64,000 bases of DNA from an uncultured Lachnospiraceae bacterium (GTDB taxonomy: Bacteria > Bacillota > Clostridia > Lachnospirales > Lachnospiraceae), in contig CAJTUC010000019.1 in NCBI GenBank assembly GCA_910579395.1, positions 3,535-67,534 of the forward strand, written 5' to 3'. The position numbers and the translations under genes were made by a program. Positions 1 through 64,000 of this stretch are shown here, piece by piece. Numbering within the stretch: the stretch's first letter is position 1; each line of letters opens with the position of its first letter. The notes below the pieces were generated by a model. It saw only the letters and a list, made by a program, of their open reading frames with translations, was not told the DNA's origin and did no database searches.

Positions 1-272
1 CGATGTCGAAACCGACACTGATCACGATTGCAATCCTGAAAGTAATCGAATGCTGGAATTCCTACGTATGGCCCCGGCTGATTACCGATGATGAACGGTA
101 TTTTCTTGTTTCCAATGGCATTCAGGAAATTCGGGAAAACGGCTTTGGCCGGGAAAATATTCCGGCAATGATGGCGGCTGTCGTCGTCATCTCGGTTCCT
201 TTAATCGTACTGTTCCTGGTCTTTCGCAATAAGATCATGGCCGGTGTGTCGAGGAGCGGGTTAAAAGGCTAG
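1..272 (+). CDS. carbohydrate ABC transporter permease, C-terminal fragment (5' end lies outside the window)
   Basis: The frame is open from the window edge. The last TM segment (AMMAAVVVISVPLIVLFLVF) and tail are typical of MalG-type sugar permeases. A solute-binding protein gene follows immediately. Confidence 0.7.
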   Translation, partial: MSKPTLITIAILKVIECWNSYVWPRLITDDERYFLVSNGIQEIRENGFGRENIPAMMAAVVVISVPLIVLFLVFRNKIMAGVSRSGLKG

Positions 273-310
273 GGTGACAAATTGGAGATTAATCGTGGAG
301 GATTATGATT

Positions 311-1933
311 ATGAAAATACACAAACGTCTTTTATCTGCCTTGTCTGTAACAGCATTGACCGTCGGCTGCTGTGCGGTGCTCACCGGCTGTCACGGCAAA
401 GAAGGCCTGGCAGCTTTTGAAATTCCGGAAGAATTTGATACTTCCAGAGGTTACGAGATTACCTTCTGGGCAAAGAATGATACCAACAAAACACAGACTG
501 CTATTTATGAGCAGGCAATCGCGGATTTTGAAGCGCTGTATCCGAACATCACCGTCAATCTGCGCCTATATACGGATTACGGCAAAATTTATAACGATGT
601 GATCACCAATATTGCAACCGATACGACGCCGAATGTCTGTATCACTTATCCCGATCACATTGCCACTTATCTGACCGGCTCAAATCTCGTGGTTCCTCTC
701 GAAGACCTTTTTACCAATGAAAAATACGGTCTGGGCGGACGCGAAATCCGGTTCGATTCTCCGCAAACGGAAGAGATCATTCCACAGTTTCTGGACGAAT
801 GCTCCTTTGGCGGCCACTATTACGCAATCCCTTACATGCGTTCCACCGAAGCCTGTTATATCAACAAAACATATGTAGAAGCGCTCGGCTACACGCTGCC
901 GGATGTGCTCACATGGGATTTTGTCTGGGAAGTCTCCGAGGCGGCAATGGCGCAGGATGCGGAAGGAAACTATCTGGTCAACGGCCAGAAAGTCCTGATT
1001 CCTTTTCTTTACAAATCGACCGACAATATGATGATTCAAATGCTGAAGCAGCAGGATGCCGGCTACTCCACCGATGCCGGCGAATTACTGCTCTTTAATG
1101 ATACGACGGAAGGATTTCTCCGCACGATTGCGGAGCATGCCGAAAGCGGCGCTTTCTCCACCTTCAAGATTTCTAGCTATCCCGCCAATTTTCTGAACGC
1201 GGGACAGTGCATCTTCGCAGTGGATTCCACGGCCGGCGCAACCTGGATGGGAACCAACGCGCCGCTCTGCGATATCAGCCCTGATAAGGTCGTGGACTTT
1301 GAAACGACGGTAATGGCCATTCCGCAGTTCGACCCGGAGCATCCGCAAATGATCTCACAGGGGCCGTCCGTCTGCATTTTCAATAAGGCCGACCCGCAGG
1401 AAGTTCTTGCGTCATGGCTGTTTGCCCAGTATTTATTGACCAACGATGTTCAGATTGCCTATTCTGAAACGGAGGGCTATGTGCCCGTCACTTCCAAGGC
1501 TCAGAGTTCTTCGGAATATCAGGACTATCTTTCCCGATGCGGCGAAGATAATTCCACTTATTACGATATCAAGATTCAGGCGGCCGGTCTGCTACTTGAC
1601 AATGTTGATAACACTTTTGTAACGCCGGTATTCAATGGCTCCACTTCCCTTCGTGATGCCGCCGGCCAGCTCATTGAGACGACGGTAAAATCCGTCAACC
1701 GCAGACAGACCGTCGATGACGCTTTTTTCGAAAAACTATACGACGATACGATTTCCCTGTATCGTCTGGACCAGTCCGATGGCCCGGGCACACTCTCCGC
1801 TTCCGGCAAAACCGAGCTTGGGAAACTGCCCGCCACATCCGTCATCCTGCTTTCTTCTCTTGCAGGAATATGGTGCCTGATTCTTCTGTATCTTGCATTC
1901 CAAGCGGTAAAAAGGAAAAGAATTCGGCAATAA
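311..1933 (+). CDS. ABC transporter extracellular solute-binding lipoprotein with a C-terminal LPXTG-like sorting signal
   Basis: GGAGG at 297-301 lies 9 nt before the ATG at 311; the ATG at 305 is only 3 nt away. Lipobox is VLTGC. The body is family-1 sugar SBP-like. The C-terminus reads LPATS, then 20 hydrophobic residues, then KRKRIRQ. Confidence 0.8.
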   Translation: MKIHKRLLSALSVTALTVGCCAVLTGCHGKEGLAAFEIPEEFDTSRGYEITFWAKNDTNKTQTAIYEQAIADFEALYPNITVNLRLYTDYGKIYNDVITNIATDTTPNVCITYPDHIATYLTGSNLVVPLEDLFTNEKYGLGGREIRFDSPQTEEIIPQFLDECSFGGHYYAIPYMRSTEACYINKTYVEALGYTLPDVLTWDFVWEVSEAAMAQDAEGNYLVNGQKVLIPFLYKSTDNMMIQMLKQQDAGYSTDAGELLLFNDTTEGFLRTIAEHAESGAFSTFKISSYPANFLNAGQCIFAVDSTAGATWMGTNAPLCDISPDKVVDFETTVMAIPQFDPEHPQMISQGPSVCIFNKADPQEVLASWLFAQYLLTNDVQIAYSETEGYVPVTSKAQSSSEYQDYLSRCGEDNSTYYDIKIQAAGLLLDNVDNTFVTPVFNGSTSLRDAAGQLIETTVKSVNRRQTVDDAFFEKLYDDTISLYRLDQSDGPGTLSASGKTELGKLPATSVILLSSLAGIWCLILLYLAFQAVKRKRIRQ

Positions 1934-1938
1934 TACTA

Positions 1939-1966
1939 TTGATTTATCCAGGATATCATGTATAAT
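1939..1966 (+). promoter_or_regulatory. sigma-A type promoter, TTGATT-16 nt-TATAAT
   Basis: The -35 TTGATT is at 1939-1944 and the -10 TATAAT at 1961-1966. It lies upstream of the roughly 130-nt leader of the lipoprotein gene at 2103. Confidence 0.6.
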
Positions 1967-2009
1967 AGTCTCGACGTTTATCAACAATACATTTTCTAAG
2001 AGGAGGAAA

Positions 2010-2036
2010 GGTTGAAGGAATTGCATTCTTTCAACC
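2010..2036 (+). repeat. 12-bp-stem hairpin GGTTGAAGGAAT-TGC-ATTCTTTCAACC in a 5' leader; twin of 32032-32058
   Basis: Inverted repeat read directly from the sequence, with one G.T pair. It differs at one position from the reverse complement of 32032-32058, and the flanks are also similar. Confidence 0.8.
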
Positions 2037-2102
2037 GAGCTTGTTCGGTTTTAGCGACAGTTTGTACCTTACGGTCCAAGCATCGCAGAAAGGAATGGAG
2101 AA

Positions 2103-2876
2103 ATGAAAAAATTATTATCGTTACTTATGGCTTTGACACTTGTATCTGCCTGTGTTGGCTGTGGCGCATCAGAAGGAAATGCTTCCAGTACGGATGCTTC
2201 GGCATCTTCCGAAGCAGAGGACACCAAATCAGAAGGTGTTATGACTTATGATGAATATGTCGCTGCCGCACTCGATTCAGAAGTTGTTATCGAGGCTTAT
2301 GTCCAGGCAAAACAGTCCTGGTGGGAAGATCAGGCTACCGTTTATGCACAGGATAAGGACGGCGCATATTTCCTGTATAACATGGCATGTTCAGAGGAAG
2401 ATTACGCGAAACTGACCACCGGTACGAAGATTAAAGTGACCGGCTTCAAAGCAGAATGGTCGGGAGAAGTTGAGATCATCGACGCAACCTTTGAAATCGA
2501 AGACGGAAATTACGTTGCAGCAGCAGAAGACGTTACATCCCTTCTCGGCAGCGATGACCTGATCAATCATCAGAATAAATTCGTTACTTTTAAAGGCATG
2601 ACCGTAGAAGCGGCCGGACAGGACGACGCCGGAAACGATGTTGCATTCCTGTATAACTGGGATGGTTCCGGTCAGGAAGGCGACGACCTGTACTTCAATG
2701 TTTCCCTGAATGGCGAGACATATACCTTCACCGTTGAATCTTATCTGTGCGACAGCTCAACCGATGTATATAAAGCCGTACAGGGCTTAAATATTGGTGA
2801 TACCGTTGATATGGAAGGATTCCTTTACTGGTATGAGGGCGTAAATCCCCACATCACTTCCGTAACCGTAAAATAA
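2103..2876 (+). CDS. lipoprotein of unknown function
   Basis: Signal peptide with lipobox LVSACVGC. A GGAG lies just upstream of the ATG. A terminator follows. Confidence 0.75.
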   Translation: MKKLLSLLMALTLVSACVGCGASEGNASSTDASASSEAEDTKSEGVMTYDEYVAAALDSEVVIEAYVQAKQSWWEDQATVYAQDKDGAYFLYNMACSEEDYAKLTTGTKIKVTGFKAEWSGEVEIIDATFEIEDGNYVAAAEDVTSLLGSDDLINHQNKFVTFKGMTVEAAGQDDAGNDVAFLYNWDGSGQEGDDLYFNVSLNGETYTFTVESYLCDSSTDVYKAVQGLNIGDTVDMEGFLYWYEGVNPHITSVTVK

Positions 2877-2886
2877 AAAATGATGT

Positions 2887-2924
2887 CCCCTGTATTCCAG
2901 TTCGGTATACAGGGGATTTCTTTT
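2887..2924 (+). terminator. rho-independent terminator
   Basis: Stem CCCCTGTAT/ATACAGGGG followed by ATTTCTTTT. Confidence 0.7.
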
Positions 2925-2929
2925 CAGCT

Positions 2930-3751
2930 TCAGGATGTGGGCTTCCGTAACGGGCAGTTCGACATGCTGATGCGGTTCCGCAGCACATTCAATCCGCAGT
3001 CATCCAGGTAATCCTGCAAAATCGGTATCGACTGCGAAGAGGTCGGCCCGATGATGATCTCACCGACCAGGTCGGATAAGTGCATTCCCAGCTTGCCGCA
3101 CATTCTGTTAAGATCAAGCGGATAATATTTCTTAATCCTGTCCTGTGACACATGATATTTGGATTCCACCACAAATTCATTCAAAATAAAAGGTGAAATG
3201 ACCAGCCTGCACTCCTTTTCACTGGCAAAGGAAGGATGTTTAAAAGCCGCCGACTGTATCCAGGCGTCTTTCATCAGCTCTTCCAACTCCGGAACTACTT
3301 CCAAAAAAGCCGGCGCTCCTTTGACCAATTGATAAAACTCATCAACAAGACGATGCTCCCGCATGTCTTCCTGATAATATACTGTCTGTAAGGACACCGC
3401 CCCGCCAATCATCTTCAGCATGGGGGATTTATGAAAGGCAATACAAACACCCTGTCCCAAATGACCATAACGCTCCCATTGAGAAGCGTCGTCCCGGTAT
3501 TTGGAAAAACACGCCGCATAGGCCGAATAATGAAATTCTTCTTCCATTTCTTTATGAAAGAATTCTTCCATCTTACTGCCTTTTTCTGCCTCGCCGTCCG
3601 CATTCAGTTTATCCACGACCGCCTTGCCGATTCCGTTCATGAACAATCTCATTTCAGAAACATCGTTCATATTCAGCACATTGTTCAATCGAAGTTCTGC
3701 GCATCGGATAATACCGTCAAAAGCGTTAAAATCAGTATAATGATACAGCAT
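2930..3751 (-). CDS. DUF2971-like protein (family recalled from the N-terminal LYHYT motif)
   Basis: Start moved to the ATG at 3751, with GGAGG 7 nt upstream. N-terminus is MLYHYTDFNAFDGII. The 5' end overlaps the upstream gene by 20 nt. Confidence 0.6.
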   Translation of the reverse strand: MLYHYTDFNAFDGIIRCAELRLNNVLNMNDVSEMRLFMNGIGKAVVDKLNADGEAEKGSKMEEFFHKEMEEEFHYSAYAACFSKYRDDASQWERYGHLGQGVCIAFHKSPMLKMIGGAVSLQTVYYQEDMREHRLVDEFYQLVKGAPAFLEVVPELEELMKDAWIQSAAFKHPSFASEKECRLVISPFILNEFVVESKYHVSQDRIKKYYPLDLNRMCGKLGMHLSDLVGEIIIGPTSSQSIPILQDYLDDCGLNVLRNRISMSNCPLRKPTS

Positions 3752-5732
3752 ATTCTGCCTCCATTTTTGCAAAAGGACCGGGAACCGTCGCCACGCCGCG
3801 GTGCTCTCCCAGATAATCGCTGTCAAAAAGAATGGAAGAACCGTCCGGATTCTCATACCGCTCTTCCGGCTCAAAAGCATATCCCAAAATATCGCTGTTG
3901 ATAATGCCGGTCTTAAATCCGTTCAGCAGTTCATATACATTGGTTTTCAAAATATATTTTCCGTCCTTCTCCACCAGCTCCACAACGGCCTTATCTTTAT
4001 CATTGACCAAATTGCTCTTTTCATTCTTCCATGCTTTCGCGCCGTTAAAATAAGCATTGCCGTTCACCCACACCGGAAGATGGGAAAAATGGTATTTTTC
4101 AAGTTTCCCCATATCTGCGGCTGTATCCATATCGAACCAGTCAATCCATTCCTCATAGGTCGGATAGTCTTCAAATACTTCCGTTCCGACTTCCTGATTA
4201 TCCCTCGTTCGGGAACTCTTATCTTCCTCCGGAGTCCGTACAGGCCAGTTCTGTATGAAAATATTATTATATACGCGGTCATCGCCGTGCAGAATGCTCA
4301 TAAAGCCCGCAACTTCCGTGCGGTGCGGTATATGATACGGTGTATAACGGGGCTGGTTGATGCCTTCTACCGTCATATCCGTACCGCCCCCTACTTTCGT
4401 AAAAGAGCCGAGCATCAGGTTATGAACGACTGCAACGCCCTGCGTCGCCAGACGGATTGCTGCCTTGGAAAGCATAATATTGTTATCGACAAGCGTCGGC
4501 CCATGCCCCACTTCGATGAAAATATCCTGACTCTCCATCCCGCCCGGCGCCATCGGCGTATCCTCCGGTCCATAATTATCGTGCAGCAGATTCTGTGTGA
4601 TTCGGGTTCCCTGTGCCTGCCAGTCACACCAGATTCCCATCGTGCTGTGGTGAATATGGTTGCGCCGGAAGATCACATCGATTGCGGCATGAAATTTAAT
4701 ACCGGAAATTTCCGCTCCGCCAAGCTGCTGCATATTATTGATATGATGAATATGATTGTCCTCAATGATGCTGAACACACAGCCCATACGGCCTACAATG
4801 CCCGCCTGCTCGCAATGGTGGATATGACACCGGCGTACGATATGGCTTCCTACTTTTTCTTTCAGCCATCCGTGATACTGGCCGCGGCAGACCGCATCCC
4901 GCTCCATCTGCGTCGGACTTTTCACATGCCTGCGCGTAAAATAGTGGTCATTCTCAGGGTCATAATATTTTCCGAGTGAAATACCCGCACACTTACTGTT
5001 ACTGATTTCACAATCCTCAATAATCCACCCTTTTGACCAGTGAGGGCCTACCATGCCGTCCTGATAAGCCGCCGGCGGTGCCCATGTAGTAGCCGCTTTA
5101 TTCACATTAAAGCCTGAAAACGTAATATAATTCACACCCGTTTTGGAAGGCATGAAACAGTTCCGCCGGACATTTATTTCCACATTCTCCCGATTGGGGT
5201 CTTTTCCCTGAAAATTCGCATAGATAACGGTTTCATTACCGTCCTGCTCCGTATACCATTTATAAATGGAATACTCCTTCTCCCAGGAATACGGCCATAC
5301 TTCCCCTTTTATACATTCGTCCATTGTTTCTGCTTCATATAACTGCCGGTCATTCAGATAGACCGCACCCGTATGTCTGACAACCGGCGCAAAATACCAG
5401 TCACCCTCTACAAAGGTCGTGTACGGGTTATAGCTGCCGAACACCCCGTTGTCGATACGGCACACCCAGACGTTATCCCGATATTTCTCCCATGTTTTGA
5501 TCTCCTCCGCTCCTGTGATCACCGCACCCAGCGGTTTTTCGCTGCGATAAACGATGCGCGCATCTTCCCTGCCGCTGTTCTTCGGATTTACATACTCCCG
5601 GTAAACACCCGGTGCCACAATGATTTCATCCCCGGCATCCGCCGCCTGTGCCGCAGCATTGATGTGCTTGAAAGGCATTTCCCTGCTGCCGTTTCCATCC
5701 CGAAAAGCTGCTGCATTTACATACCATATCAT
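3732..5732 (-). CDS. right-handed parallel beta-helix repeat protein, no signal peptide
   Basis: Start at the ATG at 5732 (MIWYVNAAAF), with AAGGAGGG 9 nt upstream. Contains repeated beta-helix-like segments (NHIHH.., CEISNSKCAGISLG). The longer ORF runs through the tRNA terminator and is rejected. Confidence 0.75.
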   Translation of the reverse strand: MIWYVNAAAFRDGNGSREMPFKHINAAAQAADAGDEIIVAPGVYREYVNPKNSGREDARIVYRSEKPLGAVITGAEEIKTWEKYRDNVWVCRIDNGVFGSYNPYTTFVEGDWYFAPVVRHTGAVYLNDRQLYEAETMDECIKGEVWPYSWEKEYSIYKWYTEQDGNETVIYANFQGKDPNRENVEINVRRNCFMPSKTGVNYITFSGFNVNKAATTWAPPAAYQDGMVGPHWSKGWIIEDCEISNSKCAGISLGKYYDPENDHYFTRRHVKSPTQMERDAVCRGQYHGWLKEKVGSHIVRRCHIHHCEQAGIVGRMGCVFSIIEDNHIHHINNMQQLGGAEISGIKFHAAIDVIFRRNHIHHSTMGIWCDWQAQGTRITQNLLHDNYGPEDTPMAPGGMESQDIFIEVGHGPTLVDNNIMLSKAAIRLATQGVAVVHNLMLGSFTKVGGGTDMTVEGINQPRYTPYHIPHRTEVAGFMSILHGDDRVYNNIFIQNWPVRTPEEDKSSRTRDNQEVGTEVFEDYPTYEEWIDWFDMDTAADMGKLEKYHFSHLPVWVNGNAYFNGAKAWKNEKSNLVNDKDKAVVELVEKDGKYILKTNVYELLNGFKTGIINSDILGYAFEPEERYENPDGSSILFDSDYLGEHRGVATVPGPFAKMEAEYAVSLY

Positions 5733-5869
5733 AAAACATGACCCTCCTTTTCTTTTTGTGAACGCTGCTGTAAAAAGTACTAATCGAGCAGGGGCGATAT
5801 TCTCCCGACTCGCCGTGCGGCCCGCATACTGCTTTCGCCGCAGATTTTCCTGTGTGGGCCTGCGCATAT

Positions 5870-5899
5870 AAAAAAAGATTCCCCAAGCATTGGGGAATC
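5870..5899 (-). terminator. rho-independent terminator after tRNA-Ser
   Basis: GATTCCCCAA-TGC-TTGGGGAATC followed by TTTTTTT on the minus strand. Confidence 0.85.
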
Positions 5900-5904
5900 C
5901 AGAA

Positions 5905-5990
5905 CGGAGACGGCGGGATTCGAACCCGCGTGCCCCGAAAGGCAAACTGATTTCGAGTCAGCCCCGTTATGACCTCTTCGATACGTCTCC
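5905..5990 (-). tRNA. tRNA-Ser (anticodon CGA), class II with long variable arm, CCA not encoded
   Basis: Acceptor GGAGACG/CGTCTCC. Anticodon arm GCTGA-CTCGAAA-TCAGT. T arm GCGGG-TTCGAAT-CCCGC. Variable arm TTGCCTTTCGGGGCAC. Discriminator G. Confidence 0.9.
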
Positions 5991-6001
5991 ACATGAAACA
6001 A

Positions 6002-6030
6002 ATTATAACGATTTCGCCTCGTCCCGTCAA
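6002..6030 (-). promoter_or_regulatory. promoter TTGACG-17 nt-TATAAT for tRNA-Ser
   Basis: Read on the minus strand. The -10 ends 11 nt before the tRNA 5' end. Confidence 0.75.
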
Positions 6031-6050
6031 CTCCCATTTTAAATAATTTC

Positions 6051-7379
6051 CTAATTCATTTTAAAGAAATTGATATCACGAACCAGTTCATCCGCACATT
6101 CTCTCAACTTTACAGCCGATTCGTTGATCACTACAATAGAAGAATCCAACTCCTCCGCCTCCGCGGTCGTTTCCTCCGTAATGGCCAGCGAATTCTGGGA
6201 AATCGCATTCAACTGCTCCGAAGCGCCCACCAGTCCGTTCTTGGTACCGTTCAGTTCCGTCATGCTGTCCGCAATCGCATCAATGTTCCTTACGGAATGT
6301 ACAATTTCATTATTAACCTTGGTAAAGACATTCTTGACCTCAGCTACCGTCTCATTCTGTTTCTGAATGCTTCCCTGAATCTCATCCATCGTTGCGACCG
6401 CATTTCCGGCATCGAGCAGCAATTCCTGCACTACCTTATCGATTGCCGCCGCAGAATGGTTCGATTGTTCCGCAAGCTTCTGAATCTGGTCCGCAACTAC
6501 CGCAAATCCTCTTCCCTGTTCACCGGCCCTCGCGGCTTCGATAGAAGCATTCAAAGCAAGCAGATTGGTCTCCTCTGCAATCGATGCGATCAACTCCGTA
6601 GCGGCCTGAATCTGCTGTGCCGATGTATTGGTCGTATTCGTCTGACGCGCAATAATTTCCATTCTCGTACTCACATCTTCGTCAACCTTCTCCAACTGCT
6701 CAACAGTGTTCATGCCGTTAGCGCCGCTCACTCTGATCATATCCATATCATCCCGCAGGCCGTTCAGTGTATCCGAAGACTGCTCTATCATTCTTCCAAT
6801 CTGCTCCACGTCCGCCGCCACATTTTCCGTCTGTTGAGACTGGTCTCCAAGCTCTTTCGTAATTTCCTGCATATTGGCCGCAACATGGTCAGCCGCCTGC
6901 GAAGTGGAATCCGCAATCCGTTCCATATTGACCACGGATTCATTTAACGTATCTGCAGCCCCGGAAAGCTGTGCAACAAGCCCCTTCAACTTACGATTCA
7001 GTATATCCGTACTCCGCGCAATGCTGCCAAGTTCATTTCTCCGCCAGAGATCTTTTTCGCTGACTTCCTGCGTCAGATCACCTTCCGATATTGCCGTCAG
7101 TGTATTCGCCAAACGCTTCAACGTGGCAATCATCCTGCCGACAAAGATTGCAACGACAATACAGGTGATAAGAATCGTTCCGCCTGTAAATATGTACACC
7201 TGATTCAAAATCTTATGAAAAAACGAGGAATCCACTTTCTTATTTAGAAATGTATAGATCACCGCAATGATTTCCCCGCCCAAAATAAAAATCGGAAGCA
7301 AAGACAGGATTAAGATATCAATCCTTAAACTCTTTGACCCGATTCTTCTTTCCTCTTTTTCTTTTTTCTGCTCATCCAT
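6051..7379 (-). CDS. methyl-accepting chemotaxis protein
   Basis: Two N-terminal TM segments and a HAMP-like region. Conserved signalling hairpin [31 protein letters not shown]. Confidence 0.9.
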
Positions 7380-7521
7380 AGAACAAACCCTCCTTCACTA
7401 TATTTATTATATCATTCTTTCATTTTCTTGCAACAAAACTCTTCTTCCTATTCTCTAATAGGTATACGGATGATACGATATCTATAATCCAATACTTTGT
7501 AACAGAAACGGAGGACCGGAT

Positions 7522-8067
7522 ATGCTGACACTTGTCAAAAAGGCAATGCGCGGCGACAAAGAAGCTTTTATAGCGCTGATGGATAAACACAGCGACTCAC
7601 TGCTCCGCATCGCTCACGGCTATCTTTCACAGGAAGCCGACATTGCCGATGCCATACAGGATACCATCCTGGATGCCTACGAGCATCTTTCTTCCCTGAA
7701 GGAACCACGTTATTTCAAAACATGGCTGATTCGTATCCTGCTCAACAACTGCAATCACATTTATAACAAAAATAAGAACTATATTCCGTTGGAAGAAGTT
7801 TCCGAAAATCTCACCGATACTGCACAGGAAGTCGATACGCCACTTTTCAGGTTCCGTGAGCTGCTCTCCTATGTATCGGAAGAAAACAGAATCTGTTTCC
7901 AACTCTATTACGGCGAAGAATTGACGACGCGGGAAATCGCGGACATTCTGCACATCAATGAAAGTACGATTCGGAGCCGTATGCACCGGGAAAAACTGAA
8001 ACTGAAAACGCGGCTTCAAAATAGCGGCTATACGGCGTCCGCCGGAAAGGAGAGCGCTTCCTCATGA
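7522..8067 (+). CDS. ECF-type sigma-70 family RNA polymerase sigma factor
   Basis: Region 2 (DAIQDTILDAYEH.., YFKTWLIRILLN) and region 4 (LTTREIADILHINESTIRSRMHR). ATGA overlap with the downstream gene. Confidence 0.9.
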   Translation: MLTLVKKAMRGDKEAFIALMDKHSDSLLRIAHGYLSQEADIADAIQDTILDAYEHLSSLKEPRYFKTWLIRILLNNCNHIYNKNKNYIPLEEVSENLTDTAQEVDTPLFRFRELLSYVSEENRICFQLYYGEELTTREIADILHINESTIRSRMHREKLKLKTRLQNSGYTASAGKESASS

Positions 8068-9335
8068 AAAAAGAACACAGAGATTCCGATTTATACGAAA
8101 TCCTTCATTTTACGCCCGAAATTACGCCTGAAATTAAACACAGCATAAATACTGCTTACGCACAGATCAAAGAGGAGGGTTTTAAAATGCGTAAAAAAAC
8201 TAAAAAAGCACAAAATAAAAGAAAGTTCTTCTATATGGGTCTTGCGGCTGCCCTTCTTCTCGCATTTGGCTTCTGGGGATTCAGCAATCCCGTACTGGCC
8301 GGCAAAATCCCTTTTCTCGGAAGAATTTTCCGCATAGTGGAAAACGACATCGGCTATTCCGGCAATTACAGCGAAAATGCCATACCGCTTACCGCCCCCG
8401 ATTCAGAGACTATGAAAGATGATTCTTCTGATGAAAAAAACGGCTCCGGGGATACCGTTTCGGACAACGCTTATTCCCAGACCGTAAACGGTGTTACGAT
8501 CACTCTATCCGAAGCAAGCTATTCGAAACTCGCCTTATACTTTTCGGTGGAGATAGATTGTGAAGAAGGTTTCCCGGAAGATTTCAACTGGGTTAAAAAT
8601 ATGGAAGATTATATTCTCTCTTATGATTCCCTCTCTATGACGAGCACCCAGCAGTTTGATTTTTCGCAGGCTGATCCGACACTGTACAATACAGATATCC
8701 TTTCCTGTACAGAAGCGGAAGGGCTTCCGACGCCATATAGCATCGAAGGAAATTATGCCGATTCCCATACCTTCCTCGGCGTTATCCGGGTCGATTTGGA
8801 AACGATACGGCAAATCTTAGGTGTTGATACTCTTTCACCGCAATTTACTTATTCCTTCACCATCCAGAAATTCTGGCATGATTTGAATGAAACCAAAGAA
8901 GTTACCGCGACTTCGGAGGACGGCGAAACCATTACGCTGTTAGAGAACGTCAAAAAATATTATGACGGCCCATGGAGCTTCACAATTCCCGTATCGATGA
9001 ATCAGGCAGATACACAGACCAAAGAACTCATGCAGGCGAACGCCGACGGCATCGGTATCGCAAGCGTTACCAAAACACCTTATGAAATCAAGGCCGACAT
9101 TCTTCTGCCCGCGGGCGTCGAACCCTTTGATTATGTCGTCGCCATTACGGATGCGGATGGAAAGATTCTGGACTCCCAAGGGGGGATTTCGGAAATCTAT
9201 TCCGTCTATGGCAGAAATACCGATACGGTGCATATTTATGTGGTAGATTATAATACTTACATGGACGAGTGCAAGGCAGAAAATGCTTATCTCCTGCCCG
9301 AAAAGGCACTGTTCCAGACGACCGTTGAATGGTGA
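8064..9335 (+). CDS. putative anti-sigma factor, single-pass membrane protein (DUF4179-like)
   Basis: Translationally coupled to the sigma factor. Short cytoplasmic N-terminus, a basic stretch plus TM (FFYMGLAAALLLAFGFWGF), and a large extracytoplasmic domain. Confidence 0.7.
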   Translation: MKKEHRDSDLYEILHFTPEITPEIKHSINTAYAQIKEEGFKMRKKTKKAQNKRKFFYMGLAAALLLAFGFWGFSNPVLAGKIPFLGRIFRIVENDIGYSGNYSENAIPLTAPDSETMKDDSSDEKNGSGDTVSDNAYSQTVNGVTITLSEASYSKLALYFSVEIDCEEGFPEDFNWVKNMEDYILSYDSLSMTSTQQFDFSQADPTLYNTDILSCTEAEGLPTPYSIEGNYADSHTFLGVIRVDLETIRQILGVDTLSPQFTYSFTIQKFWHDLNETKEVTATSEDGETITLLENVKKYYDGPWSFTIPVSMNQADTQTKELMQANADGIGIASVTKTPYEIKADILLPAGVEPFDYVVAITDADGKILDSQGGISEIYSVYGRNTDTVHIYVVDYNTYMDECKAENAYLLPEKALFQTTVEW

Positions 9336-9378
9336 GTTCGTTCCGCCAGCGATCGCTCCGCGGAATCTCAAATCAGTC

Positions 9379-9494
9379 GGGAGAATGCTGCTTTTTAGGC
9401 ATTCTCCAACGTGAGAAAGATTTGCCTTCGGCATATCGTAGAACTTCTTAGCGAAACAGCCTTTGCTGTGAGCTCTAGAAGTTCTTCTCACGCT
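9379..9494. repeat. structured intergenic repeat, copy 1 (P0 hairpin plus P1-P4 domain)
   Basis: Near identical to 14138-14253. Nested inverted repeats read directly from the sequence. Confidence 0.9.
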
Positions 9495-9514
9495 ACTACA
9501 CCCATTTTTTCCTC

Positions 9515-9598
9515 TTATCTGTGTTCATACCAGATTCCACCAAAAAATCCAACCACGACAATCACGATGACGATAACTGACCACACGTCCATCTGCAT
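9515..9598 (-). CDS. possible 27-aa hydrophobic peptide MQMDVWSVIVIVIVVVGFFGGIWYEHR
   Basis: GAGGAGG lies 7 nt upstream of the ATG. Single TM-like segment. Too short for the ORF track, and I see no recognisable homology. Confidence 0.35.
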   Translation of the reverse strand: MQMDVWSVIVIVIVVVGFFGGIWYEHR

Positions 9599-9666
9599 TT
9601 TGATTTCCTCCTCATAACAGTCTTTTTGATCATAACTGATCTGTCTTTTCCTTTTACACAAGAAAA

Positions 9667-10074
9667 GCTTAACACAGCCTTCGGATTTTTTATATCCTCG
9701 CCCTGATCATCATCGTACGCTTTACGGACGGTTATCTGCCGGGACTTTTTTCATCGGTCATTGCGGTCATCTGCGTCAACTTCCTTTTTACTTACCCTTA
9801 TTTTGAATTGAACTTCACACTGGCCGGTTATCCGATTACCTTCCTTGAAATGCTCGCCGTCACGTTATTTACAAGTACCATGACACCAAGTATGAAGGAA
9901 CAGGCAAAATTAATCGCGGAAAGAGATAAACTATTATCGGAAGCGGAAAAAGATAAGACGCATGCCAATATGGCCAATATCAGAAGGAAACTGGAAAACA
10001 ATCCCGCAGACCCCCAGTATATTTTTACGGAAATCGGTATCGGCTGCCGGATGATCGACAACGAAAATCAATAG
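9667..10074 (+). pseudogene. remnant of a two-component system: DUF4118-type sensor kinase TM region fused to the C-terminal end of an OmpR-type response regulator
   Basis: An in-frame stretch (GYLPGLFSSVIAVICVNFLFTYPYFELNFTLAGYPITFLEMLAVTLFTSTMT) runs directly into ANIRRKLENNPADPQYIFTEIGIGCRM. There is no kinase core, no receiver domain, and no ATG with an RBS. Confidence 0.5.
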
Positions 10075-10214
10075 CATTTCCATGCCCGATATGATACACT
10101 AAGGTGAAAAGAAGTTCTGCTTACAGCCAAAGGGAGTTTCACCAGGAACTTCTGTCATTTGCTTCGCAAATTCTTCTTATGAGATATTCATATAAAAGAG
10201 GTGCCTCAGTAGAA

Positions 10215-10760
10215 ATGGAAACAGACGAAAAGTACATGAAAGAAGCCATTAAACAGGCGCAGAAGGCTTATGCGCTGGGGGAGGTTCCCATCGGCTGTGT
10301 CATTGTTTATCAGGATAAAATCATCGGGAGAGGTTATAACCGGCGGAATACCGATAAGAATACGCTTGCTCATGCGGAATTGACCGCCATTAACAAAGCG
10401 AGCAAAAAGATGGGGGACTGGCGGCTGGAAGGCTGTACGCTCTATGTGACGCTGGAGCCGTGCCAGATGTGTGCAGGCGCCATTGTACAGGCGCGCATCA
10501 CCGAAGTCGTCATGGGCTGCATGAATCCCAAAGCGGGATGTGCCGGCTCCATTCTCAACGTTCTCGAAATGCCTCAGTTCAATCATCAGGTCCGGGTAAA
10601 AAGAGGCATTCTGGAAGAATCCTGTTCCGCTCTGTTAACCACATTTTTCAAAGAATTGCGTATCAGAAATAAGGCGGAACGAAAAGCGCTTTCAGCTATT
10701 GAACCGGAATATCTGCCTAAGCAGGCAGACGAATGTAAAAACGCGAAGAATCAAAGTTGA
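10215..10760 (+). CDS. tadA: tRNA adenosine(34) deaminase
   Basis: Motifs HAELTAI and PCQMCAGA, with a CMP/dCMP deaminase zinc site. Synteny with the SRP RNA gene matches Bacillus. Start chosen at the ATG at 10215 rather than the GTG at 10104. Confidence 0.9.
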   Translation: METDEKYMKEAIKQAQKAYALGEVPIGCVIVYQDKIIGRGYNRRNTDKNTLAHAELTAINKASKKMGDWRLEGCTLYVTLEPCQMCAGAIVQARITEVVMGCMNPKAGCAGSILNVLEMPQFNHQVRVKRGILEESCSALLTTFFKELRIRNKAERKALSAIEPEYLPKQADECKNAKNQS

Positions 10761-10785
10761 CAAAACGCCAAAAAAACAGTATACT
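10757..10785 (+). promoter_or_regulatory. promoter TTGACA-17 nt-TATACT for SRP RNA
   Basis: Consensus -35 element overlapping the tadA stop codon. The -10 ends about 6 nt before the RNA 5' stem. Confidence 0.8.
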
Positions 10786-10791
10786 TATTTA

Positions 10792-11058
10792 ACCGCGCAG
10801 CCGGGGCGTTAGCGGTGCCCTGTACCTACAATCCGCTCTAGTAGGGGTGATGCTTGATTGAGGGCTTCTTCCTGTGTAGCTGCCCTTTATAAGTGGCGTT
10901 GAAGTTCGGGTCTTACGCAATGGGAATCCATGAACCGTGTCAGGGTGGGAACACAGCAGCACTAAGTGGAAGCTTCCATGTGCCGTAAGGGTGCCTGGCG
11001 GAGCTAACTGTAAAGGTAACGTGCATGGGTCTGGTTCGAGAGAAAGCGCGCGGTTTTG
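10792..11058 (+). ncRNA. ffs: signal recognition particle RNA, large Bacillus/Clostridium type with Alu domain
   Basis: Helix 8 core TCAGG-GTG-GGAA-CAC-AGCAGC. Alu-domain-like GCGGTGCCCTGTACC..AATCCGCTCTAGTAGGG. 5' CCGCGC pairs with 3' GCGCGCGG, followed by TTTTGGATTTT. Confidence 0.85.
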
Positions 11059-11063
11059 GATTT

Positions 11064-12980
11064 TCAGCCCTGCCGCCTGCGCTCGGCTTTTTTCGCTCTC
11101 TTGACCTGATACATTTTTCGGTCTGCCAGTTCTACAAGAATTTCCAAATCTGCTTTTTCTGCGTCAGTTTCTATCCAATAACCGATACTTGCATCCAAAC
11201 AATAAGCTCTCGTATATCTGGCATTGTACTGCTCGATAGAATTTCTGATCCGCTCAATATATTCCTGAATACCCTCCTCAGAATACCCGTTCACGACAAT
11301 AACGAATTCATCCCCGCCATATCTCGCCAATAACTCTCCATGATGGCGGTTATCCTCCAGAATATTCGCCATTGCTTTAATATAAACGTCTCCCTCTTCG
11401 TGTCCATACAGATCATTTACCGTTTTCAATCCATCCATATCTGCAAAAATAACGGCAACAGGCTGTTTTCTCCTTTTGGCCTCTTCCAGAATTCTTGGTG
11501 CGAACTTGTTGTATCCTGCCCGATTATTGACACCCGTTAATTCATCATACAGCCACATCTTACTCAGGCGGCCGAGCATTGCATTCATTGTATCCTGCCT
11601 GCGCACCGTTTCCAATGCGTTATCCAGACTCAGAATAAAATGCCTGAAAAAGCGGCTTTCTAACGCAGGCCGGTAATTGCCTACGACACAATAGCCAAAA
11701 CAATATTCCTGATGATGCAGCGGCATGATCAGATAGAAATTGCCCTCTTTTCCACTCTTGCAGGAAAGTGGCAGCAGCGTGTTCTTATGAAAGCCGTCAT
11801 AGCTGGCAAAAACCCCTCTTTCATACGCCAGCGGAATCCAGATATCATCCGTATATATCGTTTCATCTCTTCCCCGCTCTTCTCCTTCCGCCATATGCTC
11901 CAATTCTTCATAATAATTTTCAATACTCCCGCACATGCACAGATAAAAATAATCTGGAGCGAGAAGCTCAATATACTGCTGCGTACACTCCTTAAAATCC
12001 TCAAAAGTTTCCAGCCCGGTAAATTCCGCCGCACAACATTTTAACAATTCCAGATTATCATCCACCTCGACCGATTTCTTAACATACATCTCCTGCAGTT
12101 CCGCATGCGTATAACTCTGCTTCTTATCACATCCACAGGACTGTGAAAAAAGCGGCTTTCCATATACAATATGCTCCATAGGCGGATTTTCCTTCCTTAT
12201 CGCCTGCACCAGTGTCCTATAGGCAATTTCCGCCGCTGTATATTCTCCCCGTCTGACTGTCGTCAAACGAGGATGATTCAACTGCGCAATGGAACTGTTA
12301 TCATAGCCTGTCACAAGAATATCTTCCGGTACTCGATATCCAGCCTCCTTCAATGCCAAAATGGCGCCAATGGCCATATCATCGTTCGCCGCCATGACCG
12401 CATCAGGCAATGGCATGTCCTTTTTCAGCAGTTCATTCACTGCCTGAATGCCGCTTTTATAAGTATAATCCCCATAGGCCGCCATCTGCTCATCCCATTT
12501 TAGATGATACTGTTCCAACGCTTCCCTGTATGCGCTCAACCGTTCTGCCGCATCCTGACTCTCTATAGGGCCGGATATATAGAAAATCCGCCGCACATGA
12601 TGTTCCGTCACAAGATGCTCCACAATGGCATGTATACCTGATTGATTCTCCAGCCAGATATTGATGGTACCATCTATTTTGACCAGCATGGAAGCACAGG
12701 GAACTCCCGCTTTCTTAATCCTGCTGACCAGTTCTTCCCGAATCTTTACATCATGAATCGTTTCCAGATTGGTAATAACACCGTCATATTGTGTAAAATC
12801 CGGTAAATTGTAAATATTATATTCTCCTTTTTCGTATTTAAAACGTGACGCATAATACCACCCGTCACATGTGAAAATATAAATGTTCGTTCCTTCCGGA
12901 AGTGCACTGTCCAATATACCATTAATCATTCTTTTCTGTGTATCAAACCCGACACCGCCCATTAATACTGCAATATCCAT
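11064..12980 (-). CDS. diguanylate cyclase with an N-terminal LacI-type (PBP1) sugar-binding core, no HTH and no signal peptide
   Basis: C-terminal GGDEF domain (RYGGDEFVIVV). N-terminal ligand-binding-core motifs AANDDMAIGAILALKEAGYRVPEDILVTGYDN..RLTTV. Confidence 0.85.
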   Translation of the reverse strand: MDIAVLMGGVGFDTQKRMINGILDSALPEGTNIYIFTCDGWYYASRFKYEKGEYNIYNLPDFTQYDGVITNLETIHDVKIREELVSRIKKAGVPCASMLVKIDGTINIWLENQSGIHAIVEHLVTEHHVRRIFYISGPIESQDAAERLSAYREALEQYHLKWDEQMAAYGDYTYKSGIQAVNELLKKDMPLPDAVMAANDDMAIGAILALKEAGYRVPEDILVTGYDNSSIAQLNHPRLTTVRRGEYTAAEIAYRTLVQAIRKENPPMEHIVYGKPLFSQSCGCDKKQSYTHAELQEMYVKKSVEVDDNLELLKCCAAEFTGLETFEDFKECTQQYIELLAPDYFYLCMCGSIENYYEELEHMAEGEERGRDETIYTDDIWIPLAYERGVFASYDGFHKNTLLPLSCKSGKEGNFYLIMPLHHQEYCFGYCVVGNYRPALESRFFRHFILSLDNALETVRRQDTMNAMLGRLSKMWLYDELTGVNNRAGYNKFAPRILEEAKRRKQPVAVIFADMDGLKTVNDLYGHEEGDVYIKAMANILEDNRHHGELLARYGGDEFVIVVNGYSEEGIQEYIERIRNSIEQYNARYTRAYCLDASIGYWIETDAEKADLEILVELADRKMYQVKRAKKAERRRQG

Positions 12981-13074
12981 TTTTACGACTATGCCTCTTT
13001 CTCAGTCTGTAACCTACGCTGACTTTTTGAATTTTATATGTATATTGTAGCATAATTTATCTGCCGGAACCATA

Positions 13075-14052
13075 TTAAAGCTCTACTTTTCGTAAATAAT
13101 ATCCGAACTTCCCTTCTTCCGCTTCACCTCCCTCACATTCAAATGCTTCAAAGCCGAACATAAGCGCGACCATCTTTTCCCTTTCATAAAAAACGCCTGG
13201 TACGCCAAGATAAAAGTCTTTTTCTTTTCCCAGAATCAGGTACCGGTAATTATAAAATCCATGCAGCAGAAAACTGTTATTGACAAGATGCTGGTAATTT
13301 TCACGCAGAATAATGAAATCTTTTGGTGCCAGTTTCACATAGATTCTATTATCACCATAAGGATGTATCTGCTCATAAGTAGTGAGCAGCTGCTCCCATT
13401 TATTTTCATAAAGCGGCGTGTGCTCCGGCTTCACTGAAATCCGTTCCGCCTTAACAGGCGGTTTCACCGGCATCCTGTTCGCCTGCCTGCTGCTCATTGA
13501 CTCTGCTCGTATGACAGGCGCTGCCTCTGTCTCTGCCTCTGTTTCCGGCTCCGCCAGATTTTTCGGCTTTGCTGCTTCTCTTACCCTTTCCCGGTACACC
13601 TCAGGCCGCACTGCTTCAATCGATGGTCTTTCCCGTTCTGCAGCTGTCTCTTCCATCCGGTCCGGCTGTTCGTCCTGCTTCTTCTCCGGCTGCACTGACA
13701 GCACTGCTGTATCCGTTTTTTTCTCTTTCCGCTCTCCCGTCGCAGCCAGTCTGCTTTCCCCCTTTATTTTCCAGGCATCCGACAGGATAATTTCTGCCCG
13801 CAGAACCGGCTCCGCGGCTCTTCCGTTCCATTTTCCGTTTCCTTCTTTAATGGCGAGCACATCTGCTTCCTGCCAGCCCGCCTCACTTTGCAGACGAATG
13901 GGAAAATTTCCCGTTACGGCACCGGACATATTTTTGACTTGAAGTTCCACCCGATACATGCCGTCTCTCTCATCCACTTTCAAATAACCCGCATTCCTCT
14001 CCTTCACCTGGTCGTGAAAAAGTCCCATATAAATAATTTCTTTCTGGTACAT
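13075..14052 (-). CDS. hypothetical protein with a low-complexity acidic/proline linker and a conserved-looking C-terminal domain
   Basis: ORF with GAGAGGTGAGAGG upstream of the ATG. The C-terminal 110 aa (..FLLHGFYNYRYLILGKEKDFYLGVPGVFYEREK..) resembles Clostridial conserved hypotheticals. Confidence 0.6.
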   Translation of the reverse strand: MYQKEIIYMGLFHDQVKERNAGYLKVDERDGMYRVELQVKNMSGAVTGNFPIRLQSEAGWQEADVLAIKEGNGKWNGRAAEPVLRAEIILSDAWKIKGESRLAATGERKEKKTDTAVLSVQPEKKQDEQPDRMEETAAERERPSIEAVRPEVYRERVREAAKPKNLAEPETEAETEAAPVIRAESMSSRQANRMPVKPPVKAERISVKPEHTPLYENKWEQLLTTYEQIHPYGDNRIYVKLAPKDFIILRENYQHLVNNSFLLHGFYNYRYLILGKEKDFYLGVPGVFYEREKMVALMFGFEAFECEGGEAEEGKFGYYLRKVEL

Positions 14053-14090
14053 CCTCTCACCTCTCTATTCTATATATATGTCGAATATAC

Positions 14091-14118
14091 CAAAAAATGC
14101 CAGACAATCTCTTGTCTG
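14091..14118 (-). terminator. rho-independent terminator downstream of repeat copy 2
   Basis: CAGACAA-GAGA-TTGTCTG followed by GCATTTTTTGG on the minus strand. Confidence 0.7.
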
Positions 14119-14137
14119 ACATTGAAATTTTTTAACC

Positions 14138-14253
14138 GGGAGAATGCCGCTTTTTAGGCATTCTCCAGCGTGAGAAAGATTTGCCTTCGGCAAATCGTAG
14201 AACTTCTTAGCGAAACAGCCTTTGCTGTGAGCTCCAGAAGTTCTTCTCACGCT
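14138..14253. repeat. structured intergenic repeat, copy 2 (reference copy)
   Basis: P0 GGAGAATGCC/GGCATTCTCC. P1 AGCGTGAGAA/TTCTCACGCT. P2 GATTTGC/GCAAATC. P3 AGAACTTCT/AGAAGTTCT. P4 ACAGC-CTTT-GCTGT. The element overlaps the TAG stop of the PucR-type gene. Confidence 0.9.
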
Positions 14254-15340
14254 AGTATTCTAATGAATCCAGATACTTCATATAATTTACTACCATGAGA
14301 GCAATTTTAAAGGTAAGGGCATCATCAAAAGTTCGAATATCCAGTCCTGTACTCTTCGCCAGTTTCTCAATACGATAAACAAGCGTATTCCGATGCACAA
14401 ACAATTGTCTGGAAGTTTCCGATACATTCAGGTTATTTTCAAAGAACTTATTAATGGTCGTCAAGGTCTCTTCATCCAATTCATCAGGTACATTGGCGCC
14501 AAAAATTTCATCAATAAAAATCTGACAGAGATTCACAGGAAGTTGATAGATCAATCTGCCGATTCCCAGCCTGTTATAAGCCGTCACTCTCTTTTCTGCA
14601 TAAAAAATCTTTCCAACATCCAATGCCATCTTCGCTTCCTTATAAGATTTGGAAACATCTTTCAGTTCTTCCACAATGGTTCCATAGGACACCCGGACAT
14701 TCATCATAGCTTCCATATTCATCATATCAACAATCGTATTCGCCGTATGCTCCATTACCTCATAACTCTCTCCCGCTGCCAGCGCCTTGATCAAAATCAC
14801 ATTGCTCTCATCTACCGCAGTAATATAATCCCCGATTTGAGCAGAGAACATTCCATTCAGCAATTCCGATGCCGAGCTCTCCTTCTCGCTTCCGGTCTCG
14901 ATCAGAAAAACCGCTCTGGGTACGGTCACTTCTATATGCAGCTTTTTTGCACGATTATAAATATCGACCAACAGCATATTATCTAAAAGTAAATTTTGAA
15001 AAAAGTTATTTCTGTCATATTTTTCCTTATAGGCAATGATCAGGTTCTGCAGCTGACTCACAGCAATCTTGCCAATCATGTAAGTGTCTTCGCCTATGCC
15101 TCTTGCATCCAGAACGTAGAGCTGTTCGCTCTCATCCAGTATCTTTAAAAGGTGATGTGTTCCAATTACCTGACTGTCCGCCGGTGAATCTACAAATTCC
15201 GTGATCAGATTTAGCGCCAGATCATTTAACTCAAAAGTAGATGCTACGATATTTCCCTCCAAATCTAATACACATAAATCAACTTTCGTAATAGCTTTTA
15301 ACTCTTCTATACTGGTCCTGATAACCTGACTTGATATCAT
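14252..15340 (-). CDS. PucR/CdaR-family transcriptional regulator
   Basis: C-terminal PucR-type HTH (NVSETSRQLFVHRNTLVYRIEKLAKSTGLDIRTFDDALTFKIAL). Confidence 0.8.
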   Translation of the reverse strand: MISSQVIRTSIEELKAITKVDLCVLDLEGNIVASTFELNDLALNLITEFVDSPADSQVIGTHHLLKILDESEQLYVLDARGIGEDTYMIGKIAVSQLQNLIIAYKEKYDRNNFFQNLLLDNMLLVDIYNRAKKLHIEVTVPRAVFLIETGSEKESSASELLNGMFSAQIGDYITAVDESNVILIKALAAGESYEVMEHTANTIVDMMNMEAMMNVRVSYGTIVEELKDVSKSYKEAKMALDVGKIFYAEKRVTAYNRLGIGRLIYQLPVNLCQIFIDEIFGANVPDELDEETLTTINKFFENNLNVSETSRQLFVHRNTLVYRIEKLAKSTGLDIRTFDDALTFKIALMVVNYMKYLDSLEY

Positions 15341-15445
15341 GTCTGTCTCCTTCTCTGCTATTTGAGCATTCCCCTTCTTTAATCATTCCCCATTCGAGCG
15401 CGCACGCATGGCGCGCGGACTATACCGCCGCAATTTCCTGTAATG

Positions 15446-15474
15446 ATAAAAAGGGGATGCTGCCGCATCCCCTC
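15446..15474 (-). terminator. rho-independent terminator
   Basis: GGGGATGC-GGCA-GCATCCCC followed by TTTTTAT on the minus strand, 12 nt after the ABC ATPase stop. Confidence 0.85.
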
Positions 15475-15486
15475 CGATTACCGTGA

Positions 15487-16596
15487 TTAGTTTGTGATAA
15501 TCTGCTCTGTTTCTTTATCAAATACATGAATCTTTTCAACATCAAATGCAAACTTAACTGAATCACCAGGTTTTGCTGTTGTACGGGAATCCACTCTTGC
15601 CGTAATCGGGAACTCAGCAAGATCAAAGTATAAGTAAACTTCTGCACCGAGCAACTCGTATACTTTAATGGTAGATTCGAATGTACATTTAGCGGAGCTA
15701 ACGTATTCCGGTGAATCGTATACATCCTCAGGACGAATACCAAACGTAACTGTCTTTCCGGCATAGCCGCCGTCAATCAGTTTCTTGGATTTTGCTGCCG
15801 GAAGCGGAATGCTGCCACCAGCTACTTTCAGGTTTGCCGTATCGCCGCTTACCTCAACAACTGCATCAAGGAAGTTCATCTGAGGTGATCCCATGAATCC
15901 TGCAACGAACAGGTTCTGCGGTTTCTGATATAAGTTCTGAGGTGTATCTACCTGCTGAACAACACCATCTTTCATAACAACAATTCTGGTACCCAGTGTC
16001 ATAGCCTCTGTCTGGTCATGTGTTACATAGATGATTGTTGTGCCCAGTCTCTGATGCAGTTTGGAAATCTCAACACGCATCTGCACACGAAGTTTAGCAT
16101 CCAAGTTTGAAAGCGGCTCATCCATAAGGAATACCTTAGGATTACGAACGATTGCACGCCCCATAGCAACACGCTGTCTCTGACCACCGGACAAAGCCTT
16201 CGGTTTACGATCAAGGAGAGGAGTCAAGTCAAGAATCTTAGCTGCCTCTTTAACCATCTTATCAATTTCATCTTTCGGCACTTTTCTTAACTTCAGACCG
16301 AATGCCATATTGTCATATACAGACATATGAGGATACAAAGCGTAGTTCTGGAATACCATTGCGATATCTCTGTCCTTCGGCTCAACATCATTAACGACTC
16401 TGTCACCGATTTTCAATTCGCCGGATGAAATGTCTTCCAGACCTGCAATCATACGAAGAGTTGTAGATTTACCACAACCTGAAGGTCCTACGAAAATAAT
16501 AAATTCCTGGTCTGCAATCTCAAGATTGAAATCTTTTACTGCCTCGAATCCGTTAGGATATACTTTGCAGACATTTTTTAATGATAAACTTGCCAT
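15487..16596 (-). CDS. stand-alone sugar ABC transporter ATP-binding protein (MsmX/MalK/UgpC type)
   Basis: Walker A GPSGCGKST, signature LSGGQRQRV, Walker B VFLMDEPLSNLD, and a C-terminal MalK-like regulatory/TOBE domain. Confidence 0.9.
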   Translation of the reverse strand: MASLSLKNVCKVYPNGFEAVKDFNLEIADQEFIIFVGPSGCGKSTTLRMIAGLEDISSGELKIGDRVVNDVEPKDRDIAMVFQNYALYPHMSVYDNMAFGLKLRKVPKDEIDKMVKEAAKILDLTPLLDRKPKALSGGQRQRVAMGRAIVRNPKVFLMDEPLSNLDAKLRVQMRVEISKLHQRLGTTIIYVTHDQTEAMTLGTRIVVMKDGVVQQVDTPQNLYQKPQNLFVAGFMGSPQMNFLDAVVEVSGDTANLKVAGGSIPLPAAKSKKLIDGGYAGKTVTFGIRPEDVYDSPEYVSSAKCTFESTIKVYELLGAEVYLYFDLAEFPITARVDSRTTAKPGDSVKFAFDVEKIHVFDKETEQIITN

Positions 16597-16827
16597 GTGC
16601 TTGTGCCTCCTAAATTATTTCATTTCTTTTATTCATGATTATTTGTAATAATCAAGTCTGAAATTAGTATAACGAACTTCCAAAATCTTTTCCATACCAC
16701 TATTTCACAAAGATTTTGCTTTCCATTGTAGAATTTGCTCACTTTCGTTGCGAAGCTTACTTTTTTCTGACAAGTTGACCAAGAAACTATCTTTTTCTTG
16801 TACATCTTGCCCAAAAGCCTCCGCGCT

Positions 16828-18306
16828 TTATTTTTCCATCCAACTGTCTTTATAAAAAGCCAGCTGGTTCTTTCCACGCTCTTTCGCCTTATAAAGCGCC
16901 TGGTCCGCCGCCTTATAAAGACTCTCAAAATCTGCACCTTCTTCCGGGAAGATTGCAACACCGATACTCGCCGTAGCAGAATATTTCGTATATTCTCCCG
17001 CCTTAAAATCATGGAAGAAGTTTTCCACTTTTTTCGCTTCTTTTCTGATGGAATCGTCCGCAGATATATTTTTCAAAAAGATAAAAAATTCATCTCCGCC
17101 TACACGGCCGATAATATCCGAAGCCCGGAAAAGCGAACCAATCTGCTGACCGAGTGAACGAAGCACCTCGTCGCCAAAAGCATGCCCCATCGTATCATTT
17201 ATTTTCTTGAAATTATCGATATCCAATATAAACATCATGGAACGGCTTTTGGGATTCTTCGCCATATATTCTTTGATCTTACGTTCCGTTGCAAGCTTGT
17301 TATTCAGCCCTGTCAACAAATCCGTATCGGCCTTTTCTTCCAGCTGTTCCTGCCTTCTGTTATTAAGGACTTTGCTCGCAATATTAATGCCAATGATTAT
17401 GCAGATAAATACCACCGTCACAATGACCAGCTGAATCATCATATTTCTGACGTCCATCCATTGCTGTGCCACCTGCCTGTCTATGTAATCCTGCGAAATT
17501 CCCGTGACCAGTGTCCAGTTGTTGATGCCGACCGGAACATATGTCAGCGCCGATTCCGTATCCCCCATTTTCACGGTGGAAACAGAACTCACACGGTTCG
17601 TAATGCGGGTCTTCATTTTCTTGACCGCATCCTCATTCCCGGCTCTCAGCACATCATACAGATTATCTCCCTCCTTCCAGCTGTTCCCTGTACCCGAAGC
17701 AAGCAGAAGCGTACCATTTTCATCGATTAAAGCTACGATATTCCATGCTACGAAATCATTCTTCTTAACGACCGCCTCAAAATTATTCAACGGGTAAAAC
17801 AAAAGCATGTGCCCAAGACCTTCTTCATATCTGACAGGAACGTTGGCAACAACAGCCTTATGCCCCTTGATTCCGTCATCCGGTACAAAATGATAGGTGG
17901 ATTCTTTTACCGCATTCATTTCCTCAAAATATTCCCATTCGGCCATGGAAATTTTTTCCCCGGCATTATCAATGCCTTTTCCCTCTTCGTCCAGCATATA
18001 AACCGCATAGGCTCCGGAATACCTCATTGCGAGCCGAATCGTTTTCAGCGCATAGACAGACTCTACCGATGTCTTATCTTCCATAAGCTCCGCTATCGGT
18101 TCACCGATTGTCGTAAGAAGCGTGAGCTGTTCCCTGAAATTATCCGCACAGGCGCCCGCCGCATCCGCCATATTCCTCGTGACTGTATCGTTCGCGCTCA
18201 GCCTGCTTTTAGTGATAAAGTTAAAAAGCATGATTGCGAGCACCATGAGCAGGATTCCTGCCGGGACCAACCACTGCCCCACTATTGTTTTCCTGTTATC
18301 ATCCAT
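16828..18306 (-). CDS. membrane diguanylate cyclase with an extracytoplasmic sensor domain
   Basis: Two TM segments flank a roughly 260-aa domain. C-terminal GGDEF (RVGGDEFFIFL). Start chosen at the ATG at 18306, with GAGG 6 nt upstream and an ATGGATGA overlap with the yesL-like stop. Confidence 0.85.
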   Translation of the reverse strand: MDDNRKTIVGQWLVPAGILLMVLAIMLFNFITKSRLSANDTVTRNMADAAGACADNFREQLTLLTTIGEPIAELMEDKTSVESVYALKTIRLAMRYSGAYAVYMLDEEGKGIDNAGEKISMAEWEYFEEMNAVKESTYHFVPDDGIKGHKAVVANVPVRYEEGLGHMLLFYPLNNFEAVVKKNDFVAWNIVALIDENGTLLLASGTGNSWKEGDNLYDVLRAGNEDAVKKMKTRITNRVSSVSTVKMGDTESALTYVPVGINNWTLVTGISQDYIDRQVAQQWMDVRNMMIQLVIVTVVFICIIIGINIASKVLNNRRQEQLEEKADTDLLTGLNNKLATERKIKEYMAKNPKSRSMMFILDIDNFKKINDTMGHAFGDEVLRSLGQQIGSLFRASDIIGRVGGDEFFIFLKNISADDSIRKEAKKVENFFHDFKAGEYTKYSATASIGVAIFPEEGADFESLYKAADQALYKAKERGKNQLAFYKDSWMEK

Positions 18307-18982
18307 TGTTTTCCTCGTTTCCTTCATCTGCCTTTACGGAAAATTCTTCATCTGAAACAATCGCCTGCTCTTCCGGCTCGAATTTCTTAAAGATTCCGCT
18401 GTATAAATAAGCAGAAGCATAGGCCGGCGCCGAAATGCCGAACAGAATAACAAAAATACCGGCATAACTCGAAAAATACAAGATTATCATAGGAAGTGCC
18501 AGCAATACGATCATCAGCAATGTTTTGGGTAAGTTCAGGATCGCCATGCAGAAAGCATTCTTTATGGTATTCTTTACCGTATTATCGAATCTGGACAAAA
18601 CCGGGAAAATATATACCGCTACCATCAAAAAGACGATCGCGATCGCCAGTATCGCTATCATCAGAATAGTCGGGAATTTTACGCCCGAATATGAAAAAAT
18701 CAGGAAATCCCCCACATATACGACAATCACAAGAAGCATGAGCAGCCATAAAATGGTGGCCTGCCTGAAATTCTGCTTAAAGGATTTAAAAAACCCCCTG
18801 ACCAGATACCCTTCTTCTCCCCGTACCGTTTTCAGAAGAACATAGTGCATTCCCGTGCACGCCGCTCCAATCGTAAATATCGGAATACAACAGATTATCA
18901 TCAGAAAATTCAATATCATCAAATCGGCTATCCGATTCAGCACCCGCATAAACGGGCTGTCCAAATCAAAAATCTTACTCAT
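18299..18982 (-). CDS. YesL-family (DUF624) membrane protein
   Basis: N-terminus SPFMRVLNRIADLMILNFLMIICCIPIFTIGAACTGMHYVLLK is typical of the family. Multi-TM. Confidence 0.75.
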   Translation of the reverse strand: MSKIFDLDSPFMRVLNRIADLMILNFLMIICCIPIFTIGAACTGMHYVLLKTVRGEEGYLVRGFFKSFKQNFRQATILWLLMLLVIVVYVGDFLIFSYSGVKFPTILMIAILAIAIVFLMVAVYIFPVLSRFDNTVKNTIKNAFCMAILNLPKTLLMIVLLALPMIILYFSSYAGIFVILFGISAPAYASAYLYSGIFKKFEPEEQAIVSDEEFSVKADEGNEENNG

Positions 18983-19058
18983 AGAAATCCCTCGTTTTGT
19001 TTATTTTTATATCCTTTTTCATGTTCTTGCTTCTGTCTATTATAGTACATAATTTTCT

Positions 19059-19106
19059 AAAAAAACCAGATGATTGACAAAATTTTATAAAAATTTATCA
19101 ATCATT
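19059..19106 (-). terminator. AT-rich hairpin plus T-run, probable terminator of the HD-GYP gene
   Basis: AATGATTGATAAATTT..AAATTTTGTCAATCATC followed by CTGGTTTTTTT on the minus strand. Confidence 0.5.
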
Positions 19107-19116
19107 TTGAAAATGT

Positions 19117-20373
19117 TTACATTTTAAAGCGTTTACTTACCAGCGCATACTGAGAATTCAGCATTTGATACATTTTCATGACCTCTGCCGATTCCGTCTG
19201 CACACTCTGCATAATATCGTCATAAGAATTGATAAAGGTATTGACGATCTGTCTGTCCAGACGGTCCAAAGAAGCCTCTTCGCTTAAATTTTCAATCACC
19301 TTTTCCCTGGGCAGAGGTTCCCTGTAAGCCCTCTCATTCGTCATACCCGTAATCGAATCCGCAACCTGAAGAACTTTCTGCTCCCGCCCCATCTGCTGTG
19401 CCCTCAGCCGTTTCGGATAACCGCTGCCATCTCCTCTTTCGTGGTGGCCGAGCACGATTGACAGAACATCTTCGCGAAGCATATTTCCCAGCACTTTTTC
19501 CGCCGCGTTCACGTGGAGCCTCACTTTTTTAATCTCGTCCGAATTCAGCTTTCTTGGCACTTCGACAATCTCTTTGGGAATCGCCAGCATGCCGATATCA
19601 TGAAGCAATGCACCGTAATACAGCTTTTCTTTCATATCCTCCGTCATCGTCAGCCGGCCGGCCAGCTTTTCACAAATATGTATCGTCGTGATCGAATCGA
19701 TGACAGACTGCTCACTGCGGAACCCTGTACAGTACATGAGCATCTCCAGGAACTTCTTTTTGCCCTCATTGGAAAAAATCATATAATCGATTATATTTTC
19801 CAGTTCTTCTTTATATTCACCCGTTTTCAGCTTCGTGAAAATATCATACTTTTTGGCGGCCTCGTAAAAACGGTTCAGGCCTTCTTCGGACAATCTCGTC
19901 CCTGCCTGCTTATGGAACATCTGCATGTTGAACTGACTTCCCATCGCTGAAAAATAAATATCCATTTTTTCCGCGATATTGATATAAGCCGCAATATCTT
20001 TATAAGCATAATCCATTTTCCGAAGCTGCTCGTAATCCATATGGTGATACATGATGACCTTGGCCAGTTCTTCCACCGGAGACAGATATTTGAAGAAAAG
20101 ATATCCGTAAATTGTATGCGCCCGGCTGTCTCTGGACTCATACCGGAGCATATCGTTCAGCACTCCCGCTTCCGTCTTATATGCGCCAATATCATGCAGC
20201 GTTGCTACCATCACAATATCCGCCAGCTCAAATTCCTCATAGATGCCTTTTTCCTCCAGCATCTTGTATACCATATAGGCAACTCTGGAACCATGATCCA
20301 TCAATCTCGGATGAATCAGCCTCAAAGTATTTTTCATCAATACGAAAATGTCTCTGCTCTTAATATACTCCAT
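19117..20373 (-). CDS. HD-GYP domain c-di-GMP phosphodiesterase with tandem HD modules, the first degenerate
   Basis: The C-terminal module carries LLHDIGMLAIP and HHERGDGSGYP. The N-terminal module has ATLHDIG but lacks GYP. Confidence 0.85.
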   Translation of the reverse strand: MEYIKSRDIFVLMKNTLRLIHPRLMDHGSRVAYMVYKMLEEKGIYEEFELADIVMVATLHDIGAYKTEAGVLNDMLRYESRDSRAHTIYGYLFFKYLSPVEELAKVIMYHHMDYEQLRKMDYAYKDIAAYINIAEKMDIYFSAMGSQFNMQMFHKQAGTRLSEEGLNRFYEAAKKYDIFTKLKTGEYKEELENIIDYMIFSNEGKKKFLEMLMYCTGFRSEQSVIDSITTIHICEKLAGRLTMTEDMKEKLYYGALLHDIGMLAIPKEIVEVPRKLNSDEIKKVRLHVNAAEKVLGNMLREDVLSIVLGHHERGDGSGYPKRLRAQQMGREQKVLQVADSITGMTNERAYREPLPREKVIENLSEEASLDRLDRQIVNTFINSYDDIMQSVQTESAEVMKMYQMLNSQYALVSKRFKM

Positions 20374-20414
20374 GATATTCCATCCTTTTCTTTTACTCCG
20401 ACTGCAGAATACGC

Positions 20415-20888
20415 TTATAAGACAAATTCCATCGGCGTATATTTAATACCATCTTTCTCCTCCTCCGGCCTTAAATCCCGGAACCCGAGTTTATGATAGA
20501 ACGCCACCCCATAAGGAGCCGCATTCACCGTTATTTTACTGATACTCGTCTCTGAAAGCAGATATTCCTGTAAATATCCTATCAGAGCCCGGCCGATTCC
20601 CCGTCTATGATATTTCTCATCTACAAAAAGAAGAGAGATATGCGATGTATTCCGCAAGGTGAGCATGCCGACGATCTGTTTCCTGTCCAATGCTACAAAC
20701 ATCTGATAAACTCCCATAATGAACATACGATGCAGCGTCGTATCCGTAATAAAATCTTCAAAGTTCCGGACCCCCTCTGCCGTATAAACATCCGCCTCGA
20801 ACTGCATGAACGTTTTCCACGCCAATGCCATCGCATCATCCCATTCATCCCGATATGCGCTCCTGATCGGATATAGAACCTGTGACAT
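20415..20888 (-). CDS. GNAT-family N-acetyltransferase
   Basis: Acetyl-CoA binding motif VDEKYHRRGIGRALI. Confidence 0.8.
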   Translation of the reverse strand: MSQVLYPIRSAYRDEWDDAMALAWKTFMQFEADVYTAEGVRNFEDFITDTTLHRMFIMGVYQMFVALDRKQIVGMLTLRNTSHISLLFVDEKYHRRGIGRALIGYLQEYLLSETSISKITVNAAPYGVAFYHKLGFRDLRPEEEKDGIKYTPMEFVL

Positions 20889-20915
20889 ACCTCTCCCTTC
20901 CTTCTATATTTTATT

Positions 20916-21899
20916 CTAACGTATTTCCGTACGATTTACAAGCGGGAGTCCATTTTCCAGCGCATAGGCATTTTCCAGCGTTTCTTTGGCAATCGCCTGC
21001 ATGGCTTCTTTTGTTAAAAAGCCCATATGCGAAGTGATCAGCACATTTGGAAAGGTCATCAGCCTTGCAAGCTTTTCATCATGAATGATCTCGTTGGATC
21101 TGTCCTCATAAAAAATACCCTCTTCTTCCTCGTATACATCCAGGCCGACACCGCCGAATTTTCCTTTGACCAGGCCGTCGATCAGTGCGTCCGTATCGAT
21201 CAGGCTTCCCCTCGATGTATTGATCAGGTAAACGCCGTCTTTCATCTTACCGATAGAATCCTCATTGATAATATGCCTCGTCCCGGAAGTCAGCGGACAA
21301 TGCAGAGATATCACATCGGATTTCCTGAAAATTTCTTCCGGCTCCACATAATCGACTTCGAGCTTCGTATTCGGATAGGGATCATAGGCCAGTACCTGCA
21401 TACCGAATCCGTTGCAGATTCTGATCATTGCCTGCCCAATCTTACCGGTCCCGATAATACCGGCTGTCTTATGATACAAATCTACTCCCATCAAGCCGTT
21501 CAGGCTCATATTGAAATCTCTTGTTCTCCCATAGGCTCTGTGGATATGACGGTTCACCGTAAGCAGCATTCCCATCGCGAACTCCGCCACCGCCTCCGGT
21601 GAATAACTCGGAACACGCAGAATCAGAATTTTATCTTCCGCCGCCTTAACATCCACATGGTTAAATCCTGCACTTCGAAGCAAAATCGCCTTTACCTTCA
21701 TTTCATACAGCTTATCTATCATTTCCGCCGTAATATAATCATTCACAAAAATGCAGACAGCATCATAATTTGCTGCCAGATTAATCGTCTCTTCCTGAAA
21801 GGGCACCTCATAAAAACGGATGTCGAATCCATATTCTTTTCCCATCGGTTCAAACCATATTTTATCATACGGCTTCGTACTGAAAAATGCGATTTTCAT
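20916..21899 (-). CDS. ldhA: D-lactate dehydrogenase (D-isomer 2-hydroxyacid dehydrogenase)
   Basis: MKIAFFSTKPYDK.., AVCIFVNDY, RSAGFNHVD, NRHIHRAYGRTRDFNMSL and GIIGTGKIGQ closely parallel E. coli LdhA. Start at the ATG at 21899 with GGAGAA upstream. Confidence 0.9.
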   Translation of the reverse strand: MKIAFFSTKPYDKIWFEPMGKEYGFDIRFYEVPFQEETINLAANYDAVCIFVNDYITAEMIDKLYEMKVKAILLRSAGFNHVDVKAAEDKILILRVPSYSPEAVAEFAMGMLLTVNRHIHRAYGRTRDFNMSLNGLMGVDLYHKTAGIIGTGKIGQAMIRICNGFGMQVLAYDPYPNTKLEVDYVEPEEIFRKSDVISLHCPLTSGTRHIINEDSIGKMKDGVYLINTSRGSLIDTDALIDGLVKGKFGGVGLDVYEEEEGIFYEDRSNEIIHDEKLARLMTFPNVLITSHMGFLTKEAMQAIAKETLENAYALENGLPLVNRTEIR

Positions 21900-22060
21900 A
21901 ATGACATTTTCTCCTTTTTCTTTTTTCCTATAAAGATATTCCACAAATTTTATTTTATCAAGTTTTTGACTCATTTTATAGGATAAATCTAGTATAAGCA
22001 AAAGAAAATATTTTCATTCCTGCACACAGAAGCCCTTTCTGTGGAAAATTTCTCACAATA

Positions 22061-22090
22061 TAAAAAATCGAGTGCCTGCGCACTCGATTT
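22061..22090 (-). terminator. rho-independent terminator (usable in both directions)
   Basis: ATCGAGTGC-loop-GCACTCGAT flanked by an A-run and a T-run. Confidence 0.8.
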
Positions 22091-22092
22091 AT

Positions 22093-22111
22093 GAGAATGC
22101 CCCGCATTCTC
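22093..22111. repeat. solo GAGAATGC-CCC-GCATTCTC hairpin (P0-type)
   Basis: Same stem sequence as P0 of the long repeat. It lies between the DUF1002 gene stop and its terminator. Confidence 0.8.
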
Positions 22112-22152
22112 CATGAATAATATTTCCCTTACGAAAAAACTCCTGAAACTTT

Positions 22153-23091
22153 TTAAGAAAAAAGATTTCTAAAAAATTCCGATACGGAAGTCTTCATATT
22201 TTCAAAAAAACCTTTGACCGCCGATGTCAATGCGCTCTCAACCGCTTCATTGATCGCCTCATTCGCATTCTCCACAATGCTGAGTCCATATTTTTCATAC
22301 AGAGCCTGCGCCTGCTCCAGAAGATAATCCGCATTGAGCCCAAGTGAATCCAGTTTCTTCAACAATGCAATGATCTTCTGTTTATCTTCTTCCGTCAGGC
22401 TGATACCGAAGGTCTGCTCGCCTTCCGCGATTGCTGCCCGGATGCTCTCTTCGTCGCCAATATCCAGCTCTCCGCCCGCAACTTTTCCTTTCAGCCATGC
22501 AATCAATGCTTCCGCCTCATCCGAACCGGACTCACCCTGTATGCTTTCCGCCAATTCTCCTGTCGTGATCAGTTCATCCAGCGCCGTATCGAGCAGCGTA
22601 TCCGATACCGTTTCACCCGACATCGCTTCGTATGCTTTCAACGCTCCGATCAATCCCGCCGTCCCCGAAATCGGCGTCGGTCCGACGACCAGCACATCCA
22701 TATCCTTCATTCCGGCAGTCAGCAGCGCATTCCGGTACATCCCGGTAGTACAGTAATTGATATTCTGGGTCGTTACTTTAACGCCGCTGCCTTCCGCCGC
22801 CTTCGTAAGCTTTACACTGGATAAAGATTTGCTCCCGATGACAGAAGCGTCCAGATACGCATCCAGATACGCGTGCTCTGTCTCATTCGTAATGGACAGC
22901 ACCGTACAGTCCGCCAGTTCAGCTTCCGTCAGCCCCATCAGCTGCAGTACTCCAGCCCGCTGCTCCGCAGACAGGTCAGCTCCCAGCACGACAACCGTAT
23001 CTTTCGTCTCCGCTGCCTTTGCCGTCATTCCCGTGATACCACAAAGCAAAAGTATCAGAAATGCCGTAAAGGTTCCAAACCACTTTTTCAT
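22153..23091 (-). CDS. secreted DUF1002 (YpuA-like) protein
   Basis: Signal peptide. N-terminal VVVLGADLSAEQRAGVLQLMGL.. pattern recalled from the YpuA family. Confidence 0.65.
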   Translation of the reverse strand: MKKWFGTFTAFLILLLCGITGMTAKAAETKDTVVVLGADLSAEQRAGVLQLMGLTEAELADCTVLSITNETEHAYLDAYLDASVIGSKSLSSVKLTKAAEGSGVKVTTQNINYCTTGMYRNALLTAGMKDMDVLVVGPTPISGTAGLIGALKAYEAMSGETVSDTLLDTALDELITTGELAESIQGESGSDEAEALIAWLKGKVAGGELDIGDEESIRAAIAEGEQTFGISLTEEDKQKIIALLKKLDSLGLNADYLLEQAQALYEKYGLSIVENANEAINEAVESALTSAVKGFFENMKTSVSEFFRNLFS

Positions 23092-23127
23092 AAAATTAAC
23101 CTTGCCTTCCTCATAGTGCTCTCCAGC

Positions 23128-24063
23128 CTAGCTTATATGTTGCAAAATCCACCGGTAAATATCTCCATAGACCTGCTCTCTGTCAATTTCGTTCAACAAT
23201 TCATGGCGGTCCTTTTCATACAATTTCATCTGCACATTCTGCATACCATGCTCCTGATAGGAATGATATACTTTTTCAACGCTCTCCCCATAATTCCCGA
23301 CCGGGTCATCCGCACCGGAAACAAGCAGGATTGGGAGCTGCTTCGGCATCTTCTCCAGTTTTCCTTCATCATAACAGTTATGAATCAGTTCAAAAAGCGC
23401 CGCAAAGCCATTCAAGGTAAATACGAAACCGCACAACGGATCCTCGATATAGCGGTCCACATTCTCCTCATTTCTTGAAAGCCAGTCAACCGCTGTTCTG
23501 GCGGGTTGGAACCGATCATTGAACTTGCCAAAAGATGCCTTATCAATGAACTTGCCGACATGTCTGGAGCCGCAGAATACTTTCTGAACTGCTGTGACTG
23601 TTCTTGCGGTCATCAGTGTAAACTTCGACTGCATTCCTGTACCGACGATGACAGCGCCGCCTACACCGCTCCCATAGTTGAACAGATAATTTCTGGTAAT
23701 AAAAGAGCCCATGCTGTGCCCCATGATCAGATAGAGAATCCCGGGATACTGCTCCTGTATGATTTTCTTTAAACGGTGTACATCCCTCACCAAAACGCCC
23801 GCTGCATCCTCTTCGCAGAAATAACCGTATGTGCCGCCATCCGGCACCGACTTTCCATGTCCAAGATGATCTTCTCCCACGACGAGTATACCCTTTTGGG
23901 CCAGAAATTTGGCAAACTCGTCATAGCGTTCGATATGTTCCGCCATTCCGTGTACGATCTGAAAAATACAGACGGGCCTTTCCACGTCAGGAATCCATTT
24001 GACCGCATGTATTCTGTTCTGTCGGTCTCTTGAATCAAAATAGAACTCTTCTTTCCGTATCAT
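23128..24063 (-). CDS. alpha/beta hydrolase (lysophospholipase / monoacylglycerol lipase-like)
   Basis: HGMAEH oxyanion region and nucleophile elbow GHSMGS. Confidence 0.8.
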   Translation of the reverse strand: MIRKEEFYFDSRDRQNRIHAVKWIPDVERPVCIFQIVHGMAEHIERYDEFAKFLAQKGILVVGEDHLGHGKSVPDGGTYGYFCEEDAAGVLVRDVHRLKKIIQEQYPGILYLIMGHSMGSFITRNYLFNYGSGVGGAVIVGTGMQSKFTLMTARTVTAVQKVFCGSRHVGKFIDKASFGKFNDRFQPARTAVDWLSRNEENVDRYIEDPLCGFVFTLNGFAALFELIHNCYDEGKLEKMPKQLPILLVSGADDPVGNYGESVEKVYHSYQEHGMQNVQMKLYEKDRHELLNEIDREQVYGDIYRWILQHIS

Positions 24064-24092
24064 ATCATACTGCCTTTCCTATCAATTTCTTT

Positions 24093-26132
24093 TTAACAGA
24101 TTTCCGCGCCCGCAGTCATTGTTCTCTCCGGTGTCATGAGCGCCAGCTTTCCGTCCGCGTCTTCCGCACACAATAACATTCCTTCCGATGTCATTCCCGC
24201 AATTTCTCTTGGCGCCAGATTGGTCAGCACCATTACTTTTTTCCCGACCATTTCTTCCGCACTGTAATGCTGCTTGATCCCCGATAAAATCTGCTTTACG
24301 GAAGAACCGACACGCACCTGTGAGCAGAGCAGTTTCTTCGACTTTGGCACTTCCCTGCACTCCAGAATCTCTCCCACCTGGAACTGACACTTGTTAAAAT
24401 CATCGTAGGAAATCGTCGCTTTCGGCTCGATATCCATGACATTCTCCGCCTCTGCCTCTTTTTCTTCCGAACCTGCCTCAACGGCTGTTTCTCCTGTTTC
24501 GGTCGCCTTCCGCTCTGCGAACATCGCCTCTGCCTTCTCCATGACTTCCTTGAAATCACGACGTACAAAAAGTATCTCCGGCGCGTCCGTCACCCGGTTG
24601 CCGGACGGATAAAAACTGGATGCTTTCATTATATCCTGATTCTTCGCGCATTCTTCAAGCGTTTCAAAATCAATCAGCTGTGCATGAAGCTGCTCCGCAA
24701 TCTTTGCGGCTGTCTCCGGCATAAAAGGCTCTAACAGACTGGCTCCTGTCAAAATACCGTTCAGCAGATTATAGAGAACCGTCGCAAGCCGATCCTTCTT
24801 CGCCTCATCCTTAGCCAAAGCCCAGGGCATCGTCTCATCAATATATTTATTGCAGCGCTTAAATAATACAAAAACTTCCGTAATGGCATCCGCCACACGC
24901 AGATGGTCCATCTTCTCACGGACCCTTGCATAAATATTTACAAGGACTTCCCACAAATCGGCATCCACATCCTCTTCGATTGCTGCCACACCGACTTTTG
25001 TATTTTCCACGACACCGCCAAAATATTTGTTACTCATGGAAATCGTTCTGTTCACCAGGTTGCCAAGCGTATTGGCAAGGTCGGAATTGAACCGTTCCAC
25101 CATCAGATCCCATGTGATAACACCGTCATTCTCAAAAGGCATCTCATGCAGTACAAAATAACGGACCGCATCCACACCGAAAAAGCTGATCAAATCTTCT
25201 GCATAAATCACATTTCCTTTGGATTTACTCATCTTGCCGTCGCCCTGCAGCAGCCATGGATGCCCGAAAATCTGCTTCGGAAGCGGCTCTCCCAATGCCA
25301 TCAGGAAAATAGGCCAGTATATCGTATGGAAACGAATGATATCTTTGCCGATCAAATGCAGATCTGCAGGCCACAGTTTCCGATACTGCCCTGTACTGTT
25401 TCCATCCGCATCATAACCGATACCTGTAATATAATTCGACAGTGCATCCAGCCATACATAGACAACATGCTTCTCATCGAAATCCACCGGAATACCCCAT
25501 TTAAAAGATGTTCTGGATACGCACAAATCCTGTAAGCCGGGAAGCAGGAAATTATTCATCATCTCGTTTTTCCGGGATACCGGCTGAATAAATTCCGGAT
25601 GGCTGTTGATATGTTTAATCAGTCTGTCGGCATACTTGCTCATTTTGAAGAAATAAGCTTCCTCTTTGGCCGGCTTGACCTCCCGCCCGCAGTCCGGACA
25701 CTTACCGTCCACCAGCTGGGATTCTGTCCAGAAAGATTCACAGGGTGTACAGTAAAGCCCCTCATAAGAGCCTTTGTAAATATCGCCCTGCTCATACAGC
25801 TTCTTAAAAATTTTCTGCACCTGTCTTTCATGATATTCGTCAGTCGTCCGAATGAACTTATCATAAGAAGTATTCAAAGAGTCGCAGATTGAACGAATGG
25901 TTCCTGCTACGCCGTCTACAAACTGTTTGGGCGTGATACCCGCTTCCTGCGCTTTTAACTCTATCTTCTGACCATGCTCATCGGTTCCTGTCTGGAAAAA
26001 GACCTCATAGCCGTCTTTTCTCTTGAATCTGGCAATGCTGTCCGCCAATACGATCTCATAACTGTTCCCGATATGGGGCTTGCCGGACGTATAGGCGATC
26101 GCCGTTGTAATATAGTATTTTCCTTTGTTCAT
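24093..26132 (-). CDS. metG: methionine--tRNA ligase with a C-terminal tRNA-binding (EMAP/Trbp111-like) domain
   Basis: HIGN (HIGH) motif, KMSKSKGN, and zinc knuckle CPDCGRE. Preceded by a Met-specific T-box. Confidence 0.95.
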   Translation of the reverse strand: MNKGKYYITTAIAYTSGKPHIGNSYEIVLADSIARFKRKDGYEVFFQTGTDEHGQKIELKAQEAGITPKQFVDGVAGTIRSICDSLNTSYDKFIRTTDEYHERQVQKIFKKLYEQGDIYKGSYEGLYCTPCESFWTESQLVDGKCPDCGREVKPAKEEAYFFKMSKYADRLIKHINSHPEFIQPVSRKNEMMNNFLLPGLQDLCVSRTSFKWGIPVDFDEKHVVYVWLDALSNYITGIGYDADGNSTGQYRKLWPADLHLIGKDIIRFHTIYWPIFLMALGEPLPKQIFGHPWLLQGDGKMSKSKGNVIYAEDLISFFGVDAVRYFVLHEMPFENDGVITWDLMVERFNSDLANTLGNLVNRTISMSNKYFGGVVENTKVGVAAIEEDVDADLWEVLVNIYARVREKMDHLRVADAITEVFVLFKRCNKYIDETMPWALAKDEAKKDRLATVLYNLLNGILTGASLLEPFMPETAAKIAEQLHAQLIDFETLEECAKNQDIMKASSFYPSGNRVTDAPEILFVRRDFKEVMEKAEAMFAERKATETGETAVEAGSEEKEAEAENVMDIEPKATISYDDFNKCQFQVGEILECREVPKSKKLLCSQVRVGSSVKQILSGIKQHYSAEEMVGKKVMVLTNLAPREIAGMTSEGMLLCAEDADGKLALMTPERTMTAGAEIC

Positions 26133-26204
26133 GTTATCCCTTCCTTTCTCACGCTTTGCAATTCAGAAATTCCGCTTCTTTAAAGCAGCACAATTTTTTC
26201 ATTT

Positions 26205-26500
26205 AAAAAACCGCCCTCTCATATTCTTTCAAAATATAAGAAGACGGCTATTGACCGTGTTACCACTTCTTTTCACTATGCCCTCGCGGACACAGCCTCA
26301 TCAGGTACCTCACGATACCCTGCCGCTATAACAGGCGGAACCTGTTGCACCCTCACCAATAGGCTCGGGCACACCGCTCAGAAGCCATCTTCGGTATGTT
26401 CCTTCTCCATCCCTCTCAGCAGTCGCAGCATTACGGGCACTCATGCGCAGCAGGATGTTCTCTGTAAAGAACTTGCATACTTACTCTCTTCATCATTGCC
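26205..26500 (-). promoter_or_regulatory. T-box riboswitch leader with AUG (Met) specifier, antiterminator and terminator
   Basis: Stem I base GAAG-AGAGTAA-GTATG ... CATAC-CGAAGATGG-CTTC, with ATG at 26386-26388. Antiterminator GAAG[TGGTAAC]ACGG-TCAATAG-CCGTCTTC. Competing 15-bp terminator CCGTCTTCTTATATT / AATATGAGAGGGCGG plus TTTTTT (26205-26247). Confidence 0.85.
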
Positions 26501-26720
26501 TTTTCTATATAGTGTTAGCCTATCATAAAGATTTTATGTTGTCAATTGGGAGCGGACGTTAATTCTTTTACAATTTTCTGCACTCCTATTTTTCCCGCAT
26601 AGATTTCTTTCTTCCGCACAAACTATATCTGTCCGGTAAAAAATTTCCGATGAAAACCATAAAAGCAGCCTGAAAGCTGCTTCTGAACTTGAATTTTAAA
26701 CAGAAATGGAGGATTTATTC

Positions 26721-27023
26721 ATGAAAGATATCGATAAAGACACCTTGAGCGAGGCTCTCGCAAGGAATACGCTGGATGACATCCCCCAGCCCAAAAGCGA
26801 TGCAAAAGAAATTGTCGGTCTGGTAAAAAGCAGCGGACGTATCAACGGATATCAATTATCCGACGGCTCCACCGTTTCCAAAGAAGAGGGTGTCGCCCTT
26901 GCAAAAGACGGGGAAATCAAAGGCGTCGGAATCGCTCACAGGAAAGATACGGAATATTTGAAATCGATTCCCGACGGTTCCGAAAATAACAATCTCGGAA
27001 ATCTCTCTTCTGTATCCGGCTAA
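26721..27023 (+). CDS. small DUF3892-like protein
   Basis: GGAGG lies 8 nt before the ATG at 26721. The C-terminal YLKSIPDGSENNNLGNL resembles the DUF3892 signature, recalled from memory. Confidence 0.55.
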   Translation: MKDIDKDTLSEALARNTLDDIPQPKSDAKEIVGLVKSSGRINGYQLSDGSTVSKEEGVALAKDGEIKGVGIAHRKDTEYLKSIPDGSENNNLGNLSSVSG

Positions 27024-27049
27024 TTTTCTATGAAAGTCTACTTATAAGG

Positions 27050-27100
27050 ACAAATAAAAGCAGTGAACGCGATAATTACTTCATTTCCCGTTCACTGCTT
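27050..27100 (-). terminator. 12-bp hairpin plus T-run
   Basis: AAGCAGTGAACG..CGTTCACTGCTT followed by TTTATTTG on the minus strand. There is no T-run on the plus strand. Confidence 0.55.
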
Positions 27101-27311
27101 ATGCTGGTTATCATGCACGCCTCTATTATGCCTTATTAAAATTCAATAATTCCTTGGAGAACAATATTTCTGCAAGAGTTCCATTTCCAGGCCTGTGTCT
27201 GATTTCTGTTTAAAGAAGTGATAGGATTCCATTGAGAAGCGATTGCCCTTTACCCTTTTGTACTGACGAAGCAGAAGGTCTCATATTCATGCTCATGAAA
27301 GTTTTTTTCAA

Positions 27312-28208
27312 TCATTGATTTTCATACAGATACAGCGTATGAGCCGCTTCATCATATCGGTACCGCAGCGTTTGTACTTTCAGCTCCTGAATCCGTTCCT
27401 GCGCATCCCCAATCTGTTTTTTTGTATCCTCTACCTGCCCCTTCGTATCACCCAGTTCTTTCTGCGTATCCTCAATCTGCTTTTTGGCATCATGAAGCTG
27501 CGTTATCATCTGCTGTATCTGGACATTCATGCTCTCGAATCGATTCGTGATATCAGATACATTCTGCTCGATAGAAGTTTTCAATGCACCCTGTATCTCC
27601 CCTATTTTTATTTTCAACTCGCTGTCCGTCGTTTCAAGAGCATCTATTTTGCTATAAATAGCCGAAATATCAGTGTCAACCTGTCCCATCTGTTTTTCAA
27701 TTTCACTGATTTGCTTCTGAATGACCGGAATTGTTTCGCTGTCCATTACCTTCACCAACTCATTCAGTTCATTCAGTGTATCTTGTGTATTCTGTATTTT
27801 CGTGAGGAAATTGGTGATACCACCCGCAATTTCTTCTACCTGCTCCCGCAGCAGAAGATTATCCTCCTGTACTGCAACGGTCGTTTCCAATGTTTCTTTG
27901 ATGCGGGACATGGACTCGGATAATTCTTCTATCTTTTCTCCAAAATATTCTATGTCCATCAGGTACTGCTGTTTTAACTCTTCCTCCACCGGATTTCCGG
28001 CAAGCATTGCTTCCGGCGTTTCCGTAAAGACCTCCGCTTTCATCTGTTCTCCTCCTGCATTCTTTTGCCAGAGCAGCATCAGGCACAAAATAATACTGGC
28101 TAATATCACTACACCGATTACATATAAAATTGCAAAATTCCCATTTTTTTCCGGATCATTTCTTCTCTCGCTGATATAATCCGACACTTTTGTCATAAAT
28201 TCTCTCAT
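27312..28208 (-). CDS. membrane-anchored coiled-coil protein, unknown function
   Basis: One N-terminal TM (FAILYVIGVVILASIILCLMLLW), then about 240 aa of heptad-like E/K/Q-rich sequence with internal repeats (DTQKELGDTKGQVEDTKKQIGDAQERIQ). Confidence 0.7.
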   Translation of the reverse strand: MREFMTKVSDYISERRNDPEKNGNFAILYVIGVVILASIILCLMLLWQKNAGGEQMKAEVFTETPEAMLAGNPVEEELKQQYLMDIEYFGEKIEELSESMSRIKETLETTVAVQEDNLLLREQVEEIAGGITNFLTKIQNTQDTLNELNELVKVMDSETIPVIQKQISEIEKQMGQVDTDISAIYSKIDALETTDSELKIKIGEIQGALKTSIEQNVSDITNRFESMNVQIQQMITQLHDAKKQIEDTQKELGDTKGQVEDTKKQIGDAQERIQELKVQTLRYRYDEAAHTLYLYENQ

Positions 28209-28378
28209 ACTTATAGACTCTCCTTCTTTATTCTGTTCATTTTTGTATCAAATCATTTGGAATCATGGCGAATCGCCGAATTACTTTGAGCTCAGATGTG
28301 AATGACTTCAAAAGATTGTAAATGTACGATATCAGAATTACTTTTCAAATGCAATATCGGAAATTTTCACAAACATTT

Positions 28379-28430
28379 CAAAAAAAGAGCCGGAAAAACA
28401 CCGCTATGCCCGATGTATTCCGGCTTTTTA
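28379..28430. terminator. bidirectional hairpin terminator downstream of map
   Basis: AGCCGGAA..TTCCGGCT flanked by an A-run (28380-28386) and a T-run (28426-28430). Confidence 0.6.
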
Positions 28431-28529
28431 TATGTCAAAAAGGTGGTTGCCTATCAATAATCTTTTTCTGTCAAAAAGTTTTCCTGCCAAAAAGTGTTTT
28501 ATCCGTCAAAAGTTTTTTCAAGATAAAAT

Positions 28530-29402
28530 CTACCATGTAAGAACCTCGTACCCATCCTCAGTAACTGCCACGGTCACTTCCCACTGGGCGGAAGGCTGCC
28601 CGTCCTCGGTATATACGGTCCAGCCATTATCGTCGTCGATGTAAATATCTGCCTTTCCCATGTTGACCATCGGCTCAATCGTAAATACCATGCCGGGCAC
28701 CATCAGCATTTCCGTTCCGCGGCTCGTAACATAGCTGACAAAAGGTTCCTCATGAAATTCCAACCCGACGCCGTGTCCGCCGACTTCCCGAACGATGGAA
28801 TAACCGTTCAACTTCGCATAGTCGTTGATGGCCTGCGCCATATCCCCCAGAAAATTCCAGGGTTTTACCTGTTCCAGACCGATATCTAGGCATTTGCGCG
28901 CCTTCTCCACCAATTCCTTTGTCTTTGGTGCAACATTTCCCAGCATGAACATTCTGGATGAATCGGAAAAATAGCCTTGGTAGATTGTGGAAACATCCAC
29001 ATTAACAATATCGCCATCTTTCAAAATATCTTTTTCGGAAGGGATTCCGTGGCAGACCTGGTCATTGAGCGAAGTGCAGACACTTTTGGGAAAACCTTCA
29101 TAGCCAAGAGTCGCCGGGATTCCGCCCATCTGCGCCGTCTTCTCGCAGACAAGGCGGTCAATTTCCTCGGTGGACATACCGATTCGAATATTCTCCGCTA
29201 CATAATCGAGCACCGCAATATTAATCTTGCTGCTCTCCCTGATTCCTTCTATCTGCTCTTTCGATTTAAGAATGTCATGACTCGGTACGATATGGCCTTC
29301 CAGCGCATACTTCTGTATTTTTTCATCGAAAGCCATATGGCAGCTTTTATATTTACACCCGCTGTTACACCAGCATGGGTCGTTTCTTCCCAATTTTTTC
29401 AT
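28530..29402 (-). CDS. map: type I methionyl aminopeptidase with an N-terminal SEC-C zinc-finger motif
   Basis: N-terminal GRNDPCWCNSGCKYKSCH. MetAP fold motifs (DIVNVDVS, HGVG, EPMV). Confidence 0.9.
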   Translation of the reverse strand: MKKLGRNDPCWCNSGCKYKSCHMAFDEKIQKYALEGHIVPSHDILKSKEQIEGIRESSKINIAVLDYVAENIRIGMSTEEIDRLVCEKTAQMGGIPATLGYEGFPKSVCTSLNDQVCHGIPSEKDILKDGDIVNVDVSTIYQGYFSDSSRMFMLGNVAPKTKELVEKARKCLDIGLEQVKPWNFLGDMAQAINDYAKLNGYSIVREVGGHGVGLEFHEEPFVSYVTSRGTEMLMVPGMVFTIEPMVNMGKADIYIDDDNGWTVYTEDGQPSAQWEVTVAVTEDGYEVLTW

Positions 29403-29438
29403 TTTATGTCATTCCTTACTGTATCAATTTATTCAACT

Positions 29439-30110
29439 TTATAGCATTTCTGTCTCCGTCGCAAAAATTTCCAGATACCGCGTAACATTCTCCCGGATAT
29501 CTCCATGAAAAACGGAGGAGCCGGCTACGATTACATTGGCGCCTGCATCAAGGACGACCGACACGTTGTCCGCCGTAATGCCGCCGTCTACCTGAATATC
29601 CAGATTGAGTCCCATTTCTTCCGCCATCTGCCGGGCACTGCCGATGCGCCCCGTTGAAGCCGGAATATATTTCTGGCCCCCGAATCCGGGTTCCACCGTC
29701 ATGACCAAAAGCATGTCCAATTTCGAAAGATATGGTCTGACCGCTTCGACCGGCGTCGCCGGCTTAATGGAAAGACCGGCCCTGCATCCGGCACGATGTA
29801 TTTTCTCGATCACGCCGTCTGCATCCTTTGTTGCTTCCAAATGAAAAGTAATACCATCCGCTCCGCATTTTGCAAATTCCTCAATATAGCGCTCAGGTTC
29901 CGCGATCATCAGATGCACATCAAAAAATTTACCTGTTACCTTTCTGATCGTCGAAATAACAGGCATCCCAAAAGAAATCGATGGCACGAACACACCATCC
30001 ATAACATCAATATGAATATATTCTGCGCCTGCTTCATCCGCCTCTGCAATCTGCTTTCCAAGAATGCTGAAATCTGCAGCAAGTATAGACGGCGATAAAA
30101 TTTTTTTCAA
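29439..30110 (-). CDS. rpe: ribulose-phosphate 3-epimerase
   Basis: SILAADF, HIDVMDG.FVP, VEPGFGGQ and QVDGG motifs. Confidence 0.95.
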   Translation of the reverse strand: MKKILSPSILAADFSILGKQIAEADEAGAEYIHIDVMDGVFVPSISFGMPVISTIRKVTGKFFDVHLMIAEPERYIEEFAKCGADGITFHLEATKDADGVIEKIHRAGCRAGLSIKPATPVEAVRPYLSKLDMLLVMTVEPGFGGQKYIPASTGRIGSARQMAEEMGLNLDIQVDGGITADNVSVVLDAGANVIVAGSSVFHGDIRENVTRYLEIFATETEML

Positions 30111-30144
30111 TAGCGTTCCTCCTCACGAATGTAAACACACTCAT

Positions 30145-30172
30145 GAAGAATGGCTCCTGGGAGCCATTCTTC
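30145..30172. repeat. solo GAAGAATGGCT..AGCCATTCTTC hairpin (P0-type variant)
   Basis: Perfect inverted repeat with no adjacent T-run, 22 nt downstream of the transketolase C-subunit stop. Confidence 0.75.
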
Positions 30173-30194
30173 CGTATAAAAATACTATCTAAAA

Positions 30195-31136
30195 TTATGA
30201 TACAAATTCTTTTACTTTCGCATAGATGCCTTTGCCGTCGAGACCGTATTTCTCTACCAACGCTGCAGCCGTACCGGATTCGCCAAATACGTCCTGCATA
30301 CCAATCTTCATAACACGGGTCGGCTGATTTTCGGACAGACAGTCACAGACAGCGCTTCCCAATCCACCGATTACACTGTGCTCTTCCGCGGTCACTACTT
30401 TTCCAGTCTTTTTCGCAGATGCAATGATCAGCTCTTTATCCAGCGGCTTGATCGTATGGATATTGATAACTTCTGCGCTGATGCCGTCTGCTGCGAGCAT
30501 CTCCGCCGCCTCCAGCGCAGATGCTACCGTAATGCCGCTTGCAACGATTGTCACGTCACTGCCTTCTTTGAGCAGAACGCCTTTTCCGATTTCAAATTTA
30601 TAATCGGGCCTGTCATTGATGACCGGAACTGCCGCACGGCCGAATCTTAAATACACAGGACCTTCTTTTTCAATTGCCGCTCTGACAGCCGCTCTCGCTT
30701 CCACATCATCCGCGGGAACGATGACTGTCATGCCCGGAATGGTCCGCATCAGCGCCACATCCTCGTTACACTGATGGGTCGCTCCGTCTTCACCGACCGT
30801 AATTCCCGCATGTGTTCCACCGATTTTGACATTCAAATGCGGATAACCGATGGAGTTACGAACCTGCTCAAAATTACGTCCCGCAGCAAACATGGCAAAG
30901 GAACTGATAAATGGTATTTTACCGCAGGTAGAAAGTCCCGCAGCAATGCCTGTCATATTACATTCCGCAATACCACAGTCAATATGGCGGTCAGGATATG
31001 CTTTCTTAAAAACGCCGGTCTTAGTCGCACCCGCAAGGTCTGCATCCAATACGACCAAATTCGGAAAATCCGCCCCGCATTCTACCAGCGCATTACCATA
31101 GCTTTCTCTTGTTGCTATTTTCTTTACTTCTGACAT
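30195..31136 (-). CDS. transketolase, C-terminal (pyrimidine-binding) subunit
   Basis: Split transketolase. 13-nt overlap with the N-terminal subunit gene. Confidence 0.9.
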   Translation of the reverse strand: MSEVKKIATRESYGNALVECGADFPNLVVLDADLAGATKTGVFKKAYPDRHIDCGIAECNMTGIAAGLSTCGKIPFISSFAMFAAGRNFEQVRNSIGYPHLNVKIGGTHAGITVGEDGATHQCNEDVALMRTIPGMTVIVPADDVEARAAVRAAIEKEGPVYLRFGRAAVPVINDRPDYKFEIGKGVLLKEGSDVTIVASGITVASALEAAEMLAADGISAEVINIHTIKPLDKELIIASAKKTGKVVTAEEHSVIGGLGSAVCDCLSENQPTRVMKIGMQDVFGESGTAAALVEKYGLDGKGIYAKVKEFVS

Positions 31137-31960
31137 AATGCTTCACCTACTTTCTCCAAATCTGCCATCGCAACCGCATACTCTTCATCGTTCGGCGCTT
31201 TTCCGTGCCAGCCCACATTACCTTCCATGAAGGAAACACCTTTTCCTTTCAGGGTCTTGCAAATAATCGCTGTCGGCATCCCTTTGGTATTTCTCGCTTC
31301 TTTAAATGCGGCTTCAAGCTGATCGAAATCATTTCCGTCGATATTGATCACATGGAAATTGAAAGCTTCAAACTTCTTATCAATCGGATAAGGAGAACAT
31401 ACATCATCAATCTTTCCATCAATCTGTAAGCCGTTATTATCTACAATGACTACCAGATTGTCCAGCTTTCTGTGACCTGCAAACATGGATGCTTCCCATA
31501 CCTGGCCTTCCTGAATTTCGCCGTCGCCGAGCAGCGTATATACTCTGTAATCTTTGTTATCCATTTTGCCAGCCAACGCCATGCCGACTGCTGCCGAAAT
31601 ACCCTGTCCGAGGGACCCCGATGACATATCGACGCCCGGTGTCTCCTGCATACAGGGATGGCCCTGTAAATAAGAACCGAGATGCCGCAGTGTGGGCAGG
31701 TCCTCTACCGGAAAATAACCGCGGTTCGCCAGTACGGAATACAGGCCGGGCGCCGTGTGTCCTTTGGATAATACAAAGCGGTCTCTGTTCTCCATCTTCG
31801 GATTCTTCGGGTCGATATTCATTTCCTCGAAGTACAGATATGTAAAAATATCCGCAGCAGACAGGGAGCCGCCGGGATGTCCGGCTTTTGCGCCATGTAC
31901 CGCTGTGACAATACCTTTACGAACTTCATTAGCTGTTTTCTGTAACTCTAACTTGTTCAT
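31124..31960 (-). CDS. transketolase, N-terminal (TPP-binding) subunit
   Basis: GHPGGSLS, SKGH and LGDGE..EG motifs. Confidence 0.9.
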   Translation of the reverse strand: MNKLELQKTANEVRKGIVTAVHGAKAGHPGGSLSAADIFTYLYFEEMNIDPKNPKMENRDRFVLSKGHTAPGLYSVLANRGYFPVEDLPTLRHLGSYLQGHPCMQETPGVDMSSGSLGQGISAAVGMALAGKMDNKDYRVYTLLGDGEIQEGQVWEASMFAGHRKLDNLVVIVDNNGLQIDGKIDDVCSPYPIDKKFEAFNFHVINIDGNDFDQLEAAFKEARNTKGMPTAIICKTLKGKGVSFMEGNVGWHGKAPNDEEYAVAMADLEKVGEALCQK

Positions 31961-32031
31961 TCTTATAACTATGCTCCTTTCTCAGTCTGCGATGTTTGTG
32001 TTGGACGTTGCAAACGTCAGCACAAACTCGC

Positions 32032-32058
32032 GGTTGAAAGAATGCAATTCTTTCAACC
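32032..32058 (-). repeat. perfect 12-bp-stem hairpin GGTTGAAAGAAT-TGC-ATTCTTTCAACC in the transketolase 5' leader; twin of 2010-2036
   Basis: Read on the minus strand. Preceded by GGAGGTAAGG as at 2002-2011. A TGGTATGAT extended -10 lies about 40 nt upstream. Confidence 0.8.
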
Positions 32059-32144
32059 TTACCTCCATACATTGATTTATTCTTTTATTCATCATACCAC
32101 AACAGAGCGTGGTTCTCTACTTAAAAATTGCTTTTCTCTTTTTC

Positions 32145-32843
32145 TTAATTGCCCTGTCCGTAATAAGCGTTCGCGCCGTGCTTTCTGTAATAGTGCTTAT
32201 CCTGCAGTTCCTGCGGCGCCGGCTGAATGCGGGGATTGATCGTCTCCGCCCTGTATGCCATCTTCGCCACTTCTTCCAGAACGACAGCATTGTGCACCGC
32301 ATCATGGGCATTTTTGCCCCAGGTAAAAGGACCGTGGTTCTTGCACAACACTGCCGGAACCGCCATAACATCCTTGCCCATCTTCTGAAATTCGCCTACG
32401 ATCAAAAGCCCAGTATTCTGCTCATAAGCCTCTGCGATTTCCTCTTCCGTCAGGCAGCGCAGGCAGGGTACTTCGCCATAAATATAATCCGCATGGGTCG
32501 TCCCGTAGCAGGGAATATCTCTTCCCGCCTGCGCCCAGCTCGTCGCATAGGAAGAATGCGTATGCACGATGCCGCCAATCTGCGGATAAGCCTTATACAG
32601 TTCCAGATGCGTCGGCGTATCTGAGGACGGATTATAGCGTCCTTCCACCTTATTTCCCTTCAAATCCATCAGCACCATATCATCCGGTGTCAGTTTATCA
32701 TAATCCACACCGGAGGGCTTGATTGCAAAAATGCCGGATTCCTCATCAATCTCACTGACATTTCCCCATGTAAAAGTAACAAGACCATACTTTGGCAGAA
32801 GCATATTCGCTTCGTATACGCGTTTCTTTAATTCTTCTAACAT
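32145..32843 (-). CDS. araD: L-ribulose-5-phosphate 4-epimerase
   Basis: Class II aldolase/epimerase motifs ([20 protein letters not shown]). Start at the ATG at 32843. Confidence 0.9.
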
Positions 32844-32900
32844 CGTCTCGGATTCCTTTCTTTTTCTGTATTCATAGCAGGACAACCCTGCCGCAATCTG

Positions 32901-34505
32901 TTACAGATTCTCTACCGCCGCGCGCTCAATCGCAAGTCCCTTCGCATAACGCTCCATGAATTTGTCGAAGCCCTCTACGTCCTCTTTGTGCGGCGCCTCC
33001 TTCGTTCCTTCCTGTCCCGCAAATACTTTTTTCTCAAGGAATGCGGAAAGTGTTTCACGCTCCTCCTTATGCAGCATATAGGAAGCTAACAGGGCCATGC
33101 CCCATGCACCGCCTTCGCCTGCCGTCTCCATAACGCTGACCGAAGCGTTGATTGCCGCCGCCATAATGCGCTGTCCAACGCCTTTGGTCTTGAACAGTCC
33201 GCCGTGTCCGAACATCTCATCCACCTGAACGCCTTCTTCTTTCAAAAGAATATCCAACCCTGTTTTCAGCGCACCGAGTGCGGTAAAAAGATGCACTCTC
33301 ATAAAGTTAGCAAGATTGAATTTATCGGACGGTGTACGCACGAACAGCGGCCGTCCTTCTTCAAATCCCGTGATATGCTCACCGGAGAAATAATTATAAG
33401 AAAGCAGTCCGCCGCAGTCCGCATCGCCTTCCAGCGCCTTGCGGTACAGCGTGCCGAACAGTTCGTTCATATCCACCTTAATGCCCATGTTCTCAGCAAA
33501 CTCTTTGAAAATACCGACCCATGCGTTCAAATCAGACGTACAGTTGTTGCAGTGTACCATTGCGACAAGACTTCCATCGGGAGTCGTCACAAGGTCGATA
33601 GCGTCATATACTTTCTGCAGTTCTTTCTCCAGAACGATCATCGCAAATACACTCGTTCCCGCAGATACATTGCCTGTTCTTCTCGCTACGGAATTCGTCG
33701 CTGCCATACCGGTTCCCGCATCGCCTTCGGGCGGACAGAGCGGAATGCCTGCCTGCAGTTTTCCGGTCGAATCTAACAAGGCCGCCCCTTCTGCCGTCAA
33801 TGTTCCCGCAGCCTCGCCTGCTGTCAGCACCTTCGGCATGATTTCCTGCAGTTTCCACGGGAATTTTTTATCGGCAACGAGTTCATCAAACTGTTCGATC
33901 ATCTTCGCGTTGAAATCGCCCGTTTCGATATCGATCGGGAACATACCGGAAGCTTCTCCGACACCGAGAACACGCTCACCGGTCAGTTTCCAATGTACAT
34001 AACCTGCCAGCGTTGTAAAAAAGCGGACTTGAGGAACATGCTCTTCCCCGTTCAGGACCGCCTGATAAAGATGGGCAATGCTCCACCTCTGCGGAATATG
34101 ATAGTTGAACACTTCCGTCAGTTTTTCGGATGCCTGTCCGGTAATGGTGTTACGCCATGTGCGGAAGGGTACGAGAAGCTCTCCCTTTTCATCGAACGCC
34201 ATATAACCGTGCATCATCGCACTGAAACCAATCGCGCCGATTTTCTGCAATTCCGTATCGTACTGTTTTTTCACATCCTCTGCAAGACTTTTGTAGCAAT
34301 CCTGCAGCCCGGTCCAGACATCATCCAGGCTATAGGTCCAGATGCCGTTCTCCAGCCTGTTCTCCCAGTCATGGGCACCGGATGCGACCGGCGTATTATC
34401 CTCGCCCACCAGAACCGCTTTGATCCTGGTAGAACCGAGTTCAATACCGAGCACTGTACGGCCTTCTTCAATCTGTTTCTTTACTTCTTCCGTTGTAAAC
34501 CCCAT
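32901..34505 (-). CDS. araB: FGGY-family carbohydrate kinase, probable ribulokinase
   Basis: N-terminal [15 protein letters not shown] and FGGY C-terminal domain. Located between araA and araD. AGGAGG lies 8 nt before the ATG at 34505. Confidence 0.8.
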
Positions 34506-34669
34506 TGTAACATCCTCCTTTTTATAAAACCATTTTTTCAAAAGTTTCCGTTGTACAGGATAAACAAAATCACCGCAGGGCACGCTTTCGCTGCCTGCTT
34601 ATGATTTGTCTATACCGTACAACTGATACTTTGAAACGAAATAAGACATTTCATAATTACCTGTTAAAC

Positions 34670-36160
34670 TCAGAATGCAGCCATATTCCAGCGCAGTTCC
34701 TTCTTGAAATCACGAATATTGGTGTTCTTATCGATGACAACACTTTCGATTCCCATCGCTGCTGCCCAGTCTTCCATCTGCTCCACTGTCAGGTCATATG
34801 AGAATGCCGTATGATGTGCGCCGCCCGCAAGAATCCAAGCAGTCGCTCCGATTTCCATGTTCGGCTGCGGCGTCCAGAATGCCGTACCAACTGGAAGCTT
34901 CGGCATCGGCTTCTCCACTTTCTTGCAGTCTACCGCATTGATCAGAAGCCGGAATCTCGTTCCGAGGTCAACTAACGAGCAGGCAATCGCAGGACCTGTC
35001 TTGGAGGTAAATACGAGACGCGCCGGATCCTCTCTGTTACCCATGGAAAGCGGACATACTTTGATACCGATCTCGCCTTCCGCTACGGAAGGACATACTT
35101 CCAGCATATGTGCCTGCAAAATGCCCTCTTTGCCCGGAACCAGATTGTAGGTATAATCTTCCATCATGGAAGTTCCTTTTGCATCTTTGATATCCGCTGT
35201 CATCAATTTCATCAGACGAACCATAGCCGCTACTTTCCAGTCGCCTTCCGCGCCGAATCCATAACCTTTCTCCATCAGTCTCTGAATGGAAAGGCCGGGT
35301 AACTGCTGTAAACCGCCCAGCATACCGAAATGCGTAACAACCGCGTGATAATCATTCTCTGTCAGGAATTTTTCGATACCAATTTCCTGTTTTGCCTGTA
35401 CGGCAACGTGTTTTCTAAATTCGTCTAAATCTCTGCCCTCATCGATGATCTTGTATTTGCTGTAATATTCTTCCACAAGGGCATCCACGTCCCCCTGCGG
35501 CACAGCATTGACATATTCTACCAGGTCGTTGACACAGTAATGATCGATTTCCCAGCCGAACTTGATCTGCGCTTCGACCTTATCGCCTTCCGTTACGGCC
35601 ACGTTATTCATGTTATCGCCGAAACGGCATACTCTGACATGGGAAGATTCAATAACACCGAGCGCCGTCCGCATCCAGCTGCCCAATTGGTCCTGCACCC
35701 TTTCGGATGCCCAGTGCCCGACGATGATCTTCCGCTCGATTCCCATACGGCTCACGATATGTCCATATTCCCTGTCTCCATGCGCCGACTGATTTTCATT
35801 CATGAAGTCCATATCTATTGTATCATATGGAAGCTCTTCATTAAACTGTGTATGTAAATGACAAAGCGGTTTTTTAAATTCCTTCAGGCCGAGTATCCAC
35901 ATCTTCGCCGGGGAAAAGGTGTGCATCCAGGTAATAACGCCAGCACAGTCTTCATCATTGTTCGCATCGTTAAAAGTCTTTCTGATGGATGCCTGACTGA
36001 TCAAAGTCGGCTTACACACTACTTCAAAAGGCAGCTTCCCGGAAGCGTTCAGTCCTTCCACGATTTTCGCCGAATGCTCCGCCACCTTTTTTAAGCATTC
36101 ATCTCCGTACAGATCCTGTGAACCGGTACAGAACCAGAATTTATAATTTTTTGTCTGCAT
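34670..36160 (-). CDS. araA: L-arabinose isomerase
   Basis: N-terminus KFWFCTGSQDLYG, roughly 496 aa, family-typical GAEGDWK and HTFS segments. Confidence 0.9.
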   Translation of the reverse strand: MQTKNYKFWFCTGSQDLYGDECLKKVAEHSAKIVEGLNASGKLPFEVVCKPTLISQASIRKTFNDANNDEDCAGVITWMHTFSPAKMWILGLKEFKKPLCHLHTQFNEELPYDTIDMDFMNENQSAHGDREYGHIVSRMGIERKIIVGHWASERVQDQLGSWMRTALGVIESSHVRVCRFGDNMNNVAVTEGDKVEAQIKFGWEIDHYCVNDLVEYVNAVPQGDVDALVEEYYSKYKIIDEGRDLDEFRKHVAVQAKQEIGIEKFLTENDYHAVVTHFGMLGGLQQLPGLSIQRLMEKGYGFGAEGDWKVAAMVRLMKLMTADIKDAKGTSMMEDYTYNLVPGKEGILQAHMLEVCPSVAEGEIGIKVCPLSMGNREDPARLVFTSKTGPAIACSLVDLGTRFRLLINAVDCKKVEKPMPKLPVGTAFWTPQPNMEIGATAWILAGGAHHTAFSYDLTVEQMEDWAAAMGIESVVIDKNTNIRDFKKELRWNMAAF

Positions 36161-36297
36161 AGACTCCTCTCTTTCCGCCGCCTCTGCGGCACAAACATCA
36201 TGATTGACTTCTCTGCCTATTTGGAAAGGGCTGCCAGATCGGCAATCATTTATTACCGGCATGGCAGCCCGTTCTCCCTGTTATCAAAAAACTTTCT

Positions 36298-37353
36298 TTA
36301 TTTTTTCTTACGCGCCATAACGACACTCTGAACGATCAGGAACAGACACAGCATAGCCGCAATCGTAATTCCTGTCCACCAGGCATCATCAAGCCCTGCA
36401 GACGAAACGATATTCTGAATCGTACTCAATGACAGAACGCCGACAAATGTACCGAAGATATTGCCGACACCGCCCGTCAGCATCGTACCGCCTATAATGG
36501 AGGATGCGATTGCATTCATTTCCGCGCCGGTCGCATGGGACGGCGAGCCGGAACCAACGTGCATAAAGTATACGAATCCACCGATTCCCGCTAACAGTCC
36601 GCAAAGAAGATGCGCCAAAAATTTCGTTCTCTTTACATTGATACCCAGCATCATCGCGCTCTGAGCATTACCGCCGACCGCATAAAACTGACGGCCGAGT
36701 TTGGTCCATTTGAGTGCAAAGAAAAGAATAGCAACAACCACCAGCGCAACAATAACGCCAATCTCAATATAAGCGTTGACATAATTTCCAAGTTTATTGA
36801 CCGAACCCATGCCGGGTACAACAATACGAGTCCCTTTCAGAGCAACAAACGCTTCATTTTGTACATTGAACGGATCAGTATTGACAATTGTCGTCATACC
36901 GCGGGCAAAGAACATACCGGCCAATGTAACGATAAACGGCTGAATCTCCAAATAGGCGATCAGAAATCCCTGTACAAGGCCAAAAGCAAGCCCGATTGCG
37001 AGCGCGATTACAATCGCCATGAATACATTTCCGTTATGGAAGTCCAGATACACCGCACAGCACATACAGACAAGCGCGGTGACACCGCCTATGGAAATAT
37101 CGATTCCCTTCGTGATCATAACAAGGCTCATGCCGCAGGACAAAATGATCAGCGCCGCCTGTGCATTCAATATATTGAAAAAGGTCTGCGGTTTCCGGAA
37201 GCCTGATCCAAGAAATATGACTGCACCGATATACATCAATAGAAATACAACGATCGTGATCGTAAGGAGCAGATTCGTATCGGTCATGTTTTTGAATTTA
37301 TTTGCCAATCCGCCGGATGCGGATGTTTTCTTTTTCGATGACATACTAAGCAA
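36298..37353 (-). CDS. sugar ABC transporter permease (YjfF-like, ribose/galactofuranose family)
   Basis: Multi-TM BPD type-2 permease. 8-nt overlap with the upstream permease gene. Confidence 0.85.
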   Translation of the reverse strand: MLSMSSKKKTSASGGLANKFKNMTDTNLLLTITIVVFLLMYIGAVIFLGSGFRKPQTFFNILNAQAALIILSCGMSLVMITKGIDISIGGVTALVCMCCAVYLDFHNGNVFMAIVIALAIGLAFGLVQGFLIAYLEIQPFIVTLAGMFFARGMTTIVNTDPFNVQNEAFVALKGTRIVVPGMGSVNKLGNYVNAYIEIGVIVALVVVAILFFALKWTKLGRQFYAVGGNAQSAMMLGINVKRTKFLAHLLCGLLAGIGGFVYFMHVGSGSPSHATGAEMNAIASSIIGGTMLTGGVGNIFGTFVGVLSLSTIQNIVSSAGLDDAWWTGITIAAMLCLFLIVQSVVMARKKK

Positions 37354-38431
37354 CCTCCTTCGTCTGTAATTTCTTCATGGTCGCAGAGAACCATTCCCTT
37401 ACTACCGGTGCACTGATAACAACCAGAACAATGACAACGACTGCTTTATACGCCGGAAGCGCTGTTGATTTCACATTAAATTTAAACAATGTCTGCGTCA
37501 GGAACTGAATGACATAGGCGCCAATAATAGACGCCGTCATGTTAAACTTACCGCCGCCGAGCGCATTTCCGCCGAGCGCGACCGCCAGAATGGCATCCAT
37601 CTCAATATCCTTCGCAATGACCGAATAATTGATGGAAGAAACACGACTTGTTTTGATCAGTCCGACGACTGCAACACACAGACCGAGGATTACGAACGAA
37701 AGCACTTTGATGACCTGCGGATTCAGTCCGTTCAATCTGGAAGAATTTTCATTAATACCTACCGCCTGTGTATACAATCTGAGGTTCGTGAACTTCAGAA
37801 CAAGACCGATCACGATCATACAAATAATCGCGATAAAGAACGGTGTCGGAATTGGAATACCCGGTATAAAGCCGCCAAAATATCCGAAAGAAGGATCATT
37901 AACGATTGGCAGCTCATTGTTGTTGATCCATGCCGCAATAGAACGGCCCGCTGTATAGAGAATCAGCGTTGCGACCATCGGCTGTATTTTAAAGTAAGCC
38001 ACCAGCACACCGTTAAACGCGCCGAACAGCATCGCTACGACACAACACACGAGAAAAGCAACAATGATCGGAGCCTGCAATGTTTCCGGACGTGTATCCC
38101 GACCGCAGAGCACACGGAGCAATACGCTTCCCGCAATTGCTACAGCCGCGCCGACGCTGATATCCTGTCCGCCGGTAGCCGCGGTAACGAGCGTCATGCC
38201 GATTGCCAGAATCGCAACTTCGGAACCGGAATCCAGAATCGTCACCAAAAAGCCAGACAGAACCGGATTTCCCAGATTATTATAGCCCAGCGTGATCTTA
38301 AAGAAACTCGGGTCTGCAATCAAGTTAAATAAAGCAAGCAAAAGCAGTGCTGCCAACGGAATAAAAATCTGATTCCTGAATATTTTTGTGAAATTATTAC
38401 TATTTGATTTTTTTAATTCCTTCGTCCCCAT
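37346..38431 (-). CDS. sugar ABC transporter permease (YtfT-like)
   Basis: Multi-TM. Abuts the ATPase gene stop. Confidence 0.85.
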   Translation of the reverse strand: MGTKELKKSNSNNFTKIFRNQIFIPLAALLLLALFNLIADPSFFKITLGYNNLGNPVLSGFLVTILDSGSEVAILAIGMTLVTAATGGQDISVGAAVAIAGSVLLRVLCGRDTRPETLQAPIIVAFLVCCVVAMLFGAFNGVLVAYFKIQPMVATLILYTAGRSIAAWINNNELPIVNDPSFGYFGGFIPGIPIPTPFFIAIICMIVIGLVLKFTNLRLYTQAVGINENSSRLNGLNPQVIKVLSFVILGLCVAVVGLIKTSRVSSINYSVIAKDIEMDAILAVALGGNALGGGKFNMTASIIGAYVIQFLTQTLFKFNVKSTALPAYKAVVVIVLVVISAPVVREWFSATMKKLQTKEVA

Positions 38432-39949
38432 CTATTTATCACCTCCGGCAATGGTATTCATGATCGTTGTCTGGTTCAGTTCGTCACCGGAAAGTTCGCC
38501 TACGACCTTGCGGTCTCTCATGACGATCAGTCTTGAACAGGTACGCAGCATCTCATCCATTTCGGAAGAAATAAAGGTAACGCTCATACCTTCCGATGCC
38601 AGTTTCAACACCAGTTTCTGGATATCCACCTTTGTTCCGACATCGATACCTCTCGTCGGTTCATCCAGAATCAGATAATCCGGATGGGTTAACAGCCAGC
38701 GGGCCAGAATAACTTTCTGCTGATTTCCGCCGGAAAGCGATTTGATCGGCGTATCCGCAGAAGCCGTTTTAATGCTCAGAAGTTTAATATATTCGTCCGC
38801 AAATTTATTCGCTTCAGCCTTGGAGAAAGGTTTAAAGAATCCTTTCAGTACCTGCTGTGCGAGAATCAGATTGTCGCGTACGGACAGTTCTCCGACAATG
38901 CCGTCAATCTTACGGTCTTCCGGAAGATAGGCAATACCCTGCCGCATCGCATCAATCGGTTTTGATATCTTAATATCTTTACCATCCTTTTTCACCTTGC
39001 CGCCAAGCACTCTGTCTGCGCCGAAAATAGCACGGACACATTCACTTCTGCCCGAACCGAGCAAACCGGTGAATCCGTTTACTTCTCCTTTATCGATATG
39101 GAAATTAAACGGCTTGATACCCGCATCGCTGTAAAGTTTTTCTGCCTCGAATACGGGAGCCGTGTCCTTCTTCCTCTCATATGCTTTCTGTTCGCCCTGA
39201 ATATCCGCCATATCGTCAAGCTCCTTACCGAGCATCGCAGAAACAAGTTTTACGCGGGGCAAATCCTTGATTTCGTATTCTCCTACCAGCTTACCGTCGC
39301 GCATGACCGTAATCCTGTCGCATATTTCATATACCTGATCCAGGAAATGCGTAACGAAAATGATGCCGACGCCTCTTTTTTTCAGGTCACGCATCAATTT
39401 GAACAGCTTTGCGACTTCCTGCTCATCCAGAGATGAGGTCGGCTCATCGAGAATCAATACCTTACATTCCATATCTACCGCACGGGCAATTGCGATCATC
39501 TGCTGAACCGCAATAGAGCAGCTCTCGAGCTGCTGTGTCGCCGTCGCCGGTATCTCCAGTGACTGTAAGATTTTCTCTGTATCTTCATTCATCTTTTTCC
39601 AGTTCTGATAAACGCTCTGCGTTCTTCCTATGTACATATTCTCTGCAACCGAAAGGTTCGGGCACAGCGTAATTTCCTGATAAACGGTACTGATGCCGAC
39701 TTTCTGTGCATCCTGCGGCGAACGGATCGATGCCGCCTTCCCCTCTAACGAAATCGTTCCTTCATCCTTTACATAACCGGATACACCGGTCAGGACCTTG
39801 ATTAAAGTTGATTTTCCGGCGCCGTTTTCGCCCATCAGCGCATGTACCTCTCCGGCACGCAGTGTAAAGTCAACCCCCTGTAATGCGCGTACGCCGGGAA
39901 AGCTCTTATGAATATTTCTCATTTCCAATAAAGCGCTTTCTTTCCCCAC
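38432..39949 (-). CDS. sugar ABC transporter ATP-binding protein with duplicated ATPase domains (YtfR/RbsA type)
   Basis: Two Walker A / signature sets (GENGAGKST, LSGGNQQKV). Start set at the GTG at 39949, 8 nt after GGAGG. Confidence 0.85.
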   Translation of the reverse strand: MGKESALLEMRNIHKSFPGVRALQGVDFTLRAGEVHALMGENGAGKSTLIKVLTGVSGYVKDEGTISLEGKAASIRSPQDAQKVGISTVYQEITLCPNLSVAENMYIGRTQSVYQNWKKMNEDTEKILQSLEIPATATQQLESCSIAVQQMIAIARAVDMECKVLILDEPTSSLDEQEVAKLFKLMRDLKKRGVGIIFVTHFLDQVYEICDRITVMRDGKLVGEYEIKDLPRVKLVSAMLGKELDDMADIQGEQKAYERKKDTAPVFEAEKLYSDAGIKPFNFHIDKGEVNGFTGLLGSGRSECVRAIFGADRVLGGKVKKDGKDIKISKPIDAMRQGIAYLPEDRKIDGIVGELSVRDNLILAQQVLKGFFKPFSKAEANKFADEYIKLLSIKTASADTPIKSLSGGNQQKVILARWLLTHPDYLILDEPTRGIDVGTKVDIQKLVLKLASEGMSVTFISSEMDEMLRTCSRLIVMRDRKVVGELSGDELNQTTIMNTIAGGDK

Positions 39950-40117
39950 TAAGTCCACCTCCTGTAATTTTGTGTTTCAAAAACAACGGACAGCACGCTT
40001 CGCGGGCTATCCTTATGTTAATAAAGATGTTAATAAAGCGCGGTGCAGGCCTGTATTCCACGCTGCGCCGCGCCTATTATCGCTATTATTATAAGCTATA
40101 TTCGTTTAAATGACAAC

Positions 40118-41242
40118 TTAGATACCATAATTTTTAACATCATCTGCTGTGATCGTTGTCGCATCGAAGCCCTTCTCATCCATGATGATCGTCTTTTCGG
40201 TAAGTGTTTCGCCGTTCTCTAATTTCTTGATGATATCGCTGATATAAGAGGACTGGAACGGATTACACTGTCCATCGTAATTCCAGTTACCGTCAAGCAG
40301 TTCCTGAAGCGCCCACTGATTGCAGTCAAATCCCATAATAATTACGTCTCCGTCAACACCGTGAGAGATGTTTGCACTGTCCAGCGCTGCTACCGCACCT
40401 CTTGCCATATCATCGTTCTCTGCATAGATTACATTGAAAGATGTACCGGAATCGATTACAGACTGAACAATCTGCTGTGCTGTTTCTGCATTCCAGTCTG
40501 CAGTCTGCTGTGTAACGATGTTCCATCCTTCGGACGTTGCTGTATCAGTGAGTGCGCCGGAACGGCCTACCTGTGCTGCAGAGCCCATAACACCCTGAAG
40601 ATGAATGATGTTGTACTCGCTGAGTCCCTGACTCTTTAACCATTCAACTGCCGTCTGGCCTTCTTTATCCATATCGGAAACGATAGAACCTTCATAAAGG
40701 CTCTCGTCCGCATCGATTACACGGTCGAACAGGATAACTCTAACGCCCGCATCCTGTGCATCCTGTAAGGTGGAATCCCATCCGGCTGTACCAGCTGCGG
40801 AGAGGAGAAGATAATCAACACCGTCCTGGATGAACTTCTGTGCTGCTGCAATCTGCTCGTCGTTCTCATTGCTGTAAGCGAAAGATGCGTCATAGCCATT
40901 CTCTTCTGTGAAAGTTGCTTTCAAATCTTTATCATTTGCTGTACGATATCCGGACTCGTTCGGGTCATTGTTGATGATACCGACTTTAATCAGCTCGTCA
41001 GAGCTTGCGGATGTATCAGCTGCTGCATCATTGGATGCCGTGTCCGCTGCTGTATCATTGGATGCCGTGTCTGCTGCTGCATCATTGGATGCCGTGTCTG
41101 CTGCTGCATCTGTTGTTGCAGCCGTATCATTTGTTGCTGCTGTGTCTGTTGTTGCCGGTGTACTGCCGCTGTTTCCACATCCGGTAACAACTGCAGCTAC
41201 CATTGCAAGGCTAAGTACCATGCTCACTACTTTCTTTTTCAT
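40118..41242 (-). CDS. sugar ABC substrate-binding lipoprotein (YtfQ/PBP1 type) with a repetitive T/D/A/N linker
   Basis: Lipobox VVTGC. About 60 aa of low-complexity linker, then a PBP1 fold. Start at the ATG at 41242, 8 nt after GGAGG. Confidence 0.85.
   Translation of the reverse strand: MKKKVVSMVLSLAMVAAVVTGCGNSGSTPATTDTAATNDTAATTDAAADTASNDAAADTASNDTAADTASNDAAADTSASSDELIKVGIINNDPNESGYRTANDKDLKATFTEENGYDASFAYSNENDEQIAAAQKFIQDGVDYLLLSAAGTAGWDSTLQDAQDAGVRVILFDRVIDADESLYEGSIVSDMDKEGQTAVEWLKSQGLSEYNIIHLQGVMGSAAQVGRSGALTDTATSEGWNIVTQQTADWNAETAQQIVQSVIDSGTSFNVIYAENDDMARGAVAALDSANISHGVDGDVIIMGFDCNQWALQELLDGNWNYDGQCNPFQSSYISDIIKKLENGETLTEKTIIMDEKGFDATTITADDVKNYGI
41019..41160. repeat. 27-nt tandem repeat (3 good units plus degenerate units) encoding the DTASNDAAA linker
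   Basis: GCTGCTGCATCATTGGATGCCGTGTCY is repeated head to tail inside the SBP gene. Confidence 0.85.
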
Positions 41243-41720
41243 ATTCATATCCTCCTTCTGTTTTGCGTGAGAACTGGTCTGACAAAAACAAGTTCAGGTC
41301 GTTCTCAATGACTAAACTTTAACAGAAACAAGAATCTATTTCAAGCTTTTTTCGTTGTATTAACTAATTTGAACGCTTTTGATAATACAAATTTTGTCGA
41401 AAAAGGCGTATTTTTAATACAAATTTTTGAAACTTACAAAATTTTATGATTCTCTGTCCGTTTTAGTACATTTTTTTCTTTTTTATTGAATTTACGAATA
41501 TATAATAAATATTTTTACATAGTCAAATCTTCTACGGAATGATAAAAGAGTGATTTTTTTATTCTGTTATGATACGGTTATCATAAATTTTTTGTACCGC
41601 AAATTGATAAAATCTCTTAATCTTGGAGAAAAATTATGATATTTTTATAATAGAAATCTTTTACAGGAAAAAGTTAACGGACACAAGCGCAATATCACGG
41701 GAAAGGAATCAGGCATACCG

Positions 41721-42806
41721 ATGGAATCAAAATACAGGCAGCTCGCCGAAATCTTAAAAAATAGACTGGAAAAAGACATCCGGCAGGGATTCTACAAGCT
41801 GCCGACGGAAAAAGAATTATGCGCCCAATTCCAGGTCAGCCGCCAGACTGTTCGTCAGGCGCTTCAGCTTTTGTCGCAGGAGGGACTGATCGCCAGAAAA
41901 CAGGGAAGTGGCTCTTATGCGACCGGCCTTCTCCCGGAAATGTCTAAAAATCATGTAGCCATCCTGCTTTCTTCCGATATGGAATATATTTTTCCCGCGC
42001 TGCTCGGCGATCTGGAAACTTTCCTGTCTAAAGAAGGATATTCCGTCTCTGTTTTCATCACGCACAACCGGACCGATATAGAACGCTCCATTTTACAATC
42101 ACTTACCGAAACACCCCTTCGCGGACTGATTGCGGAACCTTCCCGTTCCGGCCTTCCGACACCGAACTTCGATTTATATGAGAAACTTTCCGCTCAAGGC
42201 ACAAATATTGTATTTTTTCACGGCTATTATTCCAATCTTCCGCCCTGTTCCTATGTAAAAGACGATAATTATTCCGGCGGCTTCGCGCTCGGACAATTCC
42301 TGATGGAGCGCCGGCACAGACAGATTGCCGGTATCTTCCAGCTCGACACGATTCAGGGACAGGAGCGCCATCTCGGCTTTACACGCTCCATGCTGGAATC
42401 CGGACTTCCCATTGATGAAGACACGGTCGCATGGTTTACGACCGAGCAGCTCGTCCGCCTCGAAAAAAAACAGGATACCAGATTTCTTTCGGACTTTATA
42501 AAACGAAATCTGAGTTCCTGTTCTGCCGTTATCTGCCATAATGACGAAATCGCCTACTGGCTGATCAAAGAACTTTCCTATGCGGGACTCCACGTTCCCG
42601 AAGATATCAGCATTGCGAGTTTCGACAACAGTTACCTGAGTGAGCTTTCAGTGCCCGGTCTGACCTCTCTTTCCCATAAGCCGCATGAAATGGCCATCGC
42701 AGCAGTCTCTCTTCTGATGAAAAAAATGCAGGGACAGAATGCCGTATCGATGCAGCTTCCCTGGAGCCTCATCGAACGCAGCAGCGTATCCTTCTGGACG
42801 GACTAG
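41721..42806 (+). CDS. araR: GntR-family regulator with a LacI-type sugar-binding domain (AraR architecture)
   Basis: N-terminal GntR wHTH (LPTEKELCAQFQVSRQTVRQALQLLSQEGLI) plus a PBP1 effector domain. Divergent from the arabinose operon. Confidence 0.8.
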   Translation: MESKYRQLAEILKNRLEKDIRQGFYKLPTEKELCAQFQVSRQTVRQALQLLSQEGLIARKQGSGSYATGLLPEMSKNHVAILLSSDMEYIFPALLGDLETFLSKEGYSVSVFITHNRTDIERSILQSLTETPLRGLIAEPSRSGLPTPNFDLYEKLSAQGTNIVFFHGYYSNLPPCSYVKDDNYSGGFALGQFLMERRHRQIAGIFQLDTIQGQERHLGFTRSMLESGLPIDEDTVAWFTTEQLVRLEKKQDTRFLSDFIKRNLSSCSAVICHNDEIAYWLIKELSYAGLHVPEDISIASFDNSYLSELSVPGLTSLSHKPHEMAIAAVSLLMKKMQGQNAVSMQLPWSLIERSSVSFWTD

Positions 42807-44443
42807 TCCCGTGCCCCTGCGTTTTCGAGCTCACTCATTGCGCGGTATTCCCTCGGTGTACAGCCCTGCGTTTTCTTAAAGACAAAGCTGAAATAATGCG
42901 GATTTTTATAACCGACCGCCAGTGCGATCTCATTAGAACGCATCTCCGTCTCCCGCAACAGGCTTTTGGCTTTCTCCATACGCTTCTGCGTCACATATTC
43001 TACGAAAGTCATCTGCATTTCCTGACTGAACATGGCGCTGAAATAATTGGGGCTCACCTCCTGCGCCGCCGCAATTTCATTGAGGGACAGACTTTCCCTC
43101 ATATAATTTGCTTCGATATACTCCAACGATTTCTTCAACGCTTTTTTGCTCTGGCTCTTATTCTCCCGGTCGCGGAACGCGATTGCCTGTGTCAGCATTT
43201 CTTCTATATAACGCCGCATATTTTCCAGACCGATTTCCATCTTCTGAACATCTTCTAATCGGACACTCTGCAGAAACTCCTGCTGAGTCACCCCGATTTC
43301 CTCCATATAAGAAAGCACCGTGAAACGCACATTCAACAGCGTATAGTCCCAGAAAATCCTGGATTTCAAAGCCTGATCCATTCCCAGCAGAAAATTGTTG
43401 ACGAACTCCCCTGCCTCATCTTTCTGCCCTTTTGCAAGAAAACTTTTGATCAGCTCCGGGTTTGTCTTATTCATATCGACAACTTCCAAAGCCCCATCTC
43501 CGGCCTCCGAGGCCAGTCCCTCCGCCTGCTTTTCGGACAGAATATGCTTCGACGGTTCGAAGAAGCGATAATTAAAAATATGATTCAGTTTCCGGTAACA
43601 TTCGGAAAGCTGGCTGAACCGTTCAATCGGACTGCCGGCTGCCGCATACCAGTTGGTTTCTTCTTCATACTGCACACAAATCTGTTCTATGCCTTCCAGA
43701 CATTTATCCGTCCGTTCCGCAATGTTCTCTTTCTCCCCTTTTATCATAATGCCGTAAATACTGATATTCCATCGGAACACCAGATAGTAACTGGAAAAAC
43801 GCATGAGAAAGCGCATCAGTTCCTCATAACATTTCTGACAGGCTTCCCCCGCCTGCTGTTTATTCGCCTTTTCCTGCACATCGATCAGAACAAGGTTATA
43901 AAAAGGCGCGTTAATATCCAGAGAATGTTTCTGCGCTTCCTCATAAATCTCCTGAACAGATAACTTTCCGGCAAACACTTTTTCGAAAAAAGTCCGCAGG
44001 AAAAACTGCTCATATTCGTGCATATCATCCTGATATTTATGGAGATAATTTTTCTGTTCCTGCTCCGACTCGATTTTTTCCTTTACTTCCGTCAGCGCCT
44101 TCTGCAGAGTGCGCCTTGTAATCGGTTTGAGCAGGTACTGCTCCACCCCTTCTCTGATGGCCTGCCTTGCGTATTCAAAATCATCATACCCGCTGATGAT
44201 GATGATCTTCATCTCCGGAAATTCCTGTCCGACAATATGACTGAGCGTCAGGCCGTCCATAAAGGGCATCTTGATATCCGTGATCAGCACATCCGGCCGG
44301 GTCTTTCTAATTAAAGGCAGAGCCATTTCCCCGTCACCCGCTTCCCCGACGAATTGATAACCGAACTGCTGCCATGGAATATTATCACGCAGTCCTTCCC
44401 TGACGACACTCTCATCTTCCACCAAAAAAACTTTTAACGCCAT
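42803..44443 (-). CDS. response regulator with AraC-type HTH output (YesN-like)
   Basis: Receiver domain (DVLITDIKMPFMDG) and C-terminal AraC HTH (YKNPHYFSFVFKKTQGCTPREYR). Confidence 0.9.
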   Translation of the reverse strand: MALKVFLVEDESVVREGLRDNIPWQQFGYQFVGEAGDGEMALPLIRKTRPDVLITDIKMPFMDGLTLSHIVGQEFPEMKIIIISGYDDFEYARQAIREGVEQYLLKPITRRTLQKALTEVKEKIESEQEQKNYLHKYQDDMHEYEQFFLRTFFEKVFAGKLSVQEIYEEAQKHSLDINAPFYNLVLIDVQEKANKQQAGEACQKCYEELMRFLMRFSSYYLVFRWNISIYGIMIKGEKENIAERTDKCLEGIEQICVQYEEETNWYAAAGSPIERFSQLSECYRKLNHIFNYRFFEPSKHILSEKQAEGLASEAGDGALEVVDMNKTNPELIKSFLAKGQKDEAGEFVNNFLLGMDQALKSRIFWDYTLLNVRFTVLSYMEEIGVTQQEFLQSVRLEDVQKMEIGLENMRRYIEEMLTQAIAFRDRENKSQSKKALKKSLEYIEANYMRESLSLNEIAAAQEVSPNYFSAMFSQEMQMTFVEYVTQKRMEKAKSLLRETEMRSNEIALAVGYKNPHYFSFVFKKTQGCTPREYRAMSELENAGARD

Positions 44444-44478
44444 TTTTACACCTCCTATCCGCTCTAACAGACATCAAC

Positions 44479-45540
44479 TCAATAGGTTCTCGTATCCAGA
44501 TATTCATCTACATTTTCCTTTGTGAAGACTTTTTCTTCCACAATGTTTTCTTTATCTACCGTTTCGCCGTTCTCCAGCTTTCGGAGAATCTCCAAAATAT
44601 ACTCTCCCTGCTCCGGATTACATTCAATATCCACATTGATAACTCCCTGCGCCACAAGTTCCAATGCCTCACGGACCGCGTCAAAAGAAATCAGAATGAC
44701 CTCACCGTCCACCCCTGTTGTTATGCCTTCATCCTCCATCGCCTGCAGGGCTCCAAACGTCATATCATCGTTCTGGGAAATGACCACATCGATATCCGAA
44801 TAGGTCATGAGAAACGCCTCCATGACCTCTTTTCCTTTTGCCGTCGTAAAATCCGCCGGTTCCTGCTTCAGAATATGCCAGTTTGGATGCTCTCTGGCAA
44901 TGTTTTGAAATCCTTTCGTACGCTCAAGCTGAGCCGATGAACCGACCGTTCCCTGTAATACGACAATGTTGATTTCCTCTTCTTCCCGGCCTTCCGCTTT
45001 CAGGTAATCTTCCAGCCAGATACCCGCCTTTTCCCCCTCGCTGACCATATCGGAACCCACCCATGCCGTATAAAGCGAAGCGTCCTCAAGGGAAGCCTTT
45101 CTGTCTACCAGGATCACCGGAATCCCCGCTTCCTTCGCTTCCTGCAGCACGGTTTCCCATCCGTTTTCCGTGGCCGGCGAAAACAGGATATAATCCACCC
45201 GCTGCGAAATAAATCCCCGAATCGCCTTAATCTGATTTTCCTGTTTCTGCCGGGCATTATTAAATTCCAGAAAAAAACCATTCTCTCTCGTCAATGCACC
45301 CTGAATGGACTCCGAATTGGCAGTCCGCCAGACCGATTCACTGCCGAGCTGGGAAAAGCCGACGACAATCAGATTCTCTTCCTCACCGGGTACCTTCTCC
45401 AAACGATTTGCTTCCGGCACGACATCCTGAAAAGAACCACAGCCGGCCACCGACGCCAAAAGTAACGCCCAGAGCAGAACGACGCAAAACAGCCTTTCAT
45501 ATTTATGATCATGTTCCTTTCTCAGCCTGCGATGTCTCAT
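44479..45540 (-). CDS. PBP1 sugar-binding lipoprotein, probable sensory partner of the kinase
   Basis: Lipobox SVAGC. Ribose/xylose-binding-like fold. Located between the kinase and the regulator. The start region is unusual (see findings). Confidence 0.8.
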   Translation of the reverse strand: MRHRRLRKEHDHKYERLFCVVLLWALLLASVAGCGSFQDVVPEANRLEKVPGEEENLIVVGFSQLGSESVWRTANSESIQGALTRENGFFLEFNNARQKQENQIKAIRGFISQRVDYILFSPATENGWETVLQEAKEAGIPVILVDRKASLEDASLYTAWVGSDMVSEGEKAGIWLEDYLKAEGREEEEINIVVLQGTVGSSAQLERTKGFQNIAREHPNWHILKQEPADFTTAKGKEVMEAFLMTYSDIDVVISQNDDMTFGALQAMEDEGITTGVDGEVILISFDAVREALELVAQGVINVDIECNPEQGEYILEILRKLENGETVDKENIVEEKVFTKENVDEYLDTRTY

Positions 45541-47029
45541 AGGTATCTCCTTCCGGGGAATCCTCCATACGTTGTGCCGGTATCATGACCCGTACTTCCG
45601 TTCCCTCGCCTTTTTGGGATAAAATCGTCAGCCCGTACGCCATTCCGAAATTCATCCGAAGCCTTTCGTTCACATTTGCCAGTCCAAAACCGGATTCCGT
45701 TTCCTGACAGGGGCGCGTGATTTCTTTCTGAAGCCGCTTTAATTCCTCTTCCTCCATCCCCACACCATTGTCCTTTACACACAGACAGATCTTTTTTTCC
45801 CGTCCTTCCTGTATCATGAAACCGCTGATCGTAATCTTTCCCTTCGCTCTTTTATATTTAATTCCATGATACAGCGCATTTTCCACAAGAGGCTGCAGCG
45901 TCAGCTTCAGAATCCTGTATGGATAAAGCGCCGGCTCAATGGAAATCTCATAATCGAGAATATCATGATAACGCACCTGCTGGATTTCCAGATAACTGCG
46001 GATATGAAGTTCCTCGTCTTTAATTGTAATAAATTCCTTGCCATGGCTCAATACCAGACGGAAAAAATCCGATAACGACACGACCATATCGACCGCCTGC
46101 TCCGATAAATTCCCCTCAATCAGCCAAATGATCGTATCCAGCGTATTATATAGAAAATGAGGATTGATCTGTTCCTGCAGCAGGCGCAGCTCCGCATAAC
46201 GCATCTTCCGTTCATCCTCTTTGATCTGACTCACCATGACTTCAAGGTGTTTTGACATTTCATTCACGCTGTCGGCCAGCTGTGACACTTCATCCCTCGT
46301 CTCAACGCCGGCTCTCGCGGAAAAATCCCCCGCCGAAATCTGCCTTGTCACACCGCAAAGTTCCCTGATCGGCCTTGTGATGCCGTTGGCGATAAAGGAA
46401 GATAAAAGCAGGATACAGATAATCAGGCAGAAGAGCAGCGCCGTCCACAGCACAATGAATTTCTGTACCTGATCGTTTAACTGCACCTTTAAGTTTTCAA
46501 TACTCTTAGTCTGATAATAAATATAATACTGGATATCATCCTGAATCAACTCCGTCAGAATATAAATATTGTTATCCAGCATTTCAATATTTTCATCATA
46601 ATGACCGCCTTCTTCCAGATTGAGCTTAATATCATCTACCCTGTCTTCCAGCGTATCGATATTGCGCAGCAGCCGCTGCAGCCATGATTTACTATCCTTA
46701 TCTGTCGTGATCCGCATCAGGACACCGAAATCTTCCCGCAGTTCCTCGATGACCTGATAAGGATCCTCCAACGTCTCATCACTGCTGATATTCTCAAAAG
46801 TCACGGCACCCACCACCAGCTTATAGAGGCTCTCGTCCATCTCTTCCTTAAAGTTCAGATTATAGCTGTTGGCAATCGTCATATTGCTGACGATCTCATC
46901 GTAAGCATAGCTGTAATTCCGAAGAGAAAAAATCAGATAAATCGTAATACATACAAAGGGCAGCACCGTTCCTAAAATTATGATCATCAGCTTATTCTTC
47001 AGCGAATATTTATTCTTAGATTTATTCAT
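45509..47029 (-). CDS. sensor histidine kinase (YesM/LytS-like: 2 TM, HAMP, His_kinase, HATPase)
   Basis: HAMP region, the QINPHFLYNTL H-box typical of the LytS/YesM class, and a C-terminal ATPase G-box. Confidence 0.9.
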   Translation of the reverse strand: MNKSKNKYSLKNKLMIIILGTVLPFVCITIYLIFSLRNYSYAYDEIVSNMTIANSYNLNFKEEMDESLYKLVVGAVTFENISSDETLEDPYQVIEELREDFGVLMRITTDKDSKSWLQRLLRNIDTLEDRVDDIKLNLEEGGHYDENIEMLDNNIYILTELIQDDIQYYIYYQTKSIENLKVQLNDQVQKFIVLWTALLFCLIICILLLSSFIANGITRPIRELCGVTRQISAGDFSARAGVETRDEVSQLADSVNEMSKHLEVMVSQIKEDERKMRYAELRLLQEQINPHFLYNTLDTIIWLIEGNLSEQAVDMVVSLSDFFRLVLSHGKEFITIKDEELHIRSYLEIQQVRYHDILDYEISIEPALYPYRILKLTLQPLVENALYHGIKYKRAKGKITISGFMIQEGREKKICLCVKDNGVGMEEEELKRLQKEITRPCQETESGFGLANVNERLRMNFGMAYGLTILSQKGEGTEVRVMIPAQRMEDSPEGDTYETSQAEKGT

Positions 47030-47150
47030 AGATCATTCTTCCTTATTGCGCTTTCATGAAAAACGTTGTACTATTAAAGCAATTAGTCTTTCATTCCGTA
47101 CTTTAATTATTTAACATAATTATTTAACATAAGAAAGGTATACTACCGAA

Positions 47151-48239
47151 ATGAATTCTTCCTGGCTTCAAAAAGCAATCGGCTATATTAATAAAGATAC
47201 CAGCGAGCAGAACGAATCTCCCAAACTGATTGTCGTTATTAGAATTCTGGTTCTTTCCATGCTTTTTTATATTATCATAAACAGTATAATCTATGTCAGT
47301 ATTCTAAACAATATTGGAATTGCAATTTTATTTGCTTCTTTTCTGATCTTCCTGGCTATTTTTTTAATGTCCTATCACGTTCACACGACCAGAGTCGTAT
47401 ACACACTGGCTTTGTGCATGTCGGCATGGATCGTCGTTAATATTGTCTATTTCGGCTGGGATGTCGGCGTACAGCATTTCATTCTTGTCATGCTCATCCT
47501 CAGCTTTTTTTCCGGCTATTCACAATATACCTTCAAAGCCTTTACCGCCGCCGTGCTCTGCTGTTTCCGCATTTATCTGTTCTTTCTGTGCCAAAGCCGG
47601 GAGCCGGCCGTTATCCTTACGCCAATAATGACCAATTCTCTGCAGATCATCAACACGCTCATGATCTTCTGGTGTATTTCCGTGATCGCCTATGTATTCA
47701 GCAAAGACTCGCAGGCACTGGAAGGAAAACTGATCGATTATAATAACCTGCTGCAGGATCAGGCCAATACGGATGCACTGACCGGATTATATAACCGCCG
47801 GAAAGCAATGCAGTATTTGGAAGAACTCCTGACGCCTTCCAATCATGACTTTACAAGCATTTGTATCTGCGATATCGATTTTTTTAAAAAAGTTAACGAC
47901 AACTATGGTCATGACGTGGGTGATATTGTTCTGCAGAATCTTGCCGATATTATGACGACAACATTGGAGAAAAATATTCTGGCCGCCAGATGGGGCGGCG
48001 AGGAATTTCTGCTCGTCTTTTCAGGCTACAATGGCGACGAGGCCTATGCAAAACTGGAAACCCTCAGAAATAATATCAAGTCCCTTGAATTTAAGGCCAA
48101 AGAGCAGACCTTTTCCATTACGATGACCTTCGGCCTGGCTGAATATGATTTCAGTTCCGACATCGATACGATCATCAAGGAAGCGGACGAGAAACTATAT
48201 ATGGGCAAGGAGAACGGAAGAGATCAGATTGTTTTTTAA
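47151..48239 (+). CDS. membrane diguanylate cyclase (multi-TM N-terminus, GGEEF)
   Basis: About 6 TM segments, then a GGDEF domain with RWGGEEFLLVF. Confidence 0.85.
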   Translation: MNSSWLQKAIGYINKDTSEQNESPKLIVVIRILVLSMLFYIIINSIIYVSILNNIGIAILFASFLIFLAIFLMSYHVHTTRVVYTLALCMSAWIVVNIVYFGWDVGVQHFILVMLILSFFSGYSQYTFKAFTAAVLCCFRIYLFFLCQSREPAVILTPIMTNSLQIINTLMIFWCISVIAYVFSKDSQALEGKLIDYNNLLQDQANTDALTGLYNRRKAMQYLEELLTPSNHDFTSICICDIDFFKKVNDNYGHDVGDIVLQNLADIMTTTLEKNILAARWGGEEFLLVFSGYNGDEAYAKLETLRNNIKSLEFKAKEQTFSITMTFGLAEYDFSSDIDTIIKEADEKLYMGKENGRDQIVF

Positions 48240-48322
48240 TCCTGTAACAAAAGATATTCAATGAATGATGCCCTGCTTCTGTACATATACTTAATCAAAA
48301 CCGTCAGAAGCGGGGGATTTTT

Positions 48323-50179
48323 TTGAAAAAAAAGCTTTCTCCCAAACAATGGGCAGGGGCAATTCTATTATTGTTCCTCTTTATCTTATTCACGCTCTTT
48401 CTTTACAGCCGGTTCCACGAAGATGCCCGGTTCGAAAAATTTGCCGAAAAATTTTTCCTGACGGAGTTATGCTCCAACCCCGTCACTTTCCACTATACCC
48501 TTTCTGAGCCTGCCGCATACGAAATCGACGAAAGCACGCTCACCCTTCCGGTATACCATGCCGGTCAGGCATCCGAAGAACTGGAAAAAATCCGAACCGT
48601 TCTAGTCGCTCTACGGAAATTTCATCCCGAAAACATGTCCGCAGCGAACCAATACACTTATATACTGCTCTCCACTTATCTGACTGCCGCCGAGAACTGC
48701 TCTTCCTATCTTTATTATGAAGAACCACTTTCACCTTCCTCAGGTGTGCAGTCCTCTCTTCCGGTGCTGCTTGCCGAATACCGGTTATCTTCCGCAAAGG
48801 ATATCGAAAATTATCTGTCCATCCTTTCCCAGATTCCGGCTTATCTGGAGGGTATCGCGCTCTATGAACGGGAAAAAGCGCAATACGGACTTTTTATGTC
48901 TGATGCTTCCGCTGATAAGGTAATTGAACAATGCGACACGCTGATGGACAGACAGGCTCTGGAAGCCGAAAGCCACTTCCTGGAAACCACCTTCACACAG
49001 CGGCTTACAAAACTCGTTGAGCAGGGCCTTATCGAAACATCAGAAGCTGAGCAATGGCAGGCGGAGAATAAGCGTCTGCTCACAACAGTCGTTGCCCCTG
49101 CCTATGACAGGCTCGCCGATGAACTGACTTTGCTAAAAGGCAGCGGAACGAATACGCAGGGGCTTGCCTGTTATGAAAACGGCAGAGAATATTACCAGGC
49201 CTATCTTCGCCTGTCAACCGGCTCCTACCGCACAGTTCCCGAAATTAAAAAAATGCTTTCCAATGATTTTGAAAAAAATTATGTTTCTCTTATCACACTT
49301 TTGCGGGAATATCCGGCGCTAAGCGATTCACTTCCTTCCGTGAACAGTACTTTTCCGACGGTCTCTCCCGAAAAGATACTCGCCGGACTGCAGCAAATGA
49401 TCACGGAAGATTTTCCGGCCATTCCACAGCAGACCGGCTGTACCGTCAAATATGTTGACGAAGCGCTGGAACCATACTCCGCGCCTGCTTTCTACATGGT
49501 ACCCCCCATCGATGACATGGCGGAAAATACGATATACATTAATCGATTAGATACCGCCGAAGGGCTTTCTCTTTTTACCACGCTCGCGCACGAAGGGTAC
49601 CCGGGACATCTTTATCAGACCGTATACAGCGGTTCCTATTTACGTTCCATCGGTGCCAGCCCTCTGCGGAGCATTCTGTCTTACGGCGGTTATACAGAAG
49701 GATGGGCGACCTATACGGAGCTCCTATCCTATGATTATACTATCCGGCTGACCAAAGATATGCATCCCGAAACGGAAGCTCTTTATCTGGCAGAAAAACT
49801 GAACCGCCAGATTCAGTTATGTCTTTATTCCATACTGGACATTATCATCCACTATGAAGGCGCACCGTACGAAAGAGTCTGCGAAATCCTCTCCGCCATA
49901 GGCATTTCAGAAGATGAGACTATGCGCGCCGTTTACGAATACATCATTGAGGAACCCTGTAATTATCTGAAATACTATCTGGGCTATCTGGAAATCGAAG
50001 CACTGAAAGAACAGGCCGAAACCATCTGGACAGAGAGTTCCGGAGAAGGAGCTTTTACCCTGTACCGTTTTCACAGATTCCTGCTCGAAAACGGCCCTGC
50101 GGATTTCAGGATTCTCTCCCGTCTGCTGGAGACCACCCGCCTGAATGGACGGTCTTACCTGTTGGAAAAAAAGAATTGA
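48323..50179 (+). CDS. DUF885-family protein with an N-terminal membrane anchor
   Basis: HEGYPGHLYQ motif. TTG start 5 nt after GGGGGA. Confidence 0.7.
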   Translation: MKKKLSPKQWAGAILLLFLFILFTLFLYSRFHEDARFEKFAEKFFLTELCSNPVTFHYTLSEPAAYEIDESTLTLPVYHAGQASEELEKIRTVLVALRKFHPENMSAANQYTYILLSTYLTAAENCSSYLYYEEPLSPSSGVQSSLPVLLAEYRLSSAKDIENYLSILSQIPAYLEGIALYEREKAQYGLFMSDASADKVIEQCDTLMDRQALEAESHFLETTFTQRLTKLVEQGLIETSEAEQWQAENKRLLTTVVAPAYDRLADELTLLKGSGTNTQGLACYENGREYYQAYLRLSTGSYRTVPEIKKMLSNDFEKNYVSLITLLREYPALSDSLPSVNSTFPTVSPEKILAGLQQMITEDFPAIPQQTGCTVKYVDEALEPYSAPAFYMVPPIDDMAENTIYINRLDTAEGLSLFTTLAHEGYPGHLYQTVYSGSYLRSIGASPLRSILSYGGYTEGWATYTELLSYDYTIRLTKDMHPETEALYLAEKLNRQIQLCLYSILDIIIHYEGAPYERVCEILSAIGISEDETMRAVYEYIIEEPCNYLKYYLGYLEIEALKEQAETIWTESSGEGAFTLYRFHRFLLENGPADFRILSRLLETTRLNGRSYLLEKKN

Positions 50180-50592
50180 TTGATACGCTGTAAAGCCTTC
50201 TCCAACACCAGTTTTTCCTCTTCCGAGAGCGGCTCCACGATTGCATTGACCATTTTCTCGTGGAATTTCTGATGATGGAGAAAGGCCTGCTTTCCCTTCT
50301 CCGTAAGAGAAACGAGTACGACTCTTCTGTCCTCTTCGCTCCTGACCCTCTCTACATAATTCTTTTTCACGAGACTGTTAATGGAAATTGTCAGCGTTCC
50401 TGTCGTAACACGCAGCATTTTGGCGACCGTTGACATATTCTTCTTTTCTCCAATGCCAATCGCCTCTATGACATGGATATCATTCGTCGTAAGGTCTTTA
50501 TATTCTCCCGTACGAATTGCTCTTTCTTCAATTTCATTAATATTCCTGAATGTTTTGACCAGCACATCATTCAGGGTGTTATTTATATCCAT
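50155..50592 (-). CDS. MarR-family transcriptional regulator
   Basis: Winged-helix region (MSTVAKMLRVTTGTLTISINSLVKKNYVERVRSEEDRRVV). Confidence 0.85.
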   Translation of the reverse strand: MDINNTLNDVLVKTFRNINEIEERAIRTGEYKDLTTNDIHVIEAIGIGEKKNMSTVAKMLRVTTGTLTISINSLVKKNYVERVRSEEDRRVVLVSLTEKGKQAFLHHQKFHEKMVNAIVEPLSEEEKLVLEKALQRINQFFFSNR

Positions 50593-50637
50593 TTCTATCC
50601 CCCCCCTGTCCGCTTTGTGGACACTTACTCAACTCAT

Positions 50638-50749
50638 GGAGAATGACTCGCAGAGACATTCTCCAGTGTAAGAAAGACTTGCTCCGCAAGTCGTAGAACT
50701 TCTTCACGAAGCGGCCTCTGCCGCGAGTGTTAGAAGTTCTTCTTACGCT
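50638..50749. repeat. structured intergenic repeat, copy 3 (divergent, compensated)
   Basis: P0 GGAGAATG..CATTCTCC. P1 AGTGTAAGAA/TTCTTACGCT. P2 GACTTGC/GCAAGTC. P3 AGAACTTCT/AGAAGTTCT. P4 CAC-GAA-GCGGC-CTCT-GCCGC-GA-GTG. Confidence 0.9.
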
Positions 50750-50750
50750 T

Positions 50751-53700
50751 TTATTCGATCGATTTCAGAGATTCCGCCATATTAATCTTCTCCAGCTTAA
50801 AGAACATCAGCCCGTTGACGAACACCGCAAAAACAAACGTGAGCACAAAACTCCATAAATAGCTGACAGGTTCGATCAGTGTCTTAAAAGACACCATGTC
50901 GATATTGATATTGTACATGACAAACCAGTGCAGCCACTTCCCAAGCCCAAGTCCGACAATGGCTCCCATACCCGTCAGCACCAGATTTTCCCGGAAAACA
51001 TAGTCCGCCGTTTCCTTCGCATAAAAACCAAGTACCTTAATTGTCGCAATTTCCCGGATCCGCTCTGTAATATTAATATTGGTCAGATTATAGAGCACGA
51101 TAAAAGCGAGGCTTCCGGCGCAGATAATGATCAGCGCAACAATATAATTCATGCTTTCCATCATCGAGCCAATCCTGTCCCGCATATCCTGTGTCACAGA
51201 AACGGCAAGAACATTGTCTCTGTCGGAAATCTCTGCAGCCGCTTCGTGTATATCGACGCCTTCCGACACGACAGCATAGGCGCTCTTATATTCCGGCTCC
51301 ATACCGAGCTGTTCCGCATAAGTTTCTTTATTCATATAGATATAATTATAGACAAAATTTTCACAAAGAGCGGATACCGTCACCGTGAGCGTGTTCATAT
51401 CGCTGTCACGCAGCGTCACCTTATCTCCCACTTTGATACCCATATTTTCCGCCATCTTTGCAGTCAGGACCGCCCCTCCCGCCGCAGGATACGGAATCGG
51501 CTCTCCGCTCTGTGTGTGAAGATTTAAAAACGTACTGATTTCCTCCACATTTTCCGGAATCATCAGATTAACCGATTTTGTCCTCCCGCTGAAATCCAAA
51601 TCGACGCTCTCTTCATAATGACAGGCTGTCTGCTCCAGCTTCCCGTCTAACTGTTCTGCCATCGCTCCGATATCCGCTCCCTGCACGCTTTCTGAGAAAG
51701 TGATGCCAATATCAAATATCTGAATTTCATCATACTGCATATCCGCAATATTTGTCACGGAATCTTTTACGCCATAGCCCGTAACGAGCAGTGCCGTACA
51801 GCCGCTGATACCAAGAATCATCATAAAAAACCGCTTTTTATATCTGAACAGGTTCCGCACGGAAACCTTGTGCAGAAACTTCATCCTGCCCCAGATAAAG
51901 GATACCTTTTCCAGGAAAATACGCTTGCCGCTCTTGGGTGCTTTTGGCCTGATCAGATTTGCCGGAACGCTGTACAGTTCGTACCTGCAGGAAAAATACG
52001 CCGCCCCCATGGAGCAGAGAAGCGCTGCCGCCAGAGACAGGACAGCGACCCAGACATCAAAATAGTATTCGATTTCTCCCATGCTGTACATAATACCGTA
52101 ACCAATCCATATGACTCTCGGAAACAGCCATGTACCGCCCGCAAAACCAACCACCGCACCAAGCGCCGCCGCAGAACCGGCATAGAACAGAAACTTTCCC
52201 ATGATGGCGGCATTTCCATAACCAAGTGCCTTTAAAATCCCAATCTGTGTCCTCTGTTCCTCTACCATCCTGTTCATCGTTGTCATGCAGATCAACGCCG
52301 CCACCAGGAAAAAGAAAATGGGGAATACATTGGCTATCGCCGCAACAATATTGGAGTCACTTTCATAACAGGCGTATCCGATATTGGTATTCCGGGTCAG
52401 CACATAGGAATCCGGTGCTTCGATATCTGCAAGTTCCTCCCGCGCATCGTCTATTTTCTGCTGGGCATCCGCTACCTCTACTTCAAATTCGGCTTTCGCA
52501 TCCTCATACTCCGTGCGGGCATCGGCAAGTTCCAGTTTACCGTCCTCCAAATCCGCCCTGCCTTCCTCCAGTTCCGTCTGTGCATCCGAAAGGTCCGTTT
52601 TCGCCTGGGCAAGTTCTGCTTTCCCGTTCTCTAACTCCACCTTTCCCTCTTCCAGTTCAGTCTTGGCATCGGCAAGCTGCACTTTGCCATCCTCAAGTTC
52701 CGTTCTGGCATTCGTTATTTCCGTTTTGGCCGCTGTCAGCTCTTCCTCCGCTTCCAGAAGCACTTTTTCCTGATAGGCAATCTCATCTTTTGCAATGCTA
52801 ATCTGCTCTTTTCCCTCCTGAAACGCCGCTTTGCCGGCATCGATCTGTACAAGTCCGGCCTGAATCTGCGCAATCCCTTCCTGTAACTGCGCCTTTCCGG
52901 CCTGTATCTCTCCGAGTCCGGCATCGATCTGACCGATTCCCGCCTGCAATTCCGCCCTGCCTGCCTGTATCTGGCCAAGGCCCGCTTCAAGCTGGCTCAT
53001 TTGTGCGTCATAATCTTCCTGCGAAATTCCTCCAGCTTCCAGATAACCTTTTAACGCTTCTTTCTGTGCGTTCAATTCCGCTTCCTGTCCGGCGAGTTCT
53101 GCATCCTGCGCCGAAAGGGTATCCTTCTGCGCGCTCAGTCCCGACTCCTGTGTCGAGAGCGCATCGAGCTGTGTTGAAAGTTCGGTCTCCTGCCCGGCAA
53201 GTTCCGCTTCCTGCGCGAGCACTGCCGCTTCCTGTTCGAGCAGCAGCGTTTCTTTTTCCTGCAGCATTTCTTTTGCCTGCGCCAGTTCGTCCTTACCGTT
53301 CGCCAGCTTTATTTCGTTCTCAAAGATTTCCCATTCATGCAGGGCAAGTTCCGTTTCCGCATCCTGAATTTCCAGTTCCTTATCCTGAATCTCCTGCTCT
53401 CCGTCCAGAATTTCCTGTTCGCCATCCAGAATTTCCTGCTCGTGGTCAGCAATTTCTTTTGTTCCGTCCGTAATCTTCTGTTCACCGTCGGCAATTTCCT
53501 GCTCCCCGTCTAATAATTCCTGTTCACCGTCCTCAATTTTCTGCAGAGCATCGTTCAGCTCCTCCTCCGCTTCCGCTTTCTTATCGTCCAGTTCTGTCTG
53601 GGCATCGTCAATCTTTTCCTGCGCTTCGGCAATCAGTTTTTCATATCGTTGCTGCGCGAGCGCTTCCGTTTTTTCCTCCATCCCGTCCTGAAGAGAATCG

Positions 53701-54389
53701 ATAAGATCCTGATATTCATCCGTATAGACATCATACTTCTGCTTCGTCGTCACATAAATTTCTGTCAGATAGTCACAATCGAAAGCCTCTTTCGGCACAT
53801 AAAGAAAAGCAGAGATGCGGCCCGTACCGATGGAAGTCGTTCCACGTTCAAAATTGATATAAGAAGGAGAACGCACAATACCCACCGCCGTGAAAGTACG
53901 GCTTCCGAACATTTCCAGCGTATCCTCATCATTGCTGTCCGTCACCGTAATCCGGGCACCGAGCATTTCTTCCCCGTAAAAAGCGGCATCCAGCAGGCAT
54001 TCATCCGCTTTTTCCGGCATCCTTCCGGCAGTCACTACGATCCTGTTGATCGTCTCCGGCACCGCATGGATTTTATAGACCGACTCGTTCCCTTCCTCAA
54101 AAGCACAGATTGCATCTACCGAAATCGTTCCCTCCACATCGGCAATCTCATCCAGCGCTGCCAGTTCCTCTACATTTTCTTCTACAAATCCGACAGTCGA
54201 TAACAGCCTGAAATCAAAAAAATTCTGCTCCGCCAGATAAGTATTTTCTGTCTCGATCATCGCCGGTGTCGTTGCCTTTAATCCTGCAAATAATCCGACG
54301 CCCAGCATCACGATCGACAAAATTGCCATATACCGCCCGAAGCTTTTTTTAATTTCCCTGACTGTCGTCTTAATCATTCCGCTGCTCAT
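50751..54389 (-). CDS. FtsX/MacB-type ABC transporter permease (two FtsX modules) with a roughly 420-aa coiled-coil insert
   Basis: N-terminal TM, large extracytoplasmic region and two 4-TM FtsX-like blocks. The central heptad repeats span aa 245-665. Confidence 0.85.
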   Translation of the reverse strand: MSSGMIKTTVREIKKSFGRYMAILSIVMLGVGLFAGLKATTPAMIETENTYLAEQNFFDFRLLSTVGFVEENVEELAALDEIADVEGTISVDAICAFEEGNESVYKIHAVPETINRIVVTAGRMPEKADECLLDAAFYGEEMLGARITVTDSNDEDTLEMFGSRTFTAVGIVRSPSYINFERGTTSIGTGRISAFLYVPKEAFDCDYLTEIYVTTKQKYDVYTDEYQDLIDSLQDGMEEKTEALAQQRYEKLIAEAQEKIDDAQTELDDKKAEAEEELNDALQKIEDGEQELLDGEQEIADGEQKITDGTKEIADHEQEILDGEQEILDGEQEIQDKELEIQDAETELALHEWEIFENEIKLANGKDELAQAKEMLQEKETLLLEQEAAVLAQEAELAGQETELSTQLDALSTQESGLSAQKDTLSAQDAELAGQEAELNAQKEALKGYLEAGGISQEDYDAQMSQLEAGLGQIQAGRAELQAGIGQIDAGLGEIQAGKAQLQEGIAQIQAGLVQIDAGKAAFQEGKEQISIAKDEIAYQEKVLLEAEEELTAAKTEITNARTELEDGKVQLADAKTELEEGKVELENGKAELAQAKTDLSDAQTELEEGRADLEDGKLELADARTEYEDAKAEFEVEVADAQQKIDDAREELADIEAPDSYVLTRNTNIGYACYESDSNIVAAIANVFPIFFFLVAALICMTTMNRMVEEQRTQIGILKALGYGNAAIMGKFLFYAGSAAALGAVVGFAGGTWLFPRVIWIGYGIMYSMGEIEYYFDVWVAVLSLAAALLCSMGAAYFSCRYELYSVPANLIRPKAPKSGKRIFLEKVSFIWGRMKFLHKVSVRNLFRYKKRFFMMILGISGCTALLVTGYGVKDSVTNIADMQYDEIQIFDIGITFSESVQGADIGAMAEQLDGKLEQTACHYEESVDLDFSGRTKSVNLMIPENVEEISTFLNLHTQSGEPIPYPAAGGAVLTAKMAENMGIKVGDKVTLRDSDMNTLTVTVSALCENFVYNYIYMNKETYAEQLGMEPEYKSAYAVVSEGVDIHEAAAEISDRDNVLAVSVTQDMRDRIGSMMESMNYIVALIIICAGSLAFIVLYNLTNINITERIREIATIKVLGFYAKETADYVFRENLVLTGMGAIVGLGLGKWLHWFVMYNINIDMVSFKTLIEPVSYLWSFVLTFVFAVFVNGLMFFKLEKINMAESLKSIE

Positions 54390-54417
54390 TCATTCGACTC
54401 CCTGCGAAAAAAACATC

Positions 54418-55122
54418 CTACCATTCAATCTCTTCCACCGGTACAATGTGCTCATTTATCTCCATTTTGTCCACCGTTCCGTTCTTCACCGTGATAATTC
54501 TGTCCGCCATTGCCGTCAACGCCTGATTATGCGTGATAACTACAACCGTCATGCCTTCCTTTCTGCACGCATCCTGCAGCAGCTTCAAGACTGCCTTACC
54601 TGTATTATAATCCAGCGCCCCCGTTGGCTCATCGCATAGCAAAAGCTTTGGATTCTTGGCAAGCGCCCTGGCAATTGCCACTCTCTGCTGCTCTCCGCCG
54701 GATAACTGCGCCGGAAAGTTTCCTGCCCGGTCTTTCAGACCGACCATTTCCAGAACAGACATTGCATCCAGCGGCTCCTTACAAATTTGTGCTGCCAGTT
54801 CAACATTTTCAAGCGCTGTCAAATTCGGCACCAGATTATAGAACTGAAACACAAAACCAATATCATATCTTCTATACGATGTCAGTTTCTTTTTATTATA
54901 GGCCGAAATCTCTTCCCCATCCAATATGGCCTGTCCTGAAGAAAGGCTGTCCATTCCGCCCAAAATATTCAAAATCGTCGTCTTACCTGCCCCAGAGGCT
55001 CCGACCACGACACAAAATTCTCCTTTTTCAATCGCAAAATTTACATTTCTTAACGCCTCAATATCCACTTCCCCCATGTGGTATGTCTTACCGACATTCC
55101 GAAATTCCACAAATGAGCCCAT
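54418..55122 (-). CDS. ABC transporter ATP-binding protein (MacB/LolD type)
   Basis: [36 protein letters not shown]. Confidence 0.9.
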
Positions 55123-55210
55123 GCCGTATCCTCTCCTGTTTTCTCACGCAAACTGCCGTGATTCCGCTTCACGGAATCTCAAAATCTCATGACAAGCAAA
55201 AGCTTGTCAT

Positions 55211-55325
55211 GGAAGAATGCCTGCACCTCAAGGCATTCTTTCGGGCGAGAAAGGCTCGCGCTGCGAGCCGTAGAGCTTCTTAGCGAAATGCCCATTGGCA
55301 TGAACTTTAGAAGCTCTTCTCGCCC
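55211..55325. repeat. structured intergenic repeat, copy 4 (most divergent; overlaps the 3' end of a CDS)
   Basis: P0 GAAGAATGCCT/AGGCATTCTT. P1 GGGCGAGAA/TTCTCGCCC. P2 GGCTCGC/GCGAGCC. P3 AGAGCTTCT/AGAAGCTCT. P4 ATGCC-CATT-GGCAT. Confidence 0.85.
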
Positions 55326-55792
55326 TCTTCTATCATACTGTCCAGATAACCTCTGTCCCAGAGCAGGATCTTCAATCTTTTCGCCGCATCCACCGCCGAT
55401 GCCGTAAAATACTGGTTCGTCATGACCGCGCCCACCATTCTGTCATAATAGTCTCTGCCCGCATAAACCTGCTGAACCGCCTCCACACCGACAGGAGCCG
55501 AATATCTTTTACACTGAATGGCATAAGTAACGCCTTCTTTCTCTGCCAGAATATCGACTCCGTAATCACCGCTTCCGCGTGTTACCTCTACGTCAACAAA
55601 GCCTCTTTTTTCCAGAAGCTCCGCACAGAAATATTCAAAATCATGCCCTTCCATTTCGTCAATTGCGCCCGCCCGGCGGCTTCTTCTGTACTGCCTGACA
55701 AGAAGCCTGACCAGAAATATGAATCCCATGCAGAGGCATATTCCCAAAACAACCGCTATGAGCAGCCATGTATCCTGTATCTTATCGTTCAT
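55307..55792 (-). CDS. membrane-anchored restriction endonuclease-like (Mrr_cat) domain protein
   Basis: N-terminal TM (LLIAVVLGICLCMGFIFLV). Nuclease core GHDFEYFCAELL..GSGDYGVDILAEKEGVTYAIQCKRY. Confidence 0.75.
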   Translation of the reverse strand: MNDKIQDTWLLIAVVLGICLCMGFIFLVRLLVRQYRRSRRAGAIDEMEGHDFEYFCAELLEKRGFVDVEVTRGSGDYGVDILAEKEGVTYAIQCKRYSAPVGVEAVQQVYAGRDYYDRMVGAVMTNQYFTASAVDAAKRLKILLWDRGYLDSMIEEGEKSF

Positions 55793-55953
55793 TTTGCTTT
55801 CTCTTGCGCTCTCTATTCTTTTTTGTCACGCGAATCGAGTCGTATCAGGTACCCTTTAGATTCCAAAAGTATTTTAACATATGTACTTTGAGACCAAAAT
55901 AGTTTGATTCTAAAAAAAATATAAAATATGCCGCTCCACAAAGCGCTAAACCA

Positions 55954-56481
55954 CTACATCATTCCCGCCAGCACAATGCTGGCTATAACTCCTGTTATTG
56001 TTGAAAGAATCGCGCCTGTCAGCGTATAACGTGTTTTTGTCACTTTTGCCGCCATATAATAAACGGACATTGTATAAAAAACCGTTTCCGTACAACTCAT
56101 CATAATGGAAGTCGTCATACCGATCAGGGAATCCGGGCCGTGGTTCTTAAAAATATCCAGAACGAGCCCTGTTGCAGCGGAAGAAGAAAACATTTTGACC
56201 AAAATCAGTGGAATCAGTTCCGAAGAAAATCCGAACTGCCGCGTGATGCCCGCGAACAGACTGCCGATAAAATCCAGAAAACCGGATGCACGCAGTACGC
56301 CTACCGCCACCATAAGCCCGATCAATGTCGGCATGATCTGTATGACCGTATGGAATCCGTCTTTTGCTCCTTTGATAAATTCCTCATACACGTTCGTTCT
56401 GACCGTAATGCCATATGCCACGATATAGAATATAATAACAGGTATTATTATATTGGAAAAATGCGCAAAAACCTGTGTCAT
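55954..56481 (-). CDS. spmB: spore maturation protein B-like nucleoside-recognition membrane protein
   Basis: Colinear similarity to B. subtilis SpmB (..VYEEFIKGAKDG.., RASGFLDF, GPDSLIG). Start at the ATG at 56481 with a weak RBS. Confidence 0.7.
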   Translation of the reverse strand: MTQVFAHFSNIIIPVIIFYIVAYGITVRTNVYEEFIKGAKDGFHTVIQIMPTLIGLMVAVGVLRASGFLDFIGSLFAGITRQFGFSSELIPLILVKMFSSSAATGLVLDIFKNHGPDSLIGMTTSIMMSCTETVFYTMSVYYMAAKVTKTRYTLTGAILSTITGVIASIVLAGMM

Positions 56482-56533
56482 AGAAAAGCCTGCATAAATC
56501 TTATTTCTAAAATTTATGCAGGCAGTTTTCTTT

Positions 56534-57412
56534 TTATGTGTTTCTTTCAAGCTCCATCATGCCGAGCTTCAGCGCTCCCATAATGCCCTGTTTATCATCC
56601 AGACTCTGGGGAACAATGAATGTATCCAGATCTTCCAGTTCTTTTGTTTTCAGGTAGCCATTCAAAAGCTGTCTGAAGCGGCTGCGGATCATCGGAAAAA
56701 GCTGCAGCTGGTGCATAACGCCGCCTCCCAGAATAATCCGTTCGGGAGACAGGATACAGGTAAGATTAACAAGCGCCTGTGCAATATACTCCGCTTCCAG
56801 TTCCCAGACCTTCTGCTCTCCCGCTAACTCAACCGCTTTTTTCCCCCATCTTCCCTCGATGGCGGGCCCGGCTGCCAGTCCCTCCAGACAGTTTTCATGA
56901 AAGGGACAAAAACCCTGGTAAGTATCTTCCCGGCTTCTGCTTAACAGCATATGTCCGCCTTCCGGATGCAGCATACCATGTACGAGCCGTCCTTCCGATA
57001 TGATGCCGATACCGACGCCGGTGCCGACTGTCATATAAACGCAGCTGTTTAATCCCCGTGCAATTCCCCATGTATATTCTCCCAGCGCAGAACCATTTAC
57101 ATCCGTATCGAAGCCCACCGGTACATCGAGCGCCTCTTTAAAAGCACCTGCTATATTATAATTCTGCCATGCCAGCTTAGGGGTAGTCGTAATATAACCG
57201 TATGTATCGGACTTTCGATTGACATCAATCGGCCCGAAGCATCCAATCCCCAATGCCTCGATTTCCTTCTCTTCATAAAAGGAAAGCAATTTCGGTATAG
57301 TAATTTCCGGTGTTTCCGTCGGAATGGAAATCTGCTCCAATATATTGCCTTTTTCATCGCCAATGGCGCATACCATTTTCGTGCCACCGGCTTCCAATGC
57401 TCCCAGTTTCAT
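56534..57412 (-). CDS. ROK-family sugar kinase (fructokinase/glucokinase-like)
   Basis: N-terminal LEAGGTKMVCAI. ROK zinc motif region GFCPFHENCLEG. GGAGG lies 6 nt before the ATG at 57412. Confidence 0.85.
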   Translation of the reverse strand: MKLGALEAGGTKMVCAIGDEKGNILEQISIPTETPEITIPKLLSFYEEKEIEALGIGCFGPIDVNRKSDTYGYITTTPKLAWQNYNIAGAFKEALDVPVGFDTDVNGSALGEYTWGIARGLNSCVYMTVGTGVGIGIISEGRLVHGMLHPEGGHMLLSRSREDTYQGFCPFHENCLEGLAAGPAIEGRWGKKAVELAGEQKVWELEAEYIAQALVNLTCILSPERIILGGGVMHQLQLFPMIRSRFRQLLNGYLKTKELEDLDTFIVPQSLDDKQGIMGALKLGMMELERNT

Positions 57413-57457
57413 ATGCCCCTCCATCTCAGCCCGCAAATTCAGACTGACAGAAACTTC

Positions 57458-58657
57458 TTATTTTTTAACAATCGCAAATGTCTCTCTTGCAATAGCAAGT
57501 TCTTCATTCGTCGGAATAACAAGCACCTTTGTTGTGGAATCCGGTGTCGTAATGACTAAATCTTCTCCACGCTTCGCATTCTGTTCTTCATCCAGCGTAA
57601 TGCCGAGATAACCGAGTCTGCTGCAGACCATATCTCTCATGAAAGAACTGTTTTCGCCGAGTCCTGCTGTAAAGCAGATTGCATCCACACCGTTCATCGC
57701 CGCCGTATAGGCACCGATATATTTGGTCACACGGTATGCAAATGTTTCCATCGTACGGATGCCCGCATCCTCACCTTTCTCATAAGACGCCTGTAAATCT
57801 CTGAAATCAGAAGACAGATTCGAGGACAGTCCGAGCACGCCGGATTTTTTATTCAAAACGGTCATGATTTCGTCGATGGACTTTCCTTCTTTATGCGCGA
57901 TAAATTCTATGATCGCAGGGTCGATATCGCCGGAACGGGTTCCCATGATCAGGCCCTCCAACGGTGTCAGTCCCATAGATGTATCAACACATTTGCCGTT
58001 CTTTACCGCCGATACGCTGGCGCCGTTTCCAAGATGGCATACAATAAGCTTTAAGTCTTCATACTTTTTGCCCAGTACTTCCGCTGCCCTCTTGGATACA
58101 TAAGAATGGCTCGTCCCGTGGAAACCATATCTTCTTACTTTATATTTCTCATAATATTCATACGGAAGACCGTATAAATAAGCCTCCTGCGGCATTGTCT
58201 GATGGAAGGCCGTATCAAATACCCCTACCATCGGCGTTTCCGGCATCAGCTCCTTACAAGCCGCGATACCGATCAGATTAGCAGGATTATGCAGCGGTGC
58301 CAGTTCGTTACAGTCTGTGATAGCCTGTACCACTTCATCCGTGATCAGCGTAGAAGATGCAAATTTCTCACCACCATGCACAATACGATGGCCGACTGCA
58401 CCAATTTCGGACAAATCCTTTACGACGCCGGATGTTTCATCCGTCAGCGATTTTAAAACAAGGCGGATTGCCTGTGTATGATCTTCCATGGGCGTAACGG
58501 TCGTTATTTTATCTTTCCCGGTAGGCTGATAAACAAGCTGGCTGCCTTCAATACCGATACGTTCACACAATCCTTTTGCAATCAATTCTTCTGTCACTGC
58601 ATCAATCAGCTGGAATTTCAAAGAAGAGCTGCCGCAGTTAATAACTAATATATTCAT
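57458..58657 (-). CDS. ackA: acetate kinase
   Basis: MNILVINCGSSSLKFQL and VGHRIVHGG motifs. Start at the ATG at 58657. Confidence 0.95.
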   Translation of the reverse strand: MNILVINCGSSSLKFQLIDAVTEELIAKGLCERIGIEGSQLVYQPTGKDKITTVTPMEDHTQAIRLVLKSLTDETSGVVKDLSEIGAVGHRIVHGGEKFASSTLITDEVVQAITDCNELAPLHNPANLIGIAACKELMPETPMVGVFDTAFHQTMPQEAYLYGLPYEYYEKYKVRRYGFHGTSHSYVSKRAAEVLGKKYEDLKLIVCHLGNGASVSAVKNGKCVDTSMGLTPLEGLIMGTRSGDIDPAIIEFIAHKEGKSIDEIMTVLNKKSGVLGLSSNLSSDFRDLQASYEKGEDAGIRTMETFAYRVTKYIGAYTAAMNGVDAICFTAGLGENSSFMRDMVCSRLGYLGITLDEEQNAKRGEDLVITTPDSTTKVLVIPTNEELAIARETFAIVKK

Positions 58658-58742
58658 TGTTAAAATCCATTCCTTTCTCTCATCCTGCAAGCTTTGAGCC
58701 GCAACGCAAAGCTGCAATTGAAAAAAATATTTTCTCTTTATA

Positions 58743-59744
58743 TTAACCGAGCTGTGCCTGTACTGCCGTGATTGCCACAACGCCAACGATATCTTCCCAG
58801 GAACAACCGCGGGACAGATCGTTTACCGGTTTCGCAATACCCTGAAGCATCGGTCCATATGCTTCCGCCTTTGCAAGCCGCTGTACCAGTTTATAGCCGA
58901 TGTTACCACAATCCAGATTCGGGAAAATGAGAACATTCGCTTTACCTGCCACTTCGCTGCCCGGTGATTTGGATTTCGCAATATGAGGAACCAATGCGGC
59001 ATCTGCCTGCAGTTCGCCGTCAATACACAGGTGCGGATACATCTCGTGCGCAAGTCTGGTCGCTTCGACAACCTTATCTACCAACGGATGTTTTGCGCTT
59101 CCCTTCGTCGAATGGGATAACATGGCAATGATCGGTTTCGCGCCGACAAGGCTCTTGAAACTCTTTGCAGAAGACTCCGCAATCGAAGCCAGTTCTTCCG
59201 CTGTCGGGTCCTGATTCAGGCCGCAGTCTGCAAAAAGAAAAGTGCCTCCCTCTCCGAACTCACAATCCGGTACATCCATGATAAAGAAACCGGATACCAG
59301 TTTAACACCGGGCGCTGTTTTCAGAATCTGCAGCGCCGGTCTCAATGTATCCGCCGTTGCATGATTCGCTCCGGCTACCATACCGTCCGCATCATTTGCT
59401 TTTACCATCATAACACCGAAAGTCAGATAATCTTTTAAAAGCGTCTCTCTCGCTTTCTCCGGTGTCATGCCTTTATTTTTTCTTGTCTCATAGAGCAGTT
59501 CGACATATCCATCCAGTTTGTCCGTCTTTTCAGGATCGACGATGGTAACGCCGTCCAGTTCTACTTCCAGCCAGCTTGCACCGTCCAGGATTTTCTCTTC
59601 ATTACCGATCATAATGATGTCGGCAATACCGTCTTTGATAATATGGGACGCCGCAATCAGCGTTCTTTTATCGGTGGTTTCCGGCAAAACAATTGTTTTT
59701 TTATCGCTTTTTGCCTTTTCTTTCATGATATCAATATATGCCAT
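58743..59744 (-). CDS. pta: phosphate acetyltransferase
   Basis: Roughly 333-aa PTA_PTB family with the C-terminal DLSRG motif. Adjacent to ackA. Confidence 0.9.
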   Translation of the reverse strand: MAYIDIMKEKAKSDKKTIVLPETTDKRTLIAASHIIKDGIADIIMIGNEEKILDGASWLEVELDGVTIVDPEKTDKLDGYVELLYETRKNKGMTPEKARETLLKDYLTFGVMMVKANDADGMVAGANHATADTLRPALQILKTAPGVKLVSGFFIMDVPDCEFGEGGTFLFADCGLNQDPTAEELASIAESSAKSFKSLVGAKPIIAMLSHSTKGSAKHPLVDKVVEATRLAHEMYPHLCIDGELQADAALVPHIAKSKSPGSEVAGKANVLIFPNLDCGNIGYKLVQRLAKAEAYGPMLQGIAKPVNDLSRGCSWEDIVGVVAITAVQAQLG

Positions 59745-59765
59745 AACAGTTGTTCTCCTTTTCCT

Positions 59766-60098
59766 TTATTTGGGTCTTACCGTAAGATTTTTGATCAGTC
59801 CGCTCTCGTCCACTTCACGCACGGTAGCAATTGCCATAACGTTATAACCGCCGAAATTCGCGATAAATTCGGCCTGTGTATCGTTTACAACTTCCGCTTC
59901 CGCAATCGAATACTGGCGAAAACCAAATTTGTTCCGGAAGAACATATTAATCGCTTCCTGCCCATAAATATGATATTCCTTCTGGGATGAAGTATTGGTA
60001 CAATAATCACAGATTCTGCCATCTCTCGTAAAAAGCTCGGCAAGCCCTGCAAAGTCTTTATTTTCCATAGCCTGGACATATTTCTCAATAGGTTTCAT
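59766..60098 (-). CDS. NTF2/SnoaL-like small protein
   Basis: 110 aa. The N-terminal ..AMENKDFAGLAELFTRDG.. pattern is typical of SnoaL-like folds. Confidence 0.55.
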   Translation of the reverse strand: MKPIEKYVQAMENKDFAGLAELFTRDGRICDYCTNTSSQKEYHIYGQEAINMFFRNKFGFRQYSIAEAEVVNDTQAEFIANFGGYNVMAIATVREVDESGLIKNLTVRPK

Positions 60099-60131
60099 AT
60101 TAATACCATACCTTTCTCTTAATCTACAAAC

Positions 60132-60920
60132 TTAATATACTTTTTCGGAATTGAGCAATGCGTCGGTACCGCCGTCCACGAACATGACATTACCGTTTAC
60201 GCCCCTCGCCGCATCGGATGCAAGGAATACCATAACTTCTGCAATTTCATCCGCATCCATCAGACATTCCTGACCATATTTGGTCGGAATGGGAAGGGCA
60301 TTCAATGCCATTTTGGCAGAAGTGCTCATGGTAGCCGTCATTGTGGTATTAACATTGCCGGGCGCCACCGCGTTGATCCGCACACCGTTAGCTGCCCAGG
60401 AAGCTGAAACCCGCCTTACCCATCTTGCCAGAGCATATTTTGTTGAAACATAGAGACTGTTACCCACACTGAGATTGGAACTGTCCATCTGGGATACCAG
60501 ACTGAGAACTCTCTTTTCGTCCCCGATATTATTCAGCAGGTCTGCAATATCCATACGGCCTGCTCCCTGTGAGATTGTGTTAGAAGCGGTCACAACACAG
60601 CTTCCCTTCTTCTTACACAGTAAATCATAAACCCCCCGCGCGAGTGCAACCGTGCCAAAATAATTCAGCGAAATTATCAGCGGAAGATTTCCGCAGGCTC
60701 CGGATACGCCGGCATTACAGATGATACCGTCAAGTCCCTCCGGGTGCATCTTGTGAAGAGTATCAACAGCTTCCTGCCGTCCCTCTTCGGATGCCAGATT
60801 CACGCAGATATCCCCGTCTTTCAAGTCAATATTGATGACTTCATGCCCGCGCTGTAATAATAGTTCCTTCGTCTTGGCGCCTATTCCGCTGGAAGCGCCA
60901 GAGATTGCATATACACCCAT
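60132..60920 (-). CDS. SDR-family oxidoreductase
   Basis: N-terminal ISGASSGIG nucleotide-binding motif and catalytic YVSTK. Confidence 0.85.
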
Positions 60921-61010
60921 TTTTGTTCCTCCATTTCGTTTTTGCTATACTTTTATTATAATAAAGTCCCCATTTATTTACAAGTGTGAAGAACGAACCC
61001 TCTTCATACT

Positions 61011-61037
61011 AAAGAATGCCCAAAACAGGCATTCTTC
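61011..61037. repeat. solo AAGAATGCC-loop-GGCATTCTT hairpin (P0-type)
   Basis: Inverted repeat 14 nt downstream of the GH105 gene stop, with no T-run. A second small hairpin (TGAAGA..TCTTCA) lies next to it. Confidence 0.8.
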
Positions 61038-61050
61038 AACTATGTACGAA

Positions 61051-62187
61051 CTACTGTAGACGAAGCATTTCCGTATAAGCGAGCAGGAACGGGCCTACCC
61101 CCTTTGCATCATCTTTTACGACAGGCTCTGACATATAGTAATCGAACGTTCCTGAACGCATACCGCTTCCCCCAAGCCCCGCTACGAGGCAGATTCCGCC
61201 AAGATGCAGATTCCCTTCATCGTCCGTAGAAAGATATCTGTCGCAGATTCCCTGAAACGCTTTCTTTCCGTTCTCCCGATAGCTTTCCGGTAAAAAGCCG
61301 AGGCGCACACCCTTTAACAGCGCATAGGCCATGATCGCACTTCCGCTTGTTTCCAGATAGTTCTTTTCCATACCGCCTACATTGACGACCTGGTACCACA
61401 TACCGCTTTCATCCTGATACCGCAGCATCGCATCCATCAGCTCGACAAAAGCTTTCTTCATATTCTCATAAGCCTCTTTGTATGTATCATCGGAAGAAAC
61501 ATCTGCTTTGTCCAAAGTATCGAGCAGTGCCATAGAATACCAGCCGAGCGCGCGCAGCCAGAAATTCTGGCTGAGTCCTGTCACTTTATCGCACCAGAAC
61601 ATCTCTCTCGAAGAATCATAGGCATGATAATACAGACCCGTCTCGCTATCCCGCATGTTTTTTATGACCTGAGCAAACTGGTTGAAAATATCGGCATAAT
61701 TCTTACGGTCATTAAAACGCGTCTCATATTCCATATAAAAGGGCTGGCACATATACAGGCCATCCAGCCATACCTGGTTCGGATAAATATTCTTATGCCA
61801 GAAATTCCCTTCTTTTGTCCTTGGCATATTCTCTATCTGGCTGTAAACGAGGTCAATGGCCTTGCGGTATTTTTCTTTACCGGTCAGATCATACAATTCG
61901 AACAGCGTCTTTCCCGCATTTATATTATCGATATTCAGCTCATTGATATCATAGCCGTCAATCGTTCCATCTTCTCTGACCTTATAATCGATGAACGCAT
62001 CCGCAAATTTGAAATATTTTTCGTCTTTGGTAATTGCATACATCTCTAAGATTGCCTTGATCATGCAGCCGTCGATATAATTCCATTTCGATTTGACGCC
62101 CTGCAATATTTTTTCAATATTCCATATCGGGCGGTCCGGCGTACTCTTTTCCATCAATTCATCGATATACTTTTCAATCCTGTCCAT
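61051..62187 (-). CDS. GH105/GH88-family unsaturated (rhamno)galacturonyl hydrolase (YteR-like)
   Basis: WNYIDGCM.. and VWLDGLYMCQPFYMEYE motifs. Start at the ATG at 62187. Confidence 0.8.
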   Translation of the reverse strand: MDRIEKYIDELMEKSTPDRPIWNIEKILQGVKSKWNYIDGCMIKAILEMYAITKDEKYFKFADAFIDYKVREDGTIDGYDINELNIDNINAGKTLFELYDLTGKEKYRKAIDLVYSQIENMPRTKEGNFWHKNIYPNQVWLDGLYMCQPFYMEYETRFNDRKNYADIFNQFAQVIKNMRDSETGLYYHAYDSSREMFWCDKVTGLSQNFWLRALGWYSMALLDTLDKADVSSDDTYKEAYENMKKAFVELMDAMLRYQDESGMWYQVVNVGGMEKNYLETSGSAIMAYALLKGVRLGFLPESYRENGKKAFQGICDRYLSTDDEGNLHLGGICLVAGLGGSGMRSGTFDYYMSEPVVKDDAKGVGPFLLAYTEMLRLQ

Positions 62188-62207
62188 TGTGTGACCCTTC
62201 CTTTCTC

Positions 62208-63131
62208 TCAACCTGCGAACTTTGGACCACAGATTTCTTTTTTTGTCTGCAGATATTGTCCGTATGCCATAATAGCGGCGCATATCTCTTCCGTACTCTC
62301 AGACGGCTTTATCTCCGCCATCAGTTTTTCCACGATTTCCATGCCTGTACCGACGTATTTTTCCTTTAAGATAATGCCCATCCGGCACGCCTTGAGGATA
62401 CAATAGCCGATGACCGCACTCCCGAATATGTCGATGCCGTTCTCCGTTCCGCCGTCCACGTTCTTCTGCATAAGCCCGCTCTCCGCATCCCGCTTCCCCA
62501 GGACCACCTTCAGCATCTCCTTGAACATATCCTGCAGCTTTCTGTACTGCTCATAAATCTGAATGCTCATATTATCCATCGTGTCCGCTAAGGCCGCCAA
62601 GTACTGCACTGTACTCCTAATCGAGCGATCTCCCCCGCCGCACATTATTTTCTGCGCATTCTCAAACTGTCCGATTATATCATTGTATTTCTCTTTTTTG
62701 CCATATACGGTCTCGTATTCCATATAGAACGGCTGAATCCTGTACAGCGCATCCAGAATCTCTTCCGGCTGCTCTCCGCGATATACGAAATTGCCGCATT
62801 CGCATCGCGGATAATCACACAGACGATTCATGACCGACTCAAACGCTTTACGATATTTCTCTTCCTTCGTTGTACGATACAGAAAGAAGAAAATTCTACC
62901 CGCATGCACCCAGTCTGCAGAGAAAGCCTCCTGTGAATCGCCCCTGATGCCGCCTTCTTCTGACAAAAAAGTATCCGCGTAATTCTTTATAAAAGAAAAA
63001 TACGCTTCATCTCCACTCACTTCGTGCAGCTGTCTTGCCGCAAGAAGTGCGCACCCGTCCTCGTAATCCCCATATTCATTACGATACCGGTAATTCTTAA
63101 AATACTCGTTCATATAGTTTCCTGCTTCCAT
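62208..63131 (-). CDS. shorter GH105/GH88-like paralogue
   Basis: ILDALYRIQPFYMEYE motif. GGAGG lies 6 nt before the ATG at 63131. About 307 aa. Confidence 0.65.
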   Translation of the reverse strand: MEAGNYMNEYFKNYRYRNEYGDYEDGCALLAARQLHEVSGDEAYFSFIKNYADTFLSEEGGIRGDSQEAFSADWVHAGRIFFFLYRTTKEEKYRKAFESVMNRLCDYPRCECGNFVYRGEQPEEILDALYRIQPFYMEYETVYGKKEKYNDIIGQFENAQKIMCGGGDRSIRSTVQYLAALADTMDNMSIQIYEQYRKLQDMFKEMLKVVLGKRDAESGLMQKNVDGGTENGIDIFGSAVIGYCILKACRMGIILKEKYVGTGMEIVEKLMAEIKPSESTEEICAAIMAYGQYLQTKKEICGPKFAG

Positions 63132-63153
63132 TCCAACCTCCGTTTTCTTTTTT

Positions 63154-64000
63154 CTATCCTGACAGCCCCTGGTAATGGAACTCTTTAAATTCAATAAACA
63201 GCGATTCTTCACCGCCATAGCCGTATATACCGACCATCGCTCCCGTAAATCGTTTTCCCATTGAGATTCCTTCATCGCACAGATAGTATACATTGGATAA
63301 TTCTGCGAGGGTTTTTCCTTCTTCTTCCACTTTACCATAATAGAACCTTCTATGCAAATACTCTGTTTCAACACCGAGCACATATTGTTTTCCAACCGGC
63401 TCCTCCGGAAGGATTTCTTTCGGATGACAAATATCTTCCGTACCGATATGTTCTTTTACCTGTAGGGCATATTTATCTTTGTCCCGCTGAAAATAGCAGC
63501 ACACCCATGTATTTTCATCATAATAGCATGTAATGCCGGCCTCCTGTCCTTCTTTGAGTTCCGGAACCGTAAGCTCTGCCTCCGCCCGGAAACAGAAGTC
63601 GCTCTGCCTTCTCACCAGAATATTTCTCGCCATAACGCTTGCGAGCGGATGTGTACTTCCTTTTAAGATCAGATTTCCGTTCTCAAAACGGATTGCATCC
63701 TTCTCCGGCGGACGCGGCGTCATGAACTCTCCGGGCAGACCGTTTGCAAAAGTTCCTCCATCCGGGAACGTGCCATTCTGCATATCTACGCTGCTTCGCA
63801 CATTTACGCCGCTTCTTTCCTGAACGCTCTCAGTACCGCCTTTTTCCTGTACCGGCAGATCGGGCATTTTCTGCAGCACACTCGGCCCTTTCAGGCCATT
63901 GACAATCGGCCAGCCATCGGCTGTCCAGGTAATCGGGTCAAGGGCTGTCTCCCTTCCAAGAATGCTGTATCCGTCGCCAACTCTCCGGCCGCACAGATAG
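63154..64000 (-). CDS. GH43-like glycoside hydrolase, C-terminal part (5' end outside the window)
   Basis: The frame is open to the window edge (..LDPITWTADGWPIVNGLKGPS..). The C-terminal part resembles the concanavalin-like domain of GH43 beta-xylosidases/arabinofuranosidases. Confidence 0.6.
   Translation of the reverse strand, partial: YLCGRRVGDGYSILGRETALDPITWTADGWPIVNGLKGPSVLQKMPDLPVQEKGGTESVQERSGVNVRSSVDMQNGTFPDGGTFANGLPGEFMTPRPPEKDAIRFENGNLILKGSTHPLASVMARNILVRRQSDFCFRAEAELTVPELKEGQEAGITCYYDENTWVCCYFQRDKDKYALQVKEHIGTEDICHPKEILPEEPVGKQYVLGVETEYLHRRFYYGKVEEEGKTLAELSNVYYLCDEGISMGKRFTGAMVGIYGYGGEESLFIEFKEFHYQGLSG

Follow-up and report, generated by a model that had tools for sequence, protein, structure and literature searches.

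A stop-codon-associated branched palindromic repeat of gut Lachnospiraceae, probably a small mobile DNA element

Four look-alike stretches of about 115 bases in the window (the whole 64,000-nucleotide stretch of DNA analyzed, from an uncultured Lachnospiraceae bacterium) are probably copies of one small mobile DNA repeat of gut Lachnospiraceae, belonging to a repeat family that has apparently gone undescribed so far. The core of the repeat is a branched palindrome of 75–125 nt (stems P1 and P3/P4, with an optional P2). Most copies have a second hairpin, P0, attached to this core, and many carry additional small hairpins as modules. The repeat usually stands directly behind the stop codon of a gene, a placement that may be likened to that of the REP repeats of Escherichia coli. 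We consider the family likely to be a dispersed, modular, insertion-polymorphic and non-autonomous mobile DNA element that is confined to Lachnospiraceae as far as sampled. On the best reading of the data it is a mobile palindrome of the REP/REPIN or IS200/IS605-MITE kind, with its hairpins maintained at the DNA level and with a passive presence in 3′ UTRs and between cistrons.

Copies, modules and fold of the repeat

A family covariance model recovered all four copies reported in the initial annotation, in a single orientation and on the plus strand, with scores of 103, 100, 92, and 83 bits (E 1e-27 to 5e-21) for matches extending over 14134–14258, 9375–9499, 50633–50754, and 55207–55331, respectively. 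A loose pattern of the core matched exactly four places in the window and none in 100 window shuffles. Copies 1 and 2 are nearly identical, as had been noted, with 4 positions differing, and the stem sequences tabulated earlier proved correct on re-reading. The repeat is, however, co-oriented with its upstream gene when read on the strand opposite to the one originally written out, so that the full copies are given as minus-strand features in Table 1.

Table 1. Copies of the repeat and accessory modules in the window (stem positions in plus-strand coordinates)
Feature	Position	Strand	Basis	Components
Copy 2 (reference)	14139..14254	-	covariance model, fold, sequence	P0 14139-14166; P1 14167-14176 with 14245-14253; P2 14178-14196; P3 14199-14207 with 14236-14244; P4 14215-14228; order on the minus (gene-sense) strand: TAG (14254-14252), P1, P3, P4, P3', P2, P1', P0
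Copy 1	9379..9495	-	covariance model	P0 9380-9407; P1 9408-9417 with 9485-9494; P2 9419-9437; P3 9440-9448 with 9477-9485; P4 9456-9469; CTA 9493-9495
Copy 1 accessory 'hp' module	9341..9378	-		hairpin TTCCGC...GCGGAA, then CTCAAATC
Copy 3	50638..50749	-	covariance model	P0 50638-50664; P1 50665-50674 with 50741-50749; P2 50676-50692; P3 50695-50703 with 50732-50740; P4 50711-50724
Copy 3 extension towards the MarR gene	50599..50637	-		GAGTTGAG-like linker; small hairpin 50607-50623; G-run with ATAG before ATG 50592-50590
Copy 4	55211..55325	-	covariance model	P0 55211-55242; P1 55243-55251 with 55318-55325; P2 55253-55269; P3 55272-55280 with 55309-55317; P4 55288-55301
Copy 4 accessory modules	55140..55210	-		solo P1-type arm TTTCTCACGC 55140-55149; hp hairpin with CTCAAAATC ~55157-55186; GACAAGC...GCTTGTC hairpin 55191-55208
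Miniature copy	60978..61042	+	covariance model (25.5 bits, E 1e-4)	P0 (GAAGAATGCC..GGCATTCTT), then a short P1-only hairpin; P3/P4 absent
Decayed relic copy	10096..10197	+	covariance model (20.6 bits, E 0.003)	many broken pairs

The copies sit in varied gene contexts. The TAG of copy 2 is the stop codon of a PucR-like gene (14252–15340); the TAA of an FtsX/MacB permease gene (50751–50753) lies 1 nt from P1′ of copy 3; and an Mrr-like gene (55307–55792) continues across the P1 and P3 arms that are 5′ on the minus strand, at the high-coordinate end of copy 4, and ends at a TAA (55309–55307) inside P3. Copy 1 is antisense to the neighboring plus-strand anti-sigma gene (8064–9335), and it cuts short a small kdpF-like ORF of the minus strand, leaving a stump of about 4–5 codons. 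The minus-strand ORF 8940–9491 previously assigned there is an artefact of read-through of the repeat, the real feature being this stump. Elsewhere, the hp module (CCATG, a hairpin and CTCAAATC) is found beside many copies and stands between neighboring units in tandem arrays. The accessory modules next to copy 4 look like the remnant of a two-unit array. A switch between P1 and the 'solo arm' that precedes the hp module was also considered; this arm is no consistent match for the element's own P1′ variant and is better taken as a remnant of a neighboring unit. The miniature copy, in the opposite orientation to the four full ones, lies between two minus-strand genes, and comparable centre-deleted units occur at loci L054, L055, L098, and L043. 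The relic is TAG-first on the plus strand, in the direction of the surrounding genes, and lies just upstream of a tadA-like gene.

The MFE fold of copy 2 (–63.4 kcal/mol; z = –9.1 on the plus and z = –8.2 on the minus strand) matches exactly the architecture proposed earlier, namely P0 followed by a three-way junction of P1, P2, and P3–P4; the plus strand folds slightly better in 110/134 copies. The covariation of the stems, first noticed between the window copies, extends to the whole family: in 135 copies, drawn from over 100 Lachnospiraceae contigs, standard pairs make up 97.3% of pair cells versus 85.4% in shuffles, double changes are found at 23/25 pairs, and the covariation score is 0.376 versus 0.145 in shuffles, with 0/500 shuffles reaching the observed value (a control in which partners were slid by 1–3 columns scored 0.10 or less). 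P2 is present in 37/121 copies, and P0, P2, and the hp module can each be missing from members of the family. The unpaired GAA/GA of the P4 arm, regarded as invariant in the initial annotation, is so in the window copies; in the family it is subfamily-specific, one subfamily having a continuous GGCGTCCCG...CGGGACGTC arm instead, and no unpaired nucleotides are conserved throughout. A K-turn in this loop was rejected, as it comprises 3 + 2 unpaired bases instead of a 3-nt bulge with tandem G·A pairs and is restricted to a subfamily. The core, with its branches and internal loops, is not a doublet of tagged units, the tag being at one end only.

The wobble pairs, which had given contradictory indications of strand in the window, do so family-wide as well (55 G·T versus 57 A·C), and this parity argues against strand-specific selection on an RNA. 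In the P3b stem of the commonest subfamily, G·T pairs predominate on the originally written plus strand (~21 versus 1); this is the strand opposite to that of a REP-like mechanism, and the bias thus counts against the REP-like reading. As for the proposal that structure is kept while sequence drifts, orthologous sites were found to carry different subfamily variants (differing by 9 compensated pairs, with flanks 71–86% identical), which points to turnover and not to slow drift. The covariation is between propagating subfamilies and not at fixed loci. In long DNA palindromes, compensatory-looking changes also arise by mutation, via quasipalindrome template switching; hence, covariation alone does not prove selection on an RNA. 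Within the species, hints of local constraint come from the small hairpin of the copy 3 extension, with a compensated change (TGTCC/GGACA versus TGCCC/GGGCA, 5 strains each) beside a G-run of variable length, and from the SNPs of copy 2, which fall mostly at unpaired or wobble positions.

Placement at stop codons and distribution

A pattern scan retrieved at least 117 loci, nearly all from Lachnospiraceae MAGs (Acetatifactor, Roseburia, Agathobacter, and others), with about 15 copies on 7 contigs of a single MAG among the matches listed. The repeat inserts or is copied in one orientation, with its TAG-tagged end on or within ~3 nt of the upstream stop codon. The first bases of the element are usually TAG (T 69%, A 90%, G 88% in the end logo), preceded by A in 59%, T in 17%, G in 15%, and C in 9%, and the G of this TAG is also part of the outermost pair of P1. 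An ORF of 80 or more codons ends between –30 and +35 of the TAG position in 86/121 copies, exactly on it in 37 of 121 (33 of these with TAG), and inside the element in 20 of 121, where the stop is a TGA in GTGAGAAG or a TAA in CTTCTAA. Within its first 21 nt the element offers stops in two of three frames (one with TAG and TAA, the other with TGA), all of which are used.

Among the matches listed, the upstream gene is co-oriented in 99/117 copies, and the remaining 18/117, including copy 1 and the miniature copy, are antisense to their upstream neighbor. At two loci (L019 and L058) the orientation follows the adjacent gene though most other genes run the opposite way, the stops falling at +2 and +7 relative to the core pattern. 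Replication and the neighboring gene perform alike as orientation cues: with the leading strand carrying ~80% of genes, either model predicts ~94% sense copies between co-directional genes, and the few discordant loci split both ways. At the other end of the long form, the GGnGG-TTAGT-(A/G)TG terminus of the hp module forms the Shine-Dalgarno box and start codon of the next gene in about ten loci (L007, L021, L042, L044, L072, L073, L078, L081, L084, and L097); a general role of the module as a Shine-Dalgarno supplier was rejected, since most downstream genes have a box of their own. No class of flanking gene is enriched (103 flanking proteins fall into 139 Pfam families), and the flanking genes in the window are functionally unrelated to one another. 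Scans of the element for terminators and promoters found none inside it except a weak match of P2 plus UUUCU in copy 3. An intrinsic terminator, with a G+C-rich hairpin and a U tract, does not describe the element; the true terminator-like hairpin beside copy 2 (14096–14123) is native and conserved in relatives that lack the repeat.

Filled and empty sites

Comparisons of filled and empty sites show the repeat to be mobile and insertion-polymorphic, which undoes the earlier opposition between a selected fold and just a MITE. Ten strains of the species carry copy 2, but syntenic sister taxa (L230–L235; PucR-like protein 95%, 89%, and 82% identical) lack it; in these taxa the stop codon is followed by ~40 nt and then by the same native terminator. 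The stop in these relatives is TGA or TAA, indicating that the TAG came with the element, and nothing in their spacer resembles the element beyond the stop codon. Copy 3, fixed in 10 strains of the species, is absent from the syntenic loci L170 and L136 (permease 80% and 77% identical), and here the native spacer is not simply split. The same-species strain L212 has 620 nt of other sequence in place of copy 1. At the site of copy 4, L136 carries a different subfamily variant and L170 only the first 11 nt of the element. Every sampled strain of the species carries copies 2, 3, and 4. Beyond the window, L107 is filled and L088 empty, L039 filled and L052 empty, and L033 has three tandem units where L075 and L080 have one at the same site; the repeat can stack into head-to-tail arrays, and decaying copies lose internal parts, leaving mini hairpins and solo arms.

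The junctions are heterogeneous. No target-site duplication was found at L107/L088, L039/L052, copy 1/L212, copy 2/L230–235, copy 3/L170 and L136, or the copy 4 site (an imperfect direct repeat of ~10 nt is possible at the L039/L052 junction), and the resolved junctions share no constant cut site. Classical terminal inverted repeats are likewise absent, the ends being only loosely alike (GCGTGAGAAG versus GCGGAGAATG). TAG is already in place at three empty sites (L088, L212, and L170/L136), and at two target sites the native sequence already reads GAATAG, the consensus end of the family. The 'empty' sites of L170 and L052 keep the first 10–11 nt of the element, and at copy 1 both junctions share 6–7 nt with the element ends (CACTCTA versus CACGCTA; TTCCGCC); homology-guided copying or imprecise deletion therefore fits these sites as well as transposition does. 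We found no transposase adjoining the copies, no Y1 transposase among the commonest families of the 103 flanking proteins, and, in the loci examined, no cognate full-length IS with the same ends, TnpA or TnpB. Two inverted pairs that recall REPtrons (L068 and L069) were dismissed, as they enclose ordinary genes of the TetR, LacI, and BlaR types and no transposase.

Known repeats, alternative explanations and implications

At the gathering threshold, Rfam 15 matched only the SRP RNA and one tRNA in the whole window, and permissive thresholds around copy 2 returned chance-level matches (E above 1), which bears out the initial view that the repeat is no named RNA family. Searches of plasmid and phage collections with blastn gave no match to it; in viral contigs the P0 pattern occurs at one locus only (L128), as two units in an ordinary divergent spacer. 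Literature searches on REP, MITE, and RAYT in Lachnospiraceae, Roseburia, and Firmicutes, and by sequence strings, found no description of the family.

The closest parallels are mobile palindromes of other bacteria. REPs are palindromic, simple hairpins of 20–40 bp with an unpaired GTAG tag at one end; they lie <20 bp after ORFs, often providing their TAG stop, and mostly between co-directional or convergent genes, as singlets, pairs or arrays and with no target duplication; their abundance differs between relatives, and REPs/REPINs are mobilized by RAYT (Y1/HUH) transposases, mainly in Proteobacteria (PMC3733652). The Lachnospiraceae repeat shares with them a one-end (N)TAG tag a few bases from the 3′ end of the upstream ORF and often serving as its stop, the preference for co-directional or convergent neighbors, single, paired or arrayed occurrence, unequal abundance between relatives and the lack of target duplication. 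It differs in its 75–125-nt branched core (a three-way junction if P2 is present), its additional P0, hp, and GACAAGC-hairpin modules, the base preceding TAG (mostly A at 59%, with G only 15%), the absence of a linked RAYT gene and its host phylum, Firmicutes/Bacillota, of which the REP survey makes no mention (PMC3733652). With IS200/IS605 MITEs it has in common the absence of classical terminal inverted repeats and target duplications, two end hairpins (the P1 domain and P0) with a similar foot G-GAGAA...TTCTC-C, one end abutting a short fixed sequence (TAG) and orientation-specific insertion; unlike in these, with their one fixed 4–5-nt target at the left end, the target or tag does not uniformly pre-exist (TGA or TAA in relatives at the copy 2 site), the tag-to-hairpin distance is 0–1 nt, and the Rfam IS605-orfB and HEARO RNA models give no match. 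The analogy drawn earlier with modular structured repeats such as BOX, RUP, and Correia is apt: Correia/NEMIS of Neisseria, ERIC of enterobacteria, BOX and RUP of pneumococcus and bcr1 of the Bacillus cereus group are likewise modular, stably folded occupants of transcribed intergenic space, 100–200 nt in length, with compensatory differences between copies, and some of them alter mRNA stability or processing. Where the mechanics are known, such elements have terminal inverted repeats and duplicate their target (TA in Correia, TTTAT in bcr1). In contrast, no resolved junction of the Lachnospiraceae repeat has a target duplication; with no fixed-length duplication and ends only loosely alike, we rejected a MITE of the Correia or bcr1 type. 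To our knowledge, none of these repeats has been reported as stop-codon-phased in the way seen here.

Several other explanations deserve weighing against a REP-like mobile palindrome. The repeat could be a host-selected cis-acting RNA, an operon punctuation transcribed with the upstream gene, for which mobility would be secondary. With its very stable 3′ structure beginning at the stop codon, the repeat would shield the upstream mRNA or hold up ribosomes at termination, as is known of REPs within 15 nt of a stop; the single-stranded GAUUUGAG linker before the small hairpin would be an endonuclease site; and this hairpin with the GGnGG box would act as a 5′ stabilizer and ribosome-binding site for the next gene. 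An orientation tied to the adjacent gene even at L019 and L058, the use of every stop in the first 21 nt, the start signals that end the hp module in about ten loci, the compensated change in hairpin 50607–50623 and the fixation of copies 2, 3, and 4 all agree with this. We nevertheless judge it unlikely given wobble pairs without strand asymmetry, 18/117 antisense copies among the matches listed, the dispensability of P0, P2, and the hp module, the separate Shine-Dalgarno boxes of most downstream genes and close relatives that do without the element at the same sites. Far less credible still is a free-standing structured ncRNA gene or riboswitch-like regulator with the fold as its selected function, the sense preferred in the initial annotation. 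Strong covariation, a very stable fold that is slightly better on the plus strand, and, on that strand of the window copies, a purine-rich GAA/GA internal loop and a UUCG-type P2 loop speak for it; they are outweighed by the lack of an Rfam match, of a promoter or terminator of its own and of family-wide conserved unpaired nucleotides, and by unrelated flanking genes, insertion polymorphism and symmetric wobble counts.

Another route to the same pattern is spread in the absence of a transposase, by template switching or gene conversion between a copy and a short similar sequence at a spacer end, with the native spacer replaced and not interrupted. Sites such as that of copy 1, with 6–7 nt of similarity at both junctions and 620 nt replaced, the partial elements at L170 and L052, the spacer at copy 3 that is not simply split, the pre-existing GAATAG at two targets and the different variants at orthologous sites are all consistent with it. 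Yet relatives at the copy 2 site share nothing with the element beyond the stop codon, homologies of 3–7 nt are too common to account for precise placement, imprecise deletion of an unstable palindrome explains solo arms equally well, and an enzyme makes spread over many genera and hundreds of sites easier; we therefore hold this route to be decidedly unlikely. The position directly after stop codons, the conservation of structure over sequence and the uniform orientation within the window would also suit an integron attC-type single-stranded DNA recombination site marking gene cassettes, a notion we find next to untenable, as RYYYAAC / GTTRRRY core sites are absent from the aligned ends, the copies lie 4.6–36 kb apart among housekeeping genes and not in cassette arrays, and the 29 ORFs of the window that were scanned, covering about half of it, include no integrase. 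Integrons are hardly known at all from Firmicutes/Bacillota.

Returning to a REP-like mobile palindrome, its stems would stay complementary since any lineage that propagates has to retain the hairpin, probably because folded single-stranded DNA is recognized by a trans-acting HUH/Y1 enzyme, as in REP/RAYT and IS200/IS605; mutational palindrome correction probably helps further. From where it lands, the repeat would be transcribed within 3′ UTRs and intercistronic spacers, and so stable a hairpin at a stop codon probably affects termination or 3′-end stability, as REPs do. A bolder proposition, which we regard as doubtful, treats the family as a mobile palindrome of a new kind, phased on stop codons. 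It would then be either a REP/RAYT-like system, the first in Firmicutes, acting on a branched substrate of 100 nt, or a cassette that needs no transposase and copies itself into stop-to-start spacers by short homology. If the latter were true, operons would tolerate it because it supplies stop codons of its own at one end and, in the long form, a ribosome-binding site at the other. Either way, the host may use the repeat to set translation termination or mRNA 3′-end stability in many genes of gut Lachnospiraceae.

For RNA discovery the family is a caution that strong covariation in a palindromic repeat does not necessarily imply a functional RNA, and for annotation it is a trap that yields false ORFs, shifted stop codons and truncated small genes (copy 1 is an example). 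How REP-like palindromes move, and whether a hairpin at a stop codon modulates termination, can be studied here in a second case that is phylogenetically distant from the first. Lachnospiraceae rank with the most abundant bacteria of human and animal guts, and their non-coding DNA has been little studied; in them, presence or absence of the repeat at orthologous sites marks strains, and its position on the stop codons of many unrelated genes makes it a ready source of strain-to-strain differences in expression.

The repeat and its family

Sequence comparison bears out the initial annotation of four copies of a repeat of about 115 nt. The four stretches align end to end, they are the only matches to a loose core pattern in the window (0 in 100 window shuffles), and a family covariance model scores them at 83-103 bits. 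The predicted fold of copy 2 (-63.4 kcal/mol versus -31.6 ± 3.5 in shuffles) reproduces the proposed architecture of a hairpin P0 and a closed domain made of the outer stem P1, the hairpin P2 and a long arm P3/P4; the stem sequences listed earlier also proved correct on reinspection. As must be the case for any palindrome, the reverse strand gives a nearly equivalent fold. The annotation recognized no named RNA family in the repeat, and an Rfam scan of the window gave no match for it, the only matches being an SRP RNA and a tRNA (see table).

With one genome taken per species, the core pattern retrieved at least 117 loci (designated here by L-numbers), and the hosts among those listed are nearly all Lachnospiraceae MAGs (Acetatifactor, Roseburia, Agathobacter, and unnamed genera); the NCBI source of a 95%-identical neighbor protein is a Blautia sp. 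MAG. A covariance model built from 105 aligned copies and searched against all loci recovered about 30 further copies outside the core pattern and gave an unbiased view of P3, which had appeared invariant because the core pattern had fixed it; among these further copies P3 covaries too (TAGTAC/GTACT, TAGTGC/GCACT, TAGAAG/CTTCT, TAGAAT/ATTCT). In the 135-copy alignment, 97.3% of pair cells hold standard pairs (shuffles 85.4%), 23 of 25 pairs show double changes, and the covariation score is 0.376 (shuffles 0.145, with 0 of 500 reaching the observed value; at most 0.10 when partners are slid by 1-3 columns). The compensated stem changes first noticed among four copies thus persist as copies are added.

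The build is modular: P2 is found in only 37 of 121 copies, P0 is absent or substituted in some, one subfamily replaces the GAA/GA loop with a continuous GGCGTCCCG...CGGGACGTC arm, and some copies bear additional hairpins or a 125-nt insert at the P2 position. The same insert at two loci of one MAG indicates that this junction tolerates large additions. On the strand as originally written (plus in the window; hereinafter the annotated strand), an accessory hairpin module (CCATG, a variable hairpin, and CTCAAATC) precedes about half of the copies, sometimes followed by a further GACAAGC...GCTTGTC hairpin. Head-to-tail arrays occur at L033, L049, L004, L076, L060, L112, and L128.

Stop-codon phasing and insertion at orthologous sites

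The informative orientation of the repeat is the reverse one (hereinafter gene-sense), in which TAG opens the element (T 69%, A 90%, G 88%), frequently after GAA. Among the matches listed, 117 copies have a callable neighbor; in 99 of them the ORF on the side of P1' (the 3' arm of P1) points at the element from the strand opposite to the annotated one. The gene on the P0 side points away from it on the same gene-sense strand in 97 of 116. In 86 of 121 copies, an ORF 80 codons or longer has its end at -30 to +35 of the TAG: exactly on the TAG position in 37 (33 as TAG), three bases ahead of it in 15 (mostly TAA), at a TGA within GTGAGAAG in 12, one base into the element in five, and at a TAA within CTTCTAA in three. 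The proposal that every window copy sits at the stop of a minus-strand ORF holds for copies 2, 3, and 4; at copy 1 the "ORF" is the repeat itself read in-frame. Flanking genes in the window have unrelated functions, and the 103 flanking proteins across the family contain 139 Pfam families, of which only ABC transporters recur, as everywhere; no transposase was detected among these proteins with Pfam, and no promoter-like or terminator-like site was found inside the element beyond chance.

Coordinates of the repeat copies and associated features (window positions unless a locus is named)
Feature	Position	Strand	Observation
Copy 1	9379-9495		Antisense to adjoining anti-sigma gene
Copy 2	14139-14254		Starts with the TAG of a PucR-like gene
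Copy 3	50638-50749		One base past the TAA of an FtsX/MacB permease gene
Copy 4	55211-55325		Mrr-like gene runs through P1 and P3; stop is a TAA in P3
Direct pair, copies 1 and 2	9379-14254		Brackets ~4.6 kb: tadA-like gene, SRP RNA, GGDEF gene, DUF6128 gene
Direct pair, copies 3 and 4	50638-55325		Brackets ~4.6 kb: ABC ATPase and permease operon
Relic (decayed repeat)	10096-10197
Mini copy	60978-61042		Center-deleted hairpin
Solo arm	55140-55149
tadA-like deaminase, longest ORF	10104-10760	+	Starts at a GTG within the relic
Large bacterial SRP RNA	10793-11053	+	181 bits
tRNA	5905-5990	-
Terminator-like hairpin and T run	14096-14123	-	Downstream of copy 2; native, with homologous hairpin in repeat-less sister taxa
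Lost kdp-type region	9495-10100		Versus L212 2772-4272
kdp remnant 1			-	Stump of small kdpF-like ORF (ATGGGTGTAGTAGCGTGA)
kdp remnant 2	9808-10074		88-codon chimera of sensor-kinase and response-regulator C-terminal fragments
Hairpin before MarR start	50607-50623, within the variable stretch 50599-50623
~125-nt insert	L006 7733-7979; L068 2431-2678		Three further hairpins, at P2 position
Unrelated ~85-nt palindromic insert	L033 4659-4746; L117 4414-4499		GCGCAGCCCCATGC...GCATGGGG...

Orthologous sites with and without the element show that the repeat is mobile DNA. At the copy 2 site, three sister taxa share the order MalK-like ATPase, PucR-like gene, DUF6128 gene (PucR-like proteins 95%, 89%, and 82% identical to the window's), and all three lack the element in the spacer. 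The spacer is 99-110 nt long, except in the 82% relative, L235, where it reaches 238 nt. Its stop (TGA, TAA, TAA) is followed after ~40 nt by a hairpin carrying a T run, then by promoter-like sequence, a Shine-Dalgarno box, and finally the ATG. In the window, whose stop is TAG, the element separates this stop from the hairpin, and the sequence beyond the hairpin is the same as in the relatives; copy 2 thus inserted into the 3' UTR ahead of the native terminator. At the copy 3 site, the syntenic L170 and L136 lack the element, with ~55 nt separating TAG and the start of the MarR gene. At the copy 4 site, L136 has a copy of another subfamily, and L170 only the first 11 nt of the element (AGTGAGAAGAA), joined to the native end of an Mrr gene whose stop overlaps the ATPase start. 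In L212, from the same species as the window, the place of the accessory hairpin module and copy 1 is taken by 620 nt that include a pair of small kdpF-like ORFs; the junction (marked by a slash: L212 ATGGGTGTAGTAG/AGTG versus window ...GTAGTAG/CGTGAGAAG) indicates that the element truncates a small kdpF-like ORF after four codons. Further filled and empty sites distinguish L107 from L088 and L039 from L052, and the number of units differs (three in L033 versus one in L075 and L080). Each of copies 2, 3, and 4 is fixed among the strains sampled (7-10). The element was not found in plasmid and phage collections and occurs in only one of the viral contigs.

Next to copy 1, where the window has lost a kdp-type region, L212 retains an intact kinase (DUF4118-HisKA) together with two small ORFs for membrane peptides. 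The tadA-like gene is called in other strains from a start ~117 nt further in (181 aa), so the relic inflates the window's ORF. An unrelated palindromic insert forms a second family, found in one genome and missing from a close relative's orthologous site; these genomes therefore host several small mobile palindromes.

Pairing of the stems and mode of propagation

The observation of covarying stems stands; that a folded RNA is under selection does not follow from it. A functional RNA tolerates G.U on its own strand and loses G.U on the opposite one; across the family, 55 mismatches are G.U on the annotated strand and 57 on the gene-sense strand, so that the contradictory wobble evidence reported for the window holds family-wide. 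Furthermore, orthologous sites bear different variants: nine compensated pair differences separate L104 from L117 (flanks 71-81% identical), nine plus a different P4 arm type separate copy 4 from L136, and five plus the presence of P2 separate L075 from L033, which points to turnover at a preferred site and not slow drift. The repeat also decays internally, like unstable palindromes, into center-deleted mini hairpins (in the window, L054, L055, L098, and L043) and solo arms (in the window, L170, and L052). Mismatch symmetry, variant turnover, and internal decay together argue against a simple reading as RNA under structural selection, and the covariation accordingly separates propagating lineages. 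Template switching is also well established as a corrector of imperfect DNA palindromes, and it can produce compensatory-looking changes without selection. Some findings stand on the contrary side. The short stem by the GAA/GA loop of the commonest subfamily has G.T on the annotated strand about 21 times versus 1, and in 110 of 134 copies the fold is slightly better on that strand. Within the species, a T-A pair of the hairpin ahead of the MarR gene has changed to C-G with compensation (TGTCC/GGACA versus TGCCC/GGGCA, five strains each). Three of five within-species SNPs in copy 2 fall at unpaired positions, and each of the other two (P0, P3b) leaves a G.T-type mismatch on one strand. The G-run beside the MarR hairpin, which serves as the Shine-Dalgarno region, varies within the species from 7 to 9 G or reads AGGGGG.

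No target duplication was seen at any junction compared. Empty alleles contain GAATAG in L088 and, behind the permease, in L170 and L136, and GTAGTAG in L212; relatives at the copy 2 site have TGA or TAA and no TAG. Two "empty" sites retain the first 10-11 nt of the element, both junctions at copy 1 have 6-7 nt in common with the element ends, and the end hairpins have a common foot (GTGAGAAG...CTTCTCAC in P1, GGAGAATG...CATTCTCC in P0). By analogy with REP/RAYT and IS200/IS605, the junctions and shared foot would fit best with a trans-acting HUH/Y1 enzyme handling the element as folded single-stranded DNA. Our search found no such enzyme for the element, the inverted pairs at L068 and L069 enclosing ordinary genes, and homology-guided copying is a live alternative. 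Orientation bias does not discriminate between models: it is expected if tag-first insertions survive only outside genes and equally so, because genes themselves are strand-biased, under a replication-strand bias; loci of discordant orientation are few and split both ways.

Probable effects of insertion and relationship to known elements

The element is probably carried in a 3' UTR (copy 2) or in intercistronic spacers (copies 3 and 4). As a hairpin of -60 kcal/mol starting at or inside the stop codon, it would require the terminating ribosome to open P1. E. coli REPs within ~15 nt of a stop codon have been reported to stall ribosomes and stabilize upstream mRNA. In about 10 loci the long form's GGnGG-TTAGT-(A/G)TG end constitutes the next gene's ribosome-binding site and start; this use is only occasional, as most downstream genes keep their own. 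GTAG REPs are reported to lie <20 bp behind ORFs and supply TAG stops (PMC3733652).

The repeat does not fit the definition of an attC site, an intrinsic terminator, or any Rfam family. In appearance the family resembles structured intergenic repeats of other phyla, and it works like REP/REPIN or IS200/IS605-type MITEs; however, it departs from REPs in size and shape, shares their GTAG tag only in part, and falls outside the TIR/TSD definition of Correia-type MITEs. As the searchable literature yielded no description of the family, we call it a new form of a known kind of element: a palindromic repeat of Lachnospiraceae that is branched, modular, and phased on stop codons.
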